DNA of 64,000 nucleotides from Rhizaria sp. SCN 62-66 (Eukaryota), in assembly GCA_001724265.1 (NCBI GenBank), contig MEDY01000034.1, positions 1-64,000 on the forward strand, given 5' to 3'. The translations under genes and the position numbers were made by a program. This document shows positions 1 to 64,000 of this stretch, in pieces. Each line of letters opens with the position of its first letter. Positions within the stretch are counted from its first letter, which is position 1. The notes below the pieces were generated by a model. That model saw nothing but the letters and a program-made list of their open reading frames with translations, was not told the DNA's origin and ran no database searches.

Positions 1-2790
1 CGGGCGGCCTCGCGGGCGGCGGCGCGCGCGGCGGCGGCGCGGGCGGCGGCAGCGGCGGAGGCCGGCGAAGGCGCGAGGCGCGGGAGCAGCGTCGGCAGGC
101 GCGGCGGCGCCGGCGGGAGCAGCGCGAGCGAGATGAGCCGCAGCGGGTTCCAGCGCCGCGCCGCAGTGAGGGCGCTCGCGAAAGCGCTGGGGACAAAGCG
201 CGCGTACGTGTTGCTGCGCAGAGGCGATTGCTGTGATTGTGGAGACTGCGTAGTGAGCGACTGTGGGCTAGCGGGACTGCGTTCACGCGACTCGGCATCA
301 GCCTCAGCGTCAGAGCCAGAGGCAGTGTCTTCAGAGACATCGTCACTACTTGAGTCACTAGCTTTGGCCGCAGTGCCAGCCGCCGCGTTCCTCTTGGCGT
401 TGCTGGCGGCGAGGATGGCGCGGGCGCGCGCCTTGCCCTCAGCGGACATGAGCACCAGAACATGCACCTGGAGCGACAACGCCAGGTCGCCCACGCTCAC
501 CGTCACCGGTAGAGACGCGAACGGTTTCACCTTGCCCGCCGCACTCACAGCGGCACTCGCAGCGGGGCCCGCGGCAGTACTCACGGGACGCGTGTGCGAC
601 TGCGACAGGGTCGGTGATCGCGGGCTCGGGCCGGCGGGGGGCGACTTGGCCCCCGTGAGGCTGGAGAGGCCACCCAGCACCGCGTCTCGGAGCGCGGTGA
701 AGGTCTCCAGCCCCGGCAGCGCGAAATCGAGCGAGGTGGACAGCGAGGCCGAAAGCGCGGCGTCGGTCGACACCTCGAGCACGAGCAGCGTGTCCGCGCC
801 AGTGCCCGCAGGCGCAGCGCTGGCGGTCACGGGCTGGGACCGGGTGGGGGACGACACGCCAGCCGCCGCGGCCGCAGCCGCGGAGACAGAGCCCGCTGAA
901 GCCGCGAGCTAAGGCAGCTCGGTGTTGAGCCTGAGCGCGCCCAGCGGCAGCGGCGTCGGCGAGCTGGGGCCGCCGCCGGGGATGCGAGAGGCAGTGTTGA
1001 CGCCCACGGGGGACTGCGGCACCAAAGCAACCACAGCCTGCTGCTGCTGCTGCTGCTGCTGTTGTTGTTGCCCTGCGGAGCTTGAGAGCGGCAGCGGCGA
1101 CATTGCGCCTCGCGCTGCCGCGGACGGCGAGAGCAGGTGCATCGATTGGCGTGCACGCGCGCGCGCGGCGGCCGCGGCGGCCGGGGCGCGCGGGGAAAAG
1201 CTCGCGAGCAGCGACTTGGACGCGCTGGCCACGGCGGAGGCGTCGGCGGGCTTATCAGCAGAGTCAGAGGCAAAGGCAGTGTCGGCGGAGGTAGCGAGCG
1301 CGCCCGACTGAGGCTGAGCCTGTGGTGCTTTGACGTTGATGGTCAAAGCATTCGCACTGTCTGTGCTAGCATCAGTAGCGTTCGCACCCACAGAGTCAGC
1401 GCTACTGTCCGCATTCGAGTTCGCCGCATCTGCCTTGTTTTTTATATTGCCGTTGTTGCTGTAGCGCGACTGCGGGCGCATGTCGGGCGAGGGCGGAATC
1501 GTCGACCGTGGCAGAGACGGCAGGACGCCGCTCAGACTGCTGCTGCTGCTCGCCAGCGCCCCGTCCCCGTCGTCGTCGGAGTAGTTGCCGCGGCCGCTGC
1601 CGCCGTTGTTGATATTGTTGAAGCGGGTGCGATACCCAGTCTGCTGCTGGTGCTGGGGCTGCTGCAGTTGAAACATGTCGCTACTCTCGTTGTCATCGTG
1701 GTCGTCGCCGCGCTTTGCGGCGCTCGCAGCGCTGCTCGCGACCATGTCGCCGCTGCTGGTGTGAACAACAGCGCTGCTCTGAGGGCGGGAGCGGAACTCA
1801 GCCGCTGGGGCGCTGGGGGGCGGGACGGGACCGAAAAAGTCGAGCCTGCCCCCCGCCGCGCCCCGCAGGCCTGCGCCTCGCATCTGCTGCTGCTGTGGTG
1901 GCTGCAGCTGCGGCTTCACGGGCGAGCCGGGGACCGACTGCAGCGCGGCGGGTGGGTTCGAGTTGCTGCTGTAGGCGCCCATGCTCGAGAGCAGCAGCAA
2001 CTGCTGCGCCTGCACCTGCAGCTGCGCGTTGCCACCGCCGCCGCCCGCAGCACCCGTGCCCGCGCCAGCGCCAGACTGGGCCTGGGAGTGTGGCTGAGTG
2101 CCGAGCACCTCGAGCGCGCCCCCGACGGCCGCGGCGGCGGTAGCGGGAACCTCGTGCTTGACGCGCGTGACGGCCGTGTCGGTCAGGAACGCTGCCACGA
2201 CCTCGGGCCCCGCGGCGGCGAGCAGGCGGATCTGGAAAGCTGGCGCCGAGGGGCTAATGGTCAGGTTCGTAACCGTCGGCGCGGAGAGCGGGGAGAGGCG
2301 CAGCAGGCTGTGCGCGGGGATCGAGCCCAGCAGGCGGTCCGCGAACGACAAACCGTCGTCATCGTCGTCGCTTTTCTGCTGCTGGTTGCCACCACGGGGG
2401 GCGCCGTCACCGGAGCTGAGGCCGCGCTTGGCTTCCTCTGCGTCGTCATCATCGCCGCTAATGTCGGCAAACGCAGCGGGGGAGGCCTGCGTGGCGCTGC
2501 GCAGAATGGCGTGCTGGCGGTCCGTGATTGCACAGTGAATGGCCGCGAGGGTCTTCTCAGGCACGGTCGACAGGGACTCGTTCAGCAGCGCCTGCAGCCG
2601 GGACGCGTTCTCCGGCGTCGACAGGGAGTCCCTATAGCGCAAAAGCGATACGCAATCATCAGATGGTGTAATGGATGAGATAGAAGGTTAGGTGATGGCT
2701 GGATGAAGATCGGAGCAACGATGTGCGTAAGACGGAAGTGAAGCGATTTGCAAAATGACGGATAGAGACGTACCATGCTAGATTCAGCAT
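1..2790 (-). CDS. MDM12: Mdm12-like ERMES SMP-domain protein, 3' partial; exons 2790-2774 and 2631-<1; in-frame TAG at 911-909
   Basis: Splicing of GTACGT...TATAG gives MLNLAWDSLSTPENASRLQALLNESL, like the Mdm12 N-terminus (yeast MSFDINWSTL...RLNDLIRKHLNSYL, from memory). PTVTNLTISPSAPAFQIRLL fits the first SMP strands. After the TAG, DTLLVLEVSTDAALSASLSTSLDFALPG...FASLPVTVSVGDLALSLQVHVLV fits [49 protein letters not shown]. Large Ala/Ser/Gln inserts. Mdm34 is not excluded. Confidence 0.65.
2632..2773 (-). other. Spliceosomal intron, 142 nt, phase 2
   Basis: GTACGT donor, pyrimidine-rich, TTTTTGCGCTATAG acceptor; joins ATG CTG AAT CTA GCA TG|G GAC in frame. Confidence 0.8.
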
Positions 2791-3149
2791 TGTTTAAAAA
2801 GAGGTTGTATGAATTACACAATATAACCGCTGACTATGATAGTCTTGTCGCAACAGACGGAAGTCAGCAGTCACAGATGACGCGCGGATTTAGTCCCACT
2901 CCCACCTACCAACACGCTGCCACAAAGATGCAGTGCGTCACGCACAACGTGAAAAATGAAGTGTAAGCCAATGTAGTGACAATGTCGGTGTTTAATTATG
3001 CGATATATGAGAAATCGATTGTAGTTAGAAGTGTTTTAAATTGTATTATTAGTATCAGTGAATGCTGCAGCCGTCAAACGCAGCGCGCAAAACAAAAGCG
3101 GGGTACAAGTTAACCCAAGCCGAATAGAGAAGACAAAACCAGTCTCTGT

Positions 3150-3400
3150 GGGTTCATAATGTTACATTTAGACGTACAAACACACACCGACACACACACA
3201 CACTGCACGAAGCAAAGGTGTTATGTACCTCCGGTGGGTCGTCGTTAGGGGCACCAAGAAAACAAACTTTTTCTTCGTTTGTTGTAATTGTTGCTATAAA
3301 AAATAATCGCAGGTTGTAAGTGACGCGGTAACACTCAACCAGACAAACAAACAAAAAAAACAACAGACCAAACAAACACGAAACTACTACACACCGCACC
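3150..3400 (-). repeat. GU/U-rich simple repeats in the ODC 3' region
   Basis: The + strand shows (CA)n and (CAAA)n tracts, i.e. (GT)n and (TTTG)n on the ODC sense strand. Confidence 0.55.
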
Positions 3401-3486
3401 TGATTCGCTTCTCACAGCACACCGGTTCAGTCGAGTGCGAGTGAAGTCACGACACAGGCACAGTGTAAGAGCGCCCAGACAGCTGC

Positions 3487-5145
3487 TTACGCGATGGTGA
3501 GGTCGCCGACGGCGGGAGCAGCGGAGAAGTTCTCGAAGTCGAAGAGAGCCTTGTCGGAGCGCACGTACTGCACGACGGGGCGCGGGATGCCGTTGAAGGA
3601 GCTCTGGGCGGCGATGGTGTAGGCGCCGAGGTTAGGGAAGACGAGCCAGTCGTCGACGTCCATGAGCGGCAGCGCGATCTCGTTGTAGATGCAGTCGAGC
3701 CCGTCGCAGGTGGGGCCGAAGACCTTGATGCGGAAGTGCCCCGGGGGCAGCTTCTTGCAGCTCTTTGCGCCGGCGTGGGGGGCCGCGGCGTCGGCGTCGG
3801 CGGCGGTGGCGTCCTTGCTGTCGCCCTCGTCATCCGAGTCGTCGTCGAGGCGCGTCGCGGCGTTGGCGCGCGCGGCGAGGTAGGCCTGGACATTGGCGTT
3901 GTGCGCGGCCTGCTTCTCGGCGTCGGCGAACATGGCGTGCGGGTGCTCGGGCGTGAAGTGGTCGTAGAAAATGCAGTTGAAGGCGCCGTAGAGCCCGTCG
4001 CCGATGTAGTAGAGCGCGTGGGGCTGCTTCGTCTCCTCGCCCTTCTTGGCGACCCAGGACGGCATGGCCTTGTTGACGCGGCGCGCAATGATGGGCGTGG
4101 CGAAGGTCATGCACGCGTGCGCGAAGAAGCGGCCCGGCTCGGCGATGATGTGCACGGGCGGCAGGGCCTCGCCCGTGATGGGCGACACGGCGCGGCCGGC
4201 GTTGAGGTTCGCGGGGAACATCTCGTCCAGCACAGGGGTGATCGTGCGGCCGATCGAGGGGAAGTCGATGAGGCCGCCGTCGTGGCCCGGGTAGCCGCCG
4301 CCGAGGTCGAGCAGGTACACGGGGTGGCCCAGCACGTAGGCGATGTCGAAGACGCGGCGCGCGTCCTGCACGGCCTTGACGTACGACAGCACCGAGTTGC
4401 AGCCAGAGCCGACGTGAAAGGACACGCCGACGACGCCGAGCGCGAGCTGCGCGGCGACAGTGAGGAGGTGCTCGCAGTCCTCGACGTGGGCGCCGAACTT
4501 GGCCGAGAACTTGCAGATCGAGTGCGAGTCGTCGGTGATGATGCGCAGCACGGGCTTGGCCGCAGTGGTGGGGAAGCCGGCGGCCGAGAACGAGGCGGCG
4601 ATCTTGTACAGCTCGTCCTCGGAGTCGAAGGTCATGCGGTAGATGCCGTTGGTGGCGGCGAACTCGATGTCCGAGGGCAGCTTGGCCGGGTTGGCGAAGA
4701 TGATGCGGTCAGGCGAGCAGCCGAGGTCGAGCGCGAGCTGCATCTCGTGCTTGGACGCGCAGTCAAAGCCGGCGCCCTGAGCAAAGAGCGTCTGCAGGAT
4801 GATGGGGTCGGTGTTGCACTTCATGGCGTAGAACATGTCGGCGCGCGGGATGAAGTGGGTCCACTTCTGGAACGCGTGCTCCAGAGGGGTGATGTCGAGC
4901 ACGTGCACGGGAGACCCGTTGGCGAGGGAGCGGTGCGTCTCCTTGACGTACTCCACGGCAGACTGGCCGGCGGGGAGCGTCTTGATGCTGTTCTTGGCCA
5001 TCACCGCTTGGATCTTGGACTCGGTGACCGAGGCAGACGGGTAGGAAAAGACGGGTTTCGTGGGGACCGCGGAAGGGTCGCAAAGAAGCCCATCATGGGC
5101 AATGATCTCACTGAACTGGCATGTGGTGCTAGAGGTCTTCTCCAT
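3487..5145 (-). CDS. ODC1: Ornithine decarboxylase (fold-type III PLP enzyme), 552 aa; alternative start at 5002
   Basis: FYAMKCN (PLP lysine), GFDCAS, IIFANPAK, KFGA, VSFHVGSGC, LDLGGGYPG, IIAEPGRFF, DGLYGAFNCIFYDH, FGPTCDGLD (catalytic Cys), GAYT..SSFNG. Strong GC3 bias; TAA stop. Confidence 0.96.
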   Translation of the reverse strand: MEKTSSTTCQFSEIIAHDGLLCDPSAVPTKPVFSYPSASVTESKIQAVMAKNSIKTLPAGQSAVEYVKETHRSLANGSPVHVLDITPLEHAFQKWTHFIPRADMFYAMKCNTDPIILQTLFAQGAGFDCASKHEMQLALDLGCSPDRIIFANPAKLPSDIEFAATNGIYRMTFDSEDELYKIAASFSAAGFPTTAAKPVLRIITDDSHSICKFSAKFGAHVEDCEHLLTVAAQLALGVVGVSFHVGSGCNSVLSYVKAVQDARRVFDIAYVLGHPVYLLDLGGGYPGHDGGLIDFPSIGRTITPVLDEMFPANLNAGRAVSPITGEALPPVHIIAEPGRFFAHACMTFATPIIARRVNKAMPSWVAKKGEETKQPHALYYIGDGLYGAFNCIFYDHFTPEHPHAMFADAEKQAAHNANVQAYLAARANAATRLDDDSDDEGDSKDATAADADAAAPHAGAKSCKKLPPGHFRIKVFGPTCDGLDCIYNEIALPLMDVDDWLVFPNLGAYTIAAQSSFNGIPRPVVQYVRSDKALFDFENFSAAPAVGDLTIA

Positions 5146-5180
5146 TAACTAGGTGGAGATGAGTCGATTGACGCAAACAT
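5145..5180 (-). promoter_or_regulatory. uORF MFASIDSSPPS* whose TAA overlaps the ODC ATG (TAATG)
   Basis: ATG TTT GCG TCA ATC GAC TCA TCT CCA CCT AGT TAA(TG); the ATG follows a long pyrimidine tract and GCCGTC; the same frame is open upstream at least to GTG 5354. Confidence 0.7.
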
Positions 5181-6544
5181 GACGGCGAAAAAAGGGCAGC
5201 AAAGTGGAGAAAAGAGGGAAAATGCAGGTGGGTGAGGGAATGACGTCGGAGTGGAGGCAGAGGGTTTTTTGGTTGGGGATGCGTGTGGGCACTTAAAAGG
5301 CCATAAAAGAACACTCAGGCCCCTTCTTGGCTCAAAATGGTATGGACAAGGCACATGAAGAAAATAGATGCTTCAAGAAACCCCTTCATGGCCATCATAA
5401 GCCGACGGTTTTAGAGCTCCGGTCTGCGTGGTGGGGTTCAAGTGCGTTTAAGCGGAAGCCAATTAAAGACCCTTTCTGCGAAGATGCGCTCGCAGCGTGC
5501 GATCACTAATGCTTAATAAAGAAGCATATATGTACACTTAAACACGCAAATCATCGATCAGAGGCGGAACGCCGATATGAACGACGTAAACCGGGTTTTA
5601 GGAGGAATTCGGCAAGGAGCCTCGCCACCGCTCGGGGCGACGTAGACTTTTGGCGGAACGCGTGGCGCACTCAATTACCCACACATGCAAGAATGAAATA
5701 GCATAATCAAATCACCAATGCATTATGTAAAGTTTTACATTTCAGTTTTCTACAAATAAGCGCAAGAACATCAAAAAAGCTCGATTTACGAAATCCTCGG
5801 GCTGCGGGGAGGACCCTCCCCGAGCGCACCATACAAAAAAGCAAGGCCGCCGAGCACGTTCGCCACCACCACAAACGGCTCGCGCGTTATTGTCGTTCGG
5901 TACATTTTTTCGGTCCAACCATGAGAGAGCGAGCGAGAGGTTTATTCCAAGAAAAACATGTACATTCAAGGACAATAATGAACAACTGTGAAGGTGCGAT
6001 GACATTTGTTATGTATTTAGTAGATAGATGACGTCTGCGACGCGAATAACATAGGTGTAAAAAATAAAATTCAAGGCAAACCCGCCCTCAAAAAGTGAGT
6101 CAACGGAGCTGCCAGGTAGGGTTGTAATGCTCATAACAGCGTGTTTAGTTGTCCACATGCACTACGCGTGCAGACTTTATCGTGTTTTCTGTTAGAACTT
6201 TCCACTGGTCAACGTATAAAGACGTTTATAACAAAGCGCCGCTTTGCTGGCAGTCTGTACGTCAGTTCGTGTGGAGTTACGCACACGAGTGGCAATGGAA
6301 ATGAGTGCTGTTTAAGGAGTTGTTGTGAGGACAAGTCGAGGCGACACGCCAGTGTAGCCAGGGCTGCAGGCAACACCACACGCGGCGCAACGACTCTGGC
6401 GCAGTGGCAGGCGCAGCGGGGCCGAGCGCGGTCCCGCCAGTCCGTCACAACGCTGCGTAGGTCGAAAGTCTTCTTCGTGACGATGGAGAGCTCGTCTCGC
6501 CGGGCACGGAGAGACGGCGAGGCGCGACGGGGGCGGTAGGTAGC

Positions 6545-6952
6545 TTAGAGGGTCTCGGAGAGGGGCTGGTTGGAGATCTCGAGGTTGGCCTGCTTGCGGC
6601 GCATGGCAAAGGCGTAGAGCGCGGTGCGAATGGCCTGGTCGGCGGGCAGCGCGACCTCGGCCGTGGGCGGGTTGCGGAGCGTGCGAAGCTTCCAGTACGT
6701 CTCGGCGAGCTCGGCGCGCTCCGCGGAGCCGTTGGGGGCCTGGCAAGCGAGGGTCATGGTCGCCTGCTCGCGGCGGAGGAAGCCCTCGCGAATACGGGGG
6801 TTAACGGTGGCGGCATCGCTGCCGGCAGGCACCTCGAAGACAGTACGAGGCTCCCACATCAGAGGAGCAAGACCAGCCTCACCACGGAAGTCAGTAGGAC
6901 TCAGGACGGGAGTCTGGAAATAGTCCTTGATAAACTGCATTAAGGCAGACAT
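6545..6952 (-). CDS. 135-aa protein, tentatively complex I NDUFB10/PDSW-like
   Basis: Clean ATG..TAA ORF with GC3 bias. RIREGFLRREQA...ACQAPNG...AELAETYWK loosely resembles PDSW VREKWIQIEKA...WCYRVEG...RHLVQQYLD. The gene is likely real; the family call is weak (about 0.3). Confidence 0.7.
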   Translation of the reverse strand: MSALMQFIKDYFQTPVLSPTDFRGEAGLAPLMWEPRTVFEVPAGSDAATVNPRIREGFLRREQATMTLACQAPNGSAERAELAETYWKLRTLRNPPTAEVALPADQAIRTALYAFAMRRKQANLEISNQPLSETL

Positions 6953-7208
6953 TGCTGTTTGTCTTTGACGGGCCTATGCGCGAGAAAGTCAAAAGAAACA
7001 AACACCCATCTGAGCTCTTCATCACACAGCCAGCCGCGGTCGACCACTGTTCGATTTTTGCGAACCACGCCGCTCGCTGCCTCTTCTGACCGACGACCAA
7101 ATAAAATCACATAGTATCTCAACTATTTCATCGTCAGTAGGTTTCTAGCATGCGTATTAAGATAAGACACTCAATATACATACTGTTGTTCTTTTCGCAC
7201 ATCTTAGA
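6953..7208. promoter_or_regulatory. Putative bidirectional promoter (256 bp)
   Basis: AT-richer spacer between divergent ATGs at 6952 (-) and 7209 (+). Confidence 0.5.
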
Positions 7209-7667
7209 ATGGCAACTTCGCTTCCCACACCCGTGCGGCAACTGCCGTCGAACCACGTTGGCCACCTCCCCGACCTCGTATCGGATGAGGACCAGGGCAA
7301 GTCGCGCATCCTCGCCGAGTTCGAGGTCCCCAAGCTGCTCACGGACGCGCAGCTCGCGGAGCAGGTCGGCGACAACAAGCTCGACTTCGACCCGCTCTGG
7401 TTCCTGTACGACCCTCGGCACCTGCCGTGCTTCCGCCGCGCCGCCACGCTCGGCGGCGGCATCGGCGCGCTTGTCGGCGCCAGCGTCTATTGGCGGACGC
7501 GCGCCGCGCTGCCCTCTACGCTGGGCGGCGCCGCGACTTGGTTCGCCGGATTTGCGCTGTCGTGGGCGCAGTGCCGCGTCGCGTACAAAAGCCAGAAGAT
7601 GCATGACCCCAACTCAGCGATGTCGCTCGTGCAGGGCACCGACAACGAGCACGACAAGGACAACTGA
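7209..7667 (+). CDS. COX20: Cytochrome c oxidase assembly factor COX20 (FAM36A), 152 aa
   Basis: LPCFRRAATLGGGIGALVG...two hydrophobic segments...WAQCR matches the PC.R..hh.G...W..CR pattern of COX20; TGA stop. Confidence 0.75.
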   Translation: MATSLPTPVRQLPSNHVGHLPDLVSDEDQGKSRILAEFEVPKLLTDAQLAEQVGDNKLDFDPLWFLYDPRHLPCFRRAATLGGGIGALVGASVYWRTRAALPSTLGGAATWFAGFALSWAQCRVAYKSQKMHDPNSAMSLVQGTDNEHDKDN

Positions 7668-8147
7668 AGAACTCAGTTGTCTAATCATCCAAGCTACGAA
7701 GTACGATGCAACACTATTTAATAAGCGAGTCATGGACATCGAATACGCCATCATCGGACGACAAGTGCAGTCAGGACATAGACAAACAAGAGCTTGAGCG
7801 GAACATAACACCGATGACTTGAAGGAGTGGTTTAATAATCACACTAGAGTTTATTGTTGATATACTTTTACTTTCAAACACTGTTATCTACTATTTATCT
7901 CTGCGCATGGTCACAGTGGCCAGAGCAACACTTGTTCAACCAGCACACCAGCATAGAGAGAAAGAAACCGGGCCAATACAAACGCAATCTGTCAATATTC
8001 ATGATTAACTTTTTAACAAACAAAGCTTGCCTTTTCTGTACTTGCTCTTTGCGTGTACAAGCAGCTGTAAGGATTTGATGATATTTGAAACAGACACATC
8101 ACCATTGAGTTAAGCCGTGCTTAACTTCGAAATTGCTAATTGAGTGC

Positions 8148-11100
8148 TCACTTGGACTTGGCAAGCTTCTTGGTACAGGTGACGCACACGCGCACGGGGT
8201 CGAAGAACCCGAGGCGCGGCACGGGGATCTTGTGCACGGAGCACTTCTGGCAGAAGACGCCGCCGCACGCGCGGCAGTGGTGGCGCCGGCGCAGCCGCGT
8301 GAACTGGGTCCGGCAGCACGCGCACGTGGCCGCGTTCTCGTCGGGCACCCAGTGCTCGGTGTTGGCGAGCGTCCACGCCAGCAGCGCGCCCGACGCGTCG
8401 CCGGTCCACATGCGCGTGCCCCAGCCCCAGCCAAGCGCGGTCCACGCGGCCGCGTGCGGCGCGCTCGACCGGACGCCGGCGCCGGCGTTGACTCGCGAAG
8501 CGGCGCCGGTGACGAGCCCCAGCACGCCGCTGGCCGAGTTCGCGAGCGCCGCAAAGCCGCCGCCGAAGGCCGCGCTGGTGGTGGGGCAGGCCGGCGACGC
8601 CGCGCCGGGCGTCTGCGCGGGCTCGTGCACGCGGATCACCGTCACGGGCGCCGAGTGCTCGACGCGCTGCAACCGGAGCACGCAGCGCATGTAGGGCGCG
8701 CGCGAAGTGGCGACGGGCACCGGGTACGGGTACGTGCTGACAGGGTACGGCACCGAGGGGTCGAGTAGTGGGTAGCCCGCGTCGAGGTTGCCCGCGAGGC
8801 GGTCCTCCTCGTCGTCGTCCAGCAGCGCCAGGCGCGCCAGCACCGACGGCATGTCCGTCGACGACAGGCCGGAGACCGGGCCCGTGATGCTGGGGCCGGC
8901 GGCGGCGGCCGCGATCGCAGCGGCGGCGGCGGCGGACGCAGCCAAGGACGCTGGGGTGACAAGCGGGGCGTTGGCAGCGAAGCTAGCGCGGCCAGGGCTG
9001 GTGGTTGCGGATGACGAAGAAGACAAGTCAGTGACAGCGTTCATGTTGGCGGCGGCAATCGCGGCAGCGGTCGCCGCAACAGCAGACGAAGAGCCTGAAG
9101 ACTGATCGCTAACGTTCGAGTTAGAGTTAAGCATCTGCGCACGCCACTGGGCCAGCGCAGCGACCTGCGCCTGCAGTGTGGCGGCGTCGCCAGAGGCAGC
9201 GACGGCGGAGGAGCTCGCCAGCACGCCGTCGACATCGACGTCGTCCTCGGCCGTATCATCGTAGCCGTCGTTGTCATCGATGTCGTCGTCGTCCTCCTCG
9301 TCGTCGTCGCCCGCGCCGGTGCTCGTGCCCGTGTTGGCGCGGTCGCGCGTGCTGACGCGGCTGCGGCGCAGCGAGCGACCGCGCTGGCCCGTGCTGCTGC
9401 GGCCGTTGGTGCCCGCGCTGGCCGTCGACGCCGCAGCCGCCTCGTCATCATCGTCGTCGGCGTCGGCCGCCGCAGCCGCACTCGCGCGCGCCGCGGCCGC
9501 CGCGGCAGTCTCGTCTGCAGCGGCAGACTCGATGGCGATCGCCGCGGCGGCAGCCGCCGCCATGGCAGCGGGGTTGCCCTCTGCGCCGCCGATCGCGGCC
9601 CAGGCCGAGGAGGACACGGAGCCGTCGTTATAGGGCGAGCCGACGCCGTGGGGCGCGCTGGGTAGCCCGAGCGCGGCGCTGAGGGCGTTGCGCTCGTGCG
9701 GGCGCAGACGGCAGCGCAGCTGCGCGGCCTCTGCGAGCAGCATGAGGCGCCAGAACCGCAGCGAGCCGTCGTTGTGGCCCGTGACAATCATGCGGCCCTG
9801 CTCGCAATGTTGCGGTGCGAAGACGAAGGCGCAGGAGCGGATGCAGTGGCCCGCAGAGAGGTCCACCTCGGGCTCGGGGCCGTGCACGGCGTCAGCGGCC
9901 TCGGCGAGCTCCTTCGCCTCGGCGTCGGGGCCCAGCGCGCTGACAGCGGCAGCGACGGCGCCGCGCTGGGCCGTCTCGGTGGCGGCGTTAAGCGAGGCGT
10001 CGAGGTGCGCGACGAGGCGGCCGTTGACGGTCCACACGAAGGCGTGCGTGCGCGCGGTCACGAGCAGCAGTCCGGCCTCTGCGCAGTAGGCCGCGGAGGT
10101 GATGGCCGACGGGTGCTGCGGCAGCGCGCGCACGAGAGTGAGCTCATGTGCGTCCCACAGCTCCACGCGGCCCTGAGCGTCGCAGCGCACAATGACGCCG
10201 AGCTCGTAGGCGTGCAGCAGCACCGTGATGGGCGCGAAGAGCCCGCCGAGCGAGGCCGCGGGGGGCAGCACCTTGCGCAGCGTGAGGTGGCGCAGGTGCA
10301 GGCGCGGGTGCGGCACGTACACGGCCACGGCGCCGTCCGCGCCGCCGGTGAGCACGGTGCGTGAGTCTGTCGACACGGCCGCGGCGGTGACGCGACCGCG
10401 GTGGATGGTGGCGACGGTGAGCAGCAGCTCGCCGTTCTGCACGGCCTGCACGCGCGGCGTCGGCGACGCGAGCAACAAGGCGGGCGCGGTAGCGACCACG
10501 GCCGCGGAGCCGACCACGGACAGGTCAGAGCCGACCACCGCAGCGGTGGAGACAAGGCCCGTGGACGCGGTCGCCAGCGCGGAGCCGGCGGCGTTGGCCG
10601 TGGCGCGCGCATTAGTCGGGGGCACGAAGCCGCCCGCGGCGAGCGCGGCCTGGTGCTGCATGTGCTGCTGGCTCTGCTGCTCCTGCGCGGCGGCATGCTC
10701 GCGCATCGCGGCGGCCGTGGCATTGGCAACGTTGAGCGCAGCGGTGGTGTTGATCTCGGCACGCGCGGGGCCAGACTGGCCAGCAGCCGCCGCAGCGCTA
10801 TCACTGCTGCCGACCTGCATCTTAGTCACGTTGGCGACTGAATACGCGCGCAGCGAGCCGTCGTTAAAGCCCCAAGCAAGCGTCTTGGCGAGGCCGGCAC
10901 CGACAAGCAAGCGCTGCTGCGGCGCGACGAACAGCCGCGGCTTGCGGTGCGCGCCGGCCTTCAGCACGCGCACGTCGCCGACGCCGGAGCCGAGTCCGGC
11001 CGGGTGGCGCGCGTGCGCGGGGGACGGCAGCGTGAGCGCGCAGCGGGTCGGGATGCGCGCGCCGCCGCCCTCCGCGGGCAGCGACTGCAGCAGGGCCGGA

Positions 11101-14100
11101 CGAGGGCGCGCCTTCGCAACAGTGTTGCTGCTGTGGAAGTTGGACAGCGCCTGCGCGGCTGCGGCGGAAGCAGCTGAGTTGCCGTGCGCAGCGTTCCCCG
11201 TGCTGTAGGAAGTCGCGGCACCGACGAGCAGATATGTCCAGCAGTGTGACGCACGAGCTCCGTGCGCGGCCACGGGCGGTACGGAAAGCGCGAGCGGGCG
11301 TGGCACCATAGCGCCCATCGGCGTCGTCAGCGAGTAGTACCGCAGCAGACGCGTGGCGGCCGCGCGCTGCGCGGCGAGGCTGTTGGCGCGGCGGTAGCTG
11401 CTGCTGTACGCAGCGCCGTGGGCCGTGGCGAGCGCGGGGCACGGACGGGCCGCGACGGGCTCGAACGCGGTGGTCGACGGCGACATGATCACGGTGGGCC
11501 GGAGCAGGTACGTGTGCGAGACGATGGATGCGACGCGGGCAGAACAGGCGTCGGGCATGCGCTTCGGGTGCGGCTTGGTGAAGAGGCAATGCGGGGTCTG
11601 GCCGAAGTTGTTGATCTGCGCGATGGTGGCGTCGCGCAGCACGGGGTCAAAGATGGAGTCGATGTCGACAGCGTCCTCGTACGTCAAATAATAGAACACG
11701 TTGAGCGCGTTCTCAGCCTCCTTGCCACGCTGCTTAGAGCCGAAGATGAGGTCGATCCACTCGTGCAGGTGCTCGGAGACGTAGGGCGACTCGAGCGCGC
11801 GCCGCATGATCGACACGAACTGCCAGGGGTCGTTGTTGGCCCACGGCGGGAGCTTGACATCGTCCGCGGGCGTCGCATCGCGCTGGTGGTTGCCGATGTC
11901 GAACCGGTTCGAGTTGAGGAACATCTCGGGCAAGTAGTAGAACTCGGGGATCAGCTCCTTGACGTCGGCCATGCCACCTGTGCGCGAGGCGGAGTCGTAG
12001 CAGGTCGACACGTCGCAGAACAGACGGTCCGCGTGGTCGAACTTGCCCGCCTGCAGCGCGATGTGCGCGCGCGTGTACGGCTCCATGCGGATCAGGAAGT
12101 ACGCCACCGTCGCCGCGGAGGAGTAGTGTGTGCCATAGTGGAAGCGGGGGACTGCACCGGACGGGTCATCCCACATCTCGAAGCGCTGCTTGAATTCTGC
12201 GGCGCGAGGCGGGTGAAGCGCGCCCATGGGCTTAGACAGATCGCGGTAGACGCGGGGGTCGTCGAGGTCGATCGTTGCGGATGTGTAATCGGCGAGAACC
12301 CAGGGGAACACGGGGTACTGAGTGATGTCGTTCATCGTACGGCCCGCCTGCGTGTTGAGGAACATAAGGTAGTCAAAGTTCGACATGTCGCCAGTCTGCC
12401 AAAGCTTACGAGCGCGAGCGATGGACTGCTTGTCCATGTCATCCGCCTCCGAGGGAGTCATCATCATCGGCAGCTGCAGCGTGGCACCGAAGGCGCCGCT
12501 CATCAGCGGACCGGACAGCGACGACGCGGCGGCAGGAAACAACGGCGCGACGTTGGTGAGCTTAGACACGACAACGTCCGCGGCATGCGCGTCTTCGTAC
12601 ATCGTACTCTCGACACGACGTACCGTCGCAATCGACGCCATGCGGTTAAACGCTTCGTTGCGCGCGGCGGGGGACTCGAACACAAGCATGATCGTCGCAC
12701 CGGCACTCGAAAAAACCTCAAGTGCAACCTGCTGCAGCTGGTAGCGACGGCGAAGCACGTCCACTATCTCAGTCCACGCCCACTTGGCGTACACACGCGC
12801 ACCGCGAGAGCCTTCATTGGCACCGGCATTCTGCGTCAGGATGGGGCCAGCGGCGTCGCCGGTCTTCATCGCAGTCGAGCTGCGGTACACGTTAAGCGAA
12901 GACGCAGGGTTGCGGCCGAGAACAGTCGAGTACGCCGACTCCTGGTCAATCAAGGACGCGGCGGCGCGCGCGGTAGCGCTGCGGCCAAAGGCGTGAGTTC
13001 CTGAGGCAGCACCACCGACAACCGTCGCCTCAGGCTGACCTGCAGCGGCGCCCGATGCAGCAAGGCGGGCACGCATCTCAGCGATGCCACCCGACCCAGG
13101 CTGGCTGCTGTTGGCGCTCGCGCGCGCCTGAGTGGCTGCGCTGGGACCAAGAGAGAAATCCTTAATAGCCTCGCTCAGCGTGCCGACGGGCAGCGTCGAC
13201 ATGATCGGGGAGTTGGCGACGCCATTGACGGTGCCGCCAAGGATGGACGCTGCAGACGGCAGCGCGCTTGTACCGCCACGACGGTCATTGTTGTTGCCCG
13301 AGCCACGAGCGCCACCGCTGTTGTTGCTGCCAGGGCGAACTGCCGCGTCGCGTTTGGCGACGTGGAGCACGGCCTCGACGTGCGCGGGCGTAGGCGGGAC
13401 GTCGGCGAGGTAGTGCGAACGGATCGTGTTCATGTACTGCGCGGAGTGAGTCTGCGTCAGCGCCTTCGACGACTCGGAAGTCGCGTCATACACAATGTCG
13501 CAGAAGCGGCGGCGGTGGGCAATGCGAGCGGAGAACAGCGGGCCGCCCTCACGCGCGCCCAAAGCACCGGAACCGTACGAGGTCGACAGCGTGTACATGC
13601 GCTGTCCGTCAGCACCATCGTTGATAGGTTCAAGCTTGAACCCTTCGACGACGTAGAGGAACTGCGGGGACAGCACCAGCACGACGTCGTTGCAGTCCAT
13701 GCCAAACACACGGCCAGCGGGGTACACGCCCTGCGGCAGTGGCGCGTCACCGGGTTCCAGTGTGCGCAGCAGCTCAGCGAAAGGCTCAGAGCGAGCACCG
13801 GCAAAGCCGCCGAGCTGCACATCGTTCTCATCCTCAACTTCCTCTTCATCGGACGAGTCCTCGCCAGGAGACACATCGGCATCGCTCTCGCTCCAGTCGT
13901 GCGCGGCGAACGACAGCGCGTCACGGTACACGCGGCGCTGCTCGGCCTCGATCACCGCAGCGCATGGCGCGGCCGCAGGCGCGGACTCAGCGGTCACGAG
14001 CACACGGCGGCCCGGGACGGGCGTCTGCGGGTGCGCGCCCGACTCTTGCGCGGCCTCTCTAGCGGCCGCGGCGTCGGCAGCAGCGGCGGTGATGACTTCG

Positions 14101-17100
14101 GGAATCGCGCAGTAATCGCGCAGCGCAGAGCCGCGCGGAGGCGCGGTAACTGCGCCAACACGGTAGCCGAGAATGGTGTTGGCGTTCCACACGCGCAGAG
14201 TGCGGTCGCGCGCCACAGCGACAAGCTGGCGGCCGCTGGGTGTCCATGTGACGTTCTGTACGTATGACGCATGCTCGCGCAGACCCTTGCGGCAATGACC
14301 GCGGCGCACCCACCAGAGGCGCACGGTGCGGTCACGAGACGCTGTGGCAAGCAGACGGCCGCAAGGCGAGAATGAGACGGAAGTGATTGCGAGAGTGTGA
14401 CCGCGCAGTGTGTGGATGCACGGAACGGTTATCAGCGGGCGCAGCGCGGCAACGGCAGCAGCGGACGAGGTAAGGCTGTCGACGACACTGGAGACCGGGT
14501 TAGAGTCGGACATACTGTTGTAGTCTGACGCGGCGGCGGACATGGTGTCAGCAGCATGCTTGATGTGATGAGTGCCGCTAGAAATACCCTTGACACGCCA
14601 AACACGAGCACACTTATCCTCAGAGCCAGTCACGATCCAGTGTCCACAAGAGCTCCAGTCGACCGTAGTGACGGCCTCATCGTGTCCGCTCAACACGGCA
14701 ACCAGCGTCGACCGCGCAGCGACAATGACGCCGCGTTGTGCAACAGCGCTGGCAGCGCATGCCGACGCTCTCAACGTAAGCGCAGACGTGGGAACAGCAG
14801 AGACGAGAAGAGACAGCGGCTCAGGGGCGCGCGTTGTCCTGGTGGAGTGTGTGGCTAGGGAGATGCGGTGGATGTACGCGTTGCGATCGCGCGTGCCGGA
14901 GAGCAGGTGAAGCGCGGGGATTTCGCCACGCAGCAGTGAGGCGGTGACACTCTCATCATGCTTGCTCTGAGAGGCGGTGCTCGTGGCGGGCATCTTCGCA
15001 CCGCCAGCAGGCTTGTTCGCCGTAGTCGCAGTGCCACAAAGGTTAAACTCCTGCGCAATATCGGCCAAATACGCGCGCGGTAACGGCGCCCACTTGAGGC
15101 ACGTGGTCAGAGCCTGCATGCCGCGGATAGCGACGACCGGCTCGAACACGGGCTCGGGCACCCACGCCACGGACTCCACAGTCGCGGAGGCGTCAGAAGT
15201 CGCCGATGCGGAGTTACGGCGGCCCGACACGCTGCTGAGCATCGTCGCCGCGCTGAGCGTAGGGGACAGCTCAGTCGGGGGCGCGTCAGCAGGCACCGCG
15301 CTGCCACGGGCGCTGCCGGGGTTGCGCAGACGCAGGCGCTGCGCGGCGACGTGCGCGGCCGCAGCGCTGGTGGCGTCCGCGATGGAGCGGCGCAGCGGCA
15401 GCGTGGCCATGGCGCCATTGTGGATCACGCGTGCCGAAGCAGACGACGGCCGCGACAAGACGCGGCGGCCGGGGCCGGTGAGGCCAGCGGCAGCGTCGGC
15501 GGTGAGGCCCATGTCGCCAGATACCGGCATGGTCTCGAAGCGGTTGCTCGTGCGCGCGCTTCCAAGGCGCGAGCCTTGGCGCGAGGCTAGGCCAGAGCGC
15601 GGGGGCTGTGTCGGCGTGGCGCCGCCCATGGGCGCGTCGTCGCTCTGCTGGGGCAGCGTGTCAGGCAGACCGGAGAGCGCGGGCGTGATCATCGGGGACG
15701 CACCGCGCGAAGAGCCAGAGGCGCCGGGCTGTAACGAACCGTGGTCAAGAAGGGACGCCGTCGAAAACAGATTGGTACCGTCAGCGGCGGATGAGATCAC
15801 ATCTGCACCAGCAGCGGCCGCTGCAGCAGTCATCGGGTCAATAGGGAGTGATTCGAGTTCGTGCACGGCCTCAGCGGTGATCGTGGTGCCAACGCGCATC
15901 AGCGGCGAAGGCATGGAAGCGTACTTAGGACCAGGGGACGCAGACGGAGCGTTGGCAGGAGCGACGGATGCACCGTAGTGCTCATGAGTAAGCGACGCAC
16001 CACCAGAGAATGGCGAAAGCGGCATCGCGCTGGACGCCGGCGTGAGGCGTGGCGTGAATGCATCTTGAGGGCCGGGAAGAGTGGGCAGCGATTCGAGGGT
16101 GAACGGGGTGGCGCTTGTGGTAATGCCACTGGTCGACACTGAGTGGGCGTTAGAGCGAGACTGCGAGTCCTCCCGATTGCAGTCGGAGTTGAGACCCTGA
16201 CCGTTTTCGTCGTCGCACATGTCAACGCTGTTCGTTGCAAGGGTGACATTAAAGGCCTTGGTTGCAGCCGCAGTGAAGCGCTCGTAGTCGTCGATCATCC
16301 GCGGCACATCCCAGATGTAGATCGCCTTGTCCTGACCCGTAGTCGCAAGGCAACGACCATCGGGTGACCATGCGACCGAAGACGCGCCCGCATTGCCGTG
16401 TGGCGGCTCGAACGAAAGCACCACGAGCGGGGTCGTTTCGTCGTTCTCACTGTCACCAAGCGAGGTGTCACCGGCGCCGGCACCGGTGGAGATGTTCGCG
16501 ACGTCGTCGGAGCCCGCCGCCGTTGGGGCGACGCTGTCGGATGTGCTCATGCGCGCCAGTGGCGGGCGACTGCGAAGCATCGGGGACAGTTCAGCGGGGT
16601 TGACGCCGTCACTGACCCCCGTACTATTACCACTGGCAGTGCTGCGAGCTGCGCCAGTGAGCATTGCGAAAGCCGGGATACGGAACACAGTGACGCGCGC
16701 CGCGGTCGTAGACGCGACAAGGTATGTGCCACACGGGGACCAGGCCAGACTGCACACAGACGCAGCCGACTCGCGGTCGAGGTCAACGGGGCGAGCGGCT
16801 GCAGCAGCAGCAGCGGCTGCGGAGGCACGTGCCTTGTTCTGGACACTGTGAGTGATCGTAGTATGCATCGGCGAAGCGTCTGAAAGTCTGACTCGGGTGC
16901 TCTCAGACTCAGCGGCGGAGCCTCCATTGTTCGAGGCTGGAGCAGTGGTAGCAGCAGCAGCGATACCCATTGCCGTCTCGACGCGAGCAGCATCTTGGCA
17001 CGCGTCGGTGTAGTCGGTGAGCAGAGTGAGGAACGGCAAGGGGTCAATCTCACGGATCACCTCGCAGGTAGTCACAGACCAGAGACGAATCGTCAGCTGT

Positions 17101-20100
17101 CCAGGACCAGCGGTGGCGAGCATCTGACCGCACGGCGACGCAGACACCACGTCGGCCTGACACGAGTGTACAGCGCGCGTGGCAGTCACCTGAGCGGGTG
17201 AAGGGAGCGCAAGCAGGTGGCGCAGACTCGGCGGCAGCGACGACAGAGCAGGGGTCGAGATACTCGAAGCAAGAGGTGCAGCAGAAGCAGTGGAGCTCCC
17301 ACTGGCTTTCGACTCGAGCATGCGCGGGCCACCAGCGAAGCCGACCATTGGCTTGTTAGAGCCCACAGAAGGACTCTCACCGCCGCTGCTGTCCGAGTTG
17401 GCGCGAGCAAGAGCACTCTCACTCTCGTCAGCAATAGCGCGAGCCTGGATCAACGCGGTACCGTCCGAAAAGACCTTGCCTGATGCCTGAGCCTTCAGGT
17501 GCAGCTTGAGCAGCGGCGCAAGCGCGAACCGCAACAACGACACATAGTCGATGTCGTAGGCGTTATAGAAGTTAGGCATCGTCGAAAGACGCATACGTTG
17601 GCGCAGAGGACCCTCAGCAGAGTCGAGCGCATAGCGCGGCTCCGGGAGTCCACAACGTGCGAACGCCAGACGCTTAATCATCTGCTCGGACGCGTGCATC
17701 GGGCTCTCGCTAAACAGCGTCTGCGCAGCACCGACATACGCGGCCTCGCAACGCTTGGCACGATAGTTCAAGAACCGCTTGTGGTGACGACGGAGCTCGC
17801 GCGCCCACACTTGCAGCGGCAGTGCGGCGCGGACGCAGTGAGGGAACAACGCCTCGCGGGCCAACTTTGCCACAGTCTCGCGCTGGTGCAGAACCTCGCG
17901 GACAGAAGCGATGTGGCGAGAGATAGCACCGGGTGGCATCGTGGGAATGCGTTGGTGCTTCTCAGACAAACGCGACGTCAGCGCTGTGTGCACTGCCATG
18001 GCCATCTCGTCACGCGAAATCCACTCATGGTACGAACCGAACGCGCCCATGGACATGAAGGAGCGCGGGGCGAGTGCAAGGATCGTCTCGATGTTATCTT
18101 CGGGGGGCGGGGGCAGCGCAGAGCCTGAGCTGAGAACGCGCTCGAGCCCGGGCGGCGTGATCTGACCACTGCTGGGGTTGCCACCGGCGGCGACTGATGA
18201 CGCAGAGGGACGCAGGCCAGTGTTCGCGGAAGGCACGATTGCGTTTAGCACAGCCGGGATGGCAACAGGGCCCGCAGCAGTGGGGACTGTGAGAAGCTCG
18301 AAGCCGACCTTGAGCGTAATGTTTGTCTTAAGGTCAAGGACAGAGCGCACAAGACTTGACTGCTGCTCCAGCAGAGCGCGCCATGCGTGCAGAGCGAAGA
18401 TCGATAGCTCGAGTGTCGAGACATTGGAGATGTACGAAACGCGCAGAGGTGCAGCACCGGAAGTCATGGGGCCAAGAAGACCAGCCAGTGACCACGGCAC
18501 CGGCGCCAAACGCGCAGCTGCAGCCGCAGCATTCGATGGAGCCGCAGCAACCTCGCCTACGGTGCTCGAAGCACTGGTTGAGCCGTTCGTAGCGGCAGTT
18601 GTCGAGATGGACGCCGTAGCCGACATCCTGATCGGGCCGTGGGAGAGAAGAGACGGCAGCGACGACGGCTCCGCAGTATCAGCACCAAGACTAAATGACG
18701 TGCCGTTGTACGACGTTGCGAGGTTGGACAGCGATGGCGACGGCGGTGTCGAGCCAAACGCGCTAATGGACGACCGACGCGACGAGGTCGAACCTGAGTC
18801 GTCGTTGCTGCTGTCCCGGCCTCCAGTGACGGATCTACGAGTTGCATCGCGGTACTTACGCACGTAGTCCTTGATCTTGAGCCAGTAACGCCAGTACGTC
18901 GACGAACGAGCGTAGAAAACCTCGGACACGAGCTGCGTGGGCAGCAGGTACAGGCGCAGATGATAGCACAGCGTGACGAGCGTCGTCTTGTTCAGGTACG
19001 TGTTGGTCTTGGATGATAGCAGCAAAGCGCTGTGAATCGCAAGCGCCTTAAGGATGGCCAGCAAGGCGGAAAGATCGCGGTTGTGCGACTCGAACACGAA
19101 GAAAAACAACCGGAACAGGCAACGCTGCAGGTTGGGGAGACTAGTCAGCGCAGACACAAACGCGCGGCGCAGCTTGGGACCCTGGAACACAGCTGCGGCG
19201 TGAAGAGCGACGTCGAGGTTTGAGCCGGAGACAAGGACCTTGGCGGTGATCTGCTCGTCGGGCACGATGCGGTCCGGCGGCAGCTGCGGCGCCTCAGGAG
19301 CCTGGAGCATGGCAGCGCGAGCGCGGAGACGGGCTTGGGCCTCGGCCATGACAAGCGGGGAGGTGGGGTCGACAAATGGACTCAGCGGGCACAGCTCGCC
19401 CTCAGTGCCAGACGCGGAGGGCACGGAGAGGCGGAGCGAGTTAATGAAGAACTCGATGAGCTTAGCCAGCGGCAGTGCGGGGGAGAGCGTATCCGTCACA
19501 AGCAGCGCACCGGCCTCGCAGCGATCAAGGATGACCTCAACAAGCGGCAGGAAGTTGGGCACACCGACGCGCATGAACACACTCGCGTCGGCAGCAGCGA
19601 TGGCGGCAACGGGGTCAGTCGAGTTCGACGTAGCGCCGTGGGGCACGATGTTGGTGTACAGGAACGCGTTGATACGGTCGATAACGGTAGAGATCACGCG
19701 CGCATGCACAGCACTAACTTGAAGCTGATCCGCCACGAGCGGGATGCTCATATTGGTCACGGTAGAAGCGACAGACACAGTGAGAGCTGAGTCGAAGATC
19801 TTGACAATATTGTCCTTGGCGAGGGTGGCATCAATAACGCGCGTTGCGTCTGTCTCAATCACGTAACGAGGCAGGAGCGCGACTGTAGTCGTCGTCGTCG
19901 CCGCGGTAGTGCGCAGGTTCACACGCGTGGTCACTGTGACTTGCTCAGCGCGGCGCATGTTGAGCGAACGCAGCACGAGCGAGGATAAGAAGTCGATGAT
20001 AATGTGCGTCGAGCGGCGGCAGTGCTGCAGAAGAACATCACGAGTCGCTTCAGAGACCTTGCCCAGGAAAGTGCGGCCGTTAAGCGCGCTGCGGGCGTTA

Positions 20101-23100
20101 GCACTTGTTGTAGTGTCAGCGCCAGGAGTAGGGACACCGCCATTCTCGGGCGGGGCGTATTGAGCGCGCCATGCCGACGTGCCTGCGGTCGAGAGCAAGC
20201 TCTCATCCGCGTTGCACCACGACTGAATCGTCATCAACAGCTGTGTGAGCGTATCGATGTGGAACGCACCTCCACCAGCACCAGCCAAGAAGATCTCCTT
20301 CTGGAAATGCGGGTCCGTGTCGAGCAAGTACTGCATCGTCATCAGCGTGTGATCAAGTACACGAGCGTGGCACGCGATACCATGGACCAACGCCTGCGTT
20401 GAGAGCAGACTGTGCAACACGCAGGTGTTAGGCAGCTCCTTGATGTCCGACTCAACCGCACCAGCCGCAGCTGGCACCGAGGGCGCATCGGCTCCAGTGC
20501 GCAGGGTCGCAGCGTGATATGCGACGGAGCTTACACTGCGGACGTGCATGGGTCCTGCGTTAGCGCTCGTCATCGAGGCAGCGCCGGCCCCGCCGCGGAC
20601 AAAGCGGGGGCGGATGCCGACCTGGAAGAGCTTGCTCTCACTCGCGCCGGAAGGCAGAGACGAGGGCAACGCTCCCGTGGAGCCGATAGGCTCAAACGCG
20701 GGCGAGTCCGACTGCTGCTGCTGCTGTTGTTGCTGTGTCTGCAGGGACTGAAGGTTCGACGACGAGCTGGACAAGTCGCCCGAGAGCTGCTGTCCACCAT
20801 TGATGTTGTTGATGTGAGCACTAACTGTAGAAGGCGAGGCGCTGGCGACGATGTCGTCAGCCTTCGCCTGGAGGTCCTTAGCCCAGCCCAGAAGACCGGT
20901 AAGCAGCAGTGTAAGTATGTGGCCCTGGTGTGGACGCTCGGCTGAGAATGCAGCGCTCGCCGCCGCGAGCCCAGGCGACTGAAGCGTCAGCGTGCTGGGA
21001 ATCTGGACAAAGCGTGACGCCTTAAGAGCGTGCTCGCACAGCGCGTCGAGAGACGTTGCGGGTGCAATAGAGCCTTGCATGAGCTCGCGCGGAAGCGGTG
21101 CGGAAGTCAACGCGTGCAGTAGAACAGCGTATGTGACCCATGAGGGGCGGGACGAAGGGAACAGTGCGGCGAGCACAGTCCAGCCAGTCGTGGAGGCAAC
21201 GGATGACAACAGTTGTTGCGCCGCAGTCGACGCAACAATCGCGCCACCGTGGCCACCAGCGCGTGCGCCGCTCTGAAGAGCAGACTGCGCGGCGGCGATA
21301 ACCTGTAGCTGAGCCGTGCACATCGTTGCAGCGGCGGATGCTGTGCTGACGCCAGCGCTCGAGGTGGACACGTTCGTCGCGGCATCGCCGGTCGTTGTCG
21401 CTGTAGCAGCGGCGATGCCATCCGCGTTCGTCGCACCTTGTGCCGCAGCGGCGGGGCCAGAACTGAGCTCAGCGGCCGCAGCAGACGAGATGTTGACGAG
21501 GGAGGGCTGCTCAATCACAGGCCATGACACGATGTTACTTGGAACGAACTGAATGGGTGCGGACATAAGGTCACGGTACACAGGCGCACCTGCAACGAGC
21601 AGCGACCAGAGCTTGATCGCATGTGCTTGTACTGTAGGGTGAACGTCAGGCCACAAGAACAGCGTCAAAAATCGCGGAGACATCGCCTCAATCAGCAGAG
21701 GCAGTGCGGTCGGCAGGTAGCGGGCCGCGCGGTGCGCAGGCGAAGATGATTGCGAGCCTGCTGCGTTGCCGTAAGCACCAACGCCCGCGGCAGCAGCGGC
21801 GGCGGGCTGCAGCGCGGCGACAGCAGATGGCGTGAGAGGGAGCTGCGAGAGTGTGACAGGCTGAGGTTCGGCGTGCAGCACGTACAGCCCCGAGGCCGAC
21901 GGCGCGGTGCGGATGGCGCGGTCCGTGATCGCGAGCAGCACGTCGAACAGAGACAGCAGCACCAGTGTGTCCACGGCGAGGTCGGCGTTCTGCACGCCCG
22001 CGGAGCCCGCAGTAACAGGAGAGGAGAGCGTCGCAGTTGCGGAGGGGCGGCGCGCCGGCGTTGCGGGTGGCGCGGACGAGCCTGACTGCTCGCCGGAGCC
22101 GCGCGCCGCCGCAGAGGGTGTCGCAGCGGCGATGCTCAAAGTGTTCGGAATCGTGGCGCGCGGGGTGCGTGCAGGCAGCGGCGGGGCAGTGACAGAGCCC
22201 GAGTTGGCTTGAGGCATGCGCGGGGGCAGTCCCATCATTGGCGGACGGGCCGGAGTCGCGGTCATGCTGGGCAATGGGAGGGGGACAGCCGCGGAGGCAT
22301 TACCAGTCATAGTGTGAAGAACGTTGGCAAGCGCTGCAATTGAAGTGTTCATCGTGGTATCCGCGTCACCAAGCGTTGCGACAGAGTCGACGATGGCGGA
22401 GTAACCGCCAGAGGCAGCGTCACTCTCACTAAACACGTGTGCGCGAGTGAAGAATGATCCATCTTCCTCGATGACAACCTCAACACCCTTGCTCGCGAGA
22501 TTCCAGCGGTGCACAGCGGTGAGATACTCGTTGGAAAGCTTCTGGTACACCATACCGTCATCGCCATGAGGGGAACGAACAAGCGCACCAGAGCCAACCC
22601 AGTTGAAGTCGCGCGCGGCGCGACCGTGGCGGTGGCCCGCAGCATTGGGCGCGAGGAGCAGGTTGTTCACGTCACCACCGTGCTGCCCCGATGCCGATGT
22701 CGAAGTATTGAGCGTGGTGAGAGTGCGCTGGCTGCGAGACATGGTTGCGTTGGCGTTGCGCAGCGAGGTAGGCCCCGAATGCTGTGGGCTCGCCGTCGGA
22801 ACACCCCCGGCAGATGTGGACACTGTGAGCGCCGGCGGGATGATACCACGGATCGTGCCGGTACTAGCATTCGCCTTGACAAGCACCGAGTCGCTGCGGT
22901 TAAGAGTGCTCATCGCGTTCTGAGTGGACGCAGCCTGAACAGAAGAGAGCGAATTCTGCAGCTGCGACGCCCCAGCGGGGTTGGTCGCTGAAGACTTAAT
23001 GCTCTTCTCTAAGTGCTGCCCAATCGCAGTCCAGCGTGAGTGACTCATCGACGTGCACAGCTCTTTGTTGACATGAGCAAGCCTCTCGCCGTCCCGGTCA

Positions 23101-26100
23101 GCAAGCCGCGCGTGGCGGCTGACACCGAGACCGCCGGCGAGCATCGACACCATCCAGTGCAAGTCGGACACGAGGGTGTGGTCGTGGGTGAGCTCGCTGA
23201 CGAGCGCCGTCAGCGCGGGCAACAAAGACAGAGCAAGGCGCGAGCCGCTACTGCCGGGGATGCCGGTGGCGCCGGCACGAGGCGGGGCGCCAGTAGCGGC
23301 ATGTGCGCGGTGCGCGGCAGCCGCGTGCACGTCAGCGTGAATCGCAGAGCTGGAGACTGCGAGTGACCCGCTCTGGAGCTGCAGCAGAAGGTACGTCACG
23401 AACGAAGGGAGAGCGCAATCGTGACGCAGGCGCCAGGCGTTCCAGCCACGGCGCAGGTGCGCGGCACCACTGTTGTAAAGCCGGGCCTCGGTCTCGTGCA
23501 TGTACTTCTGCCTCTGCGCCTGAGTGGGCGCAGGCTTGCCTTCCTGCTTCGCACCGAAAATACCTGTCGATGTGGCCTGCTGCGAGGACATGTGGCTCAG
23601 TTCAAGCGCCTCGAACGGGGTCAGCGCCATCGTGCAGCCGAGCTGAGCAGCAGCACCGGACAGACTTGTGGTCGTCGCACCCACACCCGGCGAGTAGGCC
23701 GAGGTCATGTTGCCACCCAGCGAGAGGAACGAGAAAAGACCCTTGGTGGTGGATAACGAGTTGTTCGTCGCTGTTGCCGCAGCACCAGTGCCCATCGTAG
23801 CCGCAACGAGCAAGTCGGTGCGCTCGCCGCCATTGAGCAGCAACTGCAGAGCACTGACCTGCGCATAGCCGGTCATGCTACCGCCGGCGGCGTATCCAGA
23901 AGTACCCGCCGCGCCAGCTGCACTGCTCGCAGCGACTGAAGCAGTTGCGACGGAGACAGGCGATGCGACACCAGCCGTGCTGAGAGTGTGTCCCGAGGCC
24001 TGGTTGCCAGTCTTTGGTGCAACATTGATCGGCAGCATCGTCGTCGACGCGTCGGTTACGCCTGAAAGAGCAAGTGAGGCCGTCACAGCATCGCCAATTG
24101 ACGGGCCGGAGCGTACCCAAGTGAGGAGCTGCGAAACAACGAGCTGCAGCAGCGAGAAGCCGCACGACACAGTGCTGCGCGGGCTCGCCGGCGTGTTCGC
24201 CGCGAGTGCCGGGGCAGAAGCAGCAGAAGGGGTCGCAGCGGTCTTGCCAGGAGTCTTGCTGGGCACCGTCGCAGATACGTTCTCGCCGATAGTGTCCAGC
24301 GGTGCACGCTGACTGATCGAGCGGAACGTGCCCGCGCTGGCATCAGTCGGCGAGGTTGCGGTGGACGTCGCCGGCTTGGCCGTGACGACCGCAGGGGCGT
24401 AGAGAAGAGGGTTCAAAACCAGCGCAGCGCAGGCAAGCGAGTTAGACACGATGTGATCGCGGCTCACAGCACGAACAGCCTCCGCGTCAGAGGAAGCGGT
24501 CGGGACGTGGCCAGCGAAAGCACGGCGCGGGACCCAGGCGCCAGAAGTGATCTCTTCGTCATTCTGCCTGCGGGAGATGCCAGGCACGACGAAACCTGTG
24601 ACGGAGCGAGTTGGAAGACCGATGCTGCGCGGAAGTGAAAGAACAGCAACAGAGCCCATCTGGTAGCGGTAGTACCAGTGGAAGAAACGCTCAGAGACAA
24701 CGGCAAGCGAAGGCGCGCAGTCGCGCATGAAACCAGGGTGGCGTCCTTCAACGATGGCGAAAAGCGAAAGCATCGCACGCGGGGTGAGCAAGTGACGCTT
24801 CGAAACGAGTGCGTGTGCCCAGGCGTCGTAATGATCGGCCATCGCGGCAAGATTGCGCTGGGAGTTGTAGAGCACCCAACCCATGAGTGCGAGCGCCTGC
24901 TGGAGCTCGTTCTGCGTGGTCGCGTCGGTGATCGAAGTCAGCAGAACGGCAGGGCCGCCAATAACCTCAAGGGAGTCCGCAACAGAGCGGGGCTGCACGG
25001 GACGCGCGCCACCAAGAAGCGTCGCGAAGGGGAAAGAGAATGGGAGCTGCGCAGCGGGTGTGTGCGCGAGAGACGTGTTGCCCATGTGACTGGGCAGGAC
25101 CGTGCCGTGCCCGGCGTTAAGGTTCAGCGCGGAGTTGACGTCTGCGACGACAGGGCCAAACACGGCAAGGTCGTGCTCGGTAAGCATGTGGCGCGTCAGT
25201 GCCATCGTCTCCGTCTGCGCGGCACTGATACCGTCCTCAGTGCCAAAGCCAGTGTCGCTAGAGTCGCGCAGCAACATCCAGTCACGATAGTAGCTGCTGA
25301 CGAGCCCACCACTGGATGTGGACGTGAACAGACGCGACGCAGCCCAGCGCGCCTGGCGCAGGTCGTGCGCAGCGGCGGCCGCGGCGGCAGCGGCGCTGGT
25401 GGTCGCACCCGATGAGGAGCGTCTACGGCTCAGTCCGGGGGAGCCAGCTCCATCATTGATACTGCCGTTGCTCTCGGCGCGAGTGGGGCGCGTGCGGTCG
25501 CACATGCATGTCAGCCACGCGTCACGACTATTATCGCAGTTGCAAGTGCGCACAGTCGCATCGAGACGACGTAGCGGAACGCCGTCAGAGGACGCACCGA
25601 CAATCGGCTGACGCAGCAGCAGGTCGTCTGGCGAGAAGCGCGGGCCGTCAGTCGCGGCGGGGGTTGTAGCCGTCGTAGTGCAGTTTCCAGGACGCTGCGG
25701 GCGCAGGACGCCATCACACGGGATAGGCCCAACACTGAGACGGTCATGAATCGGGTCCTTCGTAGTACCCGGGAACGAAGTCTCGCCGTCGACGTCTTCA
25801 GTGAAAAGGAACTGTGAGGTTGTAGGCGCCGGGGTGTTAGAACTACCGTCTGAGTACTCAAGCGGGATATCGCACCCGCCGTCGAGCGCGATGCCACGAT
25901 CGAGGTATGCGTCAAAGTCAAAGAAGTTTGTGCGCGGGGGCTCGCCAGAAGACTCTACGTGTTGACCATCGAACGGCAGCACATCAACCACGCCGGTCTC
26001 AGAATGGCCGATGGAGAACTTAAAAGCGTGTGAGGGCACCATAGCCCACACAATCGAGTCCTGGTTCACAGAGAATCCGTGCGCGGTCTCCTGTGCGTAG

Positions 26101-29100
26101 TAGTGAGTTCCAGCGGTAGAGACAGCGTCGTCGGTACTCTGACTCAGGCCTACGGTCAGCGATGTCGAATACGCACTACCGTCTTTCAGAGAGGCACCAT
26201 AGTGACCATTGTTTATCGCAGAGAGCGCGGCCTGTGCACCCTTGCCAGTCGCGGTCACAACGAGCATCGGCGCAGTCGTGAGGGACGCAGCCGCAATGCT
26301 CGACAGTCCCGTGACGCCAGGCGCCGGTTGGTCCTTGTTGTTTTGTGACTCACCGAGAGCAGAGTATGGGATATTCGGGAACAGCAGCGTACTTGCAGCC
26401 TTGGAGCTTGCGTCCGCACCACCAGAGCCGCTAATGGCCTGGCCAAGCTTGCTACCACCACGGGCGTACAGGTTTCCACAAGCCGGGTTCGTGTTGTCCA
26501 TACTGCTACCAATGACAGCGTTGTGGGCAGCCCACGGGTGGCCAACCGACGGCGGGATAAGCATTGCAACCGCGTTAGACGCGAGCCCGTTGCCGTTTGC
26601 ACCAGCCAGAGAGCCAGCGCCCTGCATGCCAGCTGTGAAGTTGGCCGCAGTTGGTGTCGCCGCAGCGAGAGCAGCCGCGTTAGGACCGATAGGAAGACCC
26701 ATCGAGATCAGGTCCGGCACAGGAGCGGCAGCGCCAGCGCCAGGATTCCGCGCCGCGCCAGGTGCCCCACCGGGGATGGTGTTAATAGAGGCAGCAGCAG
26801 CCGTGGCATCATACGCAGTCGACGAATACAACGTCTGCGGCGGGACCATGGGTTTGCTCGCGGCCTGCGTCGAACAGCTAGGCGGGCGTTCGAACGTGCC
26901 TGTGTAAGCAGGGCCGCGCGCATGCATCGCGGTGATGTCGGGCGCGGCGAAGGGCTGGGCGTAGAGCATCGTGTGGCCAAGCCACCACGTCGCCGAGAGG
27001 TAGGAATCTACGTCGAGCTGAACATGGGCGCCAGCTGCTGCGGCGGCCGCGGGTGGGCACGTGGAGCCGTTGGTAGCGCGCGCGCGCAGCTCAGCCTGGG
27101 CGGCAGCAAAGCGTGACTGGAAGAAGGACGCAGTATGAGGAGGCATACCAAGATAGCCCGTTGCCAGAACAGGACCAGACGCAGCCTGGGTCGCAAAAGC
27201 AGCGTTGCCGGTAGCGCCGCCGGAGGGCAAGGAGCTGTCGGAAGAAAGCGTGTTGACTATCGGTGCGGTAGGCCGAGACTGCGCGGTGGAGCCGAAGATC
27301 AAGCTCGTCGCAAGTCCGTTAGCAGTTGATAAGCCCCCCGACGAGGCCAGCGCACTAGCGGAGCTGGATATCGAGGCAGCTGCGTGCATCACGTGCAGGT
27401 TGCGCGAGAGGGAGTTGCACGGCAACGACGCCGCGGTGACCGGAGCCACCAGCGACGCGAAGTCAGTTGGCACATCCGCAGACTCGCTCACGAGGCGGGT
27501 GGTGCCAGCCGCGCTGTTGCCTCCAACCGACGACATTGCGCCAGCTGCAACGTGCGAGGGCGATGCCATGGCGGCAGCAGCAGCAGCGTTGGATGGAGAC
27601 GCAAACGCATTGCCAAGTAAATCGGCGTTAGAAGAACGGAACGAACGATGTGTGCGTGAGGCGTGATCAGCAGCGGCGCTGGGAGAAGTGGCGCTGCTGC
27701 CGGCACCGCCCATCGCGGCGGCAGCGGTGGAGACCGGCGGCGACGCAGCAGTGGGAGGCGGGGTATAGAGCTGGAACGGAATTGAGCTCAGCATCTGTCC
27801 ATCGAGGTAGATCGTGAAGCGACCAGCCTGGTTCGCGGAGCCGCGGGAAGGGCGCACGTATGAAATGGCGACGTGGTGCCATGCCTTAAACGTGAGCGCG
27901 GGGGCATCGACAGTGATGTTCTGCGCCGTGGGTGGGAAGTCGCTGCCGTTTGAAGTGCGGATCTGATCCGGCACAACACCGTCAGCTGATTTAGAACCCA
28001 ACGCGTATGACACCTGATGATAACGCTTCTGATGGGGGCCGTGCTGAGGGCGCTGGAACAGCTCGTGAATCGTGCTGTGCGGAGGCAGAGACTGAGCAGA
28101 TGTGGCAGTGATCTGGATCGCGCTCACGTCAGTGGGGCCTGCGGGAGGAAGCAAGGCGCATTGGAACAGCGTGATGCCACCGACTGCGAAATGGCACAGC
28201 ATGATTGGCATCGGCGTCAGCACATCGCTAAGACCGTCCTCAACGAGCTCCGGAGCGCCCGAATGAGACGGCATCACACTCTCAGCCGCCTCGCGCGCGA
28301 TGCGAGTCACCGAGGGACCCTTCTTGGAGGCAGCAGCGGCGTTCGCGGCCTGGCTGGGCGACAGTGGAGGCTGTCCGGAGGCGAAACCGTTCGCGGAAAC
28401 ATTGCGGCGCTGGATCACCGAGCGCGCGACCTTGGAGGCGACACGGAGGTTAACCCAGGTGGTGAACGTGAAGCCAGCCGTGTTAGGGTCGCCGGCAGGC
28501 CAGATCAGCAGAGGCACGTGCACGCTCGCACTGCCGCTGGCGCGCGTCTGCATCTCGATGTAATGCGCAGACTCGGATCCAGCGTGAGAGCGGATCGTGG
28601 ACCGCAGCATGAGCGGGTGCAGTAGCTTGCGCGGCAGCAAGGCAGCAAGCAGTGTGAGGTCAGACGGCAGCGTACGGTGAGCAAGCAGCAACTCGACAAA
28701 GCGCCAAGAGAGCAGGCGCAAAACACTGCGCGGATGCAGACGCGCGTAGCTACTACTGGCATACATCATCGTATCCGGGAGCGCAGACGGGTACTTGCTG
28801 AGGTCACGCGGTGGAGCGGCGCGGTTGCGCTGCTGCGCGGGCGTGTAGAAGAACGACGACGACGGGTCACCGGGTGCGGTGCCAGCATCGTATCCAGCGG
28901 TGTCGGCAGCGGAGCCGGCGTGCTCTGACGACTCGATACGCGACATGAACGACGTGTTCTTGAGCACATACGCAAAGTGCACAAGCACGTGACGCAGCAC
29001 ACCGCGCTGCGAGAGCGCGTCAATGTTGGCATTCGAGTGCGTCATACGCGACATCTCCAACAACTCAATCAGACTTAGGAGCACGGAGACCTGCAGCGAA

Positions 29101-32100
29101 GGCGGGCAATAGTGCCAGACGTGCAGCAGCATAAACAAAGCGTCGGGGTTCAGCACCACAGGAGCGGCGCACGATGACAACGCCTTGACGCGCTGCGTCT
29201 GCGCACGCTTCACTCGCGCGCGCTCAGCTGCACCGCCCGCAGGAAGCGGGAAGCGCACGAACGGCGTCTGTTCCGGCGTGACGACGTCGGCATTGATGAC
29301 CGGCGGCCACAGCAGCTGCCAGTCAAGCCGCGAGGAGCCATCGACGAAGCGCAGAGCTTCGTCGTTCTCCTTCGCATCCTCCACAGCGACCGCAGACGCA
29401 TGCGCAGCAGCCACCGAACCAGCGCGGTGCAGGCGAGCATTGCCGGTGAGCGCAAGGTCAGGCTGGACCGAGGGCGCGGAAGAAGTGCGGCGGGCACGGA
29501 CACCGGTCGAGGTGACATCAGCGGCAACGTCGTTGGCGCCACCAAGACGGACCGCGGAAGCCTTCAGCGTCGACCGCAGCAGGCGGTATGAGTTCTTGAT
29601 GTCTGTAGTGTCAACGGCCTCGGTGTCCACGTTAAAGGCCAAGTTCTCAGCTTCAGAAGCCGCAGTAGAGAGCCTGGCAGAAGATGGCATACGCACCGTT
29701 TCGACGGAGAGATCGAGCAGCCACTGAATCGCGGCGGGCGCAAACGCGGTCGCAAAAACACCAGTCCGCGCGAGAGCCTTGGCCCACAGTGCCCACGAGT
29801 TTCCGCGCAGACCCCACAGGTCGGTGCGCGCACTAGGGTTACCGCGCGTCGCAAGAAGGATGGTATAGAGCAAACGCGAAAGGAAGATCCAGCAGCGCGC
29901 GTTGTGTGTGAGAGGTGCGCGTGGGTTGAAGGTACCAGCGAGATCGTCGAGCAGGGCGAAGAGAGCGGAGAAACCAGCAACCTCGCGCCAGACAGCGCGT
30001 GTGATGACACCAGTGGACGTGGCAGCAGACGGGGGCAGGCCGTCAATAGCGTCGTCGGCCACAGTTGCGGTGGGCTGATCAGGGAGCTTGAATGCAGACG
30101 GGGAAGAGCGCGGCGCATCCTTAGAGACAGCCATGTTGTCGTCCGCGCTGCTGGTGGTGAAGGCGTCGCAGAGACTTGCAGACATGACAGGAAGAGTGAA
30201 AGTCATTGCAGCAACGTTGTCCTCACCCACAGCAGCAGGTGCGAGAAGAGACGCAGTCTTGCCCTCGTCAGCCTCCATCGCCTCGTAGCACTTGCGCGCC
30301 GTCTCATTCCACACGCCATCGCTGACAGTCACCTTGACTGTCGCGGACATGCTGTGCGTGAGCCCCGAGCCGTTCGACGTCGGCGACGCAGCGCTCGTCG
30401 GAAGCGGCAGTGTAGACTTGGCCGGGCTCCAGACAGTGAGCTCACGGATCTCAGCCTGGTCCTTTGCGTGTGTCGCCGCAACGAAGCACGTGAGCGGGAA
30501 CTCGATGGCGTTGTACGAGCGCTCAAGCTGCAAGTCGTCCTTGGGAACAGGGTCGCCGATGACAATGCGCTGCATGCCACGGAGCGTAGACGCGACGGGG
30601 GCGCCCAGACGGTGTGCGAGCTCCTCTGTGGACAGAATCTCAGTGAACGCCTCGCAAAGAACGATAGCCGGGTTTAGCATGCGTGCGAGCGACACGCGAG
30701 TTGGGTCACGACGCGACAGCATGCGGGCCAGTGTGTCAAGAACAGACAGTGCGAGACCAGCGGAAACCGTCTCTTGGCTGAGTAGCGCAAGCAGGTCACC
30801 GACACGCGTCTCGGAGGGCGTGATCGCGAGCAGCGAAAGACAACGGCGACGGTACGTGGTCGCGTGTACAAGCGCAAAGAGCGCGTCGACACCGCAGTTC
30901 TCGGGGGCCTGGAAAAGCTCGTCACCGGAGGGGTGCTCCAAGAGGATGGCAAGTGAGTCAAAGACGAGATCAAGCAACGACGCGTGCAGCAACAGCGGAG
31001 TGGGGTTCACAGCTTCGAACTCGTGATCAGCAGCACCGGTTGCGTTGCCACGGTCAGGCGAGCGCATGTTCGGGTCGTCCGGCACGATCGCAGAGGAAAC
31101 AGCCGGAAGTGCGTCGAGGTCAATCTTAAGACCACGCGGAGGCGAGACTGTCAGCGAATCGATAACAGGGTTGCCAGCGTTCGCTGCATTGGCCGCAGCG
31201 AGGAGAGCGGGCGCGATGGCCATCGGCTTGTCGTCCTCATCGTCCTCCTCAGCATCATCGTTACTCTTGCTGTTCGAACCAGTGCGGTCAGCGACGACAT
31301 TGGCAGCAGGCAGCGACATTAGCCGAGAGGTAGCATTGTTGACGAGGGGCTCAACGTGCGCTGTGAGGCCCGGCACAGGACTACCGAGGTCGCCTGTCAT
31401 CGACTGGCCAAACAACCCGCTGCTAGCGCGCGTAAGGCCCAGCGACGGGCGGCCCGTAATGCCCGGTGATAAGAACGAGCCCGCCGCACGGGCGCGGAAC
31501 GGAGTGCCAGGGATGGAGCCGCGCGGCGTGGGCGAGAACACGGAGCTGCCGAGTGTGCGCGTGGGCAGGGCGCCAGTGCGCTGGGCCGCGTTCGTCGCGG
31601 AGCCCGGAACAACAGGCGACACAAGGCCGCTGTCGTTGAAGCGGTTGTTGCGACCAGGGATCGCGTCGTCGCCGAGGATGTCCGCAAGCGTGACCATCTC
31701 ATCACCACCAGCGTGCGCGCCGTCGTGGATGGGGTGCGCACCAGCGCCTGGGTTGATCGAGCCACGGGGGCCGACGTTCTGGTGTCCGTGAACGGCGAGG
31801 TTGCGGAACAGCCCGGCAGGCGAAGGAATCGTTCTAGCACCAAGCACTCTCGGGGTCGCACCCCTCGGACTCGGGCCAGCGAAGTAGCTGCGGCGCGCGA
31901 ACGGTGGCGCGGCATTGAACGCATCAGGATGATGCGCGGCCGCAGCGGCAGCGGCAGCAGCCTCAGCTCTTGAGGGGAACGTGTCGTCCTCAGCAGCACT
32001 GTCCGCTGTGGGCGTCCCCGTCATCCGCGCGTCAGCAGTGGCACCAGCGGTGGCATCGCCAGCGTGAGCGGGGGAGCTGTTGGTCGCAGTCCAGGGCGAC

Positions 32101-35100
32101 GTCATAAGGGCGTTGCGTGGGGTTGCGCCAAAGCCGCGGTTCTGGTTGTAGCCGCCAAACGCGTTGTTACGCGGGGAGATAGCACTGCTAGTGAGGCGCG
32201 CGAACGCGACCGGCGAAGTGGCCTCAGCGGCGGCAGCAACAGCAGCAGCGGCAGCGGATGCGTTGTTGGCAAGAGTGATCGAGTCGCGGCGGATGCGGTG
32301 GCACGCGGCCGTGAGCGCGCCACGGTCGCAGTTGACGCGAATGCGCATGAGATTGGGCGGGAACCCCTCGTGGGCAAGATACATCATCGAGACAAGCGCA
32401 TCCTCAGAAGAGATGACGTCGCCAGAGATGTCAGCAGACTCTTCAGAAAAGAAGCGACTCCCCTCAGAAGCGCCTGTCAGAGGCCCGTTGCCTGCAGCAG
32501 CGGACTCTGCAGTAGCAGCCGCAGTGCCAGCGGCCACAGCAGCAGCGATTGCATCGTCCTTGTCTCCACCATGAGCGTTCTTCTGGGATGGGAATGTGAG
32601 GTAGCGCACGAGGTCGTGCAAGTGACATGACAGCGTCTGCATGAACATGCCGTCAGCAAGCACAAAACGCAGGTAGTTCGGCCGCTCCACCATCCAGAGC
32701 TTCACCTGCAGCAGAATGGCGTGCAGAATGTCCGGGTGGGCGTATCCCGTCGTCGCAGCGACAGGGTGGTTGCCCGCGAAGGACCCGTCGAAGGGCTCCA
32801 ACTCCCAGTCACGGAGCACGTCCATAGCGTTGTTCATCCACGCACTTGCCGCCGAGGACTGAGACGAAGAAGACGGCGGGGCAGACGCGGTCAGCAACGG
32901 CGAGATATCGTTGCCGTTGTTGGCGTCAGCACGGCTACCGAGGTTGCGTGACGCCTGGTGAGGGGTGTCGCGGTAAATGAACCGGTGCTTCGAGTAGGGC
33001 GCGATACCATACGCCTCAGTGCTCAGCGAGGTCTTCGCCAGCAGCGAGGGGGGCGCAGCGCTGCTGTCTTGGTACTGATACGCTGAGCCCGAAGCAGCGG
33101 CCGCAGCAGCGGCAGCGAACGGACTGTTGTGACCTTGGTCGACCGCCATCAGCGGGGGGCGGTACCGCAGCAGAGACACGAGCGCGCGGATCTCGCGCGT
33201 CGGCACGGTGCTGTACGTCGTGCTGATAAACCGCAGCAGACGAAGGACAAGCGTACAGACGGCAGGCTTGAGCAGGGGCAACAACTCGATGAGGTGGCCA
33301 ATCTGGTTCACGCCCTGCAGGATGCGCAAGTTATCGCGATGTGACGCGAGCAGTGCAAGAAGGCGGGAAACAACTTCGACGCGCATCGACTCAACGTTAC
33401 ACTTTAGAAACGCATACTTGAGCGCCTCAACAGCATCAAGGTTGCAGATACGCTGATCCGGCATACCGCCCATATCGTCGTCATCCTCGTCGTCGCCCTC
33501 GTCGCACTGTGAGTCGCTATTGTACAGCCCAGCGGCCTCGTCCTCGGCGTACACCCAGCGACGCGGCAACGCGTTCGAGGACGTAGCAGCCATATCAACG
33601 CTGTCATCGAAGCCGAACGAGTCGAACGGAAACCCGCGGTCACCCTTGGGGGTCATCGCCGGTGGCAGATTGTCACTGCCGAACCCAGTCACGACGAGCG
33701 CGCCGGGTCCGTTGGCGCCGACAGCAGACGAGCTCGTAGTCATGCTACCAGCACCGCCGGCGGCAGCGGAAGTGACCGTGGGCGCACCGTACGGCATACG
33801 CATGCCCTGAACGTCCGCCATCGACAGCGAGCCGCGGCGCTGGTGCTGCGACCAGTGCGAGCCGCGGCCGGTGCTGCCGAAGGGGTAGCCGTCAGCGCCC
33901 TGCACAATCGAGATGTTGCGGCCAAAGGCGGGGTTGCCGTTATCGTCAACAGCGCCCGACGCGGTGCTACCGTACAGAAGCGCCTCCCGCGCCGCGGACT
34001 CGGCCTCGTGTGGCTTCGGTGCGGCAGAGAGGATCTCGGAGACCTGTCCCGAGCGGCGCATCTCGGCGAGCGAGTTGAGCTGGGGACCGACGAAGATAAG
34101 GTCGAACAGGATGCTTGTCATGTCCTCGATCAAACGCTGCGAGGTCGTCTTACGCTCCGTCGCAGGGGTGAATGCAGGAGAGCCGACCCAGGCAACAAAG
34201 CTGAAGTGACGCTCGTAGGAGAGCGGCAAACCTGAGGGATCAATGGTGACAAGCTGGCCTGCGGCGCGGGCCTCAGCGGACGTCGGCGCGTGCTGCTCGC
34301 TGATCTCAGTCGCCACGGTCTGCGAGCGCTTCATGTGCGGTGCAGAGCGAGGAGTCTGAGTGGGCGACGCGACACTCTCGCGCGGGGTGTCGAAGAACCC
34401 AGCGCGCGCAGCCTCAACGCCGCCTGTAGTGGAGGTAGATGCGGAGATGATACTCGGGGCGACGGCGGCAGCAGGCGGTGTCGCTACAGCCTCAGCCTCC
34501 ATCTCGGCAAGTGCGACAAAGTACGCGTCGCGCGCGAGCATTACGGTGCGCACGATGGAGTCGTACGCGCGCGCTCGGCGGACGTGCTTGAACATCGTTG
34601 TGTCGTGCTCCAGAGAGAGGCGCAGCACGGCAGCAAAGAGCCGGCCCACCGCGTGCAGTGCGGCGAGAGGACGGGCCTCATAAGACAGAAAGTAACCCTG
34701 CGAGTGACCAATGTAACGCGCCATCAAAGGCACGTCAGGCCCGTTGATGAGCGGGAATGCGCACTGGGGCGTCTCAATCAGCTCGTCACCATCGCCATTG
34801 GCGTTGGCACTCGTGAGAAAGGCGACGGGGGCAACGAAGTCACTCATAGGCGACTGGTCCACAGCAAGCGCGTCGGCCCACGCGCTCGCGAGCGCGGACG
34901 CGGAGACAGACACGCGCTCCCAGCCGACCGGGCGCAATGGGTGCATGATGTACGACGAGTTGGCCGGCGAGTCATCGCCGTAGGACTGCGCGGCGGTTGC
35001 GAGATGCATCGGCACAGGGCTCGTCAGAGCGGCCACGAGAGGGTCCGCGCCGTCTTCGCTTAAATCAAGTGCGAATAGAGGCGGGATCACCGAGTAAATA

Positions 35101-38100
35101 GTGTGAAGCATCGACGCTGATGTGGCCGTAACGTGAGCAAGAGACGCGGGCGTGATAGAAGGACGACGGTCGCCGAGGTTTGCACTGCGCCGGCCCGTCG
35201 GCTGCTGCTGTTGTTGCTGTTGAAGCGCGCTTGCATCAGACGGCGCATCATATGCGCCAGACGAGTTGTACATCGACGACGAAGACGATGAGGACGATGA
35301 AGCCGACGCAGACGCTGCCGAAAGCAAGGACAGCTGCGGACCGCCAGCTAAATGCAGTGCCGCGGCGGGGCCGAACAGAGCACCCCAACGCGATCCCACA
35401 ATGACCTTGTGCATAGCAGTGACCGCAGAGGCCCACTCGCGGTCCTGTGCGACCTCCCGATCGCTGGGGCCCTGGTCACCGCGGATGCGCGCGATGGACC
35501 GGTCGGGCGCGCTCGAGTCAGGAGACTCGACGCGGAACCCGTCGATGGCGAACGAGTCATCGCCGCTGCCGCGGTGGCCGCCGGAAGTTGCGACCACAGC
35601 CGTGGCCTCGGTGGGACTTTCGGGGGCCTCCGAGCCCTCGATGAACGAGCTGAGGTCGCCGCTCACGGGGCTCGCGACCGGCGACGCAAGGGCGTTAACC
35701 GAGGCCGCCGCGGCGGAGTCGCCCGTCGAGCGGTGAACAATCGAGTCGTCATCAGAGCGCAGGATCGACGACGCAGAGCGCGTGACGGTTGGGGCGCGGA
35801 ACAGCGCAGCGGGCTCGCTCGCAGGGATGGGACCCTTGGCGGCGGCGATCGCTGCGGCGATGGGCACGGCGTAGCTGCGGGCGGTGTCACGGAGCTGACT
35901 GGCTGAGTCGCCGCGCAGCAGTGCGCCGCCGGCGATTGGGGCAGCCATGAGACTCGCCGCCATTGCGGAAGACTGCGACGACGAGAGGAACAGCGCAGAG
36001 TCGGGCGGAGGTGCGGGGGAGGACGAATTCTCTCTAGCAGCTGACGTGGTTGCGGAGGCGAGAACACCGGCAGCGACTGTAAGACCGATGGGTAAGTAGC
36101 GCGGGTCTAATGGGCTCAGCGGTGCGTCGGGCGCAACGTCAGTACCGTGTGATGCGCCAGTAGAAACACCAACTACAGCGGACGCAAGCGTAGGCTGATG
36201 CTGCTGCGCGTCAACTGCCTTGAGCAGCAGAGAGAGCGCATCGCGGCGCGCAAAGTAACCGCGCACCTTGGCGTTGACAGCGAGCGCAGAGTCCGGCCCC
36301 GTGACAATCGCGGTGAGGACAAGGATCGAGTGCGACATCGCCGAGATGTGCGACTTTGGGAACAGTGCAAACTGGCCTCTGCAGCCATCGCCCGACGCGT
36401 GGTGGGAGACATTGAAAAAGGGCAGCGCGTGGGTGTGCTTGTGATCTGTGAAATAGCGCCGCAGAGCACCGCGGACATCCTCGCACACGTACAGCTTCTC
36501 TCCATCAAACTGACTTGTACCTGTGTTGTTGCTGTTGTAGCTGCTGCTGCTCACGCCGGCGACAGGCGACGCAAACGGGGACGCAGGGCTCTCGTCGTGC
36601 GCGTCGGCGTGCGCGTCGATGTCGGCTTTCTGCAGCGCGACCTGGCGCTCCGGCGACGCGAGCAGCACGGCGAGCTGGGGGTCGAACGCGGCGCCCGTCG
36701 CCGCGACGGCGCGCGAGTGCAGACTCTGCAGCGCGATCGACAACGCACCAGTGCGCGCCCACTCCTGCACCACTGCGGGTGAGCGCGCAGTGAAAAGGAT
36801 GAAGCGCGAGAAGAGCGCGTGGACGTAGTGCAGGCGGCGCAGGAACGGCCAGTTGGCGACGTCGTCCTCGCGCAGCGGCGAGGTGGGCATGTGCGCGAGC
36901 GGGGACACGGCGTCCGAGGCCGAGGCGCCGGGTGGCAGCGGGACGGTTGCGTGGCGCGAGAAGGTCGTGGATGAAGTGGCGCCCTCGGGGGCGTCGGCGC
37001 ACGCCCAGGACCAGGGCAGGCAAACGGAGCCGCCGCGCGTCTCGTCGTTGGCCGCGCTGGAGCTGGAGCTGGAGCTTGAAGACGAGGACGAAATAGCAGT
37101 GACAGTGGCAGAGCTCGTGGAAGACGCCGAAGCGGCGGAATTCGTTGTCGAGGCCAGCGGGGCCGGGTACTTGCTGCCGCCAGTCTCGTCGTTCTCGTCG
37201 GACTCATCGTCGTCCGAGACGGGCTTGAGGAAGATCGCGCTCGACAGCGAGCCGCGGCGCGCGTGCATCGCGGGCGGGCCGTACGTCGGCAGGCCTGTGG
37301 CGCTGCCCGCGCCGGAGGGCACCGCGCCCGCGCTGGAGCCAGAGCCCGTCGCGGCGTCGGTGCCGGCGGTCTTGGCCGTGGCGCGGTAGCGGCGGGAGTG
37401 GAACAGCGTCATGCGCGCGTCCTCGGCGGCGAGCTGCGACGCCGTGGCGGTGTTGATGCCGTGCACAATGTGGTAGCACGTCGACATGAGCGGCGCGCGG
37501 CACAGTGCGAGCGCGTAGATGTCCTTGAGCACCGTCGACTCGGTCGACAGCAGCAGGCAGATGAGCTCAACAACGTGCGACAGCGTGGCGACCGAGCCCG
37601 GAACCATAAACGTCTGCGGGTTGCGCACCGAGGACGGAAGCTGGCTGAGATGGCGCTCTGCCGCGACTGGCGCCAGTGTGCTCGTGTGCAGGCCGGGGGT
37701 CACCGAGGGCAGCGCGACGGCGCTCGCGTGGCAAATGCGCTCGTAGTCAAGCCCGTAGTTGTAAGGGAGCCCGCCATAACCGTTGGAGCGCCAGTTGGGG
37801 CCAGAGCCGGTGGTACAGGGGGCATTCGCAGAAGAGGCCGAGACAGAGTGTGAGGTTGAGCTGGGGCTAGACGAAGCGACGGAGTCGTTGAGAGTTTGTG
37901 AAAACGACACGATATCGGCCCAGCGGTTGGCCAGGGACACCGAGGACGGTCCTGAGAGCAAGGTGTGGTAACGTTGCGAGAGGGCAGCGAGGAACGACTC
38001 GACCGCAGACGTGGAGAGCAGGAGCTCACGGCGGTAGAGACGAATCAACGGCATCTGCGAGAGAATGCGCGCGAGAAGCGGGTGCGCGGCGGCGGGCAAC

Positions 38101-38381
38101 ATGGCCGGCCGGGAGTACTCGCGCATGAGCGCAGAGAGCGAGATGGAGAGCGACTGCACCTCGGGCGTGGCCATGGCGAGCAGCTCCTCGAGGCGGTCGC
38201 CGTCCAGGCGCGCGGCCTGCTGGGTAGCGATGGACGCGACGGAAGCGCTCGGGGAAGCACCCGGAACGCCGGTGACATGTGGGGAGGCATGTGTGGCGTT
38301 CGCGGTCGCGTGTGAGGGCTCGGAATGCTTGTCGTCGTTCTTGGGCTTGTCTCCCTTGAGGAAGCCGAAGAGACGCTTCAT
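8148..38381 (-). CDS. WDFY3: Giant WDFY3/ALFY-like BEACH protein (ConA/LamG-like, extra WD40, PH, BEACH, WD40, FYVE), 10,077 aa, single ORF
   Basis: BEACH (about 12420-11560): [99 protein letters not shown]. FYVE (about 8352-8170): WVPDE..C..C...[14 protein letters not shown]..C...VRVCVTC. LamG-like FTFTTWV...WHHVAISY...IYLDGQ. TGA stop. Confidence 0.9.
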   Translation of the reverse strand: [10077 protein letters not shown]

Positions 38382-39142
38382 TGCTCGCTCAAGTGGCGGG
38401 CGGGCAAGGCTCTGCCGCGCTGCGAGAAAGGGATCTGAAGAGAGCCTGGTAGGGCTGCGCGATAGTAGGGCACACGGAAAAGGCCCAGGAGATGCTTAAT
38501 ACAGCAAAAAGAACTATACCCCGTTTGAAGGAGGAGTGGGGGCGAAGGGAGGCACTTGACAAGGCGCCTTGTTTTGAGCTCTTCGAAAAGAAAGGTTAGT
38601 GAAGTGGAGGCATTATGAAAGTAAGAGTAAGTGAATGGATTTCGTAGAAATGTAGATTCTGGATCTATATAAAAAGCAAGGATGCAACCTCATGGACATG
38701 TGCCGCTGCATAAGACGTGATACAATAGGCGTTCTCCTCGCCCCGGCGCGATCGCGAGGCGCCCGCCGCGACGGCAGCGGGCCCACGGTCATTGAGTTCG
38801 AACCGAAGCCGTTGAGACTTTCAAAGAGTACACTGCGCGATATCCATCATCAATAGTTGTGTTGTTTGGTATCAGGCTTTTTTCATGGCGCAACTATCTT
38901 CCGCTTTTATTACACTGTCGATTGAAGTCATGTTCCCTCTCTAACAGGATGTGCGGCGCACATCTTGCTGTTGGATGCACCACTTCTTTTGTCCCTCAGA
39001 TCACGCACGGGGATCTAGGCCGTTTGGGCTACAATTTAAAATCAACAATGCCTAGTCTCACTAATTTTCCTTTTGTCTCTTCCGCCTTCTTCTTAACAGC
39101 GTTTTAGCGTCGAGGTTCGCCTGGAGACTCCACGCAGCGCTG

Positions 39143-42100
39143 ATGGCCGAGCAGGACAAGCACAAGGTCTTCGCTTACGCGGAGGTACGTACTGTGCTGG
39201 ACTTGTTAACACCTACGTTTTCACGAGCACCACAATGTTTCAAAGCTCACAATCTCTCTTTTCTTCCCTTTTTTCTTCCAGACCGCCAACCGTGTGCTGC
39301 GTGCCGAACGCACTGCGACCGGACCTAGTTCAGATGTTCGCAGCCTCAAAGAGGTTGGCACTGCAACTCTCGCCCGCCAGTTCGGCGATAAGGTCCGTCT
39401 ACATATAAATCTTCTTTATTTGGCACGTTGTCTTTCTTTCTACTGCCTATACTCACCCGCAATCTGTTTATGTCTTTTATCTACCCTCTGCCCTGCTGTA
39501 GATTCAAACCTCCCGCTCGGAGGACCTGGCGAAGCTTCTCAAGCGCACCGAGGAGCAGCGCCGCCGCCGCACGGGCGGCCTTGAGGGCAGCGAGGAGACC
39601 CGCCGTCAGCGTTACTCCGCCACCGACTCCCTGCTGACCTCCGAGCAGGAGCTGGGCACCTACACGCCGCGCTCCAAGGAGACCCGCGACGTGTACGAGC
39701 TGCTGCTCGCGTCACTACAGACGGAGCTGGGCGACGTCGCGCACGACGTGCTGCGCTCCGCCGCAGACGAAGTCATCGGCATCCTACGTGCGGACCGCGG
39801 CACGCCCGCGGAGAAGCAGCGTGAGTGCGAGGCCGTGCTCACCCGCGGCCGCGCCATCAAGTCCGAGGTCTTCGGCCGCCTCTTCAACCTCTGCCAGAAG
39901 CTCAACGACTACAACCCGACGCCCGACTCGGACGACGAGGGCACGGCGGCCGGCGGCGATGAAGCCGACGGCGCGCAGACGCAGGCGCGGACGTGGATCG
40001 CAATGGACGGCGACGACGACGTCGCGGGCGCGGACAAGGAGGCCGAGACACTCGACGAGCTCGACATGCTCTACGACTTCGACGTCGCCGGGGACGACGA
40101 CGACGACGCCAACGCGGATCAGACGCTCACGGCGGGCGACGACGACACGTATGCGCACGGTGGTGACGACGACGATGGCGCCGAGGCCGGCGGTGTGCGC
40201 CTCAGCGGCGGCCGCGGCGACTACGGCGAGGCCACGGGCGGCCGCTTCAAGGGACTCGTGCCCCCGCGCGCGATCGACGCGCACTGGCTTTCGCGCGTGC
40301 TCGCGAAGCACTATCCCGACGCGACGGAGGCGCAGCGCGTGGCCTCTGCGTGCTTCGCCGTGCTGGCCGACCGGGACGCGGACCTGCAGGCGGCCGAGAC
40401 GAGGCTCGTGGCGCTGCTCGACTACGACAAGTTCGACCTCATCAAGGTGCTGCTGGCTAACCGCGGCGCGATTGTCTACTGCGTGCGGCTCTCCACAGCG
40501 GCGACGGACGGCGAGCGCGGCGTGATCGAGGCCGAGATGTGTCGCGACGACGCGCTCGCGCTCGTGCTCGCACACCTGCAGAGCGGTACCGATTTCACCA
40601 CGGCGTCCGTCACCATCAACGACGGCGCCAGGGCCGCGCAGCAGGGCCGCGACGGCGACGCCGGTGCGCCGGGTAGCGGCGGTGCGTTCTGGCGCAAGCC
40701 GCGCGGCGTGCTGGACCTGGACACGCTGGCGTTCCAGGCGGGCGCGCACGTGGTCAACACGGCCGAGTGCAAGCTGCCCGAGAACAGCGAGATCATCAAC
40801 CATAAGTCGTACCAGGAGGTCCACGTCCCGCCCGCGCGCGCGCGGCCGATGGGTGAGGACGAGAAGTTCGTCTACATCCCCGACCTGCCCGAGTGGGCGC
40901 ACATGGGCTTCCCCAAGATGGAGAAGCTCAACCGCGTCCAGAGCAAGATCTACGACTGCGCGATGTTTTCCCCCGGAAACATGCTCGTGTGCGCGCCCAC
41001 CGGCGCCGGCAAGACCAACTGCGCGATGCTCACGATCATGCGTGAGATCGGCCTCCACCGCGTGGCCGAGGACGACGTGGCGGCGACCAACGTGAATCGC
41101 GCCCCCGGCGCGCCCGCGCTGGACCTGGACTCGTTCAAGATCGTGTACATCGCACCGATGAAGTCGCTCGTGCAGGAAATGGTTCTCAACTTCACCAACC
41201 GGCTGGAGCCCTACGGCATCACGGTGCGCGAGCTCTCCGGCGACGCGCAGCTGACCAAGGCGCAGCTGCAGAGCACGCAGGTAATTGTGACGACCCCCGA
41301 AAAGTGGGACATCGTCACGCGCAAGGCCGGCGACCGCTCGGCGACCAAGAACGTCAAGCTCGTCATCATCGACGAAGTGCACCTGCTGCACGACTCGCGC
41401 GGGCCCGTGCTCGAGGCCATCGTCGCGCGCACGCAGCGCCAGATCGAGGCCTCGCACCAGCACGTGCGCCTCGTCGGCCTGTCTGCGACGCTGCCGAACT
41501 ACGAGGACGTGGCCATGTTCCTCCGCGTCGACCAAGACAAGAACATGTTCTTCTTCGACAACTCGTACCGCCCCTGTCCGCTGCACCAGCAGTTCATCGG
41601 CGTCAATGTCAAGAAGGCGCTGCGCCGCAACGACATGATGAACCAGCTCACGTACGAAAAGGTGCTCGAGCAGGCCGGCAAGAACCAGATCATCGTGTTC
41701 GTGCACTCGCGCAAGGACACTATCGCCACGGCGCGCTTTCTGCGCGACCTTGCCGTGGAGCAGCAGGAGATTGGCCGCTTTCTGGACTCGACCTCCGGCC
41801 ACGCCGAGGTGCTCAAGGCCGAGGCCGCGAACGCCGCGCACGCGGGGCTCAAGGAGCTGCTGCCGTACGGCTTCGCGTTCCACCACGCCGGCATGACGCG
41901 CGCTGACCGCACGCTGGTGGAGGACCTCTTCGCGGGCAAGCATTGCCAGGTGCTGGTGTCGACGGCGACGCTGGCGTGGGGTGTGAACCTGCCCGCGCAC
42001 ACAGTCATCATCAAGGGCACGCAGGTGTACTCGCCCGAGAAGGGCAAGTGGGTCGAGCTCTCGCCGCAGGATGTCACGCAGATGGTGGGCCGCGCCGGCC

Positions 42101-45100
42101 GTCCGCAGTACGACGCCTACGGTGAGGGCATCCTCATCACGACGCAGAAGGAGCTGCAATTCTACCTGTCGCTGCTCAACGAGCAGCTGCCGGTCGAGTC
42201 GCAGCTCATGTCCAAGCTCGCCGACTTCCTCAACGCCGAGATCGCCGCGGCGACTGTGGAGACGGTGCGCGACGCCGTGACGTGGCTCAACGACACGTAC
42301 CTGTACATCCGTATGCTGCGCCGCCCGGGGCTGTACGGCATCACGGCCGAGATGCTCGAGGAGGACCCCGAGCTGGTGCAGTTCTGCACCGACCTCGTCC
42401 ACTCGGCCGCGCTCGTGCTCGACAATGGCGGGCTGATCAAGTACGACCGCAAGGCGGGCTCGTTCACGCCCACGGAGCTGGGCAAGGTCGCCTCGGCCTA
42501 CTACCTGTCGCACACGTCAATGGCCGTGTACAACGAGAACCTGCGCCCGTCGATGTCGGACATCGAGCTCTTCAGCATCTTCTCCATGTCGAGCGAGTTC
42601 AAGTTCATGGCCGTGCGCGAGGAAGAGAAGCTGGAGCTGGCCCGTCTGCTCGACAAGGTCCCTATCCCGGTCCGCGAGGGCGTCGACGACCACTTGGCCA
42701 AGGTCAACGTGCTGCTGCAGGCCTACCTCTCGCGCCTCTCGCTCGACGGCTTCGCGCTCATGGCCGACATGGTCTACGTCACCCAGTCCGCGGGCCGCAT
42801 CCTCACCGCGCTATTCCAGATCCTGCTGCGCCGCGGCTGGTCGCAGGCGGCGCTGCGCGCGCTGAACCTGTGTAAGGCCGTGCAGCACCGCATGTGGTCC
42901 GCCCAGACGCCCTTGCGGCAGTTTCCCGAGATCTCGCCCGAGCTCATCCGCCGCATCGAGAACAAGGACCTGACGTGGGAGCAGGTCCGCGACCTGGACG
43001 AGGCGACGCTGGGCGAGACGGTGCGCCGCCCACAGCTGGGCAAGCCGCTGTACCGCCACGTGCACCAGGTCCCGCGCCTGCACCTGCAGGGCCACGTGCA
43101 GCCCATCACGCGGTCCACGCTTAAGGTGACGCTGCAGATCACACCCGACTTCATGTGGAACAGCGAGATCCACGGTGCGGCCGAGGCCTTCTGGATCATC
43201 GTCGACGTCGACGACGAGCTGGCGCTGCACTCGGAGCACTTCACGCTGCGGCAGAAGTTCGCCACCAAGGAGCACACGGTGTCGTTCGTCGTGCCCATCC
43301 TCGACCCGCTGCCGCCGCAGTACTTCGTGCGCGCCGTGTCGGACCGCTGGCTGGGCGCTGACGTGGTGCTGCCCATCTCGTTCCGCCACCTGCTGCTGCC
43401 CGACAAGTACCCGCCGCTGACGCAGCTGCTCGACCTGCAGCCGCTGCCCGTGCACGTGGTCGCCAACGAGCAGTTCATCAAGTTCTTCGACTTCGCCACG
43501 TTCAACCCGATCCAGACGCAGGTGTTCAACGCCGTGTACAAGCGCGACGACTCGGTCATCGTCGCCGCGCCGACGGGCTCCGGCAAGACTGTGCTGGCCG
43601 AGCTGGCCATCATGCGCATGCTCAGCCAGGCCACGCTCGCCCGCGACCGCCGCGCGCAGAAGGCCGGCGCCGCCGCGGCCGACGCCGACGAGGATGAAGA
43701 CGAGGACGACGGCGTGTACCGCGCGGTCTACCTCGCGCCCTTCGACGCGCTGGCCAAAGAACGCTTCCTCGACTGGCACGGCAAGTTCGGCAAACTCGCG
43801 GGCGTCGCCGTGCGCATGCTCACTGGAGAGCTGTCGACGGACCTGCGCCTGCTCGAGGAGGCGCAAGTCATCGTCGCCACGCCCGCGCACTGGGACGCGC
43901 TGTCGCGTCGCTGGCGCACGCGGTTGGCCGTGCAGCAGGTGCGCCTGGTCGTCGCCGACGAGTTGCACCTGCTCTCGAGCCGCGCGGGCCCCATGCTCGA
44001 GATCGTGCTCACGCGCATGCGCTACATCGCGACGCAGTTGCAGCGGCCCGTCCGCATTGTCGGGCTGGCCGCCTCGATCGCCAACGCCAAGGACATCGGT
44101 GAGTGGGTCGGCGCGCGCAACGTCTTCGCGTTTCTGCCAACGGCGCGGCCCTCTGCGCTCGACGTCAAGATCGTCGGTTTCGACTACGACTCGTTCGAGG
44201 GCCGCCAGGTTGCCATGACCAAGCCGTGCTTCTCGGCTGTGTTGCGCGAGGCGCCCGACGCGCCCGCGCTCGTCTTCGCGCCCACTCGCAAGCACTGCGG
44301 CGCCGTCGCTGCCGAGCTCGTCACGCTGGGCGCGGCGTACGGCGCCGAGGTCCGCGCGGCGCGCATTTTCCACCGCATGAAGCTGGGCATGGCTGCCGAG
44401 GAGGCGGAGAAGCTGGAGCGCGAGGACCGGCCCGTGTGGCTGCGCGCCGACGCCGAGGACATCGCGCCGCACCTCAAGTTCGTCTCCGAGGCGCTGGCGG
44501 AGCTGCTGGCGCACGGTGTGGGCGTGTTCCACAGCGGCATGAGCGACCGCGAGCGCGAGGTCGTGCGCCGCCTCTTCGCACTGGGCGCGCTGCATATCGT
44601 CGTCGCCGAGTCGGCGCTGTGCTGGAGTGTCGGCAACAGTATGAACGCCAAGCTCGTCGTGCTCATGGACACGCAGCAGTACGACAACACGGAGCAGCGC
44701 TACGTGGACCTGCCCGTGACGGACCTGCTGCAGATGATCGGCCGCGCCAACCCCAGCTCGCTGCGCGCGCCGGGCAGCACGGCGACGGCGGCGGACGTGG
44801 GCAAGTGCTACGTGCTGTGCCACACGCCGCGCCAGGCGTTCCTGCGCAAGTTCATCTACGAGCCCTTCCCGATCGAGTCGCATCTGGACCACGCGCTGCA
44901 CAACTGCTTCAACTCCGAGGTCGTGGCCAAGCGCATCGGGTCGATCCAGGACGCCATCGACTACCTCACCTGGTCCTTCTACTACCGCCGCCTGGTCAAG
45001 AACCCTAACTACTACAACCTGCAGGGCACGGGCAACGAGTTCGTGTCGGACCACCTGTCCGAGCTGGTCGAGCAGACGCTGGACGACCTGGCGCAGGCGC

Positions 45101-46131
45101 AATGCGTCAAGGTGGACGAGGACGGCGACGTGGCACCGCTGAACCTGGGCCACATTGCGGACCACTACAGCCTCGACTACACGACGGTGGAGCTCTTCAG
45201 CAAGACGCTCTCGGGCTCGGTCAAGCTGCGCGACCTGCTCGAGACCATCTCGGCCGCCACCGAGTTCGCCGACGTGACGGTGCGGCACCGCGAGGACCTG
45301 GCGCTGGCGCGGCTGGCCAATCACCTGCCGCTCGCCATCTCGGGCGCCGACTACGCCGACGCGGCGACCAAGGTCAACGTGCTGCTGCAGGCGCACTTCT
45401 CGCGCATTCCGCTCACGGCCGCCGTCGCGGCGGACCAAACCGAGCTGCTGCCCACGGCGATGCGCCTGCTCTACGCCGCCGTCGACGTGGCCTCTTCGGC
45501 GCGGCTGCTCGCGCCCGTGATCAGCGCGATCGAGCTGACGCAGATGGTGACGATGGGCATGTGGCCCGCGGAGCCGCAGCTGCTGCAGGTGCCGCACTTC
45601 GACCTGGACACGGTGCGCCGCCTCGCGCAGCGCAAGGTCAACACCGTGGCGGACTTGCTCGAGATGGAGGACGAAGACCGCGACGCGGCGCTGCAGCTGC
45701 CCGCGGGCAAGATGAGCGATGTGGCGCGCTTCTGCAACGCCTTCCCCGACATCGCCGTCAAGTTTTCCGTGCTGACGCCCGAGGACGACATCGTCGTCAA
45801 CGGGCGCGTATCGCTGGGCGTGGTGCTGGAGCGCGACCCCGAGGGCGACGAGGAGGACTTCGAGGAGGGCGTCACCACGGTCGTGGCCCCGCGCTACCCC
45901 AAGGTCAAGCACGAGTCCTGGTGGCTCGCACTCGGCTCCGTCGAGCGCAACGAGCTCTGGGGCATCAAGAAGGTCTCGCTCAAGAACAAGGTCACCAAGA
46001 TGAAGTTCGACTTTGTCGCCCCGCAGGCCGGAATGCACGAGCTCAAGCTGTTTTTGCTCTCGGACTCGTGGGTCGGCGCGGACCAGGAGTACGCTGTCGC
46101 GCTCAAGGTCGCTGGGGACATGACGGACTGA
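39143..46131 (+). CDS. SNRNP200: U5 snRNP 200 kDa helicase Brr2; exons 39143-39184, 39282-39392, 39502-46131
   Basis: Two Ski2-like cassettes (APTGAGKT/DEVH and APTGSGKT/DELH), each followed by a Sec63 unit. Spliced N-terminus FAYAETANRVLRAER...FGDK...YTPRSKETRDVYELLL matches Brr2. TGA stop. Confidence 0.97.
39185..39281 (+). other. Brr2 intron 1 (97 nt)
   Basis: GTACGT donor, polypyrimidine tract and CCAG acceptor; phase 0, frame kept. Confidence 0.9.
39393..39501 (+). other. Brr2 intron 2 (109 nt)
   Basis: GTCCGT...CTGTAG; phase 0; joins FGDK|IQTSR in frame with the long ORF. Confidence 0.85.
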
Positions 46132-46620
46132 GTCGGATGCTGATTTTGATGTCGAGAGATACTATAACGAATGTACAACACCCTCTATTGGAAGAGTGCT
46201 GTATGATCATAAAATCATAAGGTCTGGTTAAGTATATGTGCAAATTGGTGGCTGAAAACATGGCCACAAGCACTCCGTGGCGGTTACGCCGCAAGTCTAT
46301 TTGTGACAGTATATGATATTAATAAAGTTATATTGTAATTATAACAACGTATTCTGATGAATCTGGAAATATACTTTTTAAGACATCGGTATATTCTTCA
46401 AAGAAATGTTGTTGTGTTAACTATAATGCTGTGATTATGAGATTTCATGGCCGAAATGACTGTGCGCACCGAGTCGCCTGATGACTCAACATCAAATCCC
46501 GAAATCGCCGATGATCAGATATCTTTGCATATTGCGTGCAACGATCTGACATTGAAATTTGGGACTGCCCAGTGAATCGATTGTTCTTTGCATTTATTTA
46601 CGCCCCGCATATCAATTAAG

Positions 46621-49600
46621 ATGACTGGTAAAGTTAACCCGCAGATCCTAGGCTAGATCGTGTGCCTTATTGCCTCACGCTTTCATTATCTTCGTCCCAC
46701 ATCCCCAATCTTGCTTCTGTCGCTTCTGTAGAAACGTCAATGAACTGGCTGGGCAAGCTCGCCGGTACTGACGCCGGCAGTCGCCTCGACAAGGCGGTTG
46801 CCCTTCTTAAAGACCGGTGGATTCAGGACGCGGCAACGTCAACCGCGTCCTGCAAAGACATCCTCCGCGATCTCAAGCAGCTCTGTCAGAACAGTCCAGG
46901 CATCGACATCGGCAACGAGTGGTACATGATCCTCCACACGATTCACTGCGGCTCCGTTGGTGCCACAGAGCCCCTCACACAGAAAGAGCTCATGGAGGCT
47001 GCGCGTACGGACCCCGAGCTTGCCAAGCTCTCGCTCGAGATCCTGCTCTCGCTCCTCGACCCCGCACACAAGCGCCTCCAGGCCTCGCGCGCCCCCGCGT
47101 CCTCCGCGGCGCCCGGCCTTATCGAGATGCACGGCGGCGCTGCGGTCACCGCCGGCGACGGCGCGGCGCCGGTCATTGACTCGTCGACGTCGGCCCTGCT
47201 ACGCTTCTGGCTCGACAAGCCGGACCACACCGCGCAGGTGATCCGCCTGCTCAACAAGAAGGAGACATCGCTGCGGTACAGCACGGTGCGCTTCTTGTGC
47301 CTGCTCATCGCGCTTAAGCCGGACCGCACGCAGGCCGTGGTGACCAACGTGCCCGAGGGCGTGACTCACGTGGTGGACCTGCTGGCCGAGCGCAGTGAGC
47401 TGGTGCGCAACGAGGCGCTCGTGTTCCTTATGGCGCTCGTCAGCGACAACACGACTAGCCAGCGCAGCGTGGCCTACTACCACGGCTTTGACCGCCTGCT
47501 TGACATCATCGAAGCGGAGGACAAGATGGGCGTGATCGCCGAAGACTGCATGCGCATCATGATTACACTGCTCGACGGCAACATCACGAACCAGAACATT
47601 TTTTTCGAGTTCAGCATCCTCCCGCGCATCCTGCCCTTGTTCGACGTCGGGCTTACCGCCACGGGCACTCTCCCGTCGATCGAGGTCACGACGCTGGCGT
47701 TCGAGCTCTTGGCTGTGCTCACGCAGTACATCTCCACGGCCACGGGTCGCCCCAAGGCCGTGGTGCAGTCGCGCCTCGGTGCCAGCATCCCCGTGCTCTG
47801 TGGCGCTGCCTTCTCCGCTGCGGTCCCGCTCGCGCTGCGCCTTAGCGCTACGATGCTGCTGGCGCAGGTCGTGCGCGCGCACCCCGAGAACCAGCGTCGC
47901 TTCGTCAACACGCAGGTGGCCATTTGCCCCACTGCGACGGCCTTCTCCCGTGAAGCCTTCTTGCCACAGCAGCTGCTGCACAAGGACATGGAGTCGCTCT
48001 GGCAGACGCTCTACGCGCCGCCGCTTGCGCCCGCGCCGCTGCAGCGCACGGTGCCTGCGCTGGTGTACGCCTGCGCACTCGCGCTCGACACGGGCAGCGT
48101 GGTCGAATCCACGGCGGCGCAGGCGCTCTTCGGCGCCGCGCTCGAGGACAACGGCGCGCTTCAGTGGGCCGTTGCCAACTCGTTCAACCCGGCCGTCAAG
48201 AGCAAGCCGCTGCCCGCGGAGCTGTCGACGCCGGTGATGGCCGCGAACGGCGCGTACGAGGTCCCCGCACCCGCTTACTTCTACCTCATTGCGCACATGG
48301 TCACCGAGGCCATGAACGGCCGCGGCGGACCGACCTCGCCTGTGCCTGCGATCACCGCCGCGGCAGCCAGCAGTGGCGGCAAGCAGCAACAGCAGCAGCT
48401 TCAGCAACAACAGCAGCAAGTTCCGTTCTCGCAGAAGGACTCGTTCCTGATCGCGTGCCGCCGTCTCGCGCGCAGTGTGCACATGCTCTCATACATTATC
48501 CGCGACAACATTGCAGTTAAGGAGCTCCTGATGGCGCTACCCGCGACCCTGGCCCCCGGTGCTGCGCCCGGCAGTGAGACGCGCACGTTCGGGCTCGCCA
48601 CGCTGGACCTGTATACGGGCCACACCGCGTTCCTGAGCAACGCCGACGGCGCGCAATACCTCGACAGCATCACCACGTTTGAGTTTGACGCCTGCTCATA
48701 CGTCGTGCAGGACGCGGTGCGCCACGTCACACTCACGGGCCAGCTCCCCGCGCGCGCGCCCTCGCGCTTCGCCGCTCTCTTCCGCTCGCGCCGCAACGAA
48801 AAGTACCCGCGCGTTGCGCAGCGATCCGTCGAGCTCGTCGCCCCCTTCGGCGCCAACCTGAGCCCCACGACCGCGGCCGCGGTGATGCAGTACTCGGTCA
48901 GCGAGGCGCTCAAGTACGCGCCCTGGACCTCGGCGGATCAGAGCAGCTCCGACGGCTACACGACGCGGTACCTCTCGGCGGGCCACTACGCCGCGCAGGA
49001 GGCAGGCACCGCGATGGCGCTGCTGTTCCTCGAGTGGGGCCGCGGCGTTACGCCGCTGATTGACCGCGCGCTGAGCAACGACAGTCTCATCGGTGCGCTC
49101 GCCGCCGCTGTGCAGGCGCCTGTGTTCGACCAGCCTCTGTCCTTCACCGGCAACACTGCTGCTAACGCGAGCAGCATGGCTTTGGCGGGTGGTAACGCCG
49201 GCTTTTCTCCCTCGGTCCCGCAGTCCCCATCGGCCGGCGCGGCGCAGTCGCCGTCGCTCCCGCCGGTGCTGGCGTCCTACCGCGGTGCCAGCGCTGCGTT
49301 TCTCGCCTCGTGCCTCGAAACCTACATCGAGCGCTCTCCTGCGTTTAACTCTGCGGGCCCAACCAAGGCGTCGTCGATGCCTGCGTTCTCCCGTATGTAT
49401 TTCGGATCCCGGTCTTCCATCGCGATCATCGCGCCTAACACAGTTCCCGCGCTCGCCCGCCTGCCGTGCTACCGTAACGGTGCTGCGAACTCTGCCAGCA
49501 CGTTCACCGTCTCGCCCGTTGCGTTGTTTCACATTGTCACAAAGCGCATCGGACTCGACAACATTCGTGCGGCGCTCGTTGACGCTGGTGCTCGCAATCC

Positions 49601-52550
49601 TTTCGCGACGGCTGCGGTCGACCTCTTGCAGGCGCTTGTTGTCCCGCCGCAGCAGCAAACCGGTTCGAACAGCGTCAGGAAGACAGGCGCCGATGCCGCC
49701 GGCCGCGCTGTGGCCGGCCTCGCTGCCAGCATGCTTACCTCCGACGACCTCACCACGCCTGCTCTCGCGCTCACCTCTCGCGGTGGCATCTTCTCCGCCT
49801 CGTTCATCCCCATCGAGAAGGCGAAGTCGCACTGGCTCGAGTGGGGCCAGTCGCGCCTTGGTGCCTACGCCGTCGCCGGTGCGCTCTCGCCCACTGCCGC
49901 GGCGGCCACTGCCCACGCGTCGCTGCCTGCCCCGGCCCCCACCTCCAAGGCGCTTGAGCTGGGCGACTTTGACACGTTCAACCACCTTCTCGTGACTGCA
50001 CTGAGTGGAGAGCTTGATCGCCGCATTCTCGCATTGTACATGACTGTCGCCGATGCTGCGCTCACTGGCCCCGTTGCTGCGCCCGCGCCTCTTGCGGGTC
50101 CCTCTGCGGAGACTGCGTTTGCGAGCGCAAGCGCTAGCCCGAACGCCGACACCGCTAAGCTGCAGGCGCGCGTCGCGGAGCTCGAGCGCGCTCTCGTCAC
50201 CGCGTCCGCTGCTGCGCACGCGGGCGCCGCTGCTGGCGCCACGGCGGCGCCCGTCGTCCTGACGGCGTCCGCGGCGTCCCGCGAGCGCGAGCGCCGCGTG
50301 ATGGAGCTAGAGCAGGAGCTGATGGTGTTGTCCGACGCGCTCGCCGCGGAAGTTAGCGGCAACATGACCAAGGTGCTGCAGTCGCAGGTCGACGTGCTGC
50401 TGCGTGACAAGCGCGCGCTCCAGGTCGAGGTCGCGGCCAAAGAGCTTGAGCTCGACGGCTACAAGGCGCGGGTGGCCGAGCTCGAGGCCCAGGTCGACGA
50501 CCTCCACGCCGACCTCGACGAGAGCGCCGCCGCCGGCTCTGGCGCCGGTGTCTCTGCGTCCGCGCGGGCTGCTTACAAGGAACTGCTGTATAAGTTCAAC
50601 GAGCTTCAGAACGAGCACGATGACTTGCTCGTGCTGCTCGCCACGCAGGCCCAGGCGCAGCCCGGGACTGTCGGCTCTAGCGGTGCCGTCGCGCACAAGT
50701 TGATGTCTCCCGCCGATGCCACTGTCGCCGCGCTGGCCGCCGAAGCTGCGGACTACGCCTACACCAACAGCGCCGGTACCGCTCGTGGCGATGATGAGAA
50801 CGAGCGCAAGGTTGACGCCGGGTTGCAGCGCCCTCCCACGCGCACTGGATCCGCCCTCGCTGTCGCCAACGCGAGCACGCTTATGCCGCCGCCCGCGCCG
50901 TCGCAGCCCCGCAGTGTCACTCCTGGCGTTGCCCCTGCCGTCGCAACTGCAGGCACGCTCCCCTTTTCACGGTCGCCCTTTGTTCCCGCAGTGAACAACA
51001 GCACGTCCGCCACGCCCGCTGTGAATGCGACACCGTCGCCCGCGCCCGCGCCTGTGAGGGCCGCGACGCCCGTCGTGGATGTCACCAGCAGCAGCAGCAA
51101 TGCGGCCGCGCAACCCGTCAGCACCGCCGACGTTGTCGCGGCGTATGGCCTCGCCGCTCGCAACGACGCCGTTCCCGCGCGCAGTGCGTCTGCAATGTCT
51201 GCTGCTTCCACTCGGAGCAATGCAGTCCAGAACAACATTGTGCCGCCGATTGCGACCAACGACGCGCCGTTCGAGATGCCGGCGATGGCTGGGCTTGTGT
51301 CGCCGACGACGGAGGCCGAGATCAGGGCGATGTACGCCGCGGCTGTTGACGCAAACAACAACGTTGATGACAACAACAGCAACGTGGTTGCAGTGAAGCA
51401 GGAGGTTGAGCATGAGAGTTCGAGTAGTGTTCACGGCTACTTTGCGTCCCAAGGTGCCGCTATTGATGCCGCATTTAGCAACGATGACAACGACGAGGAC
51501 TCCGACTGGAACAAGGTGCCTGTCGCTCATGCAGCTGAAGCTGAGGCTAACGGTGTCGACGCACTTTTCAACGTCCCTGCTGAAAACGACAACGAGCAGC
51601 AACAGTACGACGCATATGCTCAGGCACAAGCACAGGCTCAAGCTCAGGCTGAGGCGGACGCCGCTGCCTACGCCCAAGCACAGGCACAAGCTCAGGCTCA
51701 AGCTCAAGCGGAGGCTGAGGCTGAGGCCCACGCGTACGCTCAGTCGCAAGCTCAGACTCAGGCAGAGGCTGAAGCGCAGGCGCAAGAGCAGTTTGCTCAG
51801 GAGCATGCTCGTCTTGCCTTTGAGCAGCAACAACAACAGCAGCTCGCTCAGGAGCAGTACGCGCAGGAGCAGTTCGCGTACGAACAGCGCATGTACGAGC
51901 AACAGCAACAGCAACAGCAGGCCGAGGCCGAGGCTCTGGTTGCTGCTCAAGCTCAGGCCGCTGCGCAGACTGCTGAGGCGCAGGCGCAGGCGCAGGCTCA
52001 GGCTCAAGCTCAGGCGCAAAGTCAGTTCGTCGATGTTGACCTCGCTGCCGCCCAAGGCGCGCCTGCCGAGGCAGGACAGCCTAACGTTGCCGCCGCTTCT
52101 GGTGCACCTCTGTATGCCGACACTCTCGAGCAGTCGCGCTCTAGCTTGCTGGCCAACGTGTTCTCGCCCAACGACGCCGATGGCGGCCACGGAATCGACT
52201 TCGACATGCCTGTCGCGCCCGAGCACCAGTACGGCTACCCCAGCGCCAATGCGACTGCTAACCCTGCTGCGGCGGACGCTGTTTCTGACCCCACAAAGGC
52301 GTACTCTGCCGGTGCGTATGGCGTCGAGTCTATTTTGAGCGCTGGGTTTGGCGCTGACGATGATGTGAATGCCAACCACGCAGCGATGGCGGCGGGCACG
52401 GTGGCGCTCGGCAGTGACTACATTGACAACTTGTTCAGTGCTGGTGGCGCCATGGGCGGGGACGTGTTTGGCGCGCCGTACAACGCCGCGGCACCGGTGA
52501 CTGTGCAGGAGGACGGCAATGACGACCTTGGCTTTGCTATTCCTCAGTGA
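46621..52550 (+). CDS. USO1: Golgi tether Uso1/p115 with long C-terminal extension; possible 7-nt first coding exon 46621-46627 and intron 46628-46731, otherwise start at 46740
   Basis: Armadillo head [26 protein letters not shown]...[14 protein letters not shown]...VIAEDC...[14 protein letters not shown]; coiled coil ending [24 protein letters not shown]...TGTAG|AAACG gives in-frame MTETSMNW. TGA stop. Confidence 0.9.
51595..52025 (+). repeat. Coding Gln-Ala / poly-Gln repeat tract in the Uso1 tail
   Basis: Iterated CARGCN hexamers and CAR runs ([15 protein letters not shown]). Confidence 0.85.
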
Positions 52551-53225
52551 ACAGCAACTTCGTGCACCACTTTAAGCCTGGTACTGTTCCTGTATATGAA
52601 CAGCACCAAGATTAGGAGTGGAAGTTTCAATAGTTAATTTCAACGCAATATTTTAAATGACATTTTTCCCTTGATTAAATTCTATTCAGAAGCCTCTGAT
52701 GTGTGCCTAGTCTCCATTTGCAATAAAGACAAATCTGCAACAGATATCACACATACGAACGAAAGTTTCCAGAACGATGCTTTTGAAAATTCCGTCTCAG
52801 TCGTCGTTTATCGATCGACATCTTTATCTCCATTTGTATAAATCCCCCGCGGCTGAATACAATCAACGGCTTAACGTTGCCGGTGTCATTGTTACGAATT
52901 TTCAAGCATATCGTTTGGACCTTTGTAACTGAGAAAATGTGTTTATTATGACAAAGAGGCATTGATGGGGTGATGCGCTTCGAAACTTCAAGCGATACAC
53001 AATCTGACCATACTACTGACACTCCTCTGCAGACAAAAAACAAAACAGAAAATCTAATGTAAAGTATTAGCACTCACGTTCAATATCAATGTGTTGAAAG
53101 GGACGCGCAAGAAGCTCTTCCGTAGCAGAAGAAGCTTCAATGGCCCAGCTTGACGCTGATCCATGCGTCATTGCATGTCAGAGTTGGCAAGAGGACTATG
53201 CCATGTTAAGCATCACCTTGCCATT

Positions 53226-56089
53226 TCACACGCCATCGCCCACCGTCGCAGCGTTGCTGTTATACATCACACCCGCGCGCCCGCTGCGACCCGCCGCAGC
53301 CTCCGCCGCCGCGGCCGAGGCGTCGACCTCGTTCATCAGCTGCTCTAGCAGCTCCGACGCCGAGGCGACCCCTGCGGCGCGCGTGCCGGTGGTGCCGTGC
53401 GCGCGCGGCATCGTGGCCGCGATCGCGTCGAGCGGGTTCACGGGGTGCGGGCACATCGCCGTTGCGGCCGAGGGCGCACAGGCGGGGCCCACCGTCGCGG
53501 CGGCGCCGTGGCCGGACAACCCGGAGCTGTAGAAGCCGCCGCCGTTCGACAGGTTGTTGCCGTTGGCGACTGAAGGGGCGGTGTTCTCGCTCGACACGGG
53601 GCCGCGCCAGTGCGCGTTCGTGGGCGGCGTGGACATCGAGGACGACAGCAGCGCGTTGAGCTCGTGCTTGATGCTGTGGAGCTCGGCCGCGTCGCGCCGC
53701 ACGCCGACCTCCTGGTGGCGGGCGAGGTACTGGAGGCGGAGACGCTGCACGTCGGCACGCTCAAGCTGTGAGGAAATATCATTGAATAAAAAGAAAATAG
53801 ATATAGTGTGAGATTGCTCATAAATAATACACAAGGAATATTAACCAACAATCACTAAAATGGTCGGGAAAAAAGCGTACCTGAATGCGCTCCTCCTGCT
53901 CCTGCTCGCGCTGCTTGCGCAGCCGCGCGACCTCCTGCAGCGCGCGCAACAGCTGAGCTTTCGTCTCTTTGAGCTTCTCCTGGTTCTCGGTGAGCATGCG
54001 GGCAGCATCAGTGCTCTTGATCTCCTCCTCGGCCAGCGTCGCCTTGAGCTGGCCAACCTAAAATAAATGTACAATAAAGTTCAAAAGAAAAGAATGAAGT
54101 GCAATCAAGTGATAAGACTTTGTCCAGACAATTGAAACGGAATTATAACGGTTAAAAATACGCTCAAACAAAAGACAGTGTTAAATAAGTTTTGAATAAA
54201 CGTACGGTTGACTTGTGCCAGCGCGACTTGGCAATGCGGAACTCCTCGTCGAGCTCGGTGAACCGTGCCTGCGTGGCCGCGAGCTTGGCCTTGACGATCT
54301 CGTACTGGCGGCGGAGCTCGTCGTGCACCATGCGCGCCATGCCGATCTGGTGCTTGTGCTGGTCCTTAAGTCGCGTGATGGTCAGCAGCGCGTCGCGCTT
54401 CGCCGACTCGATTTCGGTCGTGATGTTGGCGTCGCGGCGCGCGAGCTCCTCCTCGCCCAGCCGCAGCCGTTTCTCCTGCTTCTCCACGTCGAACAGTGCC
54501 TCCTTGAGCTTCTTCTCTAGTTTCGCTACGTCCTTCTGCCTGCGCGCAAACGTCTGTTCGCGCGTGATCTCCTGCGCGCGCCATTCGGCCTCCAGCTCCT
54601 GCATGCGCACGGCCTCGCGCTCCTGCAGCTGCGCCAGCCAGCGCGCCTGCTCCGCGCGCTTCCACATCGCCAGCTCCCACGCCGCCTGGTACTCGAGCCC
54701 GCTCTGCACGGGGCCCGCGTCCTGCGCCGCGCCGCCGCGATCCAGCCCGCTCTCGGCGCTGCCTTCAGCCGGGTCCGCGCCGCCCGTCGCGGCGGCCACG
54801 GCGGCCGCGGCGGCCGCTGCGGCGGCTTCGGCGGCCCGACCGGGCGACAGGGACGCGGACGGGGACTGCATGTGGCCCGCGTAGCCGCCAAACTGGCCCG
54901 GACCGCTACTGCCGGTGGCTCCGGACGCGGCGGCGGCCGCGGCGGCAGCTGCGGCGGCGTTGGCAGCATGGACCGACGCGGGGTTGTTGGGGTCGAGGTG
55001 CGGGTAGAGCATGCGCTGCTGGGCGGCGAACTGCTCCTGCTGCGCGACCGTGAGCCCCGATGCGGTCATTGACACGCCGTTGGAGTAGAACGAGCCGTCC
55101 TGTGCGGCGCTCAGCCCACCCGCGGCGGCGATCGAGGCCGCGGTGGCGGGGCCGAAGCACTCGAGTGAGATTGTCAGGCGCAGCGCGGCGAGCGGCGACA
55201 CCGCCGGGGGCTCCGCGCCCGCGGCCGCGGCAAGCTGCACGCTCTGCGCCGCCGTCTCGGTGATCAGGCGCGTAATGGCGCCGTCGCCGCACTTGGCGGC
55301 CGCGCGCTGCAGCTCCGGGTTCGCCGCCGGGAGGACGGGGCAGATGGCGTCCGACACGCGCACCGGGACGGCGGCGCCCGCGCGGTCGGTCACAAACCAC
55401 GGCGCGTGGAGCAGCGACGAGAAGTTTATAATTGCGGCGCCGATAAAGCTACAACATGTGGAGAAACAACAAATAGGATGCAGTTTAAGACGCGGGAGTT
55501 AAAGAACAAGAAAAAGAGTTCTTGGTGAAGCAAAGTAGTTGCAACTGTCCGTTCAAAGTTGTAGAGGGCGGTAACGTACGTGTCATCGGAGCGGACCTGC
55601 GGCGCGTTGCCGTCAGCATTGTTGCGGATATCAGCAATACGGCGAAGACGCGAGGTGGGGTCACGGCCGGCGACGCTGGGGGCATCCCAGATTTGGATCA
55701 GCAAGGGGGTGCTGGCGAGGTTGCTCGCCAGAGCGGCCTCTGTCGTGGTGAATTCGCAGGCAAAAAAGCCGTTCATAACATCTGCATCGCCGGCATTGCT
55801 CACCTGTAAGTAGGTATAAAAGATGGTAGTGAGGCAGTGAGATACAGTGAGACTTGACGAAAGTAGAGGGCTTGAATATGAAACGAGGAGGCAGTGATCG
55901 CGCAGAGACGGGCGAGACGAAGGAACGTACGGGAACGGGAGGCCCCGAGATACTCTGCTTCTGAGAGTCAAAAAGTGGGTATGAAAAGCGACAGTAGACG
56001 TTATATGGCTCGCAGAAGCCATTGAGTCGACGCAAGTCGACAGTCACCCGAAAGTGACTCTCGACGTTGGGGTCAATGTCCACCGACAT
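53226..56089 (-). CDS. CEP120: CEP120-like centriolar protein (one C2 domain plus coiled coil); exons 56089-55931, 55803-55580, 55448-54206, 54057-53881, 53765-53226
   Basis: HFRVTVDLR...YCRFSYPLF...GPPVPV...FFACEF...PLLIQIW...FIGAAIINFSSLL fits CEP120 C2C. LEYQAAWELAMWK...MQELEAEW, RALQEVARLRKQREQE and RLRLQYLA...EL..IKHELN match the coiled coil. Four frame-preserving introns (donors GTACGT x3, GTACGC). TGA stop. Confidence 0.85.
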
Positions 56090-56451
56090 CTGCGCGAACA
56101 AAAAAGAGGCAGCACAAGGCACATATATAGAATTAGCAAGTATAAAAAGAAAAATATAGCTAAAACGTATCTTAGAATATAATAATCAAAAGACACTCTG
56201 AAATTATGGACATGCATGTCACAATCGACATATAAAATTTCAAAAGTTGTCTAACGGCTATGTCGCTGTGTGTGCGGCCGACCCCCACCGTCCACCACTT
56301 GCCGCTGTCAAGCACCAGTCAAACTCGTGTCACAAAGTTATAAGAGAAGCGATACCAAACCATAAATAGAGTGTATGCAATAATTAACTATATAATCAAA
56401 TAAATTAGTGTGCACTGTACACAAAATGCACCAATAAATATCTTCACAAAA

Positions 56452-59400
56452 TTACATGTCGAGCGAAATCCCCCACGCAAAGGCTGCGTCGAGTTTCCTG
56501 CCCGACCGGAAAGAAGTCGCGTCAACCTCGACCATCGCGCTCATGCGCACACCAGGCGCAAACGACGCGGGCCCTGCGGTCACCACGGCTTGCGCCACGC
56601 CGGTCGTAGCGAGATTGCAGCCGATGACAAGGGCCGGAACCGCACCGGATGCCAACGTAGTGGCCGTGGGCACCTCGAGACGATTGCGCCAGGATTGCGA
56701 CTGCGCTTGCGGCTGTTGCGCTGCCTTGATGGTTGATGTTGGCGATGCACGACTGAGCAGCGCAAGTGTCTCCCTGTGCTCGATCTCGGCAGCATCAGCC
56801 CTCAGCGCCCCCGCCCCGCTACTATGGCCGGCCCCCGTGGCGCGCGCCACCGCGCTCTGCACGCCCGCCTTGATCACAGAGAAAAAACCGGCGCCCGTGG
56901 CCGTGGCCGCGGCGCGCGCGGTAGGCGTGGACTCGAAGAACGCCTTGGCGATCTGGACCTCGTAGTCGGCAACGTAGCGACCCGCCTGTGCGACGCCGGA
57001 GCACGACTGCGCCTTTAGGTCCGCCACGCTCCTCGCGTCGTCCCGGCCATCGCGCGCCATGAGCTGCTGGCGCAGCGACTGCGGCGTCACTGGCACGGGC
57101 TCAGCGTTGGCGTTGGCGGTCGCGGCGTAAGGCGACGAGGCGGGGGCCGTCTCGCGCCACTCGAAGCCCGCAATGTCGGTCGGCCAGTCGCGCGCGTCGG
57201 CCACCACGCCCGCGCCGCCCAGCGCGCGGTAGCCCACCGCGCGCGCGCCGACGACGAGCCCCGGCGCGGCCTCGTGCGTCAGCAGCAGCTCGCTCACGTC
57301 GGACCGCAGCGCGCGCGAGTAGCGCACGTGCGTGCTGCCACCGCTGTGGAGGCTAGGACTGAGGCAGAATGTGCGCAAATCAGGCGACTGTGAGTCCTCA
57401 TCAGTCAATGCCTGCTCATCCACGCTGCCGTTGGTGTCAGCCTCGGGCGACTGGACGCAGTTCGCGGCCCGTGCGCCGCCGCCGAGCGTGAGGTGGACCG
57501 AGGCGGCGTCGGCGACGAGCGTGGGAAACGCGGTGAGGAACCGCGCGACGCGTTGCGGCACCGGGATCGGCTCGTCCGTGGGCGCCGCGACGCGCGCTGG
57601 CAGCAGGGGCGCGGCCGGCAGCGCCGACGCGTCGGGGGTGACCGTCAGCGCGTAGTGCGCCGAGAGCCGGTACGACACGGGGGCAGCGCTCGCGACGCTC
57701 GCAGGTACACTCGCAGACACAGTCGAAGGAACACTCGCACTGGAGTCAGCGCCAACAGTAACCTTGGGCGTGGCCGTCGCAATCGCCGGTAGCGCAGGCG
57801 GCGCCGAGAGGTATGACAGCACGGAGTCGACGGCGGCGACGGCCTTGGTGCGCCACCACACGCCCGTGGGCGGCGGCGGCGGCGGCGGCAGCGCCTGCAC
57901 GAAAGGATGCCGCTCGAACGCGGGCACAAATGCAGTCATCAGCGCCTCCGTGGTGTCGAATTGCTCCGCCACGGCGCGGGCACTGGCCCCCGCGGCGACG
58001 GCCGCCGCGCGCGCCTGTGCCCGCTGCTGCAGCACAAGGCGCATGGTGTCATCGGCGGCGGCGTTGAGGTAGGCCTCGAGCAGCCCCGTGCGTTGCGCCG
58101 GCGCTGCGTAGTAGTCGCGGTAGAGCTCGCTGGGCGTCACTGCGGGCCGCGCCAGCCGCGTCATGTGCGCCGGGTGCGGCGCGTATGGTGACAGCCGCGA
58201 GAGCTCCGCGAGCTCCTCCCGCTCCTCGCGCGCCGCGGCCTCGGCGGCGGCGGCGGCGGCGGCGCGCTGGGCGGCGGCCACCGGGTCGACCGAGGCGTCG
58301 TCGCTGTGGTACTTGGACTCGAACGGGTACTTTGTGCGCAGTCTCTGCTCCTCTTCCCGGCGCAGCCGCTCCTGCTGCTGCTCCGCCGTCTCCGCAGCCC
58401 CACTGCCCTGAACTTGGGCGTGGCTGCGCTGGTGAGCCGAGGCCGCGCCGAGCTGCGGCACCGCGAGCGCGCGCGCGCCGTCCTGCAGCGGCGGCGGGAT
58501 CGCGTCCAGACTCGCCACGGGCATCAGAACAAGCGCCCCGGCCGCCGTGGTCCCGCCGGCCGCCGCGGGCGGGTTCATCGGCGGCATCACCTGCGCCGGC
58601 CGCAGCAGCATCGTGCTGGAGCCCAACCTGCGCCCGTCGGGCAGCAGCACGGCGGTGCCCGCGGTGCCGGGCAGCGGCGGCGGCGGCAGACCCAGATTGA
58701 GGTCGGCGGTGAGCGCGTTGTCGAAGCCCAGAGTGGGGCCCTGGGGGAAGATGTACGTGTCGCGAATAAAGCCCACGAGGTGAGACCGCGCCAGCTCCTC
58801 GATGCCGGGGGGCGCCTGCGAGTCGCGCGACCAGGGGAACGGGCGCCGGGAGGACGAGAACGATGTCTCGATCAGCGCCGCGAAGGGATCCCGCAGCGGG
58901 GCGATTTGCGGCACGGTCTGTGGCTTTGTAGACCCGGACTTAGCCTTCTCAGCAGCAGTGGCGGCAGCGGCAGTGGCTTCGGCGGCTTTGACCTCAGCGG
59001 GCGTGAGCTGGGGCTGCAAGTGCGCCTGGTAGAGCGACGAGGGGGCGACAGAGGCATGGTTTGCAGCGGACGCAACGACAGCTGTGTCTGTAGTCGCCGC
59101 AGGCGCAGCGTGAGCTAGCTGCTGCGGCTGCTGCGGCTGCTGTGGCAGTTGCGGTTGGCCAGCGAGCTTGAGCTTGTGCTGCTGCCACTCGAGCTCGCCC
59201 GCGCCGAGCCGCGGCAGCGACGGGTAGTCGATCACCACTACAGGCAGCACCGGCGCCGCGCTCGCGCTCGCACTCGCAGAGCTGGCGTTGGAGTCGCCGC
59301 CAACAGTCGCGCTGCCGCTGCCGCTGCCGCTGCCGCTGGGCGAGCGGAGCGCGGCGGAGAGCGCGGGCGGCGCCGTGAGGTCCAGCGGCGGCAGCGCGTA

Positions 59401-60528
59401 CAGCGGGCGCGTCTCGGCCTCGGCGAGCTCCTGCCAGGACCGGAAGCGCTCGCCGTGCTTGGCGGGCCACGCGGCAGCGCGCGCGGTGTCGGTCCCCGCG
59501 GCGAGAAAGGCTCGCACGCGCGACAGCGCGGAGGCCGTGAGCGCGCGCAGGGGCGCCGCGGCGTCGGGACCCGCGCACAACAGCGCGCGGGCCTGCAGCG
59601 TAACTGTCGGCGCGGGGTGTGGCGCGGGCGGCAGCGTCAAGGGCGCGGTCGTCTGAGCGGCGCCCGGGGCGGATGTGTTGCTCGCGTCTGTGGCGGCGGC
59701 GCCGCCGCTGGAGCTGCCGGTGAAGGGCATGAGGGGGGCGATGCGGGCCAGCGTCGCGGACAGCGCGGCTGGGTCGTGGTAGGGCTTCAGTGGGGCGCCG
59801 CTGCAGTCGCTCACAGCAAGGTTGTGATCCGCCCCGTGCAAGAGGGAAGAGTCTGACTGGGTGAGCTCTGTGAGTCGCGCGACGGACGCGGCTGCGGCGG
59901 CCGTGATGCGGCTCGCGGGGGCGTCCGGCGCACGCTGGCACAGCTCCGCGGGCGGCGTGGACACCGTGGCAGAAAATGCAAGCGTGGGCGTGCGGTACGA
60001 TATCGTGGCGGCCGTGGGTGCGAGCGCCGCGGGGAGGTAGCAGGCGGGAAACGCTGTCGCTGATGCAGCAGGGTGCGCGTACTCGCTGTGAGGCAGCGAC
60101 GCATCGAGAGAGTACAGCGAGACAGCAAGGGACGCGGGCGCAGCGTTATTGTCGCTGAAATCGGTGGGTCTCGCGGGCGGAAGCAGAGCGCATGAGTCCG
60201 CGGTGGGGTCCGCGAGTTGGGGATAAAGGCGAGTGGCGAGGAGGGCAGAAGGCCGCGACTCGTCTGCATGGGGGTATAATACGAAATATAACAACATTAT
60301 TTGAGTGTGAGCTTCTGCATTGGAATCATTGTAGACTCGTGTGTGCTTTTGAAAAGAAAAATTTGTTGGGGAGCTCTTTGGAATTCAGTACGTACCGAAA
60401 GAAGTGAAGGTTGGTGCGCCTGTGGTCGAGTGCCAAGTGTTTGACTCTAAACGAGTGTGGTTAACATCGGGCAGTGCCATGTGCACAGCAGTATTCCTTC
60501 CAGAAGAAGGAATTGCTGGAGTGCTCAT
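56452..60528 (-). CDS. About 1315-aa low-complexity protein with porin-3 (Mdm10/Tom40/VDAC-like) beta-barrel segments; exons 60528-60396 and 60263-56452
   Basis: Intron GTACGT...TGCAG (60395-60264, phase 1) links MSTPAIP...FTSFD to the long ORF. The C-terminus LVIGCNLATTGVAQAVV...PGVRMSAMVEVD...FAWGISLDM* looks like terminal strands and a beta-signal. The gene is likely real; the family call is about 0.45. Confidence 0.75.
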
Positions 60529-60992
60529 CTTGATCTGCTATGATTTGCTTGCTAACGGAACACCCAAGCCAATCAGGACAACTTCGTCCAGCTGCTTATC
60601 ACTCCGACTCGAGGGCCTTGCACAGGTCGAAGTAATCCTTTTAGTCGAGCTGAAAATTGGCCAGCAGCTGCTGGCGCACACAGACGAATCTCTCCGGGAG
60701 GGGGGGCGAGGTGGTCCATTTTCGCCCGCTTGTTTCCGGCATGTTCGCCGTTTCCTTCAATGCACGGTATCATTTTTTCGATAATACTATGCTGCGAACC
60801 TTATGTTTTATGAATCTTAGTCCGATCCAACTTGTGTGTGTGGCGCTACAATCGATGCCGGACTTGCTCCGTGACCAGTCATGAGAGGAGCCTTCGAAAT
60901 GTTTACTAACAGGCGGCTTTGATTCTACTATGCGCCCTCAAGATTATAAGCTCACGCACAATACTGCCCATATCTTGTTTTATGCCAGAAAT

Positions 60993-62603
60993 ATGTCGTC
61001 TCTTGTGGAGAGTCTTGTCAAGACGTTGACCAGGACCGACGGTGTCTCAGTCACCCTGAACGCACTCGCTCTCTATGGCATCTACAAGCTCGCCAAGAAG
61101 GCCGCTTCCAAGCTCACCCTCAAGAACCTCATGTCCGCCATCCCTGGCGCTCAGGCTGCCGTGACTGCCGAGCTTGAGAAAGAGGTCACCAAGGCTGTGA
61201 CCGACATGTTCACCCCCCTCGTGCCTGAGGACCAGGTGATGCACAAGATGCCCGAGAAGACCGGCAACTTCGACACCCTTCTCGCCCAGATGAAGGAGTT
61301 CGGCACCAAGAACGCGCAGCCCGACGGAAAGCACTTTGCCTACATGTACACCACGCAGCGTGCCGAGTTCAGCGAGTTCATGAACAAGGTCTTCGCCCTT
61401 TTCGCCAGCGCCAACGCACTCAACCCCACCGCGTTCCCTGCCCTGCGTAAGTTCGAGGTCGACGTCACCAAGATGGCTGCGAACCTCTTCAACTGCCCCT
61501 CCGCTGTCGGCACCATGACTTCCGGCGGCACGGAGAGCATTATCTGCGCGATCAAGACCTACCGCGACTCTGCGCGCGAGAAGTGGTCCCACATCACCAA
61601 GCCCGAAGTCGTGATCCCTGTCACGGGCCACGTGGCGTTCCCTAAGGCCGGCGCCATCCTCGACGTCACGTTCCGCTTTATCCAACTCAAGGAGGACATG
61701 ACCGTGGACATGAAGGCCTACGCCGCGGCGATCAACGACAACACGATCCTGCTCGTCGGCTCGGCCCCGCAGTATCCGCACGGCATCGTCGACCCCATTG
61801 AGGCCATCACCGCGCTCGCCGCCTCGGCCGTCAAGGGCCGCACTCTGCCCGTCCACGTTGACGCCTGCATCGGCGGCTTTGTTCTCCCGTTCGTCGAGCG
61901 CCTCGGCTACCCCGTGCCGCTGTGGGATTTCCGCGTGCCCGGCGTCACGTCGATCTCGGCCGACCTGCACAAGTACGGCTACTCCGCCAAGGGCGCGTCC
62001 ACGCTGCTCTTCCGCTCGCGCGAGCTGCGCAAGTTTCAGTTCTGGGCCTTTACCCGCTGGCCCGGAGGCCTTTTCGTCTCCCCGTCGCTGCTCGGCACCC
62101 GCGGCGGCGGCGCCATCGCGTCTGCGTGGGCAGCGCTCGTCGGCCTCGGCATCCAGGGCTTCACCGAGCTCACCAAGATCACCATGGACACGCGCGACAG
62201 TATCATCGCCCACGTCGCCAAGAACAAGCACATCCAGCTCCTCGGCACGCCGCACGGCAGCATCGTCGCCTTCCGGTCGGTGAACCCGCAGCTTAACATC
62301 CTGAGCGTTGCCGACCACATGGGCACCAAGGGTTGGGGCATGGAGCGCCAAATGCACCCCGACTGCATCCACATGACGCTCATGCCCGCGCACGCCGCCA
62401 AGTGGCAGCAGCTTGTCGCCGACCTGGACGAGTCCGTGGAGCACGTGCTCGCGCATCCGGAGCTCGCTAAGACCGGCTCCGCGGCCATGTACGGCATGGT
62501 CGCCAAGATCCCCAGCGACACCATCGTCGAGGACTTCCTCATCGAGTTCGAATCCCAGGTCTTCGACGCCGACAAGTACCACGCCGCTGCGCCCCCCGCG
62601 TAA
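60993..62603 (+). CDS. SGPL1: Sphingosine-1-phosphate lyase (fold-type I PLP)
   Basis: NALNPTAFPALRKFE, GTMTSGGTESI, LLVGSAPQYPHGIVDPI, HVDACIGGF, WDFRVPGVTSISADLHKYGYSAKG, WPGGLFVSPSLLGTRGG, AAMYG; N-terminal hydrophobic anchor; TAA stop. Confidence 0.95.
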   Translation: MSSLVESLVKTLTRTDGVSVTLNALALYGIYKLAKKAASKLTLKNLMSAIPGAQAAVTAELEKEVTKAVTDMFTPLVPEDQVMHKMPEKTGNFDTLLAQMKEFGTKNAQPDGKHFAYMYTTQRAEFSEFMNKVFALFASANALNPTAFPALRKFEVDVTKMAANLFNCPSAVGTMTSGGTESIICAIKTYRDSAREKWSHITKPEVVIPVTGHVAFPKAGAILDVTFRFIQLKEDMTVDMKAYAAAINDNTILLVGSAPQYPHGIVDPIEAITALAASAVKGRTLPVHVDACIGGFVLPFVERLGYPVPLWDFRVPGVTSISADLHKYGYSAKGASTLLFRSRELRKFQFWAFTRWPGGLFVSPSLLGTRGGGAIASAWAALVGLGIQGFTELTKITMDTRDSIIAHVAKNKHIQLLGTPHGSIVAFRSVNPQLNILSVADHMGTKGWGMERQMHPDCIHMTLMPAHAAKWQQLVADLDESVEHVLAHPELAKTGSAAMYGMVAKIPSDTIVEDFLIEFESQVFDADKYHAAAPPA

Positions 62604-63001
62604 GGGTCTTGCCGGGTGCATGCTGTGGGCTGTGAAAAGGAGGGAGTAGTCATTTTTGTGTATCGTTTGAAGTTGCTGACAGCGCGCTACGGTGCACGTC
62701 TGAGGTGGCAGCCGATGAGTGCGGCGTAATCCCGCAGTCTCTCGTAATTGGTATGATTAATGTGATTTATAACAATGGATGTGGGTTTGAAAACATTTCT
62801 ACGTGCTGCTTTTGTGAAGGAGATCTTGCGCTACTGAGCTGTCTACAACAAGATTCGCGACAGAAACGTTTAAAACACCATTAGTCAATAAAATAATATG
62901 AAGTACTGCAATCAATGATCGAGATAAATAAATTCAAGTGTGTATTGTGGTCACTGTGGAAAACTATGGTAACATATGATAAATATTATTGTCTGTAGTG
63001 A

Positions 63002-64000
63002 TTATTGAGTGTCACTGTCCTGTTGGTGGCTATTTTGATACTTCATCTTGACCTCCGCGCGTCGGGCTTTACGCTCATCGCGTGTCTTGGCCTTCTTATC
63101 CTCCAGTGCACGCGAACGCAGTTCATCAATCACAGTAAAGGGAACATACATTTCACTCGAAGCAGTTGCCGCTCGTGCAGCTGGGAGACCAAGCTCGCGT
63201 AGCGTCACTGTGGCGTCGGTATGGAACTGCTGCATCACATCTCCAAAAAACGGCTTAGCATCACTGTTCAAGTGCAGCGACTGCAAGCATCCGTGCGTTG
63301 TGTCGAACGCTGAGGCGAAGTCGGGGTAGAGCAGTGCGGCCGCCGTGGGGTCGGAGAAACGCAACGCAACATCACTCGAGTTGCGAGCTTGCTTGGCGGC
63401 AGTGATTAAGTCAGTGTTACTCGCAGTCTACATTGTAGCAAGAGGAACATAACACGGAATGTGCGCCTAACAGCTCTGCACACCACTGCCATTCACCGCA
63501 CTGTTAGCAGCGGCGACACGCATCGGTGCGATAACAGTCGAGAACTCGCGACGAGTAGTCTTTATGTTGTTCTGCACACCGCCAGTGGTACTAGAGCGAC
63601 CAATGCTGGCGATCTTGCCGCTACCAGCAAACCACTGCTTGCTGGCGCCACCAGTCTTTAAGTCACCCGCATTTGCGTTGTCGCGACTCGTCTTATTGTC
63701 GCTGCCTGCCTTGTTATTGTTAGGCGCTACGGTCACATTGGCACCAGCAGCAGTGGCGTCAGCAGCACTCGCAGTAACAGCAGCGGCAGCGGCGGCGGCG
63801 GCGCGGTCGGCGGCCTCCCTGTCACGGCGGTTCAGCCGCGAGCCTTGCACGCGCTTCGCTGTGGCGTCAATCGCCGCGCTTGCAGTTGCAGCGCACTTGT
63901 ACGAAGTGTCCAAGGCATCACCTGCGGCAATGATTGACAGCTCGGACTGCAGCGACGCAGGGCGGAGGAATGCGGAAGCAGCACGGATACGACGCTTGTT
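63002..64000 (-). CDS. 3' part of an unknown protein; one frame interrupted by two TAGs (63469-63467, 63430-63428) or by a short intron
   Basis: Frame is open from 64000 to the first TAG. Track ORFs 63467..63913 and 63002..63364 share a frame. Ends in a charged tail (KKAKTRDERKARRAEVKMKY) and TAA followed by AT-rich DNA. Confidence 0.65.

Follow-up and report, generated by a model that had tools for sequence, protein, structure and literature searches.

An in-frame TAG in a transcribed gene of an uncultured protist, possibly a tolerated nonsense allele

How should a gene be read when its frame is interrupted by a single TAG and then continues to the edge of the available sequence? Such a gene lies at the beginning of the window (the whole 64,000-nt stretch of DNA analysed here). 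It is a fast-evolving gene, rich in low-complexity sequence, from an uncultured GC-rich protist, and it consists of two exons read on the minus strand (Table 1). When this strand was re-read, the in-frame TAG claimed in an earlier note was found in its place at + 909-911, as codon 580 of the spliced frame and the sole stop among 876 codons. Its context is AAC ACC GAG CTG CCT TAG CTC GCG GCT, in which the base after the stop is C. The frame had been said to remain open for approximately 300 codons past the TAG, and the count is 302 codons without a stop, down to base 3. The TAG is located in a low-complexity linker, and the post-stop part carries hydrophobic strand-like stretches, LLVLEVS..LDFALPG and FASLPVTVSVGDLALSLQVHVLVL. 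The stop breaks an ancestral frame rather than closing a complete protein. At the other end of the gene, intron 1 has negative codon-usage scores in all three frames (-0.30, -0.51, and -0.42), and the match of contig X6 ends at 2632, the edge of this intron, with 4 unmatched letters beyond.

Table 1. Features of the TAG-bearing gene, in coordinates of the window.
Feature	Position	Strand	Description
Exon 1	2774..2790	-	ATG CTG AAT CTA GCA TG, i.e., MLNLA plus two bases of a Trp codon; GTACGT next
Intron 1	2632..2773	-	142 nt, GTACGT..TATAG, GC 0.46
Exon 2, part before the stop	912..2631	-	573 codons, mostly low-complexity (runs of Q, A, S, and D)
In-frame TAG	909..911	-	codon 580, CCT TAG CTC; unchanged in the X3 and X4 contigs
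Frame after the stop	3..908	-	302 codons up to the window edge, gene-like codon usage

The TAG codon is real in the DNA, being present in three assemblies from two studies. A contig from another sample (X3) covers 108-1027 with 0 differences and retains the TAG, and a contig from an unrelated 2025 study (X4), which covers 869-1027, retains it while differing at one site, 975. These contigs exclude the CAG>TAG base error suggested earlier; no point was found in support of a sequencing or assembly error, e.g., CAG read as TAG, and its probability is negligible. In both of two studies, whose sampled populations are separated by approximately ten years and by differences at 9 other sites, TAG is the assembled allele. 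All of these strain differences (9/9) are transitions, and their synonymous share is similar downstream (3/5) and upstream (2/4) of the TAG, in numbers too small to test.

The gene is transcribed, with RNA on both sides of the TAG. Contigs of poly(A) RNA (X5) cover 438-822, downstream of the TAG, and 1699-2560, upstream of it, the latter in three pieces; the depth of the same RNA at base 975 is 3.7. Contigs of X6 and X5 end at 896 and 822, respectively, ends from which no inference is drawn, and among the listed pieces none is shown bridging 909-911. The RNA joints listed near the site, in a listing beyond which 139 more joints exist, have short sides (18-24 letters) in GCG/GCC repeats and were taken to be repeat artefacts; none of those listed is credible.

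The frame behind the TAG is still coding-like. An open frame alone is weak evidence because the DNA is GC-rich and stop-free windows occur by chance: 19/505 off-frame windows of 302 codons in other genes are also free of stops, and the + strand frame at 1-912 is open as well. Codon usage was scored as log-odds trained on 16,613 codons from six other genes, which include Brr2 and ornithine decarboxylase. In the gene frame, the score is 0.272 downstream of the TAG versus 0.313 upstream, and it is negative in all five other frames. A value of 0.272 was reached by 0/505 off-frame control windows (maximum 0.064) versus 77/101 in-frame control windows; moreover, in 39/40 sliding windows of 42 codons, the gene frame outscored both of the other minus-strand frames. 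The coding signal past the TAG exceeds chance, and the post-stop frame has no sign of decay, with no more stops, no indel in any run compared, and unchanged codon usage.

These results bear directly on the reading that the TAG is an old natural gene end followed by an ordinary 3' UTR. RNA downstream of the stop is what would be expected of a UTR; however, the reading is contradicted by the coding signal. The continuing-frame score behind the TAG (+0.23, or +0.27 by the log-odds above) differs from those recorded after each of the window's 11 other stops (-0.21 to -1.12), as does the GC content of the following 100 nt (0.79 versus 0.26-0.58 behind 10/11 other stops). The next in-frame stop follows within 3-41 codons behind 10/11 other stops, whereas none follows for 302 codons behind the TAG. 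A natural gene end is accordingly regarded as extremely unlikely. The TAA and TGA gene ends lead into non-coding, AT-richer DNA, and codon usage, GC content, and continuing-frame scores agree with the earlier observation that composition is steady past the TAG and drops after true gene ends.

TAG has no sense use in the six other genes: it occurs 0 times among their 16,613 sense codons, in which CAG occurs 510 times and CAA 82 times. On this count, the variant code with normal TAG use that had been considered earlier is disfavoured. The organism probably uses standard stops, and a changed genetic code is unlikely. In these six genes, in-frame UAG was not found to recur at conserved columns. 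TAG also occurs in frame at 63467-63469 and 63428-63430, both times within an 84-nt stretch that is AT-richer, has a non-coding score, and is intron-like. A tRNA scan of the 64-kb window yielded 0 tRNA genes, and eRF1 is not encoded there. The aphelid-type code, given for Amoeboaphelidium as UAR=Gln in sections of PMC5304391, was dropped as a candidate, since TAA ends five genes here.

A narrower possibility is that TAG is no terminator in this organism, being either a codon with no assignment or one that has begun to serve, still rarely, as sense (a UAG-only variant). TAG is found at 0/11 other ORF ends in the window (6 TGA and 5 TAA; one of the TGA ends is probably intronic, which leaves 10 independent gene ends, a small sample), and coding sequence lies behind the in-frame TAG. 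UAG-only nuclear variants in which UAA is still a stop have precedents in Iotanema spirale (UAG=Gln) and the rhizarian exLh (UAG=Leu), as described in sections of PMC5304391. The window resembles them in having an in-frame UAG, UAA and UGA as stops, and no TAG stop seen. In contrast to the present gene, those variants have several in-frame UAG per gene, with 384 in 71 genes given for exLh in the same sections of PMC5304391, whereas here there is 1 UAG in the gene and 0 in the 16,613 codons of the six others. Moreover, if TAG is assumed to make up approximately one stop in five, its absence from 10 gene ends would arise approximately one time in ten; a random hit in the gene would create TAG more often than other stops; and the TAGs at 63467-63469 and 63428-63430 fall in the intron-like stretch. 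We regard it as very improbable that TAG has ceased to terminate in this organism. That UAG was lost as a terminator and then recaptured as a rare sense codon, with the TAG at 909-911 among its first sense uses, seems just as improbable.

The stop might instead be removed in the RNA, either by an in-frame intron that uses the AG of the TAG as its acceptor or by A-to-I editing, known from filamentous ascomycetes, which turns UAG into UGG. The lack of a listed RNA contig shown to bridge the codon is compatible with such removal, and of the 84 GT..AG pairs that would excise the TAG, 34 preserve the frame, including five that are 93-126 nt long and end in CCTTAG. However, the five candidate donors are GTGGTT, GTTGCT, GTGCCG, GTGGGC, and GTCAAC, whereas GTACGT and GTACGC are the donors of the window's two clear introns, which are AT-richer. 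A coding-like score (0.20 versus -0.37 and -0.43) and a GC content of approximately 0.75 were obtained for the 123 nt that precede the TAG, whereas the known intron is negative throughout. Base 975, at which poly(A) RNA was recorded, lies inside all five candidate introns. None of the signals seen in the introns of the window (a GTACG[TC] donor, AT-richer composition, and a non-coding score) was found for an intron removing the TAG, and the proposal that the TAG serves as an intron acceptor, raised in the earlier note as a counter-explanation, is left unsupported by splice signals, composition, or coding score. Against editing, none of the runs has a listed T>C at 910; the listed RNA contigs do not show cover of 910. 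Removal at the RNA level, by either route, is quite unlikely.

Selected (programmed) readthrough would mean that UAG-C is kept by selection and that a useful share of ribosomes passes it to complete the full-length protein, which gives rise to isoforms of 579 aa and >880 aa. An in-frame coding signature is indeed found behind the stop, the TAG is common to two diverged populations, and RNA contigs lie downstream of it. Directly after the TAG come C and U (UAG CUC, +4 being C), a stop-CU context that is linked to readthrough in sections of PMC4615788, and C directly follows 0/11 of the window's other stops. The TAG is preceded by CCT, which departs from the A-rich -1/-2 context of the rules given in those sections. 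The earlier note held that a C after the stop favours leaky termination; according to these parts of PMC4615788, C after the stop mostly promotes readthrough, and one study cited there reports no significant effect of C at UAG. No stimulatory RNA structure, a feature that only certain classes of programmed readthrough require, was detected behind the TAG when 123 nt were folded (z = 0.11; 103/200 shuffles fold at least as well).

Programmed readthrough of cellular genes is described, in sections of PMC4615788, for Drosophila kelch, hdc, and syn and, in a stop-CU context, for human LDHB and MDH1. The present gene resembles these cases in the coding signature behind the stop and in the C and U that follow it. 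However, the known cellular cases add optional C-terminal extensions, whereas here the TAG falls within the protein body, dividing one continuous frame inside a low-complexity linker; moreover, there is no RNA structure signal here, and no orthologue was matched for cross-species comparison. Programmed readthrough is considered doubtful. Both readthrough and a nonsense allele had been offered earlier as readings of the TAG; the nonsense allele is tentatively preferred here, and readthrough is held to be the less probable.

The identity of the protein is a separate matter. Its likeness to an Mdm12 SMP domain, a label given in the earlier note, is limited to an N-terminal ..NLAWDSL.. motif and two hydrophobic strand-like stretches. 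No tool supports this label. Pfam returned no relevant family at E up to 10, and phmmer against the PDB (E up to 10) returned 4 irrelevant low-complexity matches when the whole protein was the query and 0 with either half. An exhaustive HMMER search with the downstream 302 aa against 1.84 billion representatives gave 0 matches, and a single-sequence AlphaFold2 model (mean pLDDT 38.6, pTM 0.24) is too poor for the fold to be used. In word searches with the N-terminal 175 aa, 0/8000 candidates of near lengths and 0/4814 of shorter lengths scored. Among JGI metagenome contigs, a protein query produced 595 pattern matches, of which 0 were confirmed, and a 39-base pattern with the stop left open produced 0. 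A language-model look-up of the N-terminal 175 aa returned the lipid-transfer families Csf1, Hobbit, BLTP1, and VPS13 at 0.87-0.91, which, given the low recognition of 1398 in this look-up, amounts to a weak lipid-transfer flavour; the downstream part returned nothing interpretable. Compared with the Mdm12/SMP lipid-transfer proteins of ERMES, the protein has no match in Pfam, the PDB, or the 1.84-billion-protein library; unlike Mdm12, it would be at least 880 aa long, with a low-complexity insert of >400 aa. The claim that stopping at the TAG would cut the domain rests on this unsupported label.

The reading that we tentatively favour is that the TAG is a genuine premature stop, i.e., a tolerated, leaky nonsense allele in an otherwise intact, transcribed gene of an organism with standard stops. 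Its recent mutational origin, termination as its main outcome, and its leakiness are all three inferred. A single substitution most likely created the TAG, CAG>TAG being the likeliest route. In this gene, a single substitution could turn 120/875 sense codons, among them 48 CAG, into TAG, versus 25 into TAA and 11 into TGA, which makes TAG the likeliest product of a nonsense hit. An ordinary nonsense origin is further supported because the strain differences are all transitions. The allele would then be carried by the populations sampled in the two studies. Termination at the TAG would yield a 579-residue product, and translation of the downstream 302+ codons would depend entirely on misreading of UAG by a near-cognate tRNA (Gln, Tyr, or Lys), which the weak UAG-C context may permit at a low, unselected rate. 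In sections of PMC4615788, readthrough at UAG is described as inserting Gln, Tyr, or Lys, and basal UAG readthrough in mammalian cells is put at approximately 1-2%.

As in a premature termination codon with basal readthrough, a single stop, UAG followed by C, stands in an otherwise intact frame, and near-cognate decoding would be the sole route to the downstream part, as it is for premature stops in the sections of PMC4615788 that treat them. Unlike the usual premature termination codon, the allele here dominates in two sampled populations. A harmful allele is not expected to do so, which counts against a nonsense allele. Further observations on the same side are that the downstream frame has not decayed; that the synonymous share of the downstream differences is like that upstream, with too few differences to test; that 0 of the 10-11 other gene ends are TAG; and that the leaky +4 C of the TAG is found at 0/11 real stops.

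In a FastTree phylogeny of Brr2, which is a single-gene tree of few taxa (34 rows picked from 120 listed matches), the window groups with rows from metagenomes and EukProt and falls outside the fungi+animals, plant/green-alga, and chlorarachniophyte groups. Among the listed matches, relatives in rows P0004, P0005, and P0012 have a Brr2 that is 87%, 74%, and 72% identical, respectively. The host lineage is known only from wastewater metagenomes. If the TAG is merely a tolerated nonsense allele, it has little import beyond annotation: gene callers will split or truncate the gene that bears it, and propagation of the Mdm12 label should be avoided. If it were true genome-wide that TAG never terminates, a matter that reaches beyond the window alone, this wastewater lineage would represent a UAG-only code change of independent origin, unusually early in its course.

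The in-frame TAG lies in the second exon of a minus-strand gene, and the earlier note described its setting correctly. The codon is preceded by 573 exon 2 codons and is read locally as GAG CTG CCT TAG CTC GCG GCT; behind it, 302 codons stay open in the gene frame, down to base 3. The 876 codons that span 2630-3 contain no other stop. Near the visible end of the gene, an in-frame GTACGC at 202-207 (-) matches the donor hexamer of one clear intron and may mark an intron start; the DNA behind it (1-200) is of low complexity with 78-86% GC.

Features of the TAG-bearing gene and of two other genes in the window
Feature	Coordinates	Strand	Basis
Exon 1, 17 nt	2790-2774	-	sequence, ATG CTG AAT CTA GCA TG
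Intron 1, 142 nt, GTACGT...TATAG, GC 0.46	2773-2632	-	sequence
Exon 2	from 2631, off window edge at base 1	-	sequence
In-frame TAG	909-911 (+ coordinates)	-	codon 580 of spliced frame
Brr2/SNRNP200 gene, intron-less, 2209 aa	39502-46131	+	ORF, sequence matches
Probable frame-keeping intron, 84 nt, GTTAGG...AAG	63388-63471	-	composition, score, splice pair

In DNA of 70-75% GC, an open frame by itself means little: among 505 off-frame windows of 302 codons taken from six other genes, 19 contain no stop, and the frame 1-912 of the opposite strand is open too. Therefore, a codon-usage log-odds score was trained on the 16,613 codons of these six window genes, with the TAG-bearing gene left out. 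The gene frame scores 0.313 upstream and 0.272 downstream of the TAG, where the five other frames range from -0.06 to -0.85. The latter value is reached by none of the 505 off-frame control windows (maximum 0.064) and by 77 of 101 in-frame ones, which are slightly flattered because they were drawn from the training genes. A sliding window of 42 codons ranks the gene frame first among the three frames of the minus strand at 39 of 40 positions, those touching the TAG included; the only one at which it is not best is the last (173-48, 82% GC). Moreover, the continuing frame scores +0.23 behind the TAG, whereas the 11 other ORF ends give -0.21 to -1.12, and at 10 of these the next in-frame stop lies 3-41 codons on. 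The earlier statement that composition is unchanged behind the TAG while true ends drop in GC is borne out, with a GC of 0.79 within 100 nt behind the TAG vs 0.26-0.58 at 10 of the 11 others (the exception, 0.65, is the ORF ending at 6545). The score, its controls, and the contrast with real gene ends thus establish that the gene frame still codes for protein beyond the TAG, or did so until very recently; that the TAG is the natural end of the gene is scarcely credible.

GC fails to drop at just one gene end of the window, that of the 142-aa ORF at 6545-6973. Behind its TAA, approx. 300 nt (6250-6544, minus strand) are GC-rich (0.63-0.70) and the continuing frame is stop-free for about 98 codons, yet all six frames score as non-coding.

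The identity of the protein is less clear than its coding signal. The earlier label, an Mdm12 SMP domain, found no confirmation in Pfam (at E up to 10, neither the whole protein nor any of six sub-pieces gave a relevant family), in a PDB sequence search (four low-complexity chance matches for the whole protein, none for either half), in HMMER, or in a word search for homologues, which returned nothing; the downstream 302 aa had no match in 1.84 billion representatives, and the single-sequence fold was unusable (pLDDT 38.6). When the first 175 aa were looked up with a language model, it returned only lipid-transfer families (Csf1, Hobbit, BLTP1, VPS13; 0.87-0.91), at a low recognition (1398) and in a pattern common for shuffled proteins. 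The ..NLAWDSL.. N-terminus and, as in the earlier note, LLVLEVS...LDFALPG and FASLPVTVSVGDLALSLQVHVLVL bear a putative resemblance to Mdm12 strands. Since the label is unconfirmed, the argument that the TAG cuts a domain rests on the coding signal, with no demonstrated domain.

The TAG itself is real. Logan contigs of four public sequencing runs were aligned to 1-3000. A 960-nt contig of X3, from another sample of the possible source study, covers 108-1027 with no differences, and a contig of X4, from a different study dated 2025, covers 869-1027 and retains the TAG, differing at 975. The base error (CAG>TAG) considered earlier is thereby excluded, and the chance of any sequencing or assembly error is negligible. 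X4 behaves as DNA, because one unbroken contig spans 2323-3000, intron and intergenic DNA included. Nine differences, all of them transitions, separate X4, X5, and X6 from the window, and these runs thus represent another strain. Five of the nine differences are synonymous in the gene frame (three of five downstream and two of four upstream of the TAG), shares that are alike on both sides but far too small in number to test. In X5, a poly(A) metatranscriptome, contigs span 438-822, which lies beyond the TAG, as well as 1699-2560; its cover looks like RNA, since its depth over 2601-3000 is zero where that of X4 is 6.58. The mRNA therefore looks as if it reaches at least 470 nt beyond the TAG, and none of the RNA contigs listed is shown to bridge 909-911.

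When public runs are aligned, three GCG/GCC-type low-complexity stretches (1-107, 860-900, and 1160-1190) pick up hundreds of contigs that belong to other organisms, with X3 depth rising to about 7993 on 1-100, and yield many false joints. The assemblies of other samples break at these stretches and at the CAG run 1028-1076.

Removal of the TAG from the RNA, by an intron or by editing, is improbable. Of 84 GT..AG pairs that would remove it, 34 keep the frame, and donors of the GTA type, GTGAGT, GTGCGT, and GTGAGC are all absent from this set. Five span at most 150 nt; each would take the AG of the TAG itself as acceptor, with the donors GTGGTT, GTTGCT, GTGCCG, GTGGGC, and GTCAAC. The window's two clear introns, by contrast, are AT-richer and begin with GTACGT and GTACGC. 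Furthermore, the 123 nt ahead of the TAG score as coding (0.20 vs -0.37 and -0.43), and base 975, within all five candidates, has an X5 depth of 3.7. No change at 910 is among the differences listed for any run, RNA cover of that base not being shown. RNA-level repair is thus unsupported.

The stretch occurs in wastewater, bioreactor, and sludge metagenomes. Its Brr2 is matched by a partial but identical copy from a further assembly (P0003) and has relatives at 87% (P0004), 74% (P0005), and 72% (P0012) identity, but only approx. 61-68% identity to named eukaryotes among the matches listed. In a quick single-gene FastTree of 34 rows chosen from at least 120 matches, the window Brr2 and these four form a fully supported clade outside the fungi and animals, green-plant, and chlorarachniophyte groups, adjacent to unnamed rows. 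On the minus strand, 8148-38495 is one uninterrupted ORF, 10,115 codons long and closed by TGA. This gene lacks introns, and its BEACH protein is unusually large, with PH-BEACH, BEACH, WD40, and FYVE domains within its last 3000 residues and no Pfam match in its first approx. 7100. At 53226-55498 (-), three coding-scoring ORF pieces (55498-54164, 54057-53818, and 53840-53226) look like the exons of a single gene, separated by AT-rich introns that show a TTTTAG acceptor and a GTACGC donor; none of the three matches a Pfam family.

The variant code raised in the earlier note fares poorly. The six training genes, which include Brr2, ornithine decarboxylase, and the BEACH protein, contain no TAG among 16,613 sense codons vs 510 CAG and 82 CAA. 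In contrast, in-frame UAG is frequent in the UAG-only codes documented in passages of PMC5304391, which give 384 in 71 genes for the rhizarian exLh; this makes it very unlikely that a reassignment is established here. That TAG is a non-terminator or a rare sense codon, which the same zero count opposes, has a decidedly small chance, although the ORF ends of the window comprise six TGA, five TAA, and no TAG (n = 11). Since the TGA at 54164 is followed by an exon with a TTTTAG acceptor, it probably lies in an intron, which leaves 10 independent gene ends; their lack of TAG is no more than a hint, with a chance of about 1 in 10 if TAG makes up an assumed one fifth of stops. A tRNA scan found no tRNA genes in the window. 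Two more in-frame TAGs occur in the gene at 63002-64000 (-), at 63467-63469 and 63428-63430. Same-frame coding-like sequence flanks both, and the stretch that bears them is AT-richer and scores as non-coding in all frames (-0.87, -0.96, and -0.43). Most simply it is an intron that keeps the frame and has an unusual donor, probably running from GTTAGG to ..CAAGCAAG, and it contains an ACTGAC branch-like motif.

The gene's composition would favour TAG among nonsense codons. A single substitution would turn 120 of its 875 sense codons into TAG, including 48 CAG codons (a C>T transition away), vs 25 into TAA and 11 into TGA; the gene is rich in Q, S, and E. Random nonsense would thus give TAG approx. 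three times in four, so that the stop's identity says nothing about a TAG-specific code. Directly behind the TAG stand C and U, whereas the 11 other stops are followed by a purine (nine) or T (two), never C. The earlier view that such a C favours leakiness holds in general in passages of a readthrough review (PMC4615788), where +4 C reduces termination efficiency, but one study cited there found no significant effect on UAG readthrough. The same passages put basal UAG readthrough in mammalian cells at approx. 1-2% and name Gln, Tyr or Lys as the residues inserted. Folding gave no signal of RNA structure behind the TAG (z = 0.11). Selected readthrough is kept in contention by a TAG allele common to two populations, by the intact downstream frame, and by a +4 C unique among the window's stops; even so, we consider it unlikely. 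The weight left over from these readings belongs to explanations not thought of.

The best reading, held tentatively, is a tolerated premature UAG. A single substitution would have created it in a fast-evolving, low-complexity gene, where it sits in a weak termination context, with near-cognate readthrough that would be low-level at most.
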